A stretch of DNA of 64,000 nucleotides from Rebecca billardiae RCC1528 (Eukaryota > Protista > Haptophyta): NCBI GenBank assembly GCA_965240325.2, contig OZ251229.1, positions 2,232,001 to 2,296,000 of the forward strand, given 5' to 3'. Each line of letters begins with the position of its first letter. Position 1 is the first letter of the stretch. Below, piece after piece: positions 1-64,000 of this stretch. The notes under the pieces are model-generated. The model saw nothing but the letters and a program-made list of their open reading frames with translations, ran no database searches and was not told the origin of the DNA. The position numbers were made by a program, and so were the translations under genes.

Positions 1-201
1 CGCGCGAACCCGCACTGCCTCGTGCTCTGCCACGGCGGGCCCGTGGCGCTGCCCGCCGACGCGCGCTGGGTCCTCGCCAACACGCGCGGCGTGCACGGCT
101 TCTACGGCGCGTCCTCGATGGAGCGGTTGCCGGTCGAGACCGCGATCGCCGAGTGCGTGCGCGAGTTCAAGGCCATTCAGCTGCCGCCGGACGAGGCTTG
201 A
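1..201 (+). CDS. 3' end of TIM-barrel signal transduction / PEP-hydrolase-like (Tm-1 C-terminal-like) protein, partial
   Basis: Frame 1 reads ...LVLCHGGPVALPADARWVLANTRGVHGFYGASSMERLPVETAI...EA*. CHGGP and GFYGASSMERLP are motifs characteristic of this family. Confidence 0.8.
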   Translation, partial: RANPHCLVLCHGGPVALPADARWVLANTRGVHGFYGASSMERLPVETAIAECVREFKAIQLPPDEA

Positions 202-740
202 GCCGGCGGGACTGCGTCGTGGTCCGGGCGCAGCAGCCACGGAACCTTCACGCACGCTCTGACAATGAGCGAAGCGATATGCTGCAGCGTGACAGTCACG
301 AGTCGGACATAACTTTACTAGCCCCACGCTAGTAGTCGTACCTTACTGCTTACTAATAAGGATAAGAGACGCACACCGTTAGTAGAGCTCAGGCTCGGAC
401 AAATTCTATGATTTAAAGACACAGGCACGAGGGCGCAGCTCTCCTGATTCGTCTGTAGTGGTACTGGTCGAAGCTTGCAGCAGTGGCAGTGGTGTGAGCG
501 CGTTGATGTTGGTCCCCATGGCGCATGTCGTTGTTGTCGTCGTCCGGACGTCGTCAGGCCCACCAGGAAGTGCATGGGTACGAAATCAAAGGCGAGTGAG
601 CATGTTGGCGTCGGCCAGGCCGTCCCCTACTTGGTCAGCAGCTGGTGCGGATGATGTCGTCGCCTACTTGGTCAGTGGCAGGTCATGGTGGACGATGGTG
701 TAGCCTGTTCTTGGTCAGCAGCTGGTGGATGATGTTGTGG

Positions 741-1677
741 CCGAAGTTAGTAGTAGTTGGACTCGATCGCCTGATTTGGTAGTAGTTGGACTCGCCGAAG
801 TTGGTAGTAGTTGGACTCGCCGAAGTTAGTAGTAGTTGGACTCGATCGCCTGAGTTAGTAGTAGTTGGACTCGCCGAAGTTGGTAGTAGTTGGACTCGCC
901 GAAGTTAGTAGTAGTTGGACTCGCCTGAGTTAGTAGTAGTTGGACTCGCCGAAATTGGTAGTAGTTGGATTCGCCGAAGTTAGTAGTAGTTGGACTCGCC
1001 GAAGTTAGTAGTAGTAGTTGGACTCCCCGAAGTTAGTAGTAGTTGGACTCGCCGAAGTAGTAGTTGGACTCGCCGAAGTTAGTAGTAGTTGGACTCGCCG
1101 AAGTTAGTAGTAGTTGGACTCACCGAAGTTAGTAGTAGTTGGACTCGCCGAAGTTAGTAGTAGTTGGACTCGCTGAAGTTAGTGGTAGTTGGACTCGCCG
1201 AAGTTAGTAGTAGTTGGACTCGCCGAAGTTAGTAGTAGTTGGACTCGCCGAGGTTAGTAGTAGTTGGACTCGCTGAAGTTAGTGGTAGTTGGACTCGCCG
1301 AAGTTAGTAGGAGTTGGACTCGCCGAAATTGGTATAGTAGTTGGACTCGCCGAAGTTAGTAGTAGTTGGACTCGCCGAAGTTAGTAGTAGTAGTTGGACT
1401 CCCCGAAGTTAGTAGGAGTTGGACTCGCCGAAGTAGTAGTTGGACTCGCCGAAGTTAGTAGTAGTTGGACTCGCCGAAGTTAGTAGTAGTTGGACTCGCC
1501 GAGGTTAGTAGTAGTTGGACTCGCCGAGGTTAGTAGTAGTTGGACTCGCCGAAGTTAGTAGTAGTTGGACTCGCCGAGGTTAGTAGTAGTTGGACTTGCC
1601 GAAGTTAGTAGTAGTCATGGACTCGCCGAAGTTAGTAGTAGTTGGACTCGCCGAAGTTAGTAGTAGTTGGACTCGCC
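741..1677. repeat. Tandem array of ~37 x 25-bp units (GAAGTTAGTAGTAGTTGGACTCGCC) in the retrotransposon 3' UTR
   Basis: Units are directly visible and head-to-tail, with 21/27/28/29-bp variants and no spacers. Confidence 0.97.
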
Positions 1678-1757
1678 GTCGGGGACTGGTTCCGGTACTT
1701 GTGGGGGATGGTCGTGTCTCTGCTGGGCCTGGTGGTTCTGGTTGAGCTCGTCCTCCT

Positions 1758-1780
1758 CCCCCCCCCCCCCCCCCCCCCCC
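1758..1780 (-). repeat. G23 run (element sense strand) in 3' UTR
   Basis: Run of 23 C on the + strand. Confidence 0.9.
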
Positions 1781-1856
1781 GGCGCTTGGGCAGTTCCCCC
1801 ACCCTCCCCAGCAGGGGCCTCTGGCCAGCCTGAGTTCTGCCTGCGGGCCTGTGGCC

Positions 1857-4800
1857 TCAGTGGGCCTGACCTGGCCGTGCCCTTGGGACTGTGGTCCTGT
1901 AATGGCCTCTCCAGTGAGAGATGACCCTGGTCTGTCCGAGTGCGCCCGCTGCCAGCCTGGTGGCCACTTGGGGCCAGGGTAGCACCTCAATGTGCAGCGG
2001 GTCGTGCCGGTTGTACTGGGGGGAGCCTGGGCTGTGGAAGACCTGGACCATACGAAGAGGGGCGCCGGTGTGAGGGTCTCTGGTGACCAGGACGACTGTG
2101 GTGTTCGCCCCTGCTGCCACACAGGGGAGGAGTGCATCTGCCAACGGGGTGCCAGCCTCTCGAACCGTGCCCAGGGTGGCAGCCGCTGCTGCTGCCCTCT
2201 GTGCGCTCCCATTGGGCTCGAGGTGGGCCGGCTGGGGGGCCACTGCGGCCGCCAGGACCCCCTGGTGCTGCGCACTCAGGGACAGGGCGTGCTGTACGGT
2301 GGCTTGCCTCAGTGCCTGGGCGCTCCTGGTTGCCCCTGCTGGGTCTTCGCGGGCCCCTGCGCGGGTGACGCCCAGTACCGCAAGGAACCAGCAGTTGGCA
2401 CCAGTGCCATCGACGTCAGCATCCTGCAGTTCAGCTGCTGCATAGTAGGCATTGAGGGCCTCTTGGCCAGGTTCCTGCTGGGCCAGTGGGCCAGGGGGTG
2501 GAGGGGCCCTGCTGCCGGCCGGGGGCTGGCGCGCCCCTGCTGGGCCCTCCTGGCTGCTTGATGGGGGTCGGGGGCCCTGTGTTCGGTCAGGGGAGGGTGT
2601 GAGTCTTGGGCCGCTGGCGGACGATCCCTGGGTCTGCCCATCTCTGGGGCTCGCTCCCCCTGTGAGGCGGCCGCGGCGGAGAGCTGTGAGGAAGTGCGCG
2701 AGGTCGTACCGGCGCTGGCGGCCCTCCGTCCCAGCTGTAGCTAGCTCGAGGCGCTTGTGGTGGATGTGGGTGGTGACGCTGACGATGGTAGAGTGTAAGC
2801 TTCCCACCTTGTAGCTGCCGTCCCGCCCGGCTGGCTGGCCATCCTGCTCGTCTGACTGGTCTGCATCGGCAGAGGCGCTGTTACTGTCTCCCCCGTCCCG
2901 CGCGGTCCGCCAGGGGTACTGTTTTGCGCTCTCCTGGGCGGCTGCCACTACTGCCTTGGGGATCTGGCCCGCATAGTAGTGCCGGTGGGCTGTAGCCTGC
3001 TCTGCCAGGTCTTGCCTGTCTTGCATCGGCATCCTGCCGCCAGTGCGCTTGTCAAGCATCCGGATGATGCTATGCTGTGCTATGCTCCTGGCGTCGGCGT
3101 GGGGGCAGTCACAGAAGACGTGCGTGGCAGAGTCCGGCCCAGGGGCGTCCGATCCTGCCTCGAGGCAGAACAGACAGTCGGTGCCCAGCGTGCAGCCCGG
3201 CCATTGCTGGCTATATGGGACTGCATCCAATCCTGGGTTGGCCCCCGCAGCATCTTGATTATACTCCAGCGCCCCGACGCAGCACCTGAGGACGAACTTG
3301 GTGAGGCGCTCTGGCTTGGTGAACTGGTTCCGCAGCGAGAGGGTGGATTCCTGGGTGTGTAGGGAGTCGTCCCCCATCTTGATGGCGTACTTGGCGCTCC
3401 TGCGCTGCCTCTCTGCCGCCTGTTCGGGGGACTCGTCGTTGCCAGGGGTGGGATCCAGGCGCGCCTCCAGGGCTGCTCTGCGGGCGCGCTCTATTACCAG
3501 CCTCCTGACAGGGAGGGGCCCTGACTGCAGGAGAGCCCCTGCAGTGTCCACCAGCCCATATGCTGCAGGGAGCCAGGCGTTCTTTCCTAGCCTGTGTGAT
3601 GGGTCCATGCCATCCACAGCCACTCGCTTGGCTGCCCAGTCCGCACACAGGTTGCATACAGTGCGGTCCACGTCTTCGGAGGAAGGTTCGGTGCCCACGA
3701 AGGCCCTGGTGGCTCTGCGCAGCGATGCCAGCTGGGGAGGGGGCACTGTGTAGGTGCCGCCCGACGCGTCCGGTTCCGGCTGGAGAATTTCGCGCACCAT
3801 ATCGTCCAGTGATGGTCCACCCCTTCCGCGTGAGTGGCCGCTCATTTGGGGGTAGTACATCCAGGTGGTGCCGCGAGAGCACTCGTCAATCACATGCAGG
3901 AGCCTGGACATGTGCGGGTTGTGGGCCTGATTCTTGCTCATTCTGGGCTCCCAGCCTGGGGGGCGGGTGGTATTTGGCTGGGCCGCCTGGCCCCCTGCTG
4001 CGGAGTCCAACGCTGGCCTGGCCCAGAGGAGGTGCTTGAGTGCATCGTCGCAGTCCCAGCTGACATGAATGGTGCTACCTGGTAGGCCAGCCAGGAGTTT
4101 GGTGAGGAGTGTGGCAGATGCCACCTCCGAGTTGGCTGCAGTCTGCTGCCCGTGGTATGTGGCACTTGCCAGGCGCACGCACTCCTGGTCTCGCAGCCGG
4201 CCTGCGCCACGGGCATGTACAATGTAGGCGGCCCCAGCGGCCCCTGTGGCTGTGTCTGGCTTGTACGACCCATCTACCCCTGCTGTGACGGTGGCTGCTG
4301 CCTGGGTCACGTCTGCTGGTGCAGTGGGCACATCTGCCTCATAGGCGGCCGTTCTGGCTTCCTGCAGATGGGCGGTGTACAGGAAATTTGCGGGGCTCGT
4401 GGCCAGTTTTACCGCAGTGCGGACAATGAGGCCTGCCATTGCTTCCGCAGCTCCTGCGTGGTGCTGCACAGCCGTCCACACCATGCTGCTGCCAGTGTGT
4501 GTGAGATGGCTGAGAGCTGGGGTGCCCTGTGCGTTGAGCAGGCGTTCCATGGACGTGCCATTATCGCTCAGGATGCTGCGCTCCATCAGGCTAGGCTGGC
4601 AGTCTCCCCCTGCACTTGCAGCCTGCAGCAGGGTGCCCATGGGGGTGTCGCCCAGGGCTGCGTAGTCCCGCGCGTCCCAGTCCGCTAACAGCTCCACGAG
4701 TCTCTCCTGATCAGAGGCCCTGCTAGGGATGAGGGGGGACCTGCAGGCCTCTCGCAGGGTCAGGTTGGCCAGTGTTGCGGAGCAGGCCAGCAGCCATGGC

Positions 4801-7800
4801 TCTGTGCCCCTGGGCGCGAGCGACAGGGCCGCCATTCCGCCTCTCACTGCAGGGGGCGCCAGTGTTCCGTTGGCCGGTTGTTGTCGGTGTGCCTCCAGGC
4901 AGGTCCTGGTAAGCAGGCCCACTTGTGTGGGGCTGTTGGCAGTCCGAAGGAGGGCAGCCGCTTGCACCCCGGCCTGCAGGGCGCTCGGCTCCTCCGGGCC
5001 TATCCCCATGCTGGGGGCTGGCCCACTGCCTGCTATGCGGGCAGCGGAGGGCGGGAGACCAGCTCTGCCCCACACGATGTCCATCACGATGGCGCGCATT
5101 TTGTCTGTGATGCCGTAGCGGCGCACATCGCTCGCAGCCAGGTAGTAGCCTGCCACAGAGACCACGTCATGCTGGAGGAGAGTGCCTGTGGTCACAGTGT
5201 GGCAGGCCGGGTCCCTGGCCGCTACTGCCACTTTCCAGGAGGCCGCGCGCAGCTTTGTCTCCAATTTTGCGGCGTGCTTTGACCAATCGAGGTGGAGGGT
5301 GAGGACGTATCCGAGGTACTCAAAGTGGGTGTCTGGTCCGATGGAGGGGACAGTGGCCTGCTCACCGGCTATCTCAACGCGGAGGGGGGGCAGAGGAGGC
5401 GCGCCGTGCGCCCCTCTGCCCCTTCCTTTCTTTGCGTGCACACACTTCGAGGGGTTGAGTGCCATGCAGTGAGTGCTGAGGAATAGTCCCAGTGCGCGCA
5501 CTTGGGCGGCGCTGTCCGTCTCTGACTCTGCAAGGAAAGCTATGTCGTCCATGTACCCCATCAAGATGCGCACCTTCAGGGAGTCTCCTGCGCCAGCGTC
5601 ATGCCTGGCGGCTGGAAACGAGTATCCATGGTCAGGGTGGCTGGCTGAGTAGGACGCAATGAACATGTTCATGAAGAGACAGAATTTTATGGGACTTAGC
5701 GGGCAGCCTTGCTTGCACCCACGCAGTATCGGCACTTTGTCAGTGTGGCCATAGGGGGTCCTGGTGGTGGCCACAGAGTGAGCGTCCAGTCGGTCAAGTT
5801 CATCAATTAGTTGGGCGGAGAAGCCGTGCAGGAGAAGGGCCTTCCTCAGCGACTCATGGGGCACTCTGTCAAAGGCCTTGCTTATATCACATGTAGTGAC
5901 GTGGATCTCGGCAGAACTGGCCTTGGCATGGGTCATGGCTGCCACCAGTGCCGCCACTTGGAGCTCCGGCTGCCCGTGCTTGCTCGCTGCCGCTTGTTCC
6001 GGCGAGATCAGACCCAGCTGGTCACAGATCGACTGGATGCATCTCGCCCTGTGTGCTGCCGCCAGTTTGTACACAGTGCTTTGGAGTGCCACTCCCCTAT
6101 AATTGTTCAGATCGTGAGGGTCCCCTTTGCCTTTGTAGAAGTAGGCAAGCTCTGCGTCTTTGAGGTGGGCTGGTACAGCCGCTGCGCGGAGGATTGTGTT
6201 GACGATGTTGACCAAGATGCCTTCAAAGGCTTTGTTGATCTTTATCAAGAGTTTCAACGCGCATACTTGGATCCCGTCCAAACCAGGGGCAGCGTTCGAG
6301 TCAGCTTTTGCCAGGAGGGAGCGCAGGCCTTCCAGGTCCAGCAGGGAGCTTTCCAGCGCTCGCTGGGCCGGAGTCCATCTGCTTCGGATCTCTTCCCAGA
6401 CTGCTTCATTTGTATCCTCAATGGCAGGCCCCTGCCTGCAGCTCGGCGCTGTCCCCACGTTGTTCGCCGTGTGCGCCTCTGCGTAGCGTTTGATTTTGCT
6501 TGGGTCGGAGGTAATTTTCCCACTGCCAGCGCCCAGGTCATTGAGCATCATCATCTCGAATCCAGCATGGTTTGATTTGGGGAAGAGCATTTTGCGAAAG
6601 TGGCGGGTGCATTTCCTCCGCATGTCGTCTTGGATTTTTCTCGTCCTGTCCTTGGCAAGAGTGTCCTCGTGCTCGCGCTGCAGGAGCTCGTATTCATTTT
6701 GGTGCAAGGCTTGTCGTGCTTTCAGTTCCGACAGCCACTGTGCTGTCGAGGCGGGCCCAGCCTGGTAGATGGCCTCCAGGGTGGGGAAAGGCAAGCCGAG
6801 CAGCTGGGGCATACCCTCAGGGGGGACGTTTGCTGTAGTCAGTGCCGATTCATAACTGTCCAGTGCTTTTGCCAGGCGCACCGGCTCCGCAAGTCGCCCA
6901 TGCCTGCTGTGGCTGCTGTACCTGAAGCCTGTGTGCACTTCCCCATGCTGCTCGCTAGCACCTGGGCGGATTTGCTGCAGCCTGGTGATCACTGCGACCT
7001 GGCGGCGGTACGCATTCCCCAGTTTGAAATCCCTGAGGGCATTCGGCGCGATCGCTTTGGGGGCCCGCCTGCCAGGGGCTACTGTGGTCTCCAGTGGCTG
7101 CTGGCTGGAGTCGAGTGCAGACGTGACTCTGTCAGTTGCTACGGAGGCGAGCCACTCCAGGACGGCAGGGAGGGCTTCCTCCATGTCGCTCACCACTTGT
7201 GGCGGAGCTGCAGTAATCGTCGCAACTGGGGCTGCGAACAGGTGTGCATGGGTGTGGACGTCGTCCAGCCGCCTGATGTCGCTCTCTACGGGGTCGGATA
7301 GTGCGGCTTTGAGTTCCTTGACCGTCTCTCCGTGTGCCAGGTTGATGTAGAACCTGTATGGCCTGTAGAGCTCGTGGACCACAGGCCTGGTGGCCCCCCG
7401 CAGCTTGTGCAGTGGGATTCTACCCTGGAGAAAATGGTGGGTGCTCCCGTCCCCGTTGGGGAGCGCAGGGATGCATGCGTCCTCCAGGAGAGGGTCCGAG
7501 TGCCAAAAGTGTTGCGTTAGCTCTGCCATGTTGGTGAATATGTAGTCCAGTCGGGCCAGGGTGTTGCCACTCGAGTGGGTGTATTCGGTGGCAGGGTTGA
7601 AACTGCCGGTTGGTTTCATGTTGTGAAGGTCAGTCACTGTCTCCATGGCCGCTTTGAAATCCCCTGGTCGGTGAGCGGTGAACGCGCGTGTTGTGTCGAG
7701 CCGCCTAAGTGCCTCGCCGACCTCCCAAGTGCCATTGGCGTCCCCTCCTGCAAGCCTGAGGAGATCTTGTCGGCCCGTGTGTAGCGGGGTGCCCGTGCGG

Positions 7801-8339
7801 AGGACTTCTGTTACCCATGGCAGTATAGTTGCTCTGTTGCGGTTACTGTGAGGGGGGATGTAGAAGGATGTGGCCTCCACCACAAAGCTGGTACCCCTGG
7901 CGGTGGTGAAGACCAGGCGCCCCTGGAGCATGTATCCGGCAGTGTCCTGGCCGCCTTCAGTGCCGCTGCGGGTCACCTCCAGCCTGGAGAGAGGCAGCCT
8001 GCCATCCTTCCGCACTGCTATTGCCACTCCTTTGCCTGAGCACGAGTTGGGGGGCATTGGGTCGTGGTAGGTCGTATAGCCACTAAGGATGTCCTGAGTG
8101 GCTTTGTCTCTAGTGAGCGCGGTCTCTTGGAGCAGAACAATGTCCCAGCGCTTGGTGTCCAGGATGCTCTGCAGTCTTGCCCTGCGTGTCAAGCCTGCCA
8201 TGCCCCCTACGTTCCCACAGGCGATTGTGAGCGAACGTTCCTCAGCCCTGTTGCCTGAGCCCCTCGCCTGTGGCCTTCCCGCTGCAGCCTGCTCACTTGT
8301 CTGCCTGGCAGTGCCAGCCTGGCGATGCCCCTGAATCAT
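1857..8339 (-). CDS. Retrotransposon ORF2: APE endonuclease - reverse transcriptase - RNase H - CCHC-type Zn finger - OTU-like cysteine protease (2160 aa)
   Basis: APE: GNVGG, DIVLLQET, GGDANG, RLDYIF. RT: APGLDG, NYRGVALQ, DISKAFD, QGCPLSP, YMDD, FEYLG. RNase H: VDGS, NSEVA, WDC, SGHS, NLCADWAAK. Zn finger: CLFC..HVFCDC. OTU-like: VDGTGANCWFLAV...GHYR. Confidence 0.93.
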   Translation of the reverse strand: MIQGHRQAGTARQTSEQAAAGRPQARGSGNRAEERSLTIACGNVGGMAGLTRRARLQSILDTKRWDIVLLQETALTRDKATQDILSGYTTYHDPMPPNSCSGKGVAIAVRKDGRLPLSRLEVTRSGTEGGQDTAGYMLQGRLVFTTARGTSFVVEATSFYIPPHSNRNRATILPWVTEVLRTGTPLHTGRQDLLRLAGGDANGTWEVGEALRRLDTTRAFTAHRPGDFKAAMETVTDLHNMKPTGSFNPATEYTHSSGNTLARLDYIFTNMAELTQHFWHSDPLLEDACIPALPNGDGSTHHFLQGRIPLHKLRGATRPVVHELYRPYRFYINLAHGETVKELKAALSDPVESDIRRLDDVHTHAHLFAAPVATITAAPPQVVSDMEEALPAVLEWLASVATDRVTSALDSSQQPLETTVAPGRRAPKAIAPNALRDFKLGNAYRRQVAVITRLQQIRPGASEQHGEVHTGFRYSSHSRHGRLAEPVRLAKALDSYESALTTANVPPEGMPQLLGLPFPTLEAIYQAGPASTAQWLSELKARQALHQNEYELLQREHEDTLAKDRTRKIQDDMRRKCTRHFRKMLFPKSNHAGFEMMMLNDLGAGSGKITSDPSKIKRYAEAHTANNVGTAPSCRQGPAIEDTNEAVWEEIRSRWTPAQRALESSLLDLEGLRSLLAKADSNAAPGLDGIQVCALKLLIKINKAFEGILVNIVNTILRAAAVPAHLKDAELAYFYKGKGDPHDLNNYRGVALQSTVYKLAAAHRARCIQSICDQLGLISPEQAAASKHGQPELQVAALVAAMTHAKASSAEIHVTTCDISKAFDRVPHESLRKALLLHGFSAQLIDELDRLDAHSVATTRTPYGHTDKVPILRGCKQGCPLSPIKFCLFMNMFIASYSASHPDHGYSFPAARHDAGAGDSLKVRILMGYMDDIAFLAESETDSAAQVRALGLFLSTHCMALNPSKCVHAKKGRGRGAHGAPPLPPLRVEIAGEQATVPSIGPDTHFEYLGYVLTLHLDWSKHAAKLETKLRAASWKVAVAARDPACHTVTTGTLLQHDVVSVAGYYLAASDVRRYGITDKMRAIVMDIVWGRAGLPPSAARIAGSGPAPSMGIGPEEPSALQAGVQAAALLRTANSPTQVGLLTRTCLEAHRQQPANGTLAPPAVRGGMAALSLAPRGTEPWLLACSATLANLTLREACRSPLIPSRASDQERLVELLADWDARDYAALGDTPMGTLLQAASAGGDCQPSLMERSILSDNGTSMERLLNAQGTPALSHLTHTGSSMVWTAVQHHAGAAEAMAGLIVRTAVKLATSPANFLYTAHLQEARTAAYEADVPTAPADVTQAAATVTAGVDGSYKPDTATGAAGAAYIVHARGAGRLRDQECVRLASATYHGQQTAANSEVASATLLTKLLAGLPGSTIHVSWDCDDALKHLLWARPALDSAAGGQAAQPNTTRPPGWEPRMSKNQAHNPHMSRLLHVIDECSRGTTWMYYPQMSGHSRGRGGPSLDDMVREILQPEPDASGGTYTVPPPQLASLRRATRAFVGTEPSSEDVDRTVCNLCADWAAKRVAVDGMDPSHRLGKNAWLPAAYGLVDTAGALLQSGPLPVRRLVIERARRAALEARLDPTPGNDESPEQAAERQRRSAKYAIKMGDDSLHTQESTLSLRNQFTKPERLTKFVLRCCVGALEYNQDAAGANPGLDAVPYSQQWPGCTLGTDCLFCLEAGSDAPGPDSATHVFCDCPHADARSIAQHSIIRMLDKRTGGRMPMQDRQDLAEQATAHRHYYAGQIPKAVVAAAQESAKQYPWRTARDGGDSNSASADADQSDEQDGQPAGRDGSYKVGSLHSTIVSVTTHIHHKRLELATAGTEGRQRRYDLAHFLTALRRGRLTGGASPRDGQTQGSSASGPRLTPSPDRTQGPRPPSSSQEGPAGARQPPAGSRAPPPPGPLAQQEPGQEALNAYYAAAELQDADVDGTGANCWFLAVLGVTRAGAREDPAGATRSAQALRQATVQHALSLSAQHQGVLAAAVAPQPAHLEPNGSAQRAAAAAATLGTVREAGTPLADALLPCVAAGANTTVVLVTRDPHTGAPLRMVQVFHSPGSPQYNRHDPLHIEVLPWPQVATRLAAGALGQTRVISHWRGHYRTTVPRARPGQAH

Positions 8340-9970
8340 TTTGGCACCGGTCGGGGTGTGGGCTGCTGCCGATCACTGTTGTGGTATGGGGGCTGGGCGC
8401 ACTGCGCGTCCGCGTGGCCTGGTCTGCTGGGCTGTGAGAGCACTGCTACCCTGCTGGCGGTGTGCTGCAGAAGCTTGCGCCCATAGGCCAGCACTGTACG
8501 CCTGGTTACCGGCAGTGCTGTCCGGTGGCAGGGCATAGTGCGGCGCAGTGGCACATGCCTTGCTGTTGGTGGTGCTGTGTTGCCCTTAGGCCGCTGCCTG
8601 GGCAATCTTGATGGATCGACCGATGCACCTGGTGCCGGCCGGGCTTGGGCGATGTGACGATTTCGATGCCTGCAAGTCTTCCTCCTACTCTTCCTCCTCC
8701 TACTACTAGTGCTGCCTTTTCGCAGTCGTCCGGCCCGTCGCAGATGCGCAGGGCAGGTGCGTGAACGTGCTCTGGTGCTGCACATTAGTACGAACCTGAG
8801 CGCACGGGTGTGTTTGCGGGGCTGCGTCCAGCCAGGGCAGTAGTTCCCAGCTGTCCTGGTACTGCTGGGCCGGTTCGGCACTTTCAGACAGCTGGGACCC
8901 CGGGCAGCTGCCTGCCATGTCCCGGGGGGCTTTGAGCGGTTGTTCCTGTTTACAGCGTCCTCGAGCTTCACCGCCCCGCGCGGCGCATCTTCCATCGAGC
9001 CGCCAGCGTGCTGGCCGTCTACGCGCTGCCGCTGCGCCTGCGGTTGCGCTCTCTCCTTCCCCATCTCTCGCGGCCGCACGGTCCCCGCCTGCTCGGTAGG
9101 CCCGTCGGTCGAGCCAGCCATTCCGCGGGCCAGTGCCTCGGGCGCAGGGCGTCGCGGTTGCGTCGCAGCCATCGTCGTTCTGGCGACGCCCGCGACCGGC
9201 GGTGGGTTTTTACGCCTCGCCTCCGCCCGGCCCGGCAAATCCGGCGCGCGCGCCCGGTGCTCCGGACTTTCGTCCGCGCATTTCGCCGGCCCGTCCGGGT
9301 TAGCGGTGAGCGTTTCTGGCGCAAAAGCCGCTAATGGCGCGAAACGGCCGCCCACGCGCGATTTACGCTCGCCCGGCGCGGCTAAGTCCCCGATGGGAGA
9401 GACGGCGGGGCATGTCGCGGGGGGTATGTGTGTGCGACGCACCGTGTCGTGCCGGGAGCCGCTGCGCACTAGCACCCATCGCTCTCCCTCTGCGCCTGGA
9501 AGGTCGTCCTCTGGCGGCGGGTCGGTGTCGGGCACGTGGTTGGTCTGGAGTTGCTGCTCCTGTTGGGAGGGCGCATGTGTGTTGAGGTGCGCTGTTCGCT
9601 GGGAGGGGGGGTGCTTCTGGTAATGCTGTCTCACCGCTCCTCTCTGCCGAGATCTCGTTGCCGATGTGTGCGCTTGCGCCCGAGGGCCAAGAGGTGCTGT
9701 CGAAGTGCGTTTCATGTTGCGGTAGCGGTGCTGTTCTCGTGCTTGTTTTCGCGAGAGATGCGCGCTGGGCGTGAACACCCTATTGATGCGGATTATGCGC
9801 TGCGTTTGCGTAAGTGGTGCGTTGTTTGATGCGTTCCACGCGAGGCCCCTAAGGGTCCGCTGGAGAGAGACGTCGTCGTAGAGCCTGGGGAAGGCGTGTT
9901 CCATCGTGGAGGAAGTGGGACCATGCGGGACCGGAGCTGGCAGGCGAGTAGAGTAGTAGACGTAGTTCAC
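8336..9970 (-). CDS. Retrotransposon ORF1, basic/disordered, no recognisable domain
   Basis: 544-codon ORF whose TGA overlaps the ORF2 ATG (ATGA). The true start is uncertain because the ORF call uses a non-ATG start. Confidence 0.65.
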   Translation of the reverse strand: MNYVYYSTRLPAPVPHGPTSSTMEHAFPRLYDDVSLQRTLRGLAWNASNNAPLTQTQRIIRINRVFTPSAHLSRKQAREQHRYRNMKRTSTAPLGPRAQAHTSATRSRQRGAVRQHYQKHPPSQRTAHLNTHAPSQQEQQLQTNHVPDTDPPPEDDLPGAEGERWVLVRSGSRHDTVRRTHIPPATCPAVSPIGDLAAPGERKSRVGGRFAPLAAFAPETLTANPDGPAKCADESPEHRARAPDLPGRAEARRKNPPPVAGVARTTMAATQPRRPAPEALARGMAGSTDGPTEQAGTVRPREMGKERAQPQAQRQRVDGQHAGGSMEDAPRGAVKLEDAVNRNNRSKPPGTWQAAARGPSCLKVPNRPSSTRTAGNYCPGWTQPRKHTRALRFVLMCSTRARSRTCPAHLRRAGRLRKGSTSSRRRKSRRKTCRHRNRHIAQARPAPGASVDPSRLPRQRPKGNTAPPTARHVPLRRTMPCHRTALPVTRRTVLAYGRKLLQHTASRVAVLSQPSRPGHADAQCAQPPYHNSDRQQPTPRPVPK

Positions 9971-10504
9971 TAGTAGTGTCTAGTGAAGTCTTTAAAAATG
10001 GATGCTAAAGTTGACTTGAGTTCAGCAGCACTGGCCACTGCCTGAAGAGGCCACGAAAAGGTTCCGAGCTCGTCGCGCGTGGGATATTCTAGCGGCGGAA
10101 CCAGGGGTTAGGCCCCAGTAATTGGAAATTGAACTTCGTCGTTTGACGCAACGTGCCGTAGCTTTGGCGCCTTTGGAAGCCAAAGGACACGCCGTCGGCC
10201 ACGGATTGGTACAAAACCTGCCAGAAAGGGCGCAAGCGACGGCGACCGGCCGACGAATCAGGAGACCTCGGTCGTCAAGCCCGTGTCGTAAAATATCCGC
10301 CTCGAATCAGTCTGAACTATGCACGGCAGCGCAGTACGCGCAATAAGCGCTCGGTGATTATCATACCCAGCACCAAACGACAAGAGGAACTTGGAAAGCT
10401 GAGCCGTCAGCCGCCGAAGGCGCGAAAGCGCGCAGGGTCCGCAAAGGTGCCAGTCTTCGTGGTACCCCGGCAGCGTGCCTCTCGCAGCAATCGTCAACAC
10501 GGCG

Positions 10505-13170
10505 ATGGGCTGGCGGTCCGAACCCGTCTCACCGGAGCCCTCGCGCGCGAATCGTACGAGCCGGAGCGATCTCCCCGCTCGGGAGCGTCTCGCCGAGGCC
10601 CGCACGGCGGGGCGCCGACGGCAGTGGCGCATCCAGTGGCCGCCCGCGATCGTCGGCACGCTCCTGTTCTCCACGCGCGTCGTGTTCCCCATCTGGCAGC
10701 TCACGTCGGCCGACGACAGCGACGTGAGCGAGGACGTTGTTTTCGCCGCGCGTGCGTCCACCATCTTCACCGCACCCGCTGTCATCAGCTTGCTTCTTGT
10801 TCTCCTGCCCTCGCAGCCACGCGCCGTCAAGGCGGGCGCGAGCGCGGCTGTCGCCCTTGGTGTGCTCATGGTTGCCGCCGACGTCATCTCCTTCGCCAAC
10901 GCGCTCCGCGTGCTGTGCGACGAGCCGAGAGATTGTCTATACACCTACATTTGCGCCATCGCGAGCGCGACCTTTGCCATCTTCGGCTGCATCAGCGTCT
11001 TCACCTTTGTCGTCGTCGTGACTGCGCGTGCGCCGCTCAGCACGCGCGCGCTGCTCGATCAGCTGTGGCGCGCGGTCGGGCTGCTCATGCTCGCGCTCGC
11101 CGCGGCGAACGCGCTTGAGCTGTGCGTGCTGATCGTACTGCCACCAGCACTCGGCATCAACGTCCACCTCGCCTCACCGCGCGTCTTGGCCACGCACGGC
11201 GCCGGCATCGTGGTCGAGGTGCTCGCAGGCGCCGCCGCCCGCTGGAAGGGCTTTCCAGCGCATGTGCACTCGTGGCTGCTCTCGCGCGGACGGGCACTCG
11301 GCTCGGCGAGCGCGATGGCGGCGCTGATGGACGGCCGCACGCCCGAGCAGCTCCTCTTCGAGGCGAAGTCGCGGCTGCGCTACGTCACCATCGACCAGCT
11401 CTCACCGGGCGTGTTTGCGCGCCAGTGGCCGAGCGGAGACTTCACAGACCGGCCGGCTCTGAGCTGCGCTGAGGACGGGCTGAGCTCGCTCGAGCACGGG
11501 GCGAGCGCCGGGCAGGATGCGGGGCTCGCGAGGCCCGCCCGATTCGGGGAGATCGATGCGGTGCGCGCCGCGCTGGCGAGCGCACGCGGCTCGCCGGCTC
11601 CTCTCCCCCCCCTGCGCTCCCTCAGCCCACCCTGCGCGCGCGCGCGGGCGTGTGGCCTCGGCTGCGCGCGCCGCGCGCACGGCCTCACCGCGCTGCCCCA
11701 TCCCACACGCCGTCCAATGCGCGGCCCGCAGTTTGTCTCGCACTCGTGGTCAGACGACCCCGATCTCAAGTGCGCGCCGCGCCAGCGTTGATGCGGCGCG
11801 CGTGGCATGGCCTTGGCCAATGTGCGCGTGGCGCGCCCTTTCTCACACTCCACGCACCGCGCCACCCGCGCCGCGCGACGCGCCGCGCCGCCCGCGCGCG
11901 CGCGCGCGCAGATTCGCCGCCCTGGCGCACTGGTGCGCCACCTTCCGCACGAAGCACGGTGGGAGGCAAGCGAAGCTGTGGATCGACCGGTGCGCGCGGC
12001 GCGCGCTGCTCGCCCAGCGCGCGCGCCGAGCGAGTGCCCATGCCACGTCCGACGAAATGCCTGATGATGATGCACTACACTGTATCGCACTCGCCTCCGC
12101 GCGCGTGGCCGCTCGCCCGACCCGTGCGCTCCACCCGACCCACCCGCCGCGGCGCTGCGCCCGTCGCGACACGCTGGGGGTCGCGACCATGCAGCCTGTG
12201 CGTGGACCAGGCGGACCTTGGCTCCGATCTGCGCTGCCTGCCGGTCTTCCTCGCCGCGTGCAACACCGCGCTCTGCCTGTGCGGCCCGACCTACTTCACC
12301 CGCTTGTGGTGCGTGATGGAGCTGTTCATCTTTGTAACGATGGGCGGCTCGCCGACGCACATCCAGCTGCTGCCGCTCACCTGCAAGGTGGCCGGGGTGC
12401 CGCCGCCGTCGATTGCGGAGGCAAGCGCCGAGCTGCGCCGGCAGATCGACGCGTTCGACGCCGCCGAGGCGCGCTGCTCGCACGCGGAGGACCGCAAGCG
12501 GCTGATGCTCGTCCTCGAGGCGGCGCCCGGCTCAGTCGACGGCTTCAACGAGGAGGCGCGCGAGCTCATGCGCGTCTCGCTCTCCAACTCCGCGCGGCGG
12601 CACAGCGGCGAGCAGACGCCGCTCACGAGCTTGACGCCGAGCCGGCGGGTCTCGACCAACTCCAGCAGCCGGAGGAGCCGGCGCTCGTCGCGCTCGAGCG
12701 TGGTCTCAGCAGCGTCCGATGCAGACGAGGGGCTCGGAGGCAGCGTGAGCGCAAGCTTTGCCGCCGGCGGCTCGGGCTCGCGCGGCGCGGCGCACGACTC
12801 GATGGCGAGCGCGTCGACACCGACGGCCTCGGGGCAGCCGACGCCCCGCCGCGCCAGCAGCACCAGGCGTCCAGCACACGTGCTGCTCAGTCCCGACTCG
12901 CCCCGAGGCCCCACCGGCTCGCAGGCCCCGAGCGTGCGAGCAGGCCACGTTGTGCGCGGAATCTCTCCGCCAGAGGCGGCGACAGCGGCGGTGATCATGC
13001 CGGCGGGCCCAGCGCAGGGCCCATCGAGCCCAGCACCGAGCCCGCGAATGCTGGCACCCTCGCCGCCTTTATCGCCGCTGCTCGTGACGTCGATGTCGCC
13101 GCAGGCGTCGAACGAGTCGGCGGTGGGCGTGCCACCGATGCGGATGCTGCCCCCTGCCTTGTACGTCTGA
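10505..13170 (+). CDS. Multi-pass membrane protein with C-terminal TIR/HET-like domain (spliced, 3 introns)
   Basis: Several hydrophobic segments. Spliced motifs: EIDA|FVSHSWSDD, LWIDR|LCVDQ, LPVFLAACN, TYFTRLWCVMELF. Introns have GTGCGC..CAG ends (first intron ~11561-11731). Confidence 0.75.
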
Positions 13171-13355
13171 CGCACTCTGACTGTGCCGCAGGCGGAGCCG
13201 GGCCCGGGGTTGCGGGCCAGTCTGTGCGCCGGCGGCCGGCAATGGTATCATCATGATCACTCATATCAGAATCGTCACGACTCTCGTCTGATATTACAGC
13301 CCCCGGGGACTCGGCGCATCACTATATTATACTCGCGGTCTCAGTCGATAGACGA

Positions 13356-13358
<3 letters not shown>

Positions 13359-13425
<67 letters not shown>
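13359..13425. repeat. (TA)n microsatellite
   Basis: Directly visible. Confidence 0.98.
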
Positions 13426-13428
<3 letters not shown>

Positions 13429-15399
13429 TAAACTTTCTTCAGGAATGCGCACCAGAAAAAGCCTTAAGAATCCGCGCGGCCCAAGATGGGGTCGGCGGCC
13501 ACGACGGCGGTTATGCGCCCTCGCGCGCCTTCGAGCGGCTCGTGCGCGCCATGAAGTGCGCCAAACCATGCTCGCGACATGCTCGTTCGTCGACGCTGTT
13601 CGTTGGACGATCGCATGCCAGCCCACGCCGACGTCTGAGTGCGCCTCGCCGCGCACGGTACAGCTTTACGGTACACGGCACGATTCGGCCGCGAGCAGCC
13701 TCGTGCGCGCGACCGAGCCAGAGGTGGTCGCCGAGAGTAGCACGAGTGGCGGCACACGCGCGGGCCTGATCGTTGCCGAATATCTGACGCACCAATCGAC
13801 CTCGCCCAGCGCCATCTGCTCGTTTGCGCACGTGTCGGAAAGAATGAGCAGCTGCCTGCAAACGCCGAGCGCGCAGATGAGGCGTGGGCGAGCGAAGGGG
13901 CGGCGAGGGCCGGCGCGTGCGCGCGCGTAAATTCGAGCCTCCCCATACGCATCGAAACACACCGCGCTCGCTCGTCGAGCTGCGCACGGGTATCGGTGTG
14001 CGCGCGCCAACGCGGCGCGCCGTGCACGCGCCCGGCGAATGCACACCTGCTCGCGCGCGCACGCGCACGTGATGGACCGAGGAGGTCGCGCGAGCATGCG
14101 CGATGTGTCTGGATGGAGCACGTAGGAGGTGTAGGCTGCGCTCCGCGCGCGCTCCGCCACCGTGCACCGCGCTGTCCCTCGCCCGCGCGGTCGCTGCCGA
14201 GCCCGGATTCAAACGTGTGCGAGCCCGCAAGCGCACCTCCGAGCAGCAGTCGCAGCTATCGTGTCGAAGGCTTGGCGAGAGGCAGATGTGCATGGCAAGT
14301 CGCGCAATGGGGTTGCCCATCACGCGCACACACTCGCGCACGCTCGCCGCACCACCTCGTCGCGCCCACGTGCAGCGCGCGGGGCGCGCTTCGCGCCCGG
14401 AGCAGCTGCCGAGCGGCTGCTGCGCGCGGCGCGCGCGGCGAGTAGGGCTCAGCCAATGGTCCGAGGACGAGCCTGCCGAGCGTCGTGCGTGGCGCGCGCG
14501 GACCTAGTACAACGCCGCGTACCACTCGCTGCCACCATAGGGCCCGTACCGGCGAGCTGTGGCCGCCGCAGACACCAAAAAGCAGCCCAACGGTCAGCGC
14601 GCGACAGCCGACGAGCGCGTGACGCGCGCGTCCACCACCGTGATGAGCACGGACGAGCGCGCGCGCCCGTGTCGTAGCTCAGATGGGGTCCCCCGATCGC
14701 ACGCACCACCGCGCTGCCACGCCTTCGACCATCTTGTGTCACCACGCGGGCACACGCCGGGCAGGCGGCGGGGCAGCCCGCTCGGCAAACGGTCAGCGCG
14801 CAGCGAGGATGGAGTCCGGCGAGGGGCGACCGGAGTGTCCGGCGCGACGGAGGTGGTCCACGCCGTGGTCGCCGACGCGTTCCTCACCACCTCCGAGGCC
14901 GTGGTGGCCGCCCGGGAGAAGGAATGCTCCCAGTCGCACCCTTTGCAGTGCTCCTTTGCGCGTGCACGCAACGGCGAGGAGCGGAAGCGTTAGAGGGAAC
15001 TTCCTGTGCAGTTCAGGCGTTCTTTCCCCAAAATGTAGAATGCGCGGAGAAGTTCCCTCTAACGATTTTTGTGTGCAGCCGTGCCGCGCGCGCGAGGAAG
15101 GCCACATGCGGCTCCTTGCACATCTGCTGCAGATCGGCTCGTGCTCGGCGAGCGCGGCGAGGAGGAAGGTGCGCGCTCGCGAGCTGGCGCACCTGGGAGT
15201 GCTCTCGGCCTCTGATCAGGAAGAGCGGGTCGATCTGCCCGCAGCTCGTCGCACGATCGCGAGAGCGCACGTGCGGTCGACGAGGAAGAAGGCCCGCATC
15301 GTGGCGTTTCCGCCAGTGGCGGGCCGGCTCGAGATTTGACGGCGAAACTCCAGCGGATTCTTAAGGCTTTTTCTGGTGCGCATTCCTGAAGAAAGTTTA

Positions 15400-15402
<3 letters not shown>
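13426..15402. mobile_element. Non-autonomous TIR DNA transposon inserted in (TA)n
   Basis: Perfect 50-bp TIRs at 13426-13475 and 15353-15402 (GATTAAACTTTCTTCAGGAATGCGCACC...), with (TA)n on both sides. No transposase recognised. Confidence 0.9.
14988..15064. repeat. Small inverted-repeat element (16-bp perfect IR), possible micro-MITE
   Basis: CGTTAGAGGGAACTTC ... GAAGTTCCCTCTAACG. Confidence 0.7.

Positions 15403-15480
<78 letters not shown>
15403..15480. repeat. (TA)n microsatellite
   Basis: Directly visible. Confidence 0.98.
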
Positions 15481-15482
<2 letters not shown>

Positions 15483-15631
15483 TCCGCTCGGCGATGGAGT
15501 GATGGGCGACTCTACGAGGGGGGGGGGACGACGGCGAGGAGCGCTGATCCTGGTGTTTGTCTCTGCTGCTCGATCTGCCGCTACAGCTTGCTGACTCTGA
15601 CGCCTGCCCGTTTAGCATACCACGTCGTTAA
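15481..15631 (+). mobile_element. Short interspersed repeat ending ...GCATACCACGTCGTT|AATATA (family X)
   Basis: Terminus and internal blocks are shared with the copies at 30642-30842, 30854-30920, 31054-31263 and ~45405-45455. Confidence 0.7.
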
Positions 15632-15736
15632 TATATACAGCACACACGCACACCGACATGTCGACATGACACACACGCACACTCACCGCCACACACACGA
15701 CACACACTCACACACACGACACATATATATATACAT

Positions 15737-15767
<31 letters not shown>

Positions 15768-15768
<1 letters not shown>

Positions 15769-16422
15769 CACTTACATAAGCCGCGTATAGCATTGAGTGG
15801 CGTACTTGCTCTCGGTCGCCGCTCGGCAGCTGCCAGCTGGCCCTCGGACCACCGCCGCCACGGTATGATAGGCGGGTATGTGGCCGCGAAGTTCGCCGGA
15901 AGTGCCGAGGGTCGTGTGCTGCCGTTGTCAGATGGCGGATGATCTCGGATTGCTCCGCGCCATGGAGAGCCAGGTCTTCGGCCAGTCCACGAGGCACGCC
16001 GCACCTGCTAGATTTGCGCAAACACTGATCCTCTGAGCTCAGCTGCATGCGCGGCCGCCGTGCCTCGCCTCAATCTGCATGCCGTAGCTGAGCGTGAGAT
16101 CGACCTTGTCGCCCTGCGGGTAGTACTTTGCGTGGTGGAGCTCGAGGCCAGTGTTGGGCTCGATGAAATCGATGTCCGACGCCTCCCAGTACTCGGAGTC
16201 GAAGGGCCAAAAGCCCGAGCTGTTTTCGTGCGTGAGATCAATATGCACCGGAAGCAGCTCGGGCGCGACGATCGATTCGTTGGTGTCACCGCTCACGATG
16301 CGCGTCACGGCCAAGCTCGCGTTGTGCCCCTCGCACGACAGCGCTCGCAGGCAGAAGTCGATGCCGGCATCCGTCACGAACGATCTGCGATCGCCCCGCG
16401 CCGGCAGCATTTCGCACGACAT
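15768..16422 (-). CDS. Hypothetical protein, probably two exons (possible GC-AG intron near 16005-16063)
   Basis: Protein-like ORF at 16039-16422 with host codon style, plausibly continuing in 15768-16004. Confidence 0.45.
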
Positions 16423-16693
16423 CGCGTGGCCGCCACCTAGCTAGCGGAAGAGCCGCCGGTTTTACCGACCGCGCGCCCGGGCGATGACGACAGAAATCCC
16501 TAGAAAGAAATGCATGCCGCATATGTCGCCCAGGTCGCGGCAGCTCTTGACTAAATCCTACGGTATCACTAAAATGATCCAGTTGTGCGCCCGAAAAACC
16601 CGCAGTAGAGAAATCAGGCGGAATACATTATTGCTGACGCGATCATATTCAAATAATAAAATCGGTCTCAGCCGGTCGGTTTGCGGTTTCAGC

Positions 16694-17662
16694 ATGCCGC
16701 CGCCTCGCTCGTCGAAGAGCGCCGTGCTGCTGCAGCAGGCGAATGCGGGTGTGGGCGGGGAGTACGCGTACCCCACGCGGAGCGTCCCTCGGAATGGCTC
16801 AACGAGCCGACTACGAGAGATGGTCGCCAGCTCGCGCGTGGAGCTCTCCGACGAGATCGACGACGAGCAGAAAAACATGGCATACCTCGCGCGCACGGCG
16901 ACCGAAAACATCCTGGCGCTGGAGAAGGTGGTGAACGAGCAGGAGATGCAGCTGGAGGAGCGCAAGAAGGAGATCGCGACGCTTCAGCGCAACTACGAGA
17001 CGCTCTCGCGCATCAGGCAAGGCGACAGCAAGGAGCTCGCCATGCTGCGCGCGCAGCGGCAGCAGGAGGGCGACGAGATGGCGCGGCTGCGCGAGCTGCT
17101 CGGCCAGGAGCGGGCGGAGAAAACGGCACTCGAGGCTAAGCTCGCCGAGAGCGAGGCGGCGATGGCGCAGGTCACCGAGCTCAGACTGCAGGTCGGGGCC
17201 GCCGAGCGCAAGGCTGCGCAGGCGAGCGCAGCCGCGGACGCGGCGCACATCCAGGCGGCAGACCTGAAGGAGTCGAACAAGGGCCTGCGCCTGACCGCCG
17301 AGCGGCTGGCGCGCGTGCACGCGGAGCAGGCGGACAAGCTGCGGCAAACAACCGAGCAGCGCGCGAAGGCAGAGCGTGAGCACGAGGCGCTGCAGCAGGA
17401 GCTGGGCGCGGCGCACAATAAGCTCGCGCAGCAGGAGAAGCAGCTACGCACCTTCCTCGACTTCAACGCGACAATGGAGCACGACCTCCGGCAGGCGCTC
17501 GCAAAGGTCGCCGACCTGGAAAAGCAGTGCCGCGAGCTCGAGTTCGAGAAGCAGACCGTCGAGGCGTACTACACGGCGAAGCACCAGGAGATGCAGGCGC
17601 AGTTCCAGGCGCTGCTACACAGCTCGACGGGCGGGCTCGTCGGGGATACCAGCAACGGATGA
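16694..17662 (+). CDS. Coiled-coil protein
   Basis: E/K/Q/L-rich heptad pattern and strong GC3 codon bias. Confidence 0.8.
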   Translation: MPPPRSSKSAVLLQQANAGVGGEYAYPTRSVPRNGSTSRLREMVASSRVELSDEIDDEQKNMAYLARTATENILALEKVVNEQEMQLEERKKEIATLQRNYETLSRIRQGDSKELAMLRAQRQQEGDEMARLRELLGQERAEKTALEAKLAESEAAMAQVTELRLQVGAAERKAAQASAAADAAHIQAADLKESNKGLRLTAERLARVHAEQADKLRQTTEQRAKAEREHEALQQELGAAHNKLAQQEKQLRTFLDFNATMEHDLRQALAKVADLEKQCRELEFEKQTVEAYYTAKHQEMQAQFQALLHSSTGGLVGDTSNG

Positions 17663-17778
17663 CGATCGGACAGAGGACGAGGTGCCGCAGCGACGGCCAG
17701 TCAATAGTCATCACAACTGTGATCATGCCGGCATAAATCATGATGCGCCACTGACGATGCGACATCATATCATCATAT

Positions 17779-17781
<3 letters not shown>

Positions 17782-17815
<34 letters not shown>
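17782..17815. repeat. (TA)n microsatellite
   Basis: Directly visible. Confidence 0.95.
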
Positions 17816-17818
<3 letters not shown>

Positions 17819-18089
17819 GTTACATTTTTATATTGAGGATCGGACTGGCGGCATATAGTAGTTCGATAGTCCGCACCGGTGCATGGGGGCTCTGTACTGG
17901 CGGACTGTAGCCAGACCGTCGGCAGACTCCGACTAGACTCATCGAACCGAGCGGTCATGTCCGGACACTGCCGCTGTCACTGGGTCTGGGAGACTGGGAC
18001 CGTCGCGCGTTGGTCAGGACTCCCGACCCCGAGTGTCATCAAGCGGCTGCCCCGGACTGCAAATCATCCTGACCTCCTCCTCCTCAGAC

Positions 18090-19464
18090 TCAGAGCAGCG
18101 AGAGCTGGATTTCGCCCGGGCCCGAGTAGTCGCGCCGCGGGTGGAAGTCCTTCACGGCGTCCTCCGCGTTCTCGGCGCGGGCAAAGACAATCATCCCCGT
18201 GCCTGCGCGGCGCACGGGCGGCGGAGGGCGCCAGAGCGCGTCCGGCGCCGATTGCTCTCCGCTCAGCGCGCGCGAGGGAGAGAGTGGCGTGGGGGCGGCG
18301 CCGCCGCGGCGCGCTGCGTGCGCGCCGCGCGCCGCACCTGGTCCGTCCAGGCCTGCATGCACGACCTCGCCGTATCGGCTCTGCAGCCGCTCGACCAGCT
18401 CGCGGGGGATGTCGTGGGCGTTTCGCTCGAGCCCAGTGACACGCACGCGGCCGGGGCGGTCGCGGCCGCCCGCGCCTGCGCCGGGCCCGCCCATCATGGC
18501 CGGGTTCATCCAGCCGCCCATGCCTGGCCCCATGCCCATGCCCATGCCCGCGGGCCCCATCGGCCCGCCCATGCCCATGTGACCCATGCCCATGTGACCC
18601 ATGTTCCGCATCATCATGGCTGCCGCCATCTGCTGCTGCGGGCCGGCAGGCCCCCCCCACCGCCCGGGCATGGGCCCGCCAAAGCCGCCGCCCCAGCCCC
18701 CAAAGCCTGCCCCGCCGAACCCCGGCCCGTCGCGGCCGCCCCAGCCGCCGCCGCCGCCGCCGAAGCCGCCGCCGCCGCCGCCGCGCCCGGCGCCTCTCTG
18801 CGCGCGCGCACGCGTGACGCGGGTGCGGGCGGGGGCGGTGCCGCGTGCCGAGTGCCGCGCTGATGAGCGCCGCGCGCCGCGCCGTGGGCGAGAGACGGGT
18901 CGTCATCGGTCGCACCGCGCACCGCGGCGCGCTCACCCGCTCGTCCCGAAACGCATGTTCCTCGATAATGTCCTTCGCGCGCGCGCAGCCGTGTGCGCTT
19001 CCACTGAGCGTGATGCGGCTGGGCACGCGGGGCCAGCGGGCGGCGCGGCGCAGGCACGCGCGAGACGCGCGCGCGCGGAGGCGGGCGGCGGGGCGTGAGC
19101 GCGCAAGGCGGCGCTAGCAGCGTGCGTGTGCGTCGGCGCAGACTCCGCAACGTGCCCGCGCAGCAGCGGCGCGCGATGCGCGCGCGTCTGTGCTCGCGCA
19201 CAGCAGGCCAGCCCTCCGCTCGTCTCGCGCGGCGCCCGACCGCCCTCCCGGCGTGCGGTTGGGCGGCGCGCGAGTCGAGCGCGGCCATCGAGCGCCCACG
19301 GCGGCGCGCGCGTACCGACGCTCGTCCGGCCCGTGCAGTCTCTCGTCTTTGTTCACCTTGACGCGCACCGCACAGTCGCGCTCGATGCCGGCGACCGTCG
19401 CGCCCTTGTTCCCGATCACGTGCTTGACCAGCCGGTCCGGGATGTAAATGTCCATTGTCGTCTG

Positions 19465-19496
<32 letters not shown>

Positions 19497-19520
19497 TGCC
19501 GCCGCCACCGCTGGTGCGGC

Positions 19521-19556
<36 letters not shown>

Positions 19557-20137
19557 TGCCGCCGCCGCCGCCACTGCCGCCGCTGCCGCCCGGTCCCCAC
19601 GCCGTGCGCCACTCGTCGAGCTTCTCGAGCAGCATGCGCCGCGCGCGCTCGCACCCCTCGGGCACGCCCGACACCGCCACGCCGGGCGGCGAGTGGTCGC
19701 GCATCACTCGGATGCGCACGTGGCACTCGTGCTCGACGACAGATATGGACGCGCCCGCGCGGCCAATGATGAACCCGAGCGCTTCGCGAGGAATCTCGAC
19801 AAATCTGTCGGAGTCGTTGTCGAGGCCGACGGCGGCGGCGCCCGGCTCCGCGCCGTCGGTCGCCTGCCACTCCTCGATCTTCGCGTACACCAGCTGCCGC
19901 GCGCGCTCGCAGTCCGCCGGGTCGCCGTTGATGACGACGCGCGGAGGGTGCTCCCTGTGCACGCGGATGCGCACACCCGCCTCGCGCTCAATCGAGTTGA
20001 CCACTGTGCCCTGCCGGCCGATGATGAAGCCGAGAGCCTCGGGCGGCTGCACGGGGAAGCTGAACGGCTCGTCGGCCGAGCCCGCGCCGCTCGCGCCGGA
20101 GTCGCGCTCTGCGCCGCCCTCGCTGCCGCCGCCGCGC

Positions 20138-20186
<49 letters not shown>

Positions 20187-20935
20187 CGGAGTCGCGCCGT
20201 TCTGAGCCGAAGCGATCGCGCCGGCTGCCGCCATCGCTGCCACCGTCGTCGTCGTCATCGTCGTCGGCGGCGGCGCGGCGCTCGCGCCGGCGCTCGTCGC
20301 GATCGCGCTGATCGCCGTCACCGTCATGCTCGCGCCCTCGCCCGCGCTCGCCGTCTCGCTCAGCGTCGCGATCGCGCCCGCCGTCACGCCCGCCGCCGCC
20401 GCCGCCGCCACCGCCGCCGGCTCCAAAAGTCTCGTTGAAGTCCTGCACGCGCTTGTTGATCAGCTCCTTGGCGCGCTCGATCTGGTCGCGCCGGCCGGTG
20501 AGCACGACGACGCGCATCAGCTGCCCGTCCACCATCTCGTCCGCGCCGCCCGCGATGTTGATCCGACAGCCGGAGTCGCTCTGCAAGATGTCGACCGCTG
20601 AGCCGCGCGCGCCAATCAGGAACCCGGTGGACGGGGTGGGCACGTGAATCGTCTCGTTGATCGGGCCGGCGCTGGGCTTGTCCACCGACGACTTGCCCTC
20701 GGTGCGCCACTGCTCCACACACTCGAACACCATCCTGCGCGCCGCCGCCACCGCCTGCTCCGAGCCGCTCAGCGACACGAGCCGCTCGCCAGGCGGGTCC
20801 TCATCGCGAGCGATGTTGATGCGGGCGCCCGAGTCTGCCTGCATCTCCTTGATGCGCGCGCCGCGGTTGCCCATGATGATGCCGACGGCGTCGGCGGGCA
20901 CGTGGAAGCTCACCTTGCCGCCGCCGCCGCTGCCG

Positions 20936-20966
<31 letters not shown>

Positions 20967-21537
20967 CGCAGCTGCCACAGCCGCCGCCGCCGCCGCCGCC
21001 GCCGCAGGCGCCCATGCCGCCGCCGCCGCCGCCGCCCGAGACGAGCTGCTGCGCGAGGAGCATCTGCGCCTGCTGGTACTGCATGAGCTGCTGCACCTTG
21101 AAGGTGCGGTACTGCTCGGCCATCGCCTCGACGGGCGGCAGCGACTGGCCCTGCGCCCTGAACCCGGTCTCGATGTGCTGCCGAAACTGCTGGAACTCTG
21201 GAGCCATTTGAAGCTGCGCGACCGGTAAGCTCTGCAGCTGCTGGATGGCGGCGGCGCTCTGCGCGGCCGAGGCGGTGCACGCGGCGGCACAGGCGGCGCG
21301 CTCTGCGTCGCTCGCCCCCGAGCCGCCCGTCCTGCGCTGCACGTCCCCCATCGCGCGCGTGAGCGTTGCCTGTAGCTCGCCACCGGCCGCGCCGCCGCCG
21401 CTCGCCGTCGCGCGCGCGATCACAGAGGCGAGCGGCGCCTGCTGCTGATCTGTCGCCGACTGCGCGGCCAGCGCCTGCTCTGGGCGGAGGGCATCGCCGC
21501 CCTCGCCCTTGTGACGCTTCGACGCCGGCCCGTCCAT
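18090..21537 (-). CDS. RNA-binding protein with 5 KH domains plus C-terminal RRM (FUBP-like), spliced
   Basis: Five GxxG KH loops (IMGNRG, LIGARG, IIGRQG, IIGRAG, VIGNKG) joined by Gly-rich linkers. RRM: RVRVTGL...GTGMIVF. Three introns. Confidence 0.88.
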
Positions 21538-21752
21538 GCCTCGCGCTCGCGGTTCGGCCCGAGCGCCGAGTTGGATACGACACGCGCGCTCCTGCTTGCG
21601 CTTGCCGCGTCTCTCCCGCCCGCTGTCGTCGGCAGGCCGTGCAACCGCACAGGCGCTGGCGGAGCAGCTCTGCCTCCGCCTGGCGGACTGGCCTGGCCGC
21701 CTGTGCATCGTCAAGGACCGGGCGAGCCCGCCTGCCCCGCGCGCCGCTACGG

Positions 21753-22484
21753 CATGCAGGAGACGGTGGACCTGAAGCTGGTGCTGCTGGGCAACCCTGG
21801 CGTGGGCAAGACGGCGATCGTCTGCCGCTACCTGTACAACAGCTTTGGCGACTCCACCTCCACGATCGGCGCGTCGTTTGCGATGAAGAAGATCGAAGCT
21901 TCCGCCGGCACGTGCACCGTGGGCATCTGGGACACGGCGGGGCAGGAGCGCTTCGACTCGCTCTCGAGCTTCTACTGCAGGGGCGCGCGCGCCGCCTTCG
22001 TCGTGTACGACGTGACCGACCGCGCCTCCTTCGACGCGTGCCACTCCAAGTGGCTCAAGAAGGTGAAGGAGGAGGCGGAGCGCGGCTGCCACGTCACACT
22101 CGTCGGCACCAAGGTCGACCTGGTGCGGGACGACGGCGCGGCGCGCGGCGTGTCGGAGGAGGAGGTGCGCGCTCTGGCGAGCAAGCACGGCGCAGACGTA
22201 GTCGAGATGTCCGCCAAGGACGGCTCGGGCGTCGCGGAGACCTTTGTGGCCGCCGTCGAGCGATATTGCGAGACCGCCGCCGAGCGCGCACAGCAGCCGG
22301 GGCAGCAAACGATCGGTGCGCCGCGGTGCCGCGCGGCGTCGGGCGGGCGGGGCGGGGCGTGGGCCCGCCGCGCGTCGGCCTATTCGCGTCACCATTCCGC
22401 GCGTGCCCCCACCGTGCGCCCCTGCCAGGCCTCGACGCCAGCCGGAGGACAAAGCGCCAAGCCTCCACGTGCTGCTACTACTAG
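21753..22484 (+). CDS. Rab-family small GTPase (Rab5/Rab24-like), one intron
   Basis: GNPGVGKT, TIGASF, WDTAGQERF, GTKVD, EMSAK. The spliced C-terminus ...STCCYY* contains a CC prenylation motif. Confidence 0.93.
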   Translation, partial: HAGDGGPEAGAAGQPWRGQDGDRLPLPVQQLWRLHLHDRRVVCDEEDRSFRRHVHRGHLGHGGAGALRLALELLLQGRARRLRRVRRDRPRLLRRVPLQVAQEGEGGGGARLPRHTRRHQGRPGAGRRRGARRVGGGGARSGEQARRRRSRDVRQGRLGRRGDLCGRRRAILRDRRRARTAAGAANDRCAAVPRGVGRAGRGVGPPRVGLFASPFRACPHRAPLPGLDASRRTKRQASTCCYY

Positions 22485-23993
22485 GACAACGACCTTTTAT
22501 ATTTTTAGTTTGTGTGGTGATGCACGAGGAGGACGTGTCCTACTGCAACGGAGGGGGTGCTGGGCACCCGGCGATGTCGACCGTTGTGCCTGGCGGTGTC
22601 GCCGTGCTCGCAGCTGCGTGACGCCGCCTGGGCCCAGCCGAGGGCGAGGGCGTAGCCGTCTGGCGGCTGTGCCATCGGGCGGCAGCGGTTCACTCGGACT
22701 ACTGTATCACTCGGGTTGGCAGTGGTATTTGTTTGCTGCTGCGCCTGGCAGCGAGTTTGCACAGCCGTGAGCCGAGGCAGTGCTCGGTCTCGGAGCTGCC
22801 TGACCGGTGGCTGGCAGCGCTGGGTTGCCGCCTCTGATGGGCGTGGGCTCTTAGGGCGGCCCGACACGGCCGACAGCCGGCCGCGGCTGGGCGGCGAGTC
22901 GCCTCCTGCAGCTGCTCGCCGCTCCGCAAGGTTGGCGCGCTGCGCGCAGCGACATTGACGTCAAGCTTATCCTCATCTAAGTGCTCCGAGTAAGGCGAGA
23001 GGCGCTCGGCGGCGGCGTAGCGTCAGCCGGCGGCCTAGTAGCAGCCATGCCCCTATTGACATATATTGGCCCGGATGCCGGATGGCGGATCATCGGCAAT
23101 TCGCCAATTCGGCATTGTCCCGAATGTCCGCATTGTGATTTGTGATTGTCGCCGCCGGCCGGCCGGGCGCCCCGCGCCCTCGGGGTCTGAGAGTGAGACG
23201 GTCTGGGACGGGTCGCTGTCAACTCAGCGTCAGCTGCCGTCATGAGCAGCAGACCGCCTGCCAGACAGCCGACAGGTCGCCAAGCCCGCGAGGTGGTGCG
23301 GGTCGGCTCGATCCCCATTTACGACGATCACATACCGCCGCGGTGCCACTCTGTCTACTTCTCTGCTGCTGCACTCGATCTGCTGCCGCTGGCCGCGGAC
23401 CGCGGGTCCGGGGGCCGTCCCGGCGGTGGCAATGACCGGGTCCGCGGTGGCCGGCACCGACGACCGAGTCTGAACCGTGATATACTAAGCGGTACCGGTA
23501 GCTGCTAGTGATAACCGTGCGGTATAACTAGTTTCGGTCCGCCTGGCATCTGTCAAAGTATTACCAGATGACGAACGCTGATGATCGGCGTCTGCGATGC
23601 GGCTGCCACCGTCGCCGCATTCCCGCACTCGTGATTACTCGCCTGCGCCGCCTGTCGCCCTGCTGTCGCCAGCGGCGCCGCGGTCTCAAATGGCCGAGAA
23701 GCCAAGACGGGCGGCGCACTGGCGGGCGATCCGCTGCGAAGTCCACGCCAGCGCTGCGCGGCCAGACCTGCGCCGCATCGATCGAGGGGCACACCGCGCG
23801 CTCCAGCCGCGCTCTCTGAGCCACGCCCACAGAACAGGGCGGAGGCGCTGGGCGTACTGTAGCCGCTGAGGGGCACGTTGCGCACGCTCGGTCGTGAGCG
23901 CTGCCGTCGGGGCTGCGTTCACGTGCTGAAGGCGATGAGGACGAGCCGATCGGGAGCGAGCCGATAGGGCCCGCCCGGATGCAGCCCGCGTGC

Positions 23994-26594
23994 TCATGCC
24001 TCCACCGCGCCGACGCTCGCGCCGGCTTCGCGCTCGCGCTCGCTCAGCAACAGCTCGCGCTCGTGTTCTGCCGACGCAATCATGGCGAGGGCGCGCGCGC
24101 CGCCGTTCAGCGCCATCAGCCCGCTCATGCCCTCGAACTCGCAGCTCGCGGAGGGGAGGTGGAAGGAGGAGGGCGCGGACTCCTCGTCCGGCGTGCCGCC
24201 GCCGCCGCCGTCACCGCCCCACGCCGGCTCGTGCTTGATGCTGCCAGCACCCCGCTTGCGCTTGCCGTTCATCTGCTGGTGCGGGTTTGCGCGCTTGGCC
24301 GAGCTCGGGCCAGAGACGCCCACGCCCGCGGGCACGGCCGTGCCGTTCGAGTGGAGCCGTTCGTGGCGCGTGCGCGCCTCCTCCGACGTGGAGAGGGAGC
24401 GGCAGCCAAAGCTGCGCGGGAGCGGACGCGCGGTCGAGAGAGAGCGCGCGGCCGGCAGCGGAAGCACAGCGCGTCAGCGCGCGCGCGGGCGGCACGCGCG
24501 CACGCTCGCACGCGGCGCAGGGGGGCGGGCCCGCGCGCGCCGCGCCGCACCGGCACGGGTAGATGGTCTCGCCGTTCGCCGCCATCTGCAGGAACTTGCG
24601 CACGTGCAGCACCTGCTTGTACTTCTGGCGCACCTCGCGCGCGCTGCGCGGCGGGCGGCGCGGCGGCGCGAGGCAGCGGGCGGCGCGGCGGCGGCGGCGG
24701 GGGGTGCGAAGCTCCGGGGTCAGCGCGGCGCGGCTGCGGCACGCGCGGCGCGCGGCGCACGCACGCCGCACGCGCCGCCGCCGCGGCGGGCGCGCGCTCA
24801 CCGCTGCTGCTTCTCAGCCACGCCGCCGAGCAGCTCTGCGAGCTTGCGCTTCTGACGATGCACCTGGCAGATGAGGTGCTCGAGCAGCGCGAGGAGCTGG
24901 CGCTCGCGCGTCACGTCGGCGGTGGAGCGCGCCGGGTTCTGCTTGCCCTCCGCCGCGCCGCCGCGCCGCGCCGCGTCCGGCGAGCGCGGCGGCTGCTGCG
25001 GCAGTCCGGGCGACTGCTCGACGTCCGGAGTCTGCAGCCGCGCGGCGGCGTCGCCCGCGCGCTCGTCTGCCGGCGCGCCGCCGCCGCCCCTGTGGCCGCC
25101 GCCGTCGGCGCTCGGGCCACGCGACAGCTCGCCGGCCGAGCTGAGCGCGCCCAGCGCCGGCGGCGGCGCGCCGCCGCCGTCGTCCGCCGAGGCCACGCCC
25201 GCGGCCGCCGCAGTGGCGGCCGTCGCGGCCGCGGTCGCCGCGCTCGCCGCGCCGCCGGCGCGCATCATCTGCCCGACAAAATCCACGACGTCCGGCGCGA
25301 CCTCGCGCGCCGTGGTGAGGCGGACGGGCACGCCGTCCGGCCCGCAGTCGTCGTTCGCGTCCTCCTCGTCGTCCTGCTCGTCCTCGCCGCCGCCCTCGGG
25401 GCCGTCATCGCCCTCCTCGGACGAGAGCGAGTCGAGCGAGCCGCCGCCGCGCGAGCGCGCGCGCTTGGCGGCGCCGGGCGAGGCACCCTGCTTCGAGCCG
25501 GCCTTCGGCCGGGCGGCGTCGGCCGCCGCGCCGTCAGCGGCGGGCCGCGCCTTGAGCCACTCGTCGCCGATCTTGATCAGCCCCTTGCGCAGCTCCGTCG
25601 CCGTCAGCACCGCGCCCTTCTTCGTCCGCTTCACGATGAGGGCCTGCATCGTCGCGAGGTCGTGCGCGGACGTCGCGCTCACGAGCGTGGTGAGGAGCTC
25701 GTGCCGCGCGACGAGGTTGCCGGCGACGGACTGGAGGAGTGCGTGCACCTGCGTGGTGATGCGGTCGTGCGTCTCGCGCGTGAGCGAGGACGTGAGGTGG
25801 TGCTCCACGCGCGGCGGCTCGCCGTCCGCCGGCGCGCCGCCAGGCATGCGCGCGTGCGGCGCGTGCGGCGCGCCGCCGGGCATTCGCGCGTGCGCCGCGC
25901 CGACGGCGCTGGGGTCTTGGGGCGAGGGCCGGGGTGCGCTGTGCGGCGGCGGCGGGTGCGGCATGGTGGGCACGCGCTGCTGCGGCGGCGGCGGCACCAC
26001 GTGCTGCTGCGGCTGCTGCGGCTGCGGCTGCGGCTGCGGCGCGTGCGGCTGCGGCTGCGGCTGCAGCCCCGGGTGCTGCTGCGCTTGCGGCTGCTGCGGA
26101 TGCTGGTGCGGCTGCTGCTGGGGAGGCGGCGGCGGCGGCTGCGGCTGGGACTGGTAGTACTGGACGTGCTGCTGCGCGTACGGCGCGCGCATCTGCGCCC
26201 CCCCGGGCGAGGGCGCGGCGCTGCTCACGGGTTGATGCGGCGCCGCGGTCGTGTGCGGCTGGTAGGGCGCTTGCTGCTGCTGCTGCGCAGGGGGCATGTA
26301 CGAGTAGACGGACTGGGGGTGGTGCGGGTACATGGGCATCGTGTAGCGGGACACGCCGCCTTGCGCCGCGTGCGTGCCGGCGCCCTGCGAGCTCACGTAC
26401 TGCATGCCCGCGGGCGCGGGCGCGCACTGCTGCTGGTAGTAGACCATGCCGCCGCGCTGCATTTGCGGCTGGGACATGGTGTGCTGCTGGACGTAGACGG
26501 CGCCGGGCGGGGGCTGCGCGTGGTGCGCACTGACGCCGGTCGCGCCCATCATCGCCTGCTGCACGGCCGCGTGGTCGGGGTAGCCAGAGGCCAT
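23994..26594 (-). CDS. Gln/Pro-rich protein with a C2H2 zinc finger (putative transcription factor), spliced
   Basis: Spliced exons give YPCR|FGCRSLSTSEEARTRHERLH (C-x3-C-x12-H-x3-H). The N-terminus is Q/P-rich. Confidence 0.7.
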
Positions 26595-27727
26595 CGGCGC
26601 GGTAGGCTCGTCGTCGCTTGAGGAGGGTGCTCTCGAGAGGGAGGTAGCCAGGAGGGGCAACTTGCGAGGAGGGGGAGAGGAGCGAGGCCAAGATCAGCTC
26701 GCCGAGCGCGGCTTTACCTGGATGCGGGGGGCGCATCGATCTGTAAGTGCACTTTGCCCGATGTGCGGGGTTGATTAAGCACTCCGTTTCGTCGCTCGTT
26801 CAAGGCCAGACCTTCTTGGAAGCCGGTTTGACTAGCGGTCCATCACTCGCAGGGTAATCTCACCGTAGCTCTGGTACCGAGATTGACGCGGCTCGATCAG
26901 TGATTGGCCGCAGCTTACAGTTTCTCTCTCAAAAACCTGAGCAAAAAGAAGGTCTTTGTGCCCGCCGCGCGTGCGTCGCTCTGCGCCCTGACCAGTCGCG
27001 AGGAGGCTGTTGCGACTTGCTCAGCGCCGTGATTGTCCCACCCGTAATCGAATCGATTGAAATATGAACGAGGTGGTTATCGGGGGTTGTGCTCGGGGCC
27101 GGCAATACTCGTCCGATGATATCTGATACTCATCAATTATATATTCGTTCATTCTTGCACGGAACGAAACGGTATACTCATATATCATATGACTGTGCGG
27201 GACACTTGAGATCGTATGATCTCACAGGTGCCGGGTACATTCCGGGGACAAGTTGTAATTCCCTACTTTCAATTCCGAGCGCGAAGTTCGCCCTCGCGAC
27301 GAATCAGCGCCCTTGTCAGCCGCTCAGCGGAGCCAACGCCAACTCTTCATGCGCTCATCACGGCTCAAAAAAGAGATCGTAAACCGCGCGCGATACAATA
27401 TTCTTCTTGTTCGACGATTCATCACACACGCGCGTGCACGTCGCGCCACAAAGCTGGCGGCGTTTGATGTTTTGAGGAGCTTCGGGAGGGGGCAGGCGGG
27501 CCGCTTCATCAGTTGGTATCATAGTCTGAAGTCGGCTTTTCGTCAGGGACGGTTCCGCCGAGCGAATAACAGCTCATCATCTGCTGGGAGATTCCTCAGA
27601 TACCGAAGGCCCCCGGCGTGCCCCGCCCCGCGGGTGATCACCACCCTACTTATTCGAGCAATTACCCTCTCCGGACAACTGTAGCAGGACCGGATTCAGA
27701 AGGAGACTGGAGAGCGGCATCGAAGTA

Positions 27728-28837
27728 ATGGCCGCCGCCTGCGAGTGGGAGGCCCTGCTGCAATGGGAAGAGGAGGCCCGTGACGACCCCGAGCGTGCCG
27801 CGACGCCCGAGAGCATCTCGACCGACGAGCTCGAGCCAGAGCCACGGCTCCTCGTGCGCACGCATGGACCGTGGCAGTGCCCAAGCTCCGCGTCTGCTCC
27901 GCTCGATGACCTCGGAGCGTGCCCCTCCACGGTTGCTGACCTTCGCATGCTTCTCAACCCCCACGGCCACGAGATCGACTCGCTGCTGCTCCCGCCTCTC
28001 GACCTAGGGATTGGCACCTCGGAGCGCACGTGCCGTCACCTGTCGTCTGCAGCGGCTCCCCCATCACTTCCCGCCGCTGCTGGCCGCACGGGCAGCAGCG
28101 ATGGCCACGTCATCCTACCGCCGCCGCCCACACAGTACTCCGGGCGGCCCGAAGAACGCGCTGGGCTTCACAAGCGGCAGCACTTGTCGAGCTTGCGCGC
28201 CGACCTCACTGAGGTCGCGCGTGCGCACATCGAGACAGCGCGAACCGCTACCGCTGGCGCCGCTGATTCTGCCGGCGCGCCGCCCAGGTTAGCGCTGGGC
28301 GAGCTGGCTGCGAGTGCAGTCGGACGTGCCAGCAGCCGGCTTGCGGCGGCGCTCGCACGTCGCCGCCGACGTTCGAACCTGGCCAGTGCACCGCTTGACG
28401 AGGCGGCGTGCGCGCGCGACGTGCTGCAAGCCGTGCGCTGCCTTGGACTACCTCCAAACGTCGTGCGCGCGATCGCCACGAGGCTGCGCTGCGATGATTC
28501 CGTGCCATCGACCGCCGCCTCGGAGCGCGATTTCGCGCCCGAACGCCGGACGCGCTCCATCTACTCCTTGGCCAAGCGCCGCGGCGGATGTGGCCGATGC
28601 GTGCCGTGCTTGCGCAAGCGCTGCGGGCGCTGCCCGCCGTGCCTGGTCCGCGTCGGCGCCGACCGCCCTCATCAGACGGCCGCTGCCGCCGCAGCCGCGG
28701 AGGCCATGGATCGGCATGGCCCGAGGAGCGCCGAGAGGCGGGGTGACCAGCGTCGCAGAGGCTACATTTGCGAGCAGCGTCGCTGTCTGGTCGTGTACGG
28801 TCCGGGTGACCACGGCAGACTTCGTGACGACCGTTGA
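27728..28837 (+). CDS. Protein with CXXC-type zinc finger
   Basis: KRRGGCGRCVPCLRKRCGRCPPC...ICEQRRC matches the zf-CXXC cysteine pattern. Confidence 0.7.
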   Translation: MAAACEWEALLQWEEEARDDPERAATPESISTDELEPEPRLLVRTHGPWQCPSSASAPLDDLGACPSTVADLRMLLNPHGHEIDSLLLPPLDLGIGTSERTCRHLSSAAAPPSLPAAAGRTGSSDGHVILPPPPTQYSGRPEERAGLHKRQHLSSLRADLTEVARAHIETARTATAGAADSAGAPPRLALGELAASAVGRASSRLAAALARRRRRSNLASAPLDEAACARDVLQAVRCLGLPPNVVRAIATRLRCDDSVPSTAASERDFAPERRTRSIYSLAKRRGGCGRCVPCLRKRCGRCPPCLVRVGADRPHQTAAAAAAAEAMDRHGPRSAERRGDQRRRGYICEQRRCLVVYGPGDHGRLRDDR

Positions 28838-30438
28838 TCCGACGACTCGGAATCGAAGACCGTGGGCATCGCCCGCGAGTCCGCACCGCGTCGCGGCGGC
28901 AGGGTCGGGCCGGGGACCCCCGCCGCCAGCCCGCGTCAGAGTCAGAGTCATCGGACTCAGAGTGCAAGAGTGCCATGATACCGATCACCTGTGTGTAGTT
29001 TAAATAACTGCGCATGTATAGGTGCTGACGTAGATGATGATGCTGCCATCCAGGCGGCCCGCGGTCATCGTCGTCTAAACTCCGGACCGCGCGCTATTAG
29101 TATTACTCGGCTATATTAGTATACGTACGTATTATTATATGACCGCGTTCCGCGGTCCTTTTCCGTAGAACGAACGTAGTTCGGGGCCCGCGGTGGCGGT
29201 GCACCCTCCGTCGCAGTCGTCCCGTACGTAACTAGACTCCATCCAGCGGCGCGCCGCCCAGCGCCGCGCCGCCGCCGGCCCGGCCGGCCGGCCGGGCGCG
29301 GGCGCGTCGGCGGCTGGCGTGCGCCGAGTGTGGATGTCGGTCGTCGGCCGAGCTGCCCTCATCACAGACGGCCCTTACCTGACCCCCTGCGCGTGCGCGA
29401 CGGCCGACAGGCGGATGCGACTCGGCGTGATCGACGCACGAGCGCGACTCTTGCACGCCAGGCCACCGGCGGAGCTGACTGACAGCCAGGGAGCCGACGG
29501 CGCGCGACCGCGCAACGGCGCATTCGACCGTTCGTTCGGGCCTGCCGCTGACCGTCGTCGCCGCGACGCCAGCAGCGCAGGAGTAGATGATCTGCAGGTC
29601 AGTAGGGTTCGACCTGCGCGCCTGCGCGACGGCCGACAGGCGGGCGCGAGGCGTGAGCGACGCATGAGCGCGACTCTCACGTGCACACCAGGCCCACGCG
29701 GCCTGAGCTGACTGACCGAGCCAGGGAGCACGGTGCGAGCAGCCATGCAGCACCGGTGCTTGCGCGCGCCGCGCGTGCACGGGGTGACACACCTCGGTCA
29801 GGCTCGGCACGCGTCGCAGAGGCACGGCCAGCTCTGGGCACGCCAGGCGCCCAGGCCACGCGGAGCTGACAGCCACGGGGAGCCGACGGCGCCGGGGCCG
29901 CCGCGGCCAGTTCGACTTGCGCCTGCTCTGAAGAAGAGTTCTGGGAGACCCTGGCGGAGAGGCATGGCAAGGTGGGCGTGTGGTGAAGTCGGAGACTCAG
30001 AGATCGATCAGTCCGGCATCATGCGCCGCTGCCCCCGAGCTTGCGAGAGCCCGAACACAGGGCGGCGGCTGCGGCGGCGGCGGCGCGGCCGCGCGGCCGG
30101 CCGCGCAGGCATCGACAGGGCGCGGCAGGGGCGTGCGGAGTGACTAGTGAGCGGGCACGAACGCGATGTCGACGGCCGTCGGGACCCGCCGCAGACGCGC
30201 GCTCCAGGCGCCACTCGGCACTCGCCACGCGCACCTGCCCATCGAGCGCCCCTTGGACCAAGAGTCGTCGCGGCTCGCTCGCCACCCCCGAACTCCGAAG
30301 AAACCTGCGCACGTGCTTGCGACGGCGGCAGGTTTTGAGCTCGCCAGCTCGGTAAGTCAGTGACTATGGAATGGGCTGGCAACCGAATAGCTGCGCGGGT
30401 ATTTTCAATAAGGCTTGCGGGTTTTAGACTCTATATAC

Positions 30439-30639
30439 CAACCGCCGCGAAGCCAAGTTCATATTCATCAAGGCGGAGGCAAACTATCACACATGAACGA
30501 GAGTCTACCCACAAAATTTACCCAGCCTGGCACACTTGGGCGTGGGTTTCGTTGATTCCTCTGTTCACTATTCAAGACGGCGGACGCGTCCTTTTTCGAC
30601 GAGGATGCACCTGTAAGGGAGTCTCAAAATTCGAAACTC
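30439..30639 (+). repeat. 201-bp direct repeat, copy 1 (copy 2 at 32903-33103)
   Basis: The two copies appear identical, CAACCGCCGCGAAG...TTCGAAACTC. Confidence 0.92.
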
Positions 30640-30641
30640 CT

Positions 30642-31381
<740 letters not shown>

Positions 31382-31384
31382 TAT

Positions 31385-32902
31385 ATAAATACGTCGCGAT
31401 GGTGCCCGCCGACGCGGCCCCCGCCCCGCTCGCTGTCAGCAGCGGCTCCGCTGCCCGCAGCAGGCGTGGAATTCTGCGCCGTGCTCGCTGCGGTGGATGG
31501 TGCTGGTGTTGGTGGTGTATCGGTCGTGGCGTGCGCGTTCTTCGCGGGTGGCGGTGCGTACGGCGAGCCGGCGTGCAGCAACGATGGCGCGTGTGCTGAT
31601 GATGTCACGCTCGGTGCGGTGGTGGCCGCTGTGCTCGCACACGCAGGCAGACATGTTAGTTGAGAACGTAGTGGTTGGTGTGAGCAACGAGATGAGTGGC
31701 ACCGGTCGTGCGATGCCGGCGCAGGTGGTAGCGGTTGCAAGTTGAAGATGGCGTCGTGTAAGGCGCGATCGCGGCGTAGCAGCTCGTTTCGAAGCAGCCG
31801 CACGCGCCCATTGCAAGTTGTAAGCCCCGCCTCTCGCGGGTAGAATGACGATCGCGGTTTTTGGGATCGTTTCGAATCGTAAGCCGCCTGCAGCAGTACG
31901 ATATCGGGCGGCGCTGTTCGTGACGGCGTAAGCGAGCGCAGAATGGCGTGCAGATCGTGTACGCGATCTCCCAGCATCGCTTGCAATGCGTCTGCGCACG
32001 CATCCGTTGATGTCGACCGAGGCGTGTGTGATTGATGGGTCGACGGTGGCGGCGTTGGCCCTGACGAGCCCTGCGCCGGTGGTGCGCCGTTCGAGAGAGC
32101 CGCTTGTGCTGCTCCCCTTCGACCGGCGTTCGGCGCCGCGATGCACACGTCTTCGTGCATGAACGCAGGTTATCTCCGCGGCGTGTCTGGACCACCCGGG
32201 CTTGCTTGCATCGGGCGACTGGGTGCGTGGCCTACCGAACCTGCTCTTCAGCGTTAGTTGTGAAGTGTGGCTGTGAATCGGTTTATGGTGAATGGTTTGA
32301 TGAGGGTGAGAGGGTTCACGTGAATCTGTTATTAACAAGTGGACCTTCGGAAGATTCGCGAGGAGCGTGTTGTACCGCCAGGTATGATACTGCTGATATG
32401 GCGGTGAATTGTAGTGAACTGCTAGGTGTTCGGACGTTGTATGATAACACCCGTTTTGCTTCATGCGTTACAAGGCTGTTGATTGCTTAGATTCTCTCTC
32501 TACCTTACAATATCTGTGCAGCCCCAGCGTCCCTGTTTGTTGAGTCGTATTGATATTATATGTGTTGGTTTCTAATGTGCATACATGTTGCATATTGTGA
32601 ATAGGAAGAAGCGGTGGCGCGAAGATCGTGTGAATTACAGCTAAGTTGTGCATAGATGTTGCATATTGTGATTAAGAAGAAGCGGTGGCGCGAAGACTGT
32701 GTGGATTACAGCTTAAGTTTTTCTTGTGAGAATTCTGCGTTTTTAATGAGCATATTAAGTTGTCATTAGTCCTTACGAGCACCGCCTGAGGTTGTTCATT
32801 GGCTGCTGCACGCAATCTCGCACGATCTGTTGTGATCACCTCCGATCTGCAATTCTTTGAGAAATTCTCAAAAACTCGGAAGTTCGTAGCATTGTAAGGT
32901 GT
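31385..32902 (-). mobile_element. Possible 5' part (UTR plus ORF1-like fragment) of another retroelement
   Basis: Lower GC with an A/C-rich minus strand, ORF fragments 31436-32464 and 31168-32160, and a ~72-bp tandem duplication at 32576-32719. No diagnostic domain. Confidence 0.3.
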
Positions 32903-33103
32903 CAACCGCCGCGAAGCCAAGTTCATATTCATCAAGGCGGAGGCAAACTATCACACATGAACGAGAGTCTACCCACAAAATTTACCCAGCCTGGCACACT
33001 TGGGCGTGGGTTTCGTTGATTCCTCTGTTCACTATTCAAGACGGCGGACGCGTCCTTTTTCGACGAGGATGCACCTGTAAGGGAGTCTCAAAATTCGAAA
33101 CTC
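32903..33103 (+). repeat. 201-bp direct repeat, copy 2
   Basis: Matches 30439-30639. Confidence 0.92.
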
Positions 33104-34063
33104 GGTCTCCTCCAGCCCTGAAAATCGTCCCCCGTCCCTTTTTTCTTTGATCAAAGATCTTTTTGAAACGTGGTTCGGGCCCGCTGGTGCGGGCTCCACG
33201 ATGCGCGCTCCGCCCTGCACCGCGGGCCATAATTATTACTGCTGATGATCGCGCGCGGCATAGTTAGGCGGGACTACTGGCGCGCTGAGCTCGATGGCAG
33301 CGCAATGCGCATTCGCGGCATTCGGCGGCCGTGCACTGACTGACTTTGTCTAAGTTGGCGGGGCCGCGCGAAAGCCGCGGCGGACGGATCGAAGGCAGTG
33401 GCACTCTCAGCGGCCAGCAGCAGCCGCCTGATGCTCATGGTAACCCTGCCGAGCCGCATATATGCACACGGCGCTGCGGTCGCAACGCGAAGGTTGCCAG
33501 TCTGCAGCCATGCCCGAGTGGTCTGTGGACTGTGCACAATGCTGTCAGAACAGCTGACCAAGCAGCCTGTCTGTCGAGCAATGTCGCCGCGACAGGAACA
33601 GCTGCGAGCCAGCAGCTTGTTCGAGTCGTCGAATTGGTTGGTCATGACAGCCGCTGCAGTTCGGGCACATCTGTGCCGCCTGCCTCCGGCGCACGTCGTC
33701 CTTGCTGCAACGCGCTCGTCCACGCAGAACAGTAGCTTGCGGCTGTACGTACCAGCACGGCATGCAGCTGAACTTGAAGCCTGCGCTGAGGGCATCTTCG
33801 AGCCTCGCTGTGGGCTCCCCTATGGATTCACCAGGAAGCTCTTGATGATGATGGCCTCTTTTCCGAGCGCGTGGTCATGCGAGGGCTGCGCATTCTCGGA
33901 TGTCGTGAAGACGCCTGCGGCGAGCCCGACGTGCTGCGAGAGCGCTGCGTCCAGCACACGCTGCAGGATAGATTGCCAGTCGGTCGCAAGCCCTCATCTC
34001 ACAGCCTCCCCCTACCAATTTGGTGCGGCGATCGGCACCTCCCCTCGTCCGAAATGGCTCCAT

Positions 34064-34519
34064 TCACGACGGCTCCCCCTTGTCGTCGGACCGCGGCGGT
34101 GCGACGGCATGATACAGTGAGCAGCCCTCGCACTCTAGTATCGTGTTGGCCTCCATGTCGAGCACATGCCGACTCACGAGCATCAACTCACCACAGCGGC
34201 AGCGCAGGGCGCGCTCGTCGCTCGAGTGCCCGGGTTCCATGTCCTCCCACTCGACAGTCTCGGCCATTTCGGCGGCCGCGTCCATGGCGGCCTGCTGTCG
34301 TGAGAGCTCCTGATCGTGCTCGTGCCGCGCATGCGCGTCCTGCAGGAGTGCCCATGCATCCTGAACCCTCTGGAATGCCACCGCGTCGGCTGCGTCCGCC
34401 CTCTTGTCTGGATGGAGGCGCAGACATTGCCGATGGTATGCGCGTCGAATCTCGTCCAACGACGAGTCTGCCGCGACTTCGAGCACGGCGTACGCGTTGG
34501 GTCGGGAGGTCGGCGGCAT
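34064..34519 (-). CDS. DPH4: Diphthamide biosynthesis protein 4 (J domain plus CSL Zn finger)
   Basis: J domain with HPD motif, followed by CRCG...CEGCSL. Confidence 0.9.
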   Translation of the reverse strand: MPPTSRPNAYAVLEVAADSSLDEIRRAYHRQCLRLHPDKRADAADAVAFQRVQDAWALLQDAHARHEHDQELSRQQAAMDAAAEMAETVEWEDMEPGHSSDERALRCRCGELMLVSRHVLDMEANTILECEGCSLYHAVAPPRSDDKGEPS

Positions 34520-34734
34520 CGTGCGGATCCGAACGGCGAACGCGGCGGAAGCCTGAACATGTTTCCTTTTGGGAAAATAATGAAAGCGGGCGGCAATGCG
34601 ATGACATGCATTGAGACTTTGAGAGTATTTGAGACACTGTGACAGCTATCCTCGAGGCCGTGCGACCGCCAGCAACGGTACAAACGGTATGCACTATACA
34701 GATGTATCTAGATGTATGCATAGGTGGACGTTCA

Positions 34735-36312
34735 TCATGCGATCGGCGCTGCTATCCCGTGCGAGCTCTGCCCTTCGAGCGCGCCGAGATGGGCCCTCGC
34801 TTCCAGCGCGTCAGTTGTGAGGAATGTCTCGTCACCCTCCATCACAGTGCCGTCGATGTCCATCTGCGCGGCGCGCGTGGCCATCCCGAGCGTGTCCTGG
34901 TCCTGCACGTCCAGCAGGTGCGGTGGCATCTGCTGCATCGGCTCGCTGTTGTTGATCTTCGCAAACAGCAGCCGCAGCACGCGCTCGCGGTCGGACCACG
35001 TCAGCTCGGAGATGTCGACGTGCTCCTCAAACGAGCGAGGCAGGTTGGACGTGCCTGCCTTGCGGTCGATCAGCGGCAGCACCGAGCGCCGCCCGCCCGC
35101 GTGCTTTGGCACCGGCGGGCGCTCCTTTGCGATTTGCGCCTGCGCACGGCGAGTGACACACATCCACGGCGCGCGCACGCAGCGCAAGCCAGCCCGCCAT
35201 CAGCGCTGGCTCCGAGGGCGGAGGCGCGGCCAAGGGTGCGCAGCACAGAGCGCGCACGCGTGCGCACGCGCGCGCGCGCGCACCTTCACTTCCTCGATCG
35301 ACTCGAGCAGGAAGGTCTCGACCTCGTTGCGCTTCTCGAGGATGAGCTGTGCCAGCCGCTTCACGTTCGCCAGCTCCTTCGACTTGAGCTTGATGAGCTG
35401 GCGCATGCCCGACAGCTCGAGCTCGAGCTCGCGCGTCTTGCGCTCGTGCGACTCGGCCGTCTGCGTGGACTTCTTCTCGTACTCCTTGACGACCTGCGCG
35501 AGCGACTTCTCGAGCGACTTGGTCTTGCCGCTGAGCTCGCGGATCTCGCGCGTCTGCTTGAAGCCCTGCTTCGAGTACTCCTTGAGCCCCTGCTCGTTGA
35601 GCTCGACCTCGCGCCGCAGCCGCTTGTTCTCCTCCTCGCGCTTGCGGTTCATCTTCTGCAGGTCGTCCGCCTCCTGCACCTGCAGCCGCAGCTCCTCGGC
35701 CATCCGGCGGTTCTCGAAGAGGATCTTCTTGGTCGACGCGTCCAGCCGCTCGACCGCCTCCTCCTGCGACGACTTTTTGATCTCGGCGAGCATCTGCTTG
35801 TACTCGCGCTGCATCTTGCCCTTCTCGTCGTAGAACTTGCGCTCCATCGCCGAGATCGTCTCCTTGTGGTTCTCCTCGAGCTCGAGGCGCTCACGCTTCT
35901 CCTGCTCGAGGCCGGCCTCGAGCTGGGCCTTGCGCTCTTTGAAGTCCTGCAGCGTCTGCAGCTCCTTCTGCAGCTGCGCGATCTCGTTCTCGAGCAGCTT
36001 CTCGCGTGTGCGCCCCGCCTCCTCCGCCTCCTTCAGCTTCTTCGCCGCTGCAAGGCTGTCGTTCTCGCGCTCGCGCTGGAACATCTCGCGCTGCTGCTCG
36101 ATCGTGTTCTTCAGCGATTCGATCAGCTCGTCTTTGCGCTCAGCGTCTAATCGCAGGAAGCTGATGATCTGCCGCGCCTCGCTCTCGCGCACCTCCCGGT
36201 CGCGCTTGAGAGCCTCGTTCTCATCGCGCAGCGCGTGCGAGCGCTGCTTGTACTCCTCCAGCGAGTTCTTCGCCGTTTCGAGCTGCAGAGCGCGCATGTC
36301 ATCGGTTGACAT
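34735..36312 (-). CDS. BBOF1: Basal body orientation factor 1 (CCDC176), one intron
   Basis: Coiled coil containing LAQLILEKRNEVETFLLESI and the C-terminal motif VDISELTWSDRERVLRLLFAKIN. Confidence 0.8.
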
Positions 36313-36580
36313 GGTGGCCTACGCCCTGGCCGCCCGATGTGACGACCCGGCGGCCAATGCGCTCCGCCCGCGAGCAGCCGAGCCCACACCTCTCTCACCC
36401 TGCACGATGGCAGCCTTCCAACACCTCGTTCGAAACGGCAGCCTTTTTTATTCGCGAGATGGAATTTCCGAATTACTTTGTCGAAACCGGAAAGGGGATC
36501 AGAGGCGCTTATTCGTCCCGAAATCGCTTTACTTAGAAGTATTCGTATTCCGTCCATCGGCCGGCACTCGAGCACGGGCG

Positions 36581-37813
36581 ATGGCGACGACGGCTGGTGG
36601 CGCCAGCGAGAAGCGGCCTCGCCCGAGCTTCCTGCTGTCCTTGGCCCTGCTAGGGCACTTTCCCAACCCGGAGCGCGACTGTGCCAAGCTGCTTGTCTCG
36701 TGCCCGATGGCATCGTGGGTGGAGCGCGCGTCACACTTGGCATCCATCGTCTCCGAGTCGCAGGGCCAGCGCGGCGCGCTCGATCTATTCTCGAACTGCT
36801 TCTCTGCGCGCTCCGTGGTCGCTCCAAACGGCGTGATGGTCCGCACGCATCCTGACCCCGACCCACCTTTGCTCCGTGGCGTCGCCTACGCCCCCGTGCA
36901 GTGGGCCTCCATCGGCTCCCGCGTGCACGCGCGCTGCGTGATGAAGTGGGCAGCCATGAGCGTCTCTGACGCGGAGTTCGTCTTCCTCGTCGACCTGGAC
37001 GCGATCATGCTCACGCCTCAGCTCGCACAGCTCCCGCGCCACGTCGCAGACGAGTGGCACCTCCTCATGCAGCACATGCGCATGCGCCACCTGCGGCTAG
37101 TCTCAGAGCCCGATTCCAGCTCTCCGCTGAACGCAGGCTTCCTTATCTTCCGGCCGGACCGCCGCGTGTACGAGGCGGGGCTGCGCGTGCTCAGATGGGC
37201 GAACACGACGTACAACAAGACCCATGGCTGGGAGCTGCGCGGCCGCCCCCGTGACGTCCTGCCGCGCACTGACGTCGCGTGGAAGGCAGCTCAGGGCACC
37301 TCCACCTTTGCGTTGCTCAGGCGCAACGACTGGCGCTTCTTCGGCGCGGCGTACGACCAGGGCTTCATCTTCTACATGCTGCGCGTCAAATTCGCCCTCG
37401 GTGAAGACATCCCGCTCGACCCGCCCCCCGGGTATAACCGCACGGCGCGCTGGTGCATGCCGCACTGCGCTGATAAGCCGTATTTCCACCTCGCGTCCCC
37501 GGGCAGGTGCAGGCGTATACGCTCTGCGGCGGCGGACTTGCGCGCCAAGGCGAAGCAGTACGCCTACCTGCGCGATGGCTTGTTGGACTTACGCACCATG
37601 GCTTACACGGGCGACACGCTCTTCCCCGCCGCCGCCGTCGAACGATGCGCCTTTGCTTGGGAGGCCACGCTCAACTGCACTGATCGCAAGGCGGCGAAGG
37701 CAAACGCGTCCGCTTGGGCAGAGCTGCGGGCGTTGCCCATACAGCTCGCCTTCACCAATCCCAAGTGCCAGCCGAAGGAGCCGTACGGGTCACTCTTCTT
37801 CCGCACCCGCTGA
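36581..37813 (+). CDS. GT-A fold glycosyltransferase (GT8-like)
   Basis: VFLVDLD (DxD motif), PLNAGFLIFRP, DQGFIFY. Start codon uncertain. Confidence 0.75.
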   Translation: MATTAGGASEKRPRPSFLLSLALLGHFPNPERDCAKLLVSCPMASWVERASHLASIVSESQGQRGALDLFSNCFSARSVVAPNGVMVRTHPDPDPPLLRGVAYAPVQWASIGSRVHARCVMKWAAMSVSDAEFVFLVDLDAIMLTPQLAQLPRHVADEWHLLMQHMRMRHLRLVSEPDSSSPLNAGFLIFRPDRRVYEAGLRVLRWANTTYNKTHGWELRGRPRDVLPRTDVAWKAAQGTSTFALLRRNDWRFFGAAYDQGFIFYMLRVKFALGEDIPLDPPPGYNRTARWCMPHCADKPYFHLASPGRCRRIRSAAADLRAKAKQYAYLRDGLLDLRTMAYTGDTLFPAAAVERCAFAWEATLNCTDRKAAKANASAWAELRALPIQLAFTNPKCQPKEPYGSLFFRTR

Positions 37814-38534
37814 AGTGGCGGTCCGCGGCGGTGCCTGCTTATTCGACGGCGCGCGCGGAATTCGATCGGCGCAGCAGCCATCATCTAATGCAGTAGAAGG
37901 CTGTCGGCGGCCGCCCGTGCACTCATCGGCATCGCAGTGCCGGCAGTCGTGATCGTTTATTCGTCTGTAGCTCATCACCGGCCGCGCTGCTCAGCTAGTC
38001 AGACTCTCGGAGAGACAGTGAGAGTGTGCATGACGAGCAGAGTCTGAGCAGCCGCGAGAGTTTACCGCGTGACTGATGTAGTAGCAGCAGTCATTATCAG
38101 TATATTGCATATGTCGTAGTGTATCGTCATCAATAATCTGCGCCAGTCAATATGATGAATATATATATATCGCCCGGAGTCTATAAATCGTCGGATCCTC
38201 TCGGGCTGGCTGTCTCAGTGTCTGTCCCGGCCCCGTGGCCACCGTGGTCCGTGCGGCTGCGCGCGCCGCCATATCATATATATATAGCGTGTCGATCATA
38301 ATATGGCAGCATATATATATATAAATTATAGCCTGATATGATCTGTCGTCATCATTCGTCTGCTGTATGTAAATAATATATGCAGCATGCCCTGTGATGA
38401 TGATGTCTATCCGTATCATCGGCGGATTCGGGATTGATGATGGCGGCATGGCTGGCGGCGACCGGCCTGTTGCAAATTGAATAAATACCAACAAATATGT
38501 GACGGCGACATCCCAGTGGGAATCCGCGTGACGC

Positions 38535-38684
38535 CCGGTTGGATGCAGAGTGTTCTCTACGAGGATGGCGTCTGGACCGCGGGGAACGCGATCGCTGCAC
38601 CCCTGAGGTTGTCGTGAGTGCAGCAATCCACTTGCGCCAGGCTGGGGCGTGACCTACGTCGAGAACACTCTGCATCCAAGTGGG
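38535..38684. repeat. Short inverted-repeat element (MITE-like)
   Basis: TTGGATGCAGAGTGTTCTC ... GAGAACACTCTGCATCCAA is a 19-bp perfect IR that extends imperfectly. Confidence 0.7.
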
Positions 38685-38869
38685 CACCCCCTCATGTCCA
38701 AGCGGAAGCAGAAGCTCTGCGCGCGCGGTCGACGCGGCAAGAAAGCTCAGAAGGGCTGGAGCAGTGGAGCTCAAGATTCAGCGCATGCTGCAGCCCGCAA
38801 GACGCGTGAGGAGGCGGGCACGAGGCGCTACGCAAGTCCCGGTCGACCTCGATCTCATCGTCCGAGTCC

Positions 38870-39412
38870 TCAGCTCCAGCGCCGGCCTTCCGCTGGAGCT
38901 GCGCCGTCACGTCGTGCGACGTGCCAGTCGTTGAGCTCGCTGAAGATGGGGCGGAGCGCGCAGGGACCGGATGTCGGGCGCATGTTGCGCGGGAGCGCGG
39001 CACGGCACGGTGCGCACGAGCACGGCCAGCGACACACCCACACGCGACCCGCCTGGTCGATGCGCAGGTTGTGGAAGCTCTTCCGGCTTGAGTGCGGGCG
39101 CGCTTCTCGTCGCGCGTCGCCGGGTCGATTGTGTCGTACCCCGGAAGTCGCGGTGATCTCGGCGTAGGGTACCACCACACGATCGCGCGTCCTCGCGAGC
39201 TGCGCGCGCGTGCGGTTCATAATCCGCTTCGAGCCGCCCAGCTCCGTGTCCATCTGCTTGGCCGTCCCCAGCCAGCGCGCGATCTCCTCGGTGAAGCTGA
39301 TAATGCGGGGCGCCCTCCTCGAGCGCCGCCGAGGCCCGAGCGCATCAGCTCCGGGTTGACACTGGCTCGCAGAGCGCTTCCTGGACGACCAGCAGCGACG
39401 CGTGGCACTCAT
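38870..39412 (-). pseudogene. Possible degenerate DNA-transposase C-terminal fragment (Sola-like)
   Basis: KQMDTELGGSKR ... KSFH ... VCRWPCSCAPC resembles the D..GG.K / SFH / R..C.C..C pattern. The match is weak. Confidence 0.25.
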
Positions 39413-40389
39413 TGAGCCCGGTCACAACGGGGCCATCCCAGCCGTGGATGACGCCGGCGGCAACTAGTCTGATGACACTGAATCCTACGAGTACTATCTC
39501 ATTCTCTTGCAGTACTGTCCTGTTGAGCACCGTTCGGACACTGCGCCGTAAGCTACTACTGATCCTCGACGCTTACCTCTGGGCCCCGACACTGCTTTGG
39601 GGGCGTCTGGGGACTGATCGTGGCTGGCACCGAGGTGGTCGACTTCATCTACTTGGCTGGCGCACCTTCGACTCCTCCAATACCCAGTAGAAGTACCGCG
39701 AGCTCTCGTGGTGGCACTCCGAGGAGCGCTGCACCACAAGGCGAGCGTAGATTGCAGATGGTGATTGCGAGCGCGCCCGCGGGCGAGACTACGCACAACT
39801 CGAGCACGATGGGGAAGGTGTTGAGGAAGATCCCGGTCGTTTTCTCGCCCGCAGACCACAGCATGATTCTCGACCAGATGGCTGAGCGCGCCGACGCGCT
39901 CGATCACAACTCGTGTCGGCACTGCACGTGGACGGCGTCGACGAGTGTCGACCTGACTGCCGAGCGTGCCGTGACTGTATAGCATGCAGCGTGGCGCACA
40001 CTCTGTCTAGAACCGTAGGCAAGCGTCGACGCGCGTCGTCTGGTGCGACGCGCGCCTCCTGAGCGCCTCCCGTGGCCGCCGCCGCAGCGCGGCAGCGGCC
40101 ATCATGAAAAAAATTCGCTCGCCGAAATTCCCCCCGATGTCGCGTTTGGTCTCACTTCAAAATGCAACAAGCCGACCGTGCTGCGGACTAGCATCAGTGA
40201 CTCACTGGACTGTACACTCTACTGTACAGCGCCGGATCGCAGGATCAGGATGGACAGTCATTGCAGACAGCGGCGCGCATCCGAAGAGCTCTAGGCCTGA
40301 ACCCTGATTCCTGAAGGGTCGCATTGCCACCCTTCGCCCCGAGGTCAGTAATGACCTCACACAAACCCGGCGCGCATGCGGCGAGCCGG

Positions 40390-41575
40390 TCACGGCCACG
40401 GCACGAGTTGCAGGCGGCGCAGCTTGCGCTCGTACTCTGCGGCCTCGAGCCAGTCGAGCTCGCACTTGCCCTCGCGGAACATCTGCATGCGGCTCGGCTC
40501 GGTGAGCAGCCCGCAACGCATGTCGAACTTGTACGTCTCCTTCTGGCGCGAGTGCTTGCTGTACTGCGCGAGGATCGACGGGGCGTCGTCGAACTGGCCG
40601 GCGTCGAGGAGCTCGCGCACCTCCTCGTCGTCGTCATCCGAGCCCAGCTCGGCGTCGTCATCCACGAGTCCGAGCGCGCGCTGCTCAGCCGCGTCGCCGG
40701 CACCGTCGGCCGCCGCGGATCCATCAGGGCTGGCGCTGCGCGGCCGTTTCCGCGCGGATCCACCCGCCATGCCGCCCAGGGCACGCTCCGAGTCGAACAT
40801 GTCGTCATCGTCCTCCTCGTCGTCGTCCTCGGAATCGGCGCGGTCCGCGTGGCGCGTCTGCTCAGCTCGAGGATGCGCCCCTGAGGGGAAGTCCTCGTCC
40901 TCGTCCTCGTCATCGTCCTCCTCATCAGGCGGAGGGCTCGGCCGCGGAGGCGAGGGCGGAGGGGCCTGCGGCGGCGGCGGGAGCCGCAAGCCCGGCGGCG
41001 GCGCTCCCAGCTCCACCAGGCTTGCGCCACCGCCACCGGCTACCGGCGGGTCAGCGCCGCCATAGGCCTTTGCGCACTCGGCCGCGTCAGCGAGGACCAG
41101 CCTCAACCGCTCAAAGTGCACCCAGCCCGCTCGGTCCCAGGTGAGGAACGCCGGCTGCAGGTCGAAGCGCCACACGTGGCCGTAGTGCTTGAACGACACG
41201 ACACGCCCACGGATCATCGGACTCGGACCTTCGTACCTCGACAGCGCAGACACGATGTCCTGTGCGCACATGCACACGCGCGCACAGCACACGCGCGCGC
41301 GAGGGCATACGGGCCGGCCGGGGACATGAGCCAGGGTGCCGCGTCGCGCACTGACGGGGGCATCCCACCATAGGCGCGTAGTGCGACACCCCAACGAAAG
41401 CCGCGTGCCTGCTCGCGCCGGTGTGACGCACCTGGTCGAACTGTGCCATCGTGTCGCCGTGCAGCTCCTGCGGCAGGCTGTGACGCGCGATCAGCTCGCG
41501 CAGAGCCTGGTCGAGGCAGATGCCGAGCTGCGACTCGCGGTAGACTTGCGCAGCGTGCGACGAAGCATCCTGCAT
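40390..41575 (-). CDS. TFIIA-like protein: gamma (small) subunit fused to the beta-type C-terminal domain; intron 41260-41431
   Basis: N-terminus YRESQLGICLDQALREL..QFDQ..RGRVVSF..HVWRF is gamma-like. An acidic linker follows. C-terminus ILAQYSKHSRQKETYKFDMRCG..FREGKCELDW is beta-like. Confidence 0.78.
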
Positions 41576-41765
41576 CGAGAGGGACCCGCCGCACTCTACG
41601 CAGCCCAGCCCAACTTCACCGCGCCGAGCGAGATGCCGATATGCAGCTGTCGATCGTCGCCTCGTCGGCCCTCGCGCTCCGGAGCGCGGCGGGCGTCAGT
41701 GGCTCCGCGCGGACACTCAGACCGCCCTTGCTCAGGCTACACAGCGCAGTATTTTACTCACCAGC

Positions 41766-43898
41766 ATGGCGGCACGCGAGCCGCCGCCGGTGAGTGTGAT
41801 ATGCACACAGCCTTTGATGCTGTTGTGGCGCGGGGCCTTTGGAGAAGAGGCATGCGCGACCCTGCAGTCAATGTGCGCTCGCGCGCAGACGACCGGGCGG
41901 CTCGAGGCCACCGACGATCAATGGACGCCCACTGAACGGCGGCTACTGCACGAGCTCGAAGCGATGATTGGGGCCCTCACCGGTCAGCCGCCACACGCAG
42001 ACGAGCTGCCGCTGCTGCCGCTCGTGACGAATCCTGCGTCTCCGTACCCCACGGAGGATACGGCCCACACAGGGCAGCCTCTCTTCCCCCTCGGGCTCCA
42101 CGTGGACACGAACGGCGGGTGTCCGCGCCGCTTTGCGTCCGCGCTGTTGTACCTGACAACGCCGGCAGGGGGCGGGCACACGTGCTTCCCCTTGGCAGAG
42201 GCGGAGGCGGCGTCTGCCGCGCTCGACGCATCGAGGCGGCTCATAGACGCGAGGGTCTCGCACACCGGCCAGGCGGGCGCCAAGCTCCAGCCCTTCGCCC
42301 AGGCGATCGTGCGCGCCGCAGAAGCGGGCGCGGGCACGAGCGTCCGCCCGGAGAGAGGCAGCCTCCTCGTCTTCTGGACGCGCGGCGACGACGGGGCGGT
42401 GTGCCCGTACTCGTGGCACGGGGCCAGGCGCGTGGAGGGTGTCGCGCACGGGGGCAGCGCTGCCTCGTCGGAGACGCCGCCGCCCAAGGTGCTGCTGCGC
42501 AAGTTCAAGGAGCTGCCGATCCGCCTCTGGCCGCGCGAGCAGTCGGCGCATCCTTCAGCTCGCGCGGCCGACGTGCCGCGTGCCGTCGCCGAGTTCGTGC
42601 GCGATTCCCGGCGAGGGTTCGCGCTGGCCGCGCCGCACGCGGCGATCCCGTGCTGGCCCTACGCACTCATCGACCAGCTCGCCTGCCGTGGCGGCGCGCG
42701 GTGCGCAGCCACGTGGCCTGTGCTCGCGCGGCCATATCGCGGTGCGCGCAAGCGCGCTCGCTCGGCCTCGGGCGACGAGAGTGGAGCGCAGGGCGCGAGC
42801 GGTGCAGTGCAGGGCGCGAGCGCGCCGCTCGTCGAGAACGAGCCTGGCCTGTGCGCGGCGATGGCGCGCGTGCACGCGCAGGTGCTCGCAAGCGGCGCGT
42901 ACTCGCGTGGCTCGCCCGAGCCGTGCGCGTGTGGCGCGACTGCGCCCACCGGCATCGGTGCGCTGCTGCTGGCTGCGGCCGCGCCGGCCGTTGGCAACGG
43001 GTGCGCTGCTGCCGCCGGCGACGCCGAGCCCGTGCAGACGCCGTCAGCTGCAGCCCATGGCGGCGCGCTCGTGGAGCTCGGCGAGCTGGACACCGCGGAG
43101 CTCGAGTGCGCGCTGAGGCGCGGCGCCGCCGTCCGCCACGCGGCCGAGCAGTGCAGCACGCGCGCGTGCTTTGGCGAGCGCTGGGTCTTCCCGCCGCGCA
43201 GCGCGTGCGTGCTCGCGAGCATGTGCCACTGGGGTCCGGCGCTGCGAAGAGTGCGCCCGCGGGGCGGCTACCCGCTCGTGGTGGTCGACCCGCCGTGGCC
43301 GTCGCACTCCGCGCACCGCGCCGGCGCGTACGAGACGATGCCCGACGTGTGCGCGCAGCTGCTCGCGCACGTGCCGATGCGCGAGCTCGTGCGCGCAGAC
43401 GGCGGCCTCGTCGCCGTGTGGACCACGAACAAGCGCGCGTGGGGCGAGTGGGTCGTGAGCGAGCTGTTCCCGCGCTGGGGGGTCGAGCACGTGGCGACGT
43501 GGTTCTGGCTCAAGGTCGGCGCCGATGGCGGTGGGCTGGCGACAGGGCCTGTCGACTCGGCGCACCGCAAGCCGTGGGAGCCGCTCTTCATCGGCGCCGC
43601 ACCGCGCGCTGTCGGCGGGCCGGAGCGCGCCGCGCCGCCCGCGCGGCGCGTGCTCGTCGGCGCACCCGTCGGGCACTCGATCAAGCCGGTGCTCGCTGAC
43701 GAGCTCGCGCCGTACACACCGGCGCCCCAGCGCGCCGCGGAGGCGGGGGACGTGCTCGGGCTCGAGCTCTTCGCCCGAGAGATGCACGCAGGCTGGCACT
43801 CCGCGGGAGATCAGGCGCTGCTCTACCAGAACGAGGCGTGGTTCTGCCGCGGGCGCGGCCGAGCGCTCGAGCGCGATGGCGAGGTACCGCAGCGGTGA
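41766..43898 (+). CDS. 2OG-Fe(II) dioxygenase (P4H-like) fused to MT-A70/METTL4-like adenine methyltransferase
   Basis: Dioxygenase motifs: LHVD, SALLYL, GGHTCFP, PERGSLLVFW, SWHGA. MTase motifs: VVDPPW, VWTTN, WFWLKV, HRKPWE, HSIKP, LELFARE. One uninterrupted 710-aa ORF. Confidence 0.85.
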   Translation: MAAREPPPVSVICTQPLMLLWRGAFGEEACATLQSMCARAQTTGRLEATDDQWTPTERRLLHELEAMIGALTGQPPHADELPLLPLVTNPASPYPTEDTAHTGQPLFPLGLHVDTNGGCPRRFASALLYLTTPAGGGHTCFPLAEAEAASAALDASRRLIDARVSHTGQAGAKLQPFAQAIVRAAEAGAGTSVRPERGSLLVFWTRGDDGAVCPYSWHGARRVEGVAHGGSAASSETPPPKVLLRKFKELPIRLWPREQSAHPSARAADVPRAVAEFVRDSRRGFALAAPHAAIPCWPYALIDQLACRGGARCAATWPVLARPYRGARKRARSASGDESGAQGASGAVQGASAPLVENEPGLCAAMARVHAQVLASGAYSRGSPEPCACGATAPTGIGALLLAAAAPAVGNGCAAAAGDAEPVQTPSAAAHGGALVELGELDTAELECALRRGAAVRHAAEQCSTRACFGERWVFPPRSACVLASMCHWGPALRRVRPRGGYPLVVVDPPWPSHSAHRAGAYETMPDVCAQLLAHVPMRELVRADGGLVAVWTTNKRAWGEWVVSELFPRWGVEHVATWFWLKVGADGGGLATGPVDSAHRKPWEPLFIGAAPRAVGGPERAAPPARRVLVGAPVGHSIKPVLADELAPYTPAPQRAAEAGDVLGLELFAREMHAGWHSAGDQALLYQNEAWFCRGRGRALERDGEVPQR

Positions 43899-44061
43899 GC
43901 CCGCTGCTGATATTGCGCGCGCGCGGCTGCTGCCAATAATACAGTAATCGTGAAATTCCGAAATTCCGGCCTTTTCGGCTTTTCCCCGCGGCGGGCGGCG
44001 GCACACGTCCGGGCGCTTGCAAGCACCGCATCCACCCGGCAACCAGCTTACGCCGTCGGTG

Positions 44062-45285
44062 ATGGAGCTGATCACCCCCGGGGGGGCTGGCGAGCCGGGC
44101 CACCGGGAGCGCGATGTTGACGCCGTCGCGCGCGAGGCAGACCGGCTCTTCTGGCTGTTGCGAGGCCTGGCGCCATCGGAGACGTCCGAGCGTGGCGCTG
44201 CGGGCGTGCTGGCGGCCGCAGCGTGTGCGCTGGATCTGACTCCTGCCGGGCACGAGCCTGAGGGGCCAGGAGCTGCGCCTGAGCCGAGCGACGAGGACGC
44301 CCTGCCCACCGAGAGCGAGGACGACGACCCCGACCTGTGTGCCATTTGCCTCGACCCAGTCGAAGGCGCCGATGAGCGGGGCGCCTCGCGCACGCTCCCT
44401 TGCACTCACGCGTTCCACGTCGGCTGCCTGACGCGTTGGCTGCAGGTGCGAAAAACGTGCCCTCTGTGCCAGCGAAACGTGCAGCTCAGCCGCTCCGCCC
44501 AGCTGCGGGCTCGGCGCCGGGCACGCAATGCGCAGCGCGAGGAAGACGCGCAGCGCGAGGCGGACGCCGCGCAGCGCGAGGCAGACGCCCGGCGTGCGGC
44601 GCATGAGGCGTGGGTGCAGCGCGAGGTCGACAACGCCCGGCGTGCGGCGCATGAGGCGCTCCAGCAGCGACGGCGTGCGGGCGACCTCAATGGCGACTAC
44701 CCGTTGCTGCCGCACCGCACCCTGGGGCCCCCGGCGCCCCCGGCGCCCCCGAACTTCGACGTGCTGGTGCGGCTGCTCGATTTTTTGTACCTGGGCGAAG
44801 ACACGCGCGCGGACACGGACACCGAGCCCGATGCCATGGCGCCAGCTGCTCAGGCGCGCGAGCCACAGGCCACGCCGGCAGGCGCTGCCGTGCCGCGCCC
44901 CGACGAGCCGGCCACTCCGCCGGCCGGTGCGGACGACGGAATGGCGCGCCCGGCCGGTGCAGATGCTGAGCGGCGGCCGCAGCCGCCGACGTGGCCGCCA
45001 GCTGTCGGGCAGCGCGTGCAGGCGCGCTACCCACCCACGAGCTGGAGGTGGCGACCAGCGCGCGTGGTTCGCGCCAGCAGCGCACATGACGAGCCCCTCC
45101 GCCTGCTCTTCGACGGGTTCATGCGCTCGGTCAGCGTGCCAACGAGCGCTGTGCGCGTGCAGATGGGTCGACGCTCCCAGAGCCGCAGTGCCGCCGCGCG
45201 TCGCGCCCGTCACGTCATCGACCCGGACGCCGGCGTGGCCACCGGCACCGGCGCGGCTGGCGAGACCGCGGCCACGGGTCAATGA
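44062..45285 (+). CDS. RING-H2 E3 ligase with C-terminal Tudor/Agenet-like domain
   Basis: CAICLD..LPCTHAFHVGCLTRWL..CPLC. C-terminus VGQRVQARY..WRPARV..LLFDGF. Confidence 0.8.
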   Translation: MELITPGGAGEPGHRERDVDAVAREADRLFWLLRGLAPSETSERGAAGVLAAAACALDLTPAGHEPEGPGAAPEPSDEDALPTESEDDDPDLCAICLDPVEGADERGASRTLPCTHAFHVGCLTRWLQVRKTCPLCQRNVQLSRSAQLRARRRARNAQREEDAQREADAAQREADARRAAHEAWVQREVDNARRAAHEALQQRRRAGDLNGDYPLLPHRTLGPPAPPAPPNFDVLVRLLDFLYLGEDTRADTDTEPDAMAPAAQAREPQATPAGAAVPRPDEPATPPAGADDGMARPAGADAERRPQPPTWPPAVGQRVQARYPPTSWRWRPARVVRASSAHDEPLRLLFDGFMRSVSVPTSAVRVQMGRRSQSRSAAARRARHVIDPDAGVATGTGAAGETAATGQ

Positions 45286-45455
45286 TGCACTTGTAACCTG
45301 CTTGTCAATGACAATGTCAGCAGATATATCCTGCTGGAATCAGAGCAGTATCACGCCGGGCTCAAAGTTATATATATATTTATATTGGCGCGGTATATAA
45401 GCAGATTATATTGACGCCTGCCGCCGACGTTGTCACATTACCATACGTCGTTAAT

Positions 45456-47879
45456 GGCGCACGGCCCCCCCGAAAGGTCTGAGCGTGAGCGAAAGCCGGG
45501 GGGGGCGGCGCACGTGCTCCGCAAAATCAAAAAAGAGGATGCGCGCAGGATTTGGGGGATTTTTGTAGGTGGATTTAGGTGTGAAATCCGCATTTGACTC
45601 GATATCGCTGCTCATGATTGCGTTTGTACTGCTCCTTAATCCTTGGATAGTAAGTAATAGAAGAAATCGAACTCGAATAGGACAAAGGCACGCTGCGTCT
45701 GCATCTTTCTGATAATTACGGTGGGCCGTTCGTGATTCTCCTGCTGATATACACTTTTGGTTTGCTGATTCCAATTCAAAGAGTAAAGTATCGTCTCCTA
45801 TTATCCTTCTCCTCTGAAGAGAACCACACTTCAGCAAAAACAACGTTTCAGTATCAACGTATTATGGCACGACGTTCGTCATCGCGGCTCGTTTGTCTAT
45901 TGGTACCCGCGAAATGAACCCTGCCAGATCTTCGCCTAATCAAAAACGCCTAGGCACGCGTTTTCGCACCGTTTCGCCGTACCATTTATGAGATTAACTT
46001 ATAATTATACAAACTTACAAAAACGGCGGTTCGCTTCGACCAGAATATATGCGCCCGTGCGGGCGTGGCCGACTAAGTGATATGACCAAATGAGGGAATC
46101 TTACCCGTAAGCGTTATTTGGCGGCCCCGGCACACGCCGAGCGACCGAGGGCGATCGGAGGCTCAAAGCCGAAAAGGCTCTCGTTTTGCGTGCCGGTGCG
46201 CGCGACTCAGCGCAGGTGCGCGCACTGCAGCTGCGGCGGGTCCCAACAGCCGTCGGCATCGCATTCGTGCCTCGCTCACCCCACGCGCCCCGCCCTGCCA
46301 TGCGTCTTCGGCCCAAAGTGTACACCCCGCCCGGCCCGCGGCGTCGGCGCCCGCCGACGAAGTACGTTCACGAACACGGCCATCGGACTGCCGCGCCGCG
46401 CAGGTGACTCGACCTCGAGCGAGCCTGGGGCGTGGAGGCGACCGACGGCGGGGTGCGACTTGCCCACCGACCCGAGCTGCATCACCCAGCGCAGCTTCGC
46501 CCGCGACGATGCTTCGCCTGGCTACCACTGCTCAGCCTCGTTACCCACCGGCTGTGATGGCGACGCTGTCTGTCCGCGCGGCGTGCGGCGGCGCGCAGGC
46601 AGGGAGAGCGGCAGCCGGGCACCGAGCCGCAGGACGAGCTCTTGCTGGAGGACTCGCCCGAGCGCGCGTTCGCGCGCTTGCACACCGCGCTGCGCACCAT
46701 GCACGACCAGCGCGTCCTGCGCTTCTACACGCAGAACGACTCGTCGTGGACGATCGATCACGGGACATTGGCCTGCTGCAGTCGCAGTATCGGCGCACGT
46801 GCTGCACGCGACCTCGCAGCGCGCGTGGCCCGCATTCGAGGGGAAGACGCCGAGGGCGTGCAAGGAGCGGCTGCTGCGGCTGCGGGACATCGTAGACAGG
46901 CTCGAGCCGCGGGACATTGGCCTGCTGCAGTCGCAGTATGCGCTGCTGCACGCGACCTCGCAGCGCGCGTGGCCCGCATTCGAGGGGAAGACGCCGAGGG
47001 CGTGCAAGGAGCGGCTGCTGCGGCTGCGGGACATCGTAGACAGGCTCGAGCCGCGGCTGCTCGCGACGCTCTTCCCCGCCGACGCCGACGACGAGCTGCG
47101 CGAGCTTGTCCGACGCTGCGCCGATCCCGCCGGCGCGCGAGGCTGTGCGAGGCTGACGGACGGGCTGCCGAGCGCGATCTCCTCAGCGCTGCGCGCGGCC
47201 ACAGCAGGGCTGCCCGAAGCGCACCGGGCGGAGGCGCTGCGGCTGCTGCGCGTCGAGTTCGACACGGCCCAGCCCCCCGAGGCCGTCGATCGAGTCCGGA
47301 TTACTCGCGCCCGCGCCTCCTGCACGGCGACGGCGCCGGGCGCGCGCATCGTAGTGATAAATTCACAGTGATTCGGTGAAGAACGCGACAACTACCAGGG
47401 CCGTGCGCCATCAACTTCGTTGTTCACTACCCGAAGGCGAAGATCGGTCGTCGGCTCCTGATACAGGCTACACGGCGCGATTGAATAGTTGATTCAACTG
47501 ATTCAAGGGACGTACATGGTCACATCGGTTCGCGGCAATCTCTATAGCTAGATACGTCATCGCTCCTTGGACCTTGCTGCAATCTCATTGGCCGGAAAAA
47601 TCGCTTATAACGGTTCGTTACGTTAGGGATCCTAAAGGGCGTGAAGTTTTTTGGACGGGCGTCACTCCACGCTTTTACTATGAACTTGCCGTGGGCGCGA
47701 CCTTTTTCGGCCGTGATGCGTGTTAGAGAGGGTCTCAAAATTCGAAACTCGGTCTCCTCCAGCCATGAAAATCGTCCCCCGTCCCTTTTTTCTTGCTCGG
47801 ATCAAAGATCTTTTTGAAACGTGGTTCGGGCCCGCTGGTGCGGGCTCCACGCTGCGCGCTCCGCCCTGCACCGCGGGCC
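45456..47879. mobile_element. Putative non-autonomous element (family Y) carrying coding-like fragments
   Basis: The right end is shared with 33085-33228. Weak TIR GGC(G/C)C(A/G)CGG with AT flanks, AT-rich subterminal arms, and an internal frameshifted fragment with a ~148-bp tandem duplication (46761-47055). Confidence 0.55.
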
Positions 47880-48168
47880 ATAAGCAGTCGTCGTAAGCGC
47901 ATATCGTCGGGGGATTTATCGGCGCGCTAGTACTTAAGTGAGTAGACAGTAGTTATCAATATCATAGTAGTACTCAGGGCTCCCTGGAACAGTAGTACTG
48001 GAAGCAGGCCGGGGCCGCGGGCCGGCTTACTGAAAGTTTTCGACGGCCGTCGTGCCAGTCTGCGCCGGCACAAACCAGAGTCCAGAATGCTGATCATTGC
48101 GTCTTATAGTTAGGACGTCTCTTAGGAGGCATAGCTGCTGACTGTCTGTCTGTCATCCTAATCATTGA

Positions 48169-50226
48169 TCATTCTCCAAAGACGTCGAGCTTCTTGAGGC
48201 CTTTGAGCTGCGAGACGTACTGGTACGGCGTCAGCGTCGACGTGGAGCCCAAGAGCACCTCGCGTTGGTGCGTCTGCGCGCGCGCAGGGACGCCAGGCAA
48301 GACGCGCGGCTGGGGAGTCAGCGGCCGGCCCGCCACTGGGGGTTCCGCCGCACCACGCCGCGCCGCGCCGCGCGCGTTCGGCGCGTGCGCGCACCTTTGT
48401 CAGCTCGTACGCACACTTGAGCTCGCTGTACGCCACGCCCCCGATCATGAAGACAACGAGGCGCGGGCCGAGCGTCGCGCCCTCCTCCTTCTTCTGCCGC
48501 CCTCGCGATGCCCAGCTCGGCTCCGGCACCCCGACCGCGCGCCGCGCCTCGAGCGAGACGTCAGCGGGTGAGATGCCGCCGAGGCTCGGCCCGGGCCGGT
48601 CCTTAACATAGGGAAAGTCCGCTGCCGACGCCGCGCCCGTGAGCGCCGCCTCCATGGCCGGCTTGATGCGCGGGGTGTATCGCGAGAGGTCGTAGCTCGC
48701 CGCGCTCTCCTCCTTCGCCTTGCTCGCCGGCTTCCGCCGCGGCGCCGTCTTGCTCGCGCCGCGCAGCAGCGTGACCCCGAGGAACTTGAGGTTCACGAGC
48801 GCCGTCTGGTCTTCGGGCGAGAGGCCGGCCGCCTCGATCAGCCGCTTGCGGTCGTCGTCGCGGATGCCCTCCTGCGTGATGATGTACGCCATGAGCAGCC
48901 TGATCTTGTCCATCGGCGAGATGTCACGGCGCAGCATCCCGTGCAGGTCCTCGACCAGCGCGGGTCCCTTCACCTCGCGCCCTGCGCGCGCGCGAGCGAG
49001 GGCGCGCGCGCGGCGGCGCGATATGAGGCGGCGGCGAGGCGCGCGGGGCGCGGACACGGCGCGCGCGCACGCGCACCGTCGGAGTCCTCGCCCACGGCCA
49101 TGTTTTGCTCGAGCGTGGAGACCGCCTCGAGCTGGTACTGCTTGAACCGCGCCATCAGCTCGCGCGTCAGCGAGATGTGCAGCGAGTACCGCTGCATCTC
49201 CTCCTGGTACTGCGGCATGCCACGCAGCGCATCTGACATCTCCTTGAGGCCGACGCCCTCCTTGCCCTTGTTCAGCTTGGTGGCGCTCTGGTTGGCCTGG
49301 AGGAACTGGTTGAAGTTGGAGGTGAGGTACTCGATGCAGTCCGCGATGTGCAGGTGCCGCAGCGTCGGCCACAGCGGGTCCGTCTCGTTGAGCAGCACCT
49401 CCTTCTTGAGCTCCTCGCCGCGGTTCGACGTGTAGCGGTACGAGTAGCGCTCTCCATCCGCGACTGGCAGCAAGTCCTGGATCATCGCCTGGTACGAGTA
49501 CTCGTGCAGCACAGGCGCGAGCGGGTCGAGCGTGCGGTCGACGATCAGCAGCGTCGGCCGCTCGCTCGCCCGCCCCTTCGAGAACAGCGCCGTCGCCGCG
49601 CTGAGCCGCTCGAGCTTGTCCTGCACGAGCTGCGCGACCGTCTGAGCGCACGGGTGGCCCTTGGCCGCGAATCGGATGTACGGCATCTGGCCGTACATCG
49701 CGAAGAGCGTGGCGAGCTTGTCCGCGATGCGGTGCTGCGCCGGCACCGCCGCCGTCGTGCCCGGCGTGTAGATCGCGCCGAGCGTGTCCGGCACCTCGAG
49801 CGAGAACGCCTGCGCCTCGGTCGCCACGTATTCAAAGTTGAGCTCCTGGAACGTCTTGACGCGCGCGACGACGGCCGCGGCCTTGATCTTGGCGAGCAGC
49901 GCGTCGGGGAGGTGCGAGGTGAACAGCACGTGCACCTCCCCGTACATCGGATTCCTCGGGTCGGCGAAGTCGGCGATCATCGCGTTCACGCTCTCGACGG
50001 TCGGCGTGATCAGGTAGACGGCCGGGAAGTTGCGCAGCGGCTGGCGGGAGGTCTCGAGGGCCTCGACGAGGGTGATGCCCTCCTCGGTGATCTCCGAGAC
50101 GCGGAGCACGCTCGAGATCGCGCGCAGCGCCAGCTTGTCGCACAGCAGCACGCCAGGCGCGCCGAGGTGCAGCGACTTGAGCACATCAAGGATCCGCCCG
50201 CGCGTCTGCGAGCGCAGCCCGCGCAT
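48169..50226 (-). CDS. SEC1: Sec1/Munc18 family protein, two introns
   Basis: RQPL..FPAVYLITP, LLIVDRTLDPLAPVLHEYSYQAM, WPTLRHLHIA, YDLSRYTP, VVFMIGGVAYSE. Confidence 0.93.
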
Positions 50227-50557
50227 TGTGAGGTAGTGCGGCCGAGGGGACGATAGACCACCAATCGGCGGAGGGCTCGGCGCCGAGTCACTCTCGACCG
50301 AGGCCTCGCGCAGCACCTTGTAGCCCGACGTCGCGGCTCGACACGGCCGGGGCGCGCGGCCAAGCCGGAGGGCGGCGGCGGCGGCGGGTGAAGACGCCGC
50401 TGCTTCGTTCGATCGGCGCCTGGGGAGGCACGATGGCGGCCGAGCTTCACCGTCACCGGTCCCTGCTAAACTTTAGTTACTGCTGACTGTCTAACCCTAA
50501 TTGTCACTGTCAGACGACTGTCAGCATGACTCGCGTCGCGCCGCGCGGCCCGCATCA

Positions 50558-53500
50558 TCACGTGTAATAGCTCAGCTGCTTCGTATGCTGCGAGCGTGCC
50601 GCCTCGCCGAACTGCTCGTTCCACCGGTACAGCTCCTCGACCGCGGCCGACTGCCGCGAGAGGCTCGGCGCGATCACGAGCTCCTGGCCCACGACGCCGT
50701 CGCGGAAGAAGTCCGACATGCGGATGGGCCGGAGCGCGGGCGACGCACGCGCCGTCGGCGGCGCTGGCGAGCGCACAGCCGCGTCCGCCTCGGCCGCCGG
50801 GGCAGCCGCGACCGCAGCCGGCTGCTCCGCCGCGCGGGCAGCCGCGGCCGGAGCCGCCTGCAGGTCGGCCGCCGCCGCGCCTCCCGCCGCGCGCTCGTCG
50901 CTCAGCAGGTCGCGAATCGGCTGGTGCGCCGCGCGCACGCACAGCGCCTTGAGGTCGGAGCCAGAGTACCCCTCCGCGCGCGCCGCGAGCTGCTCGAGCG
51001 AGACGCTCGCGTCGAGATCCTCGTCGTGCAGCAGCAGGCTCAGGATCTGCAGCCTTGCGCGCCGCTCGGGCAGCGGCACGAGGATGCGCCGCGGCAGCCG
51101 GCGCAGGATGGCGTCGTCAAGGTCAAACGGCCGGTTGGTCGCGGCGAGCACGACCACCTGCTCCCACTCGCGCGTGCGCAGGCCGTCCCAGTGCAGCATG
51201 AACTCGTTCTTCAGCTCGCGCACCGCCGGCTGCTCGTCCGAGTTGCCCCGAGCGTGCAGCATCGAATCCACCTGCGCGCGCGCGCGCGTGCGGTGCGGAC
51301 GAGGGCGGCGAGACGGTGATCAGCCAGAGATCCAGAATCGAATAAAGAAAAAAAGGCGGAATAAGAAATCGCCGCGGCGGTGCGGCGCCCCGGCGTGCGC
51401 TTCGAGAGGTGCGGCGCAGCGCGGGCGCTGGGGCCGGCGCGCGGGCCGCGGCGCGCACCTCGTCGATGAAGAGCACCGCGGGGGCGAGCTTCGCGCACAG
51501 CGTGAACACGGCGCGCACGTACTTGTTGCTCTCGCCCAGCCACTTGGACATGATGGTGCTCAGCGTGAGCTGTGCGCGCGCACCGCGCGAGACACGACGA
51601 CGGCCGCGTCCGCAGCACGCGCGCGCGGGGCCGCATGCGCGTCAGCGCTCGAGCGCGCGGGCCCGCGGCCCGGCCGCGGCGCGACGCAGCGCGTGGGTGA
51701 CGTGCATGCGACGCACCTGCAGGAAGCTCGCGTGCGCCTCCGACGCGACCGCCTTCGCCAGCATCGTCTTGCCCGTGCCCGGCGGCCCAAACAGTAAAAC
51801 GCCCTTAGTCGGTGTCGTGAGGTTGCCTCTGCTGAACAGCTCGGGCCGGAGCAGCGGCAGGGTGACCACCTCGCGGAGGGTCTGCTTCGCCTCGTCGAGG
51901 GTGGCGATGTCCGCCCAGCCCACGCCCACCTCCCCCGGCGGCACCACCGATGCGAGCAGCGACTCCTCGAAGCGGTCGCTCACCTCGACCAGCCGCGGCG
52001 CGCGCTCGCGCCGCCGTGAGCACGCCGCTGCGTCACGCGCGCCCGCCTGCAGATGGGTGTGCGCCAGCACGAGCGGCGGCGCCGCGGTGGGCTCGGGGGG
52101 CGGGCCGGCGGGGCGCCGGGCGCACGCCAGCGCGAGGCACTCGGCGTCGACGGCGCCGTCGTCGCTCGAGCCGCGCGGCGAGCACGGCCCGGCGAGCGCG
52201 CCGCCCGCATCGGCGCCGCCAGCGTCATCGCCTCCGTCCTCGCTCGAGCGCCGGGCACGCGTCGTGGCAGTTGTCCTGCCCGCGTCAGGCGCACGGTCGG
52301 CGGCTGGCGCGGAGCACGCGCGCGGCACTTCGGCCGACGGCGCGTCGGCCGGCCCGCCGTGCGCGTGCTGCGCGAGCAGGTAGTCCCCCACCGCCCACGC
52401 CAGCACGTGGCACATCTCCTCCTCCGAGCGTATTGCCGCGCCCGCGCCGTCGGCCGCGCCCAGCTGCCGCTCGAGCTCGCTCAGGTCGACTGGCAGGCCG
52501 TGCTGCGCGCACACGCGGCCGAGGGCCTTGCGCTCAGCGTCAGCGCAGAGAGCGCGCTCGTCGTGCCGCATCTGGGCGAGCCATGACGCGCGACGCACGC
52601 CGGCGGGCGGCTCGAGCGGCACGACCGCCGCGAAGCCTCGAACACCGCCAGCGCTGAGCGCGTGCGCGCGAGGCGGCGCCGGCTCGCCCTCGTCCGGCGT
52701 CGACGCGCCGTCGGCGCCGGCGTGCGCGGCTGCGTGCGCGTCGGGGTGCGGCTCGGGCTCGGCGTCCTCCGCACACTCGCTCGCGCCCGTCGGCGAGCCC
52801 GAGCCTCGCGGGTCGGCCGCGGCGAGGAGGTCGGTGAGTGCATCCTCCGACCGACTGCGCTCGGCGCCTCTCGCGAGCACGCCGACCACGCGCGGCGGGT
52901 GCGTGGCGGGCTGGCTCGTCGCGAGGCCGATGACGACGACGGGGAGGCGGCGCGCGCTCAGCTGGCTCAGCTCGCGCTCCAGATGCGCGCGGGCCTCGCG
53001 CTCGCGAGCGAGCGCGTGCGCGTCCTGCACCACGAGCACCGTCGGCTGATGCTCGTGCGCGGCGATGCCGAACGCAGCCTCAGTGAGCAGTGCGTCCAGG
53101 GCAGCGGGCGCGACCAGCGCGACGAGCGACGAGAGCAGCGTGCTCGGGAGGCGCTGCCCGCCCGAGGCCTCGTCGCCGAACTGCCGCCGAAGCCAGCGGC
53201 TCACGTGCGAGCGCTGCCGGTCCAGCACGACCACGCGCATGCCGAACTCGGCGGCGAGGCCGAGCACCAGCTGCTCTTGGGCCGCCCTCGCGCCCGGCGG
53301 CGCCTCGAGCAGCAGGTGGCTCAGGTTGGGCAGCCGGCTGGTGATGGGCAGCGCCTTGGCGCGGCCGAGCGCGTAGGCGAAGGACGCGCGCAGCTGGTGC
53401 AGCGTGGTGTCACTGCGCGAGCGGGCGGGCGCGGGGCGGCCGGCCGATGGGATGCGAGCACGTCAGGGCGCCGTGCGCACGCGCGCCCAGCGCGCGCGGC

Positions 53501-53781
53501 GTTGCCGATCCGCACCTGACCGGATAGCGCGGCCGGAGCGAGGTGGACGCCTGCATCTGCTTCGTGTCGCGCTCGGCGTGCTGCACCAGCTGCTGCATGC
53601 ACACCGCGATCAGAAGCTGCCGCAGCCAAGCGACGTACAACACGACCGGGAAGTGCTGGCACACGACGGTCGCCACGTCCAGCCAGAGCGGGCGGCTGGC
53701 CAGCGCGGCGATGCGCTTCTCGCAGGTGCGCACGAGCGCCCACAGACGGTCGACGGGCGGAGCCAAGGCGTCGGCACCCAT
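50558..53781 (-). CDS. AAA+ ATPase (MSP1/ATAD1/spastin-like), spliced
   Basis: GVLLFGPPGTGKT (Walker A), VLFIDE (Walker B), KNEFMLHWDGL, AATNRPFDLD. Start uncertain. Confidence 0.88.
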
Positions 53782-54068
53782 GGCGGGCTCGTCCACCTCC
53801 GACCAAGCGGAAGCGCTGGGATTGAGACGCCCTGTGTTCAAGCGGACGCCGCCGCCGCCATCGCTGGACCACCGCTTGGAGCTTCTTGACTGCTGTCTGC
53901 TGATCCGGGGTCCGGCTGCTGGTTCCGCTTGCGGACGCACGGCGCTCGTCTTCTCCGCGCTTGGCCGCGTGTCGGCGGCAGCGACGCCCACAGGCACACG
54001 CCGTGGGCAGTGGGCTGTCGTGTCACGCGTGTGGATTGTCGTGCTATCACAACCACATCCAACCATCC

Positions 54069-54861
<793 letters not shown>

Positions 54862-56986
54862 GCAGGCCGGCTGAGTAGTGAGTGGCATCGCGCAGGTGTG
54901 AAGTGACAAGCGCGCGCAGCCGGATCGGATACATGTGATGACTCTTAGGACGGTCTTAACTTTGACTCGCGTCACCGACTCTGAGCAGAGATTGCTGCTC
55001 CGATTTGCGCGTCACCCGGAGAATATCTAGCGCAAGCAATATAATATATAATAGCTGCTAGATAGCCGGCCTGGCTAACCGTGTTGTCTGTTCTGTTGAC
55101 CATGCCGACGTCATAGGGGGTCCAAGCCGCGGAATTAAAAATCGAAAATCGACTGCCCGATTTCGCGGTGACCATTTCCGAACATTGTTGCCTCGAATTG
55201 CGGCAGCACGGGCCGCGGCCGTTCAGAGCACGGTCGAGCCCGAGATCGGGCGAGTAGCACGCCTGGGCGGTGGACTTCATCGTCGCGTCGGCGCGGCGGA
55301 GCGCGCTCTGGCGTCAGAGGCGCGCGGGCGGGCGAGTCAGGGTGGCCACCATGACAGCGGTCGACCAAATGATCGCTGGCAGCTCGCTCTCACCGGACAT
55401 CTTGAACCTCACAGCCCCGCTCTGCGCGCCGTTCGAACTCTCATCCGGATGAGCGCGGACAACGCAGCCCCGCTTTCAGGTGAAGCGTGCACGCTGCGCG
55501 CTGGTTTACACCTGGTTTAGCTTGTCCATGATGAGCATGAATGACCCCCCGGCGCTCGGCCTGGTGCGTGCAGTGCTCACCTCCCCACGCGCTGCGCATG
55601 CACTCGCGCGATCGCTGGCCGCTCGTTCGCAAACGGGAGTGCGCGGCAGTCGTGGGTGGTAAGCAAGCTGGCGACCCTGTGTACGTGCGGGGCCTGTCTT
55701 CCAGCTCACAGTAGTACCGCCAGAAGCTCCAGCTGGCACGCGTCGGCTTGTTTGTTGTGCCACTTGGCGTGCCGCTTGGCTGCATGCAGCAGCCGAGCTG
55801 CGCTGACGCGAAGAACGTGCACCTTGTCACGAACGTCAAGCTTGCTGCGGAGCAAACGCGCGCCGCCAAGCTCCGCTATGACCGCTGCCACATCTGCACA
55901 CCGTGTCTTCGTCTCGGGAGTGCCTGCGCCACTGTTGGCGGCCGTCTTGGAGCAGCGCGCGGACTGCATGATGCTCGGGGCAGGAGTGCTGCTGGGCGCG
56001 GCAGTGGAGGCAGAGAGCTCAACGCTCGCCACCGAGCAGCTCGCAGAGTCAGAGGTAAGCTGGAGCAGCCTCGACTGCAAGCGGTGTAGCCGCAGCAGAG
56101 GTGGACCGGCGGCGGCCTCGCGTGGGCTGGGGTACGACGAACGGCGACGGTGCCTGTGACACCTGAGTACGGGCAAGGAAGCCGCCCGGCACATGGCGAG
56201 CTAGTCTGCGCACGCCAGCCTCGACGGCGGAGAGGACTCTCATGCCGGGATGGTGGCGGCATGTTCAGTGGCGGAGTTGGCCGTGTGCCGCAGCACGTGC
56301 AGCCCGCCACCGGCATCAGGCCCGCGTTCGCGGGCCGGCACTCACTGATGTGCTGAGTCCAGTGGCATGAGCCGTCTCGGCGCCGCCGTACTCCGTATTC
56401 GGATGACCCAGCAAGTAGTGAGCAAGGTACCCATGTATAGGCACTCACTTGAATACATATGGCAAATTAACCGCATTCTATATATAGTGGGTAACATGGC
56501 GCTTATGTGCGGGTAAATTCCCATAATCGAATGGGCCAATGTGCTCGATCTTGGAGTAGTTTTTCATGGACGTCTACGCGCACAGTATTGTGCCCCACTT
56601 TTTCGGTATTTTCACCATAAAATCCTTTGGATAGAGGGCAGCGCTTGTCAATAAGTAAGTCCGACCGCGTATCGTCATCTAGCTGCCATGACAAGTAGGT
56701 AACATTCGGCTGAATCTCTATGTGACACAGCGGGCGCCGCTGCGTGCGCGCGCGACCGCGCGACGACACGCGGAGTCGGTTTTTAGTGCTTCTGGCGGCT
56801 GGGCTGGGCTCTGGGACATATTTGAGGGTGACTCCGCAAGCGTCACGCTCATCAGACGCCTACATGGCATGGTTGTCAAATATCACCAATCGGTGGGCTG
56901 CTGGCTTGGACCCCCTACGGCGACGACACTGTCGACAGCCTCTGCTGGCTCTGCGCCTGCGGACAGCGTCGCGGAGTCCGTGAAAC

Positions 56987-57100
56987 AATAATAATAATTT
57001 ATAATATATATATGAGTATTATTATAAATTATAAATGATAATATAATAATAATGATGGTATACATATATATTAATAATGAATATATTTTAATGATGATGG
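56987..57100. repeat. AT-rich low-complexity tract
   Basis: Almost pure A/T in a high-GC background. Confidence 0.85.
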
Positions 57101-59450
57101 CACTCATCTAATACGCCGCGTTTCTGAAAGGCTTGGCTTGCGAGCCGGCGAGATCGACACGCGGAGGACAAAAGAAAATCATATTCCTGCTTCGTCGCAC
57201 CAATAGACTAAACGAAGATCGGACGGAGATCGTGGTCTTCAGATGCAAGACCTGGAAGCCCCCCTTGGGAGTTTTCAGTTGGGGCTCTCAACGCGGCCCG
57301 GCGAGGCGGACTTCTTAGGATTCTGAGGATCCTAGAGCACGGGCGGCCGGCGGGCGAGCACACGACGCCGCCCTGCGGCGGGGAGCCGTCCGCGCCGTGC
57401 ACGCTCACTGGCACCCACGTCTCCTCCGCCGCGCTGCTCGCCTCCCGTCCACGTCGTCTGACCGACGCCCGTCGGCACGTGACGTTCACGTTGCCCACGT
57501 CGCGCTCTCAGTGGGAGCGCGACGAGCACGCCGCTGCCCGCACCCTTCGATGCTTTCCTCTTCGCATCGGGCGCGCTCGTGCTGTGGAGCCTGCGCGTGC
57601 AGGAGGAGGAGCTCTTTCTCAATCAACGTCGTGCGCGCCCGCCTTCATTCACGCTGCGCCGCGCGGAGGGGGAGAGCGCGCGCGGCTGGGCGCCCGCTCG
57701 GCCGGCTGCTGGGCTCGCGCAAGTCGGAAGTTCCGGCGCTCGACCTGACGCTCCCCAGCGAGGAGGCCGAACAGATGGATGTCCCAGCTGCGGCTCACTG
57801 TGAGAGCAGCTTGTGGGAGCGGGCTCCTGCACGGCACGGTTTGTAAACAAGGTTGTCGACGCCCAGGGTGGGCTGGCTGCGGTGAAGCTCAGGGCGTCCA
57901 CCGACACCAGCGCAGCCAGGCGTGAGGCCCGCCTTCTCAGGAAGCACAGGTACGCGTCCAAGGCGTTGCCTGGATGCAGCATGCAGCTCACGAGTGCGGC
58001 CTCGTCGCCCGCCGCACGGTGCGCCGTTCTACGCGGCCATGAACTCGTACGGAGGCACTCGCGGCGTACGCGGGTACGGTGGGGAGGGCAAGCACAGACT
58101 ATGGAATTGTCATGTCTTATCACTCTGGCATCGAATCCAAGGTCAGCCCGGGCAGCACGCTCGCGGCAGTGCACGCCGCTGGGTTCACCAAATCGGCCGA
58201 GGCCCGTGCAGACTCGTGACGATGCCGAGTTGGCGAGTTATTGCAGCGCCGGTGCGCACGGCGCCCCGCGTCAAAGGGAATTGAGTCAAAGGCCCGACGA
58301 CTCTTGGGAGCTTGGCACTAGACGGACGACAGCGCGGTGGGCGTCGTCGTCACTCTGCTGCCCGCCAGTCACTCAATATATAGATGACGATCATCATCAG
58401 AGCATGCAGTCACCGCGTGTCGAACTATCGCGATTGGCGAGTGCCGCCGCCGGACCAGACTCATGTCCCATCACGGGATTACGGTGCCGCATCACGTCTC
58501 GGACGGATACTCGGATCTAGCAGTAGCAATAGCGCCAGCAATTCATCTACGACTTCTAGCGCCGGTCCGACCGGCGGCGGAGACGTTCCGCCGGCGGCGA
58601 CAGAAGTGGTGACGCCGCCCGCACTGATGGCGCAGCGCCCGGATCTGACACTGACTTCTGAGTCGGACTCGGATCGGGATGAGGAATTCAGGAAGTAGGT
58701 GAACAACGACGAGTAATAATAACGGGCTAACAAGTGCGCGCGCGGGCCCGACGTCGGATGAGTCGTCGGAACGAATAGGCGGAATAACGTCCTGGAATCG
58801 GCACGACTCGGCGGCGCGCCACGGCCCGCCGGTACTACTACACGGTCCGATAGTTATACCGCCGTTATTATAGCAGTACGTACGCGGCCGTATAGTCGAC
58901 GACCGGTAGTCGTCGTCGCCGAGCGATCATTCGCGGCGAATCAACACGCGCGGCTCACCGCCCGGCAAAACAAGCGTTGCACTCCACGCTGTGATCCTCT
59001 GGCCCGGTCTTGAGGACGTCGCCGCATAACTCCATCAGCTCAAATGCGACCTGCGGGAGGTGAAAACGGCACATGCCGCGGACGCCAGGCCCGAACGACA
59101 TGATGAGCTTGCCCGCCGCGGACCGGCCCGCCACCACCCTTTTGATGTGCATCCGGCCGATCGACTGCGCAGCGAGTCTGGCCACGCAGAGGCAGCGTCG
59201 TGAAAGGCGTCGCCATCGTCTTCATCCATGTCACCGTCACCGTCGCAAGAGCCGTGGTGAGCGCCTATAGGAAGGCCGGCGACCCCAACCTGCGGCGCGA
59301 CGCAAGCCCGGCGGGCCTGCCGTGTACAGTACAGTGGCCGGGCCCGCATCACAGAGCTGCAGTGTTGGTCGGCTGGAGTTGAATACGATGCCTGGTCTTT
59401 CAGCCCATCTTCCAATCCCCAATCCCACTTGAGTTGCGACCATCGCCAGC

Positions 59451-60169
59451 CCAAGGGCCGTAAGGGCACCCAACTCCCAGTGCGGAGGTTGGGGCGCCTC
59501 TGTTGTGCTCGCCTCCGTGAGTGCCCGCGGTGAGTGGCCCGTCGCCGAAGACGCGGGAGGCGAGGGTGCGGGCATGACGGGGCGCCGCGGCGGGCGGCGC
59601 GCGGCGGGCGGCGCGCGGCGGGCGAGGCGGACAGTGCTGATGGCGAGGCGGAGGTGGAGGCGGAGGTGGGGGCGAGCCGAGCGCAGCTCGGCTGAGGCCA
59701 CCGGACGCGCGACGAGTCGAGCAGCCGACCGCCGGGAACGGAAGTGAGTCAGGCGGACATGGAGGCTGCCCGTAGGGGCCTACAAGCCAAAGTGCGGGCG
59801 GGCGCCCACGCTTGCCCCTGCGTGCCCGGTGCAAGCAGCCCGAGCGCTCCGTTTGCTGCTGGCGCGCACGGCACGAGTGAGCTCGCGCGCCGCGTTGGCA
59901 ACTGCCGATTGCACGGGCCGAGAGGCGAAAGAGGCGAGCCTGGCGGACTCACGCGCGTGTCAGGAGAGCCTTGACCCGCGCCGCTCAGCGGCGAGCCGTC
60001 CGGGTTCGGCATCGCCGCCAGTCATCCAGGCAGAGCGCTCGACGTCGCGCCCTCGCGCAGCGTTTGAAGCACGCCGGCCGGACGCGAGTCGCGAGGCCAC
60101 GAGACAGACAGAGGCACCTCAACCTCCGAGCTGGCCGCACTGGGAGTTGGGTACCCTTACGGCCCTTGG
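59451..60169. repeat. Imperfect inverted repeat (59451-59502 vs 60108-60169)
   Basis: CCAAGGGCCGTAAGGGCACCCAACTCCCAGTGCGG... and its reverse complement, with one indel. Confidence 0.8.
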
Positions 60170-60575
60170 CCAGCCGCCGTCTTCGCCATCAGCGTCGGCG
60201 GCTAGCTGCCTTGAACCTCACGGAGCCAGCGAGCCAGCGGCTCCCCTTCGCTTTGACGCGCTCTACTCGAGTCTCGACCCGAAGCCCTTCCGCTCGCAAG
60301 CGATCTCGTCCAGGCCTCGTGGAGGTGGAGAAGGACACAAAAAAGGAGCGAAGATTGCTGAGATGCTAAGGAGATTGCGGCCAAGCCATCATGCCTTCCG
60401 GGATGACCATTGGCTCGTTTTCTTCCTGATTCCAGTCTTTCGCCTGATGGTATTGAGATAATATGTCTCACTTTGGCGACCGCTCATTTTTCGATCCCCC
60501 CCCAACCGACCAATGGGAAGGCGGAGCCGCGACTCGCTCTGAAAATGCGTGAATTGTTTCGCGGTCTGGCGGACC

Positions 60576-60959
60576 AATTCTATGATTTAAAGACACAGGC
60601 ACGAGGGCGCAGCTCTCCTGATTCGTCTGTAGTGGTACTGGTCGAAGCTTGCAGCAGTGGCAGTGGTGTGAGCGCGTTGATGTTGGTCCCCATGGCGGAT
60701 GTCGTTGTTGTCGTCGTCCGGACGTCGTCAGGCCCACCAGGAAGTGCATGGGTACGAAATCAAAGGCGAGTGAGCATGTTGGCGTCGGCCAGGCCGTCCC
60801 CTACTTGGTCAGCAGCTGGTGCGGATGATGTCGTCGCCTACTTGGTCAGTGGCAGGTCATGGTGGACGATGGTGTAGCCTGTTCTTGGTCAGCAGCTGGT
60901 GGGTGATGTTGTGGCCGAAGTTAATAGTAGTTGGACTCGCCTGAGTTAGTAGTAGTTGG
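60576..60959 (-). mobile_element. 5'-truncated copy of the 402-10184 retrotransposon with 5-bp TSD GGACC
   Basis: Near-identical to 402-~790 and ends after two satellite units. GGACC at 60571-60575 and 60960-60964. Confidence 0.92.
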
Positions 60960-61281
60960 GGACCGGCCCGTGGAAAAACGCAGCGCGATGACTAGCAATA
61001 CTAGCTAGGCTCACTAATCATAATGGGCCCGCGGTGCAGGGCGGCCAGACTCTGACCATACCGCCTATGGCCGGTGGGCGCGGTCGATCAGACGACCCGA
61101 GGAACCCTACAGTAGTGCGTCAGTACCGTTGTCCGTTTGAAACCGCGGACGCCGCGCGCCTCACTCCTCAGTCGCAACTCTTGGGCACTCTGCGTCGAGG
61201 TGCTGCCTCGGGCTGCCACGGCAGCTGCTGCGCGCCACGAGCGCCGCGTAGCACCATCGCCGGCGGCACGAGCAGATCGCA

Positions 61282-62991
61282 TCACTGCACGACTCGCTGC
61301 AGAAGCTTGCTGATGGTGGCGTCGTTGCGCACGATGGAAGACTTGAGAGCGCGGATCTTGTCCTTCTCCTCAACGATCTGCCTGTCCACGTCCTCGAGCG
61401 ACGCCTCGAGCTGCGCGACGCCCGAGTCGATCTCGGAGCTCTCGTCCTGCAGCTTCGACTTGTGCTTGTTGTGCATGCTGCGCCAGTGCTCGAGCTCGCG
61501 CGTCATCGCCTCGAGATCCTGCGCAGCGGCCGGCGCGCACGTGGTGTGGCGCGCCGCGCGTCAGCATCGTGTCGCGCGCGCCGCGCGCACGGCGCGCGTC
61601 GCGCACCTCGTGCACGAACTCGAGGCTCTTGCCCAGCGGGTTGGTCGACTGGCAGAGGGCCTGAATGTCGGCTCGCAGCTTCTGGATCTCGTCCTTCGAA
61701 CGCTGCCGATCGCCGCCCCCGTCCCTGCCGCCCTTCCCCTTCTTGCCGAGGATGATGCCGCCGCCGCCTGCCGCGCGCTCCGCCTCAGTGCCCGCGCGCT
61801 CGTCCTCACGCCCGGCAGCCTCCATCTCCTTCTGAGTCTCGAGGATGTCCTTGACGATCTTCGTGTGCCCCGTGCCCGACGCGTCTTTGAGCAGCGCGGC
61901 CGCGGCGGACGCGTCCTCTGCCGCGGTGCCGTCGACGATCACGATCCCGTCGTCGTCGTCGTCGTCGCCGTCGCCCATCGCCCCCTCGGAGATGATGTTC
62001 TTGGCCGTGCTCGTCTCCTCGCCCCGCGGCAGCGCGTGCTCCACCTTCACGGTGTTGTTCGCCACCTTGGGCGGCGCTCTCCTCGCCGTGCGCGGCCGCT
62101 CGGCCTTCTGCGCGCCACCGCCACCCGCGCCGTCGTCCGCGCTGGGCATCTCCGACGTGAACGTCGACAGCGGCGCGGCCGCCGATCCGGCGGCGCTTGC
62201 GGGCGGGGGCGCTGTCGCGCCGCCGCCCACCGGCGGCGGCGCCGGCGGCTCGGGCACTGCTGGCCGCGGCGGTGGTGGCATCGGCGGCGGCGGCGCTGCG
62301 GCGGCGGCTGTGTCCGCGACGGGGTCCGGCGGGGGGCGCTCCTTGAGCTTCGGGGCCGCCTTGGGGGCGGTGGACTCGCCGCTCAGCACGCGCGCGACGG
62401 CGGCGGCGCGGTCGATGTTCGGATCGGTCGCTGCGGCCGCGAGCGCCTGCAGCAGCAGGTTGGTCGCCTGCGGCTCCATGCCGGCGACCACCTTGCTGGG
62501 CCGCACGTCGATCTTCGTGCCCAGCGCGAAGGACACGCAGTCGGTGATCTTCTGCAGGTAGGCGATCTTGCTATCCTTGTCCTGCGCGCGCGCAGGGCCA
62601 GCGAGGGCCACGGAGCAGCGATCCCTCCATGAGTACACGCACTGCGCGCGCGCGCGCCGCGCCGCGGCTGCGGCTGCAGCTGCGCCTACCTTGATGTTCG
62701 AGGAGTTAGACTCCATCTCATCATAAAGGCCCTCTGCGAAGCTCGTCACCTTCGTCACCTCGGAGACAATGTCATGCAAGAAGCGGAACGGCGGCTTGCT
62801 GAGCAGCGGCACTGTCAGCTTTGGCCGCTTGATCAGCGCGCCGAGCGTCGCCTGCGTCTCGGCGATCCATGGTTCCACCTGTTCGCGGGGCAGCACGCGC
62901 GGGATCGCATGGGCTCGGCAAGCCGCAAAGCCGACAATCGCGCACCCGCGTCGGCGCACCGCCCACCCCCGCGCACCTCGGGCTCCGCCAT
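61282..62991 (-). CDS. IFT54: Intraflagellar transport protein 54 (TRAF3IP1/MIP-T3), spliced
   Basis: TQATLGALIKRPKLT..LLSKPPFRFLHDI, KVVAGMEPQATN, ERPRTARRAPPK, IQALCQSTNPLGK. Confidence 0.93.
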
Positions 62992-63131
62992 CTCCACCGA
63001 CAAGCCAGCTAACGGCCCGCACATATTTCAAAATCCGACCAGAGGAAAAAACGACAAATCGCGCGTTTTTTTCTGGATCTAGGTTTTCGATCGCGCGCGC
63101 AATGATTTCTATTCTTTTCCCGGGCCCGTGC

Positions 63132-64000
63132 ATGACGATGGCGACATCATCATCATCATGGCTGTTCTCCATGGTTGTGGCAGCTGCTGCCACAACGTCG
63201 CGGTCGTCGCATGCGCCGCGGTGCACCCGATGGGGCGCAACCATGCAGCTTGCAACCATGTCTTCCCGTGTGTGGGCCGCGCCGAGGACGACGATGGCGG
63301 TTCGCATGGACGCTGCCTCAGATGCTGACGTACCGGACGGATCTGAGGGGGAGCCGCAGGAGCTCGACATGCAGCTGCTCTCCAAGCGCATCGCGGCGAT
63401 CAGCTCGCAGCAGAGCAACGCCGTGGAGCTACCGATTCTTGTGCTCGACGCAATGCTCCCTCGCCAGCGCCTGTGTATCTCCATGGACGACGATGCCGGC
63501 CTGCGCATGCTCAACGACGCTCTGGAGAGGCACGACGGCGAGCTGGGCGTGCACGGCATGGATCCAAGCACCGGCGGGGTGCTCCCCGTAGGCACACAAG
63601 TGAAGATCGTGGAGCACAGCGGCCGCAACATCTGCATCGTCGGGCAGCGGCGGTACGACCTCGTGGCTCGACCGACCCTGCATGACGACACCTACTACAC
63701 CTGCGAGATCAGCTGGTGTGAGCGCGACGAGGGGAGTGCGAGCGACGTCGCGGCTGCGCGCGAGCTCGAGGCCCTCGTGGACCAGTGGCTCGAGCTCGTG
63801 CGTAAAGGTGGGTTCGAGCGCGAGCCCAACCAGATGGATGAGGTGCTCAAGGACCTCGGGCCCAGGCCCTCCCCTGAAGACCCAGACGAATTTGCCTTCT
63901 GGGTGGCTGCGCTCGTTAACCCGCTGCCCGCGCTTGGCGTCGCATTCGAAATTCGGCCGTTCGTGCTCAAAGCCGAGAGCGCCGAAGAAAGGCTGCAAAT
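63132..64000 (+). CDS. Lon N-terminal (PUA-like substrate-binding) domain protein, runs off window
   Basis: Open frame from 63132: LPILVLDAMLPRQRL...VGTQVKIV..IVGQRRY...FAFWVAALVNPLPALGVAFEIRP. The S/A/R-rich N-terminus resembles a transit peptide. Confidence 0.8.
   Translation, partial: MTMATSSSSWLFSMVVAAAATTSRSSHAPRCTRWGATMQLATMSSRVWAAPRTTMAVRMDAASDADVPDGSEGEPQELDMQLLSKRIAAISSQQSNAVELPILVLDAMLPRQRLCISMDDDAGLRMLNDALERHDGELGVHGMDPSTGGVLPVGTQVKIVEHSGRNICIVGQRRYDLVARPTLHDDTYYTCEISWCERDEGSASDVAAARELEALVDQWLELVRKGGFEREPNQMDEVLKDLGPRPSPEDPDEFAFWVAALVNPLPALGVAFEIRPFVLKAESAEERLQ

Follow-up and report, generated by a model that had tools for sequence, protein, structure and literature searches.

A predicted OTU-fold cysteine protease domain at the C-terminus of the ORF2 protein in a haptophyte LINE family

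The window, a stretch of 64,000 nucleotides from the GC-rich genome of the haptophyte Rebecca billardiae, contains a full-length LINE copy of about 9.5 kb at positions 397..9910. The copy lies on the minus strand, as do all the features described here, and its edges were placed where similarity among copies of the same family, hereafter family A, comes to an end. On the 5' side, the match to four other full-length copies extends 1570 bp beyond the ORF2 start codon and ends at about position 9910; on the 3' side, the match to eleven copies ends at about position 397, with the element terminus reading ...AATT(N)GTCC. No clear target-site duplication was found for this copy within the window. The long open reading frame at 8339..1857 is an intact LINE ORF2 of 2160 amino acids plus stop. 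Upstream of it, an open frame of 522 amino acids runs from an ATG at 9904 (8336..9904), its TGA sharing bases with the start codon of ORF2 (ATGA). The composition of this frame is basic and of low complexity, and no Pfam family matched it. Long ORFs, spurious ones included, are frequent in GC-rich DNA, and the frame therefore stays a candidate ORF1. ORF2 is followed by a proximal 3' UTR (1679..1856) with a poly-G tract, seen as a C run on the plus strand near 1762-1790 and variable in length among copies. Within the 3' UTR there is also a tandem array of 37 copies of a 25-bp unit (740..1678; TRF score 1457), found in all family A copies with variable length. A unique terminal segment (397..739) completes the element; it is 97-98% identical to eleven other copies and shares a common end point with them.

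The first-pass annotation of this DNA had described ORF2 as an AP endonuclease, a reverse transcriptase, an RNase H and a zinc finger, followed by a low-complexity linker and an OTU-like protease. Most of the upstream order was borne out by our analysis. The AP-endonuclease domain (amino acids 43-270; 7530..8213) was recognised by Pfam as PF03372, Exo_endo_phos (E 7.9e-06; 26.2 bits against a cut-off of 24.5), and the reverse transcriptase (amino acids 744-1012; 5304..6110) as PF00078, RVT_1 (E 1.1e-20). Among solved structures, human L1 ORF2p (E 1.8e-03) is a more distant match to the latter than the R2 reverse transcriptase (E 1.3e-09). The zinc finger corresponds to a CCHC-type knuckle with the pattern C-x2-C-x14-H-x2-C-x-C (amino acids 1722-1745; 3105..3176), which is retained in a second LINE family of the same genome (family B, described below) and in the metagenome contig L019, and for which the ESM Atlas gave a lead to zf-RVT clusters. 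The RNase H assignment, in contrast, holds at the level of motifs only. In the region concerned (amino acids 1352-1571; 3627..4286), the residues D-G-S, D, H and N..AD...K are invariant relative to the Pfam-verified RNase_H domain of the Haematococcus protein P0004, and identity to family B reaches 38% (E 4e-44); no Pfam match, no PDB profile match and no BLAST support against P0004 were obtained. The P/S/Q/G-rich linker (amino acids ~1893-1958; 2466..2663) differs in length and sequence between lineages, and its pN of 0.42-0.54 lies above that of the flanking domains.

The remainder of ORF2 (amino acids 1959-2160; 1860..2465) is predicted to adopt an OTU fold. The motifs that had drawn attention to this tail are all present in the ORF2 frame: DVDGTGANC at amino acids 1975-1983 (window 2391-2417), ALRQATVQH at 2009-2017, TVVLVT at 2081-2086 and GHYRTT at 2145-2150 (window 1890-1907). 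An AlphaFold2 model of the tail reached a pLDDT of 80.2 and a pTM of 0.78, and ESMFold2, run on the same chain without an alignment, gave a pLDDT of 83. When the AlphaFold2 model was compared with the PDB by Foldseek, all of the 50 best matches were OTU domains. In an exhaustive VIA-align search with the predicted model as query, ranks 1-32 were occupied entirely by OTU-type proteases, led by OTUD1 (Z 12.2), OTUD3 (Z 11.9) and yeast Otu2 (Z 11.8-11.9). Viral proteinases matched more weakly (TYMV proteinase, Z 4.6; PRRSV PLP2, Z 2.5), and the ataxin-3-like Josephin 3o65 appeared at rank 38 with a Z of 2.5. The Atlas neighbours of the tail were likewise OTU clusters, Chlorophyta ones included, and OTU is carried by 19% of the members of its ESM Atlas feature neighbour. 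Sequence methods returned a different picture. Pfam PF02338 (OTU) did not match the tail or its relatives up to an E of 10; Pfam detected no protease family, and no Josephin (PF02099), on either the whole of ORF2 or the tail; and phmmer and profile searches of PDB sequences with the tail found no OTU. The tail is recognisable as an OTU by predicted structure only. The model supports placing the last ~200 residues of ORF2 in the OTU superfamily, as a strongly diverged member, and the earlier proposal of an OTU-like tail, rather than a Josephin- or Ulp1-type one, is supported.

Two candidate catalytic residues occupy the places expected of them in the model. Cys1983 (window 2391-2393; model C34) opens a helix spanning model residues 34-40, and His2146 (window 1902-1904; model H197), followed by Tyr (Y198), opens the strand 197-203, much as cellular OTUs have their Cys at a helix N-terminus and their His at a strand start in an HY motif. 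When model residues 4..204 were aligned to residues 148..307 of the Otu2 chain, C34 was paired with residue 178 and H197 with residue 300, and by the same arithmetic C34 corresponds to residue 320 of OTUD1; these equivalences derive from aligned ranges on a predicted model. The catalytic residues of Otu2 are Cys178 and His300, with Asn302 at His+2 (PMC10175282), and OTUD1 C320S is the standard dead mutant. In the ORF2 tail, Arg stands at His+2, and this HYR motif does not vary within family A or in two metagenome relatives. Canonical OTUs have Asp, Asn or Glu at this position, and for that reason the catalytic triad of the tail is incomplete. An Asp at Cys-3 is absent as well. The first-pass annotation was right about the presence of the candidate catalytic Cys and His; the third residue is replaced by Arg, and the Trp that follows the Cys (NCW; residue 1984) is private to the window copy, Gly being found in 11 of the 12 copies. 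The Cys and the His-Tyr pair are invariant in the metagenome relatives, which are only ~40% identical, and in family B.

The tail shares its predicted fold with human OTUD1 and OTUD3 and the yeast Otu2/OTUD6 type over ~140-150 aligned residues (Z 11.8-12.2). Unlike these enzymes, to which it is 10-17% identical, it has Arg rather than Asn or Asp in the third position. It differs from the minimal cellular OTUs also in an extra helical insert and low-confidence loops at model residues 87-115, and in being fused to a retrotransposon polyprotein instead of being encoded by a host gene.

The domain belongs to a LINE family with many near-identical members. The OTU domain is in frame in no fewer than 12 copies in the genome, which are 97-100% identical, and at least seven possess an intact ORF2 frame of 2170-2171 amino acids. 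Of the copies that had been set apart as divergent (64-94% protein identity), the three re-examined proved to be 98.5-99% identical in DNA, with small indels in two of the three. Family A is a young, multi-copy LINE family that is currently or was recently active. Among the 12 aligned copies, all in frame, there are seven nonsynonymous and six synonymous variable sites, and one copy pair gave a dN/dS of 0.15 from seven changes; within the family, such ratios rest on too few changes to decide. In the two metagenome contigs, the end of the RNase H, the zinc knuckle, the linker, the OTU domain and a stop follow in the order seen in family A. The C-terminal module is colinear across three lineages, and the ORF remains open up to the contig ends. 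Between these lineages, the OTU region shows a pN of 0.32-0.44 against a pS of 0.67-0.74, as does the zinc-knuckle region; replacement changes lie far under silent changes, the latter being saturated. Judged by this pattern of substitution, the putative OTU domain is kept under purifying selection. Relatives of the tail are scarce. An exhaustive phmmer search of 1.84 billion representatives yielded only these two, a word-indexed search with an alignment of the tail (A1) yielded no match, and a scan of metagenome loci with another alignment (A2) returned 600 pattern matches, none of which was confirmed. A search of the organism's own genome found the domain solely in copies of the element, and host-gene capture was therefore rejected.

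A further LINE family in this genome, family B, has a reverse transcriptase 55% identical to that of family A, and its ORF reaches 3371 amino acids at most. At the position equivalent to the family A OTU domain it displays the motifs HGDC...GHYE. The AlphaFold2 model of this candidate domain has a pLDDT of 37, and hhalign matched it to family A with an E of 0.2, so that the OTU-like domain of family B is a lead only.

The nearest named relatives of the family A reverse transcriptase are Dualen-type proteins of the green alga Haematococcus lacustris (P0003-P0006; 27-29% identity). Both are giant proteins in which an AP endonuclease, a reverse transcriptase and RNase H are joined by a CCHC knuckle and by a cysteine protease of a deubiquitinase family. 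The Haematococcus protease, however, is a Josephin and stands at the N-terminus, whereas that of family A is OTU-fold and C-terminal. Two endonucleases are the hallmark of Dualen elements, and P0004 indeed carries a PD-(D/E)xK restriction-like endonuclease after its CCHC knuckle (RPD...IEIK). Family A has the AP endonuclease, but inspection by eye and BLAST disclosed no such core after its knuckle, and BLAST found no similarity between ORF2 beyond the knuckle and the restriction-like endonuclease region of P0004.

Proteases of this kind have been described on other mobile elements. OTU domains are known at the C-terminus of Ginger1 transposases and in animal Helitrons (PMC2836005), which resemble family A in joining an OTU-type protease to a transposition enzyme, with a proposed link to ubiquitin pathways during transposition; unlike family A, these are DNA transposons whose OTU is detectable by Pfam. 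An ORF2p of the dinoflagellate Symbiodinium necroappetens bears an OTU domain at its N-terminus (2026 preprint, PMC13405545), whereas in family A the domain lies C-terminal to the reverse transcriptase, RNase H and zinc knuckle. NeSL and Utopia are, like family A, non-LTR retrotransposons equipped with a cysteine protease from the world of ubiquitin-like modifiers (PMC4640811), but theirs is an N-terminal protease of Ulp1/SUMO fold on nematode elements of the restriction-like endonuclease type.

We consider it moderately probable that the tail, as a member of the OTU superfamily and an integral, selected part of the LINE, serves as a deubiquitinase that protects retrotransposition. The domain would be held behind a flexible linker, after the AP endonuclease, reverse transcriptase, RNase H-like region and CCHC knuckle, and Cys1983 at its helix N-terminus would owe its activation to His2146, which opens the penultimate strand. 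The enzyme might then relieve the element's giant protein, or its RNP, of ubiquitin or a ubiquitin-like modifier; alternatively, its targets could be host factors encountered at the ribosome or where the element integrates. Removal of ubiquitin would shield retrotransposition from ubiquitin-dependent destruction or restriction. The predicted fold, the residue conservation, the copy number and the purifying selection come from the data; catalysis, substrate and benefit to the element are what we infer. A predicted complex of the OTU domain with ubiquitin from the same genome is compatible with this function. It scored 0.54 against 0.01 for the best control, which amounts to weak support. Because structures of OTU domains with ubiquitin have been solved, the predictor may simply be reproducing known complexes. 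The runs agreed in at least 89% of contacts, with a partner pLDDT of at least 87. Of 78 solved complexes in a microbial calibration, 51 attained the mark, as did two of 108 mismatched pairs, yet passing scores of 0.60 or less came from only five of the 78 solved complexes and from all four passing mismatches (of 180, harder ones counted).

The same data bear on other explanations of the tail. It could be a catalytically dead OTU, a pseudo-deubiquitinase kept as a module for ubiquitin binding or protein docking, for instance in the recruitment of ubiquitinated chromatin or repair factors. The invariant Arg in the third catalytic position, the missing Asp at Cys-3, a divergence beyond the reach of any OTU profile and the weakly supported ubiquitin complex would all agree with such a role. 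Strict retention of Cys and His at 40% identity, where most other positions have changed, is nevertheless hard to explain without catalysis. Moreover, the third residue comes from another position in some OTUs, A20 for one, and others are dyad enzymes. We hold a dead OTU to be unlikely, while taking it seriously. We attach a rather low probability to a processing protease that acts in cis, cutting the polyprotein in which it resides, perhaps at the linker, so that functional parts are set free, with any deubiquitination being secondary. OTU-related processing proteases do occur in tymoviruses and arteriviruses, and TYMV and PRRSV representatives are among our weaker structural matches; ORF2 is a polyprotein-like chain of 2160 amino acids with a flexible linker right before the protease, and at the start of that linker family A even has a sequence resembling the tail of ubiquitin, RLTGG followed by A (amino acids 1889-1893). 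This RLTGG is not kept at the aligned position in the two metagenome relatives, however, cellular deubiquitinases are far ahead of the viral processing enzymes in structural match, and we know of no need for processing in LINE ORF2 proteins.

Two further possibilities receive almost no credence. One holds that the tail is the Josephin-type protease of Dualen/RandI elements, relocated to the C-terminus. Dualen/RandI LINEs are described as carriers of a Josephin-like cysteine protease in later accounts of the work of Kojima and Fujiwara (2005) (PMC8557442, PMC9977147), and the nearest named reverse transcriptase relatives, those of Haematococcus, combine Josephin with AP endonuclease, reverse transcriptase and RNase H. 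Family A ORF2 has no PF02099 match, though, a Z of 2.5 to 3o65 stands against 12.2 to an OTU, and the NC.../HY... motifs are OTU-like; a Josephin identity of the tail was thus rejected at the level of predicted structure. According to the other, which we find scarcely believable, the tail is non-functional read-through or captured sequence with OTU-like motifs arisen by chance. Spurious long ORFs in GC-rich DNA and the silence of every sequence profile would be in keeping with that idea. Yet the confidently predicted fold matches exclusively OTU domains, three lineages conserve the module in colinear order, its pN being well under pS, and the copies are all intact. The motifs exceed chance, because Cys, His-Tyr and others are invariant at 40% identity and the fold search gives OTU only; on the combined grounds of predicted fold, conservation and intact copies, chance motifs were rejected.

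A more specific version of the deubiquitinase function is in our eyes a long shot. The domain could act in cis at the ribosome, removing ubiquitin that signals stalling on the 40S subunit or that marks nascent chains for quality control, and so let a proline-rich, low-complexity ORF of 2160 codons be translated to its end. Otu2, one of the three best structural matches, deubiquitinates the 40S protein eS7 (PMC10175282), and a link to stalling for deubiquitinases fused to ORF2p has been the subject of speculation (2026 preprint, PMC13405545). The likeness to OTUD1, OTUD3 and Otu2 may nonetheless lack functional meaning, because the highest Z scores differ by no more than 1 and these three are simply the smallest OTU domains. 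If true, this role would mean that a transposon encodes its own means of countering ribosome quality control.

Deubiquitinase domains on LINEs are a known theme, as the Josephin of Dualen and the N-terminal OTU of Symbiodinium ORF2p illustrate. The first-pass annotation had suggested that the architecture may define an undescribed LINE lineage; in the literature searched we found no description of a C-terminal OTU on a LINE. We read it as a rare add-on, a variation on the deubiquitinase domains of transposons. Transposons have repeatedly acquired ubiquitin and SUMO proteases, namely Ulp1 in Mutator, NeSL and Utopia, OTU in Helitron and Ginger1, and Josephin in Dualen. To our knowledge, no one has shown the role of such domains for their elements. 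The nearest relatives of family A carry a different deubiquitinase fold at the opposite end of the protein. This suggests that one and the same biochemical activity was acquired independently, and hence that de-ubiquitination is strongly selected for when such elements retrotranspose. The tail adds a further case of an enzyme family member recognisable by structure prediction only, and at ~200 amino acids the OTU domain is a compact object for biochemistry.

The window's LINE, here family A, carries in ORF2 a single uninterrupted frame of 2160 aa on the minus strand (window 1857-8339). In this protein, Pfam assigned aa 43-270 to an AP-endonuclease (APE) and aa 744-1012 to a reverse transcriptase (RT); aa 1722-1745 form a CCHC knuckle. 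The upstream order proposed in the first-pass annotation was thus recovered, except that RNase H is recognisable by motifs alone: the RNase H-like region (aa 1352-1571) matched nothing in Pfam or PDB profile searches, while its DGS, D, H and N..AD...K motifs were invariant in an alignment with families B and C, two further LINE families of the same genome, and with a Haematococcus relative whose RNase_H is verified by Pfam. Downstream of the knuckle, a helical segment leads into a P/S/Q/G-rich linker (~aa 1893-1958) and the C-terminal OTU-like domain (aa 1959-2160). At the boundary where the folded region passes into the linker, the sequence RLTGG followed by Ala (aa 1889-1893; window ~2661-2675, minus strand) resembles a ubiquitin tail. 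The motifs from which an OTU-like tail had been proposed all fall, correctly placed, within the last 200 residues of ORF2. The residue after the candidate catalytic Cys is Gly in 11 of 12 copies, Trp being private to the window copy.

Sequence methods were silent on the tail, which had no Pfam match even at E 10 and no match to PDB sequences by phmmer or by profile; its language-model neighbour was weak, with some members OTU. Structure prediction points clearly to an OTU fold. An AlphaFold2 model computed from a four-sequence alignment reached a mean pLDDT of 80.2 and a pTM of 0.78, and ESMFold2, run on the same chain with no alignment as part of the complex test described below, gave a pLDDT of 83. 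The best 50 Foldseek matches in the PDB were all OTU domains, with weak E-values (best 1.3e-3, OTUD3). In a VIA-align search independent of Foldseek, comparing the model with all 48,161 chains, ranks 1-32 were OTU-type proteases, including OTUD1 (Z 12.2, 145 aligned residues, rmsd 3.6), OTUD3 (Z 11.9) and yeast Otu2 (Z 11.8-11.9); the first unrelated folds appeared at about Z 3, and Josephin scored 2.5. Structural neighbours in the ESM Atlas were likewise OTU clusters, several of them from Chlorophyta. The suggestion of an OTU-like tail is therefore borne out at the level of predicted structure.

In the model, Cys1983 starts a helix (model residues 34-40) and His2146 starts a strand (197-203), which is the OTU arrangement. 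By arithmetic on the ends of the aligned ranges, as opposed to residue-level superposition, the Otu2 alignment (model 4..204, chain 148..307) carries Cys1983 to residue 178 and His2146 to residue 300, and the OTUD1 alignment carries Cys1983 to residue 320. The catalytic residues of Otu2 are Cys178 and His300, with Asn302 as the third triad position (PMC10175282). Residue 320 of OTUD1 is the one changed in the standard C320S dead enzyme. The position equivalent to Asn302 is an invariant Arg in family A and its two metagenome relatives. Because of this Arg and the lack of a profile match, membership in the OTU superfamily is supported by predicted fold and dyad, not by a canonical triad or a sequence profile.

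When 1.84 billion cluster representatives were searched exhaustively with phmmer, only two relatives of the domain were returned, both ~40% identical and both on short JGI metagenome contigs of 59-61% GC (L019 and L020; samples 3300009564 and 3300009450), in which the frame is open to the contig 5' end. L019 encodes, in order, the end of an RNase H, a CCHC knuckle, a helical segment, a variable low-complexity linker, the OTU-like domain and a stop; the shorter L020 begins in the helical segment and is colinear from there. The domain is not peculiar to the window copy, being present in frame in other genomic copies, and since both contigs carry the same LINE 3' module, the lineage exists in two or more further organisms that have not been sampled. 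The three lineages share, without exception, the Cys, a His-Tyr-Arg-Thr-Thr motif and some 50 further positions. With silent sites saturated (pS 0.67-0.74), replacement differences in the OTU region (0.32-0.44) equal those of the zinc-knuckle region and lie below those of the linker, a pattern of purifying selection on the domain. Variable sites across 12 copies of family A (7 nonsynonymous, 6 synonymous) and one copy pair with a dN/dS of 0.15 from 7 changes are too few to decide.

Most economically, the domain would act as a deubiquitinase, with the protein or RNP of the element, or host factors, as its targets. When the domain was modelled with ubiquitin from a polyubiquitin gene of the same genome, the predicted complex scored 0.54 against 0.01 for the best control, a level at which calibration found just 5 of 78 solved complexes but all four passing mismatches. 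Contact agreement between runs was at least 89% and partner pLDDT at least 87. Given this calibration, and the possibility that the model remembers solved OTU-ubiquitin complexes, the score lends weak support, a small increment only, to ubiquitin binding. A dead OTU that binds ubiquitin may instead be envisaged, as the third catalytic residue is missing; that Cys and His are each strictly conserved, however, argues for catalysis. Self-processing of ORF2 by the domain as a protease is less likely than deubiquitination, as the RLTGG at the linker start is not conserved in L019 and L020.

Protease and deubiquitinase domains are already a known theme among transposons: Ulp1 occurs on NeSL and Utopia (PMC4640811), OTU or Ulp1 on Ginger1 and OTU on Helitrons (PMC2836005), and Josephin on Dualen and some Chlamys PLEs (PMC9977147, PMC8557442). 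A 2026 preprint briefly notes that the OTU of a Symbiodinium ORF2p and the Josephin of Haematococcus ORF2p are both N-terminal (PMC13405545). No LINE in which an OTU sits C-terminally, behind RT, RNase H and zinc knuckle, turned up in the literature searched, which left most subscription journals and Repbase Reports outside; this architecture, which the first-pass annotation suggested may define an undescribed lineage, is a variant of the theme.

Against structures, the RT matched R2 (E 1e-9) better than human L1 ORF2p (E 2e-3). The nearest named proteins, from Haematococcus lacustris (3200-3700 aa, 27-29% identity), have the order Josephin, APE, RT and RNase H, with a clear restriction-like endonuclease (RHN...RPD...IEIK) after the CCHC knuckle, the architecture published for Dualen/RandI (PMC8557442, PMC9977147, PMC4640811). 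In contrast, neither Pfam nor VIA-align of the tail found a Josephin in family A ORF2, and no PD-(D/E)xK core was visible after the knuckle by eye or BLAST; family A thus lacks the defining dual endonuclease of that group. Family B (G000:C12:1140224-1150336; loci L013, L016 and L034; 55% RT identity to family A; at least 12 copies, 95-100% identical) has an ORF as long as 3371 aa, with an 820-aa N-terminal extension ahead of the APE. On the 3' side of its homologous knuckle stand OTU-like motifs, HGDCLLLAAMGY and DGTGHYEPV (HGDC..., ...GHYE). The AlphaFold2 pLDDT of this candidate domain was 37 and its hhalign profile comparison with family A was not significant (E 0.2), and possible homology of the two tails is only a lead. 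Family C (35% RT identity) is without an OTU-like tail.

Comparison with other genomic copies set the 5' end of family A at window ~9910 and its 3' end at ~397. In the genome (72 Mb, 41 contigs), a 2170-2171-aa frame is intact in at least seven copies and many others are 5'-truncated, the C-terminal domain being 97-100% identical among copies; because of these intact frames and this identity, family A is young and active now or recently. Six nucleotides from the 5' end begins an upstream frame of 522 aa, a candidate ORF1 (window 8336-9904, minus strand), basic and low in complexity, with no recognisable domain or Pfam match. Its stop and the ORF2 start codon overlap in ATGA, as would be expected of a coupled ORF1; the frame could also be a GC-rich chance ORF. 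The 3' UTR contains a 25-bp tandem array of 37 units (window 740-1678, minus strand) and a poly-G tract (G on the element strand; window 1762-1790, minus strand), both differing in length between copies, and closes with a unique 340-bp tail. Copies end in ...AATT(N)GTCC (window 397-401), and GGTCC(TT) closes several 5' flanks directly before the element's first bases (window 9911-9925; 5' junctions of loci L022-L024). No long target-site duplication was seen within the window; the shared GTCC suggests a short duplication, microhomology or a target preference. On the plus strand, window 1-200 holds the 3' end of a coding region, ending ...EFKAIQLPPDEA and then a stop, presumably of a host gene adjoining the insertion.
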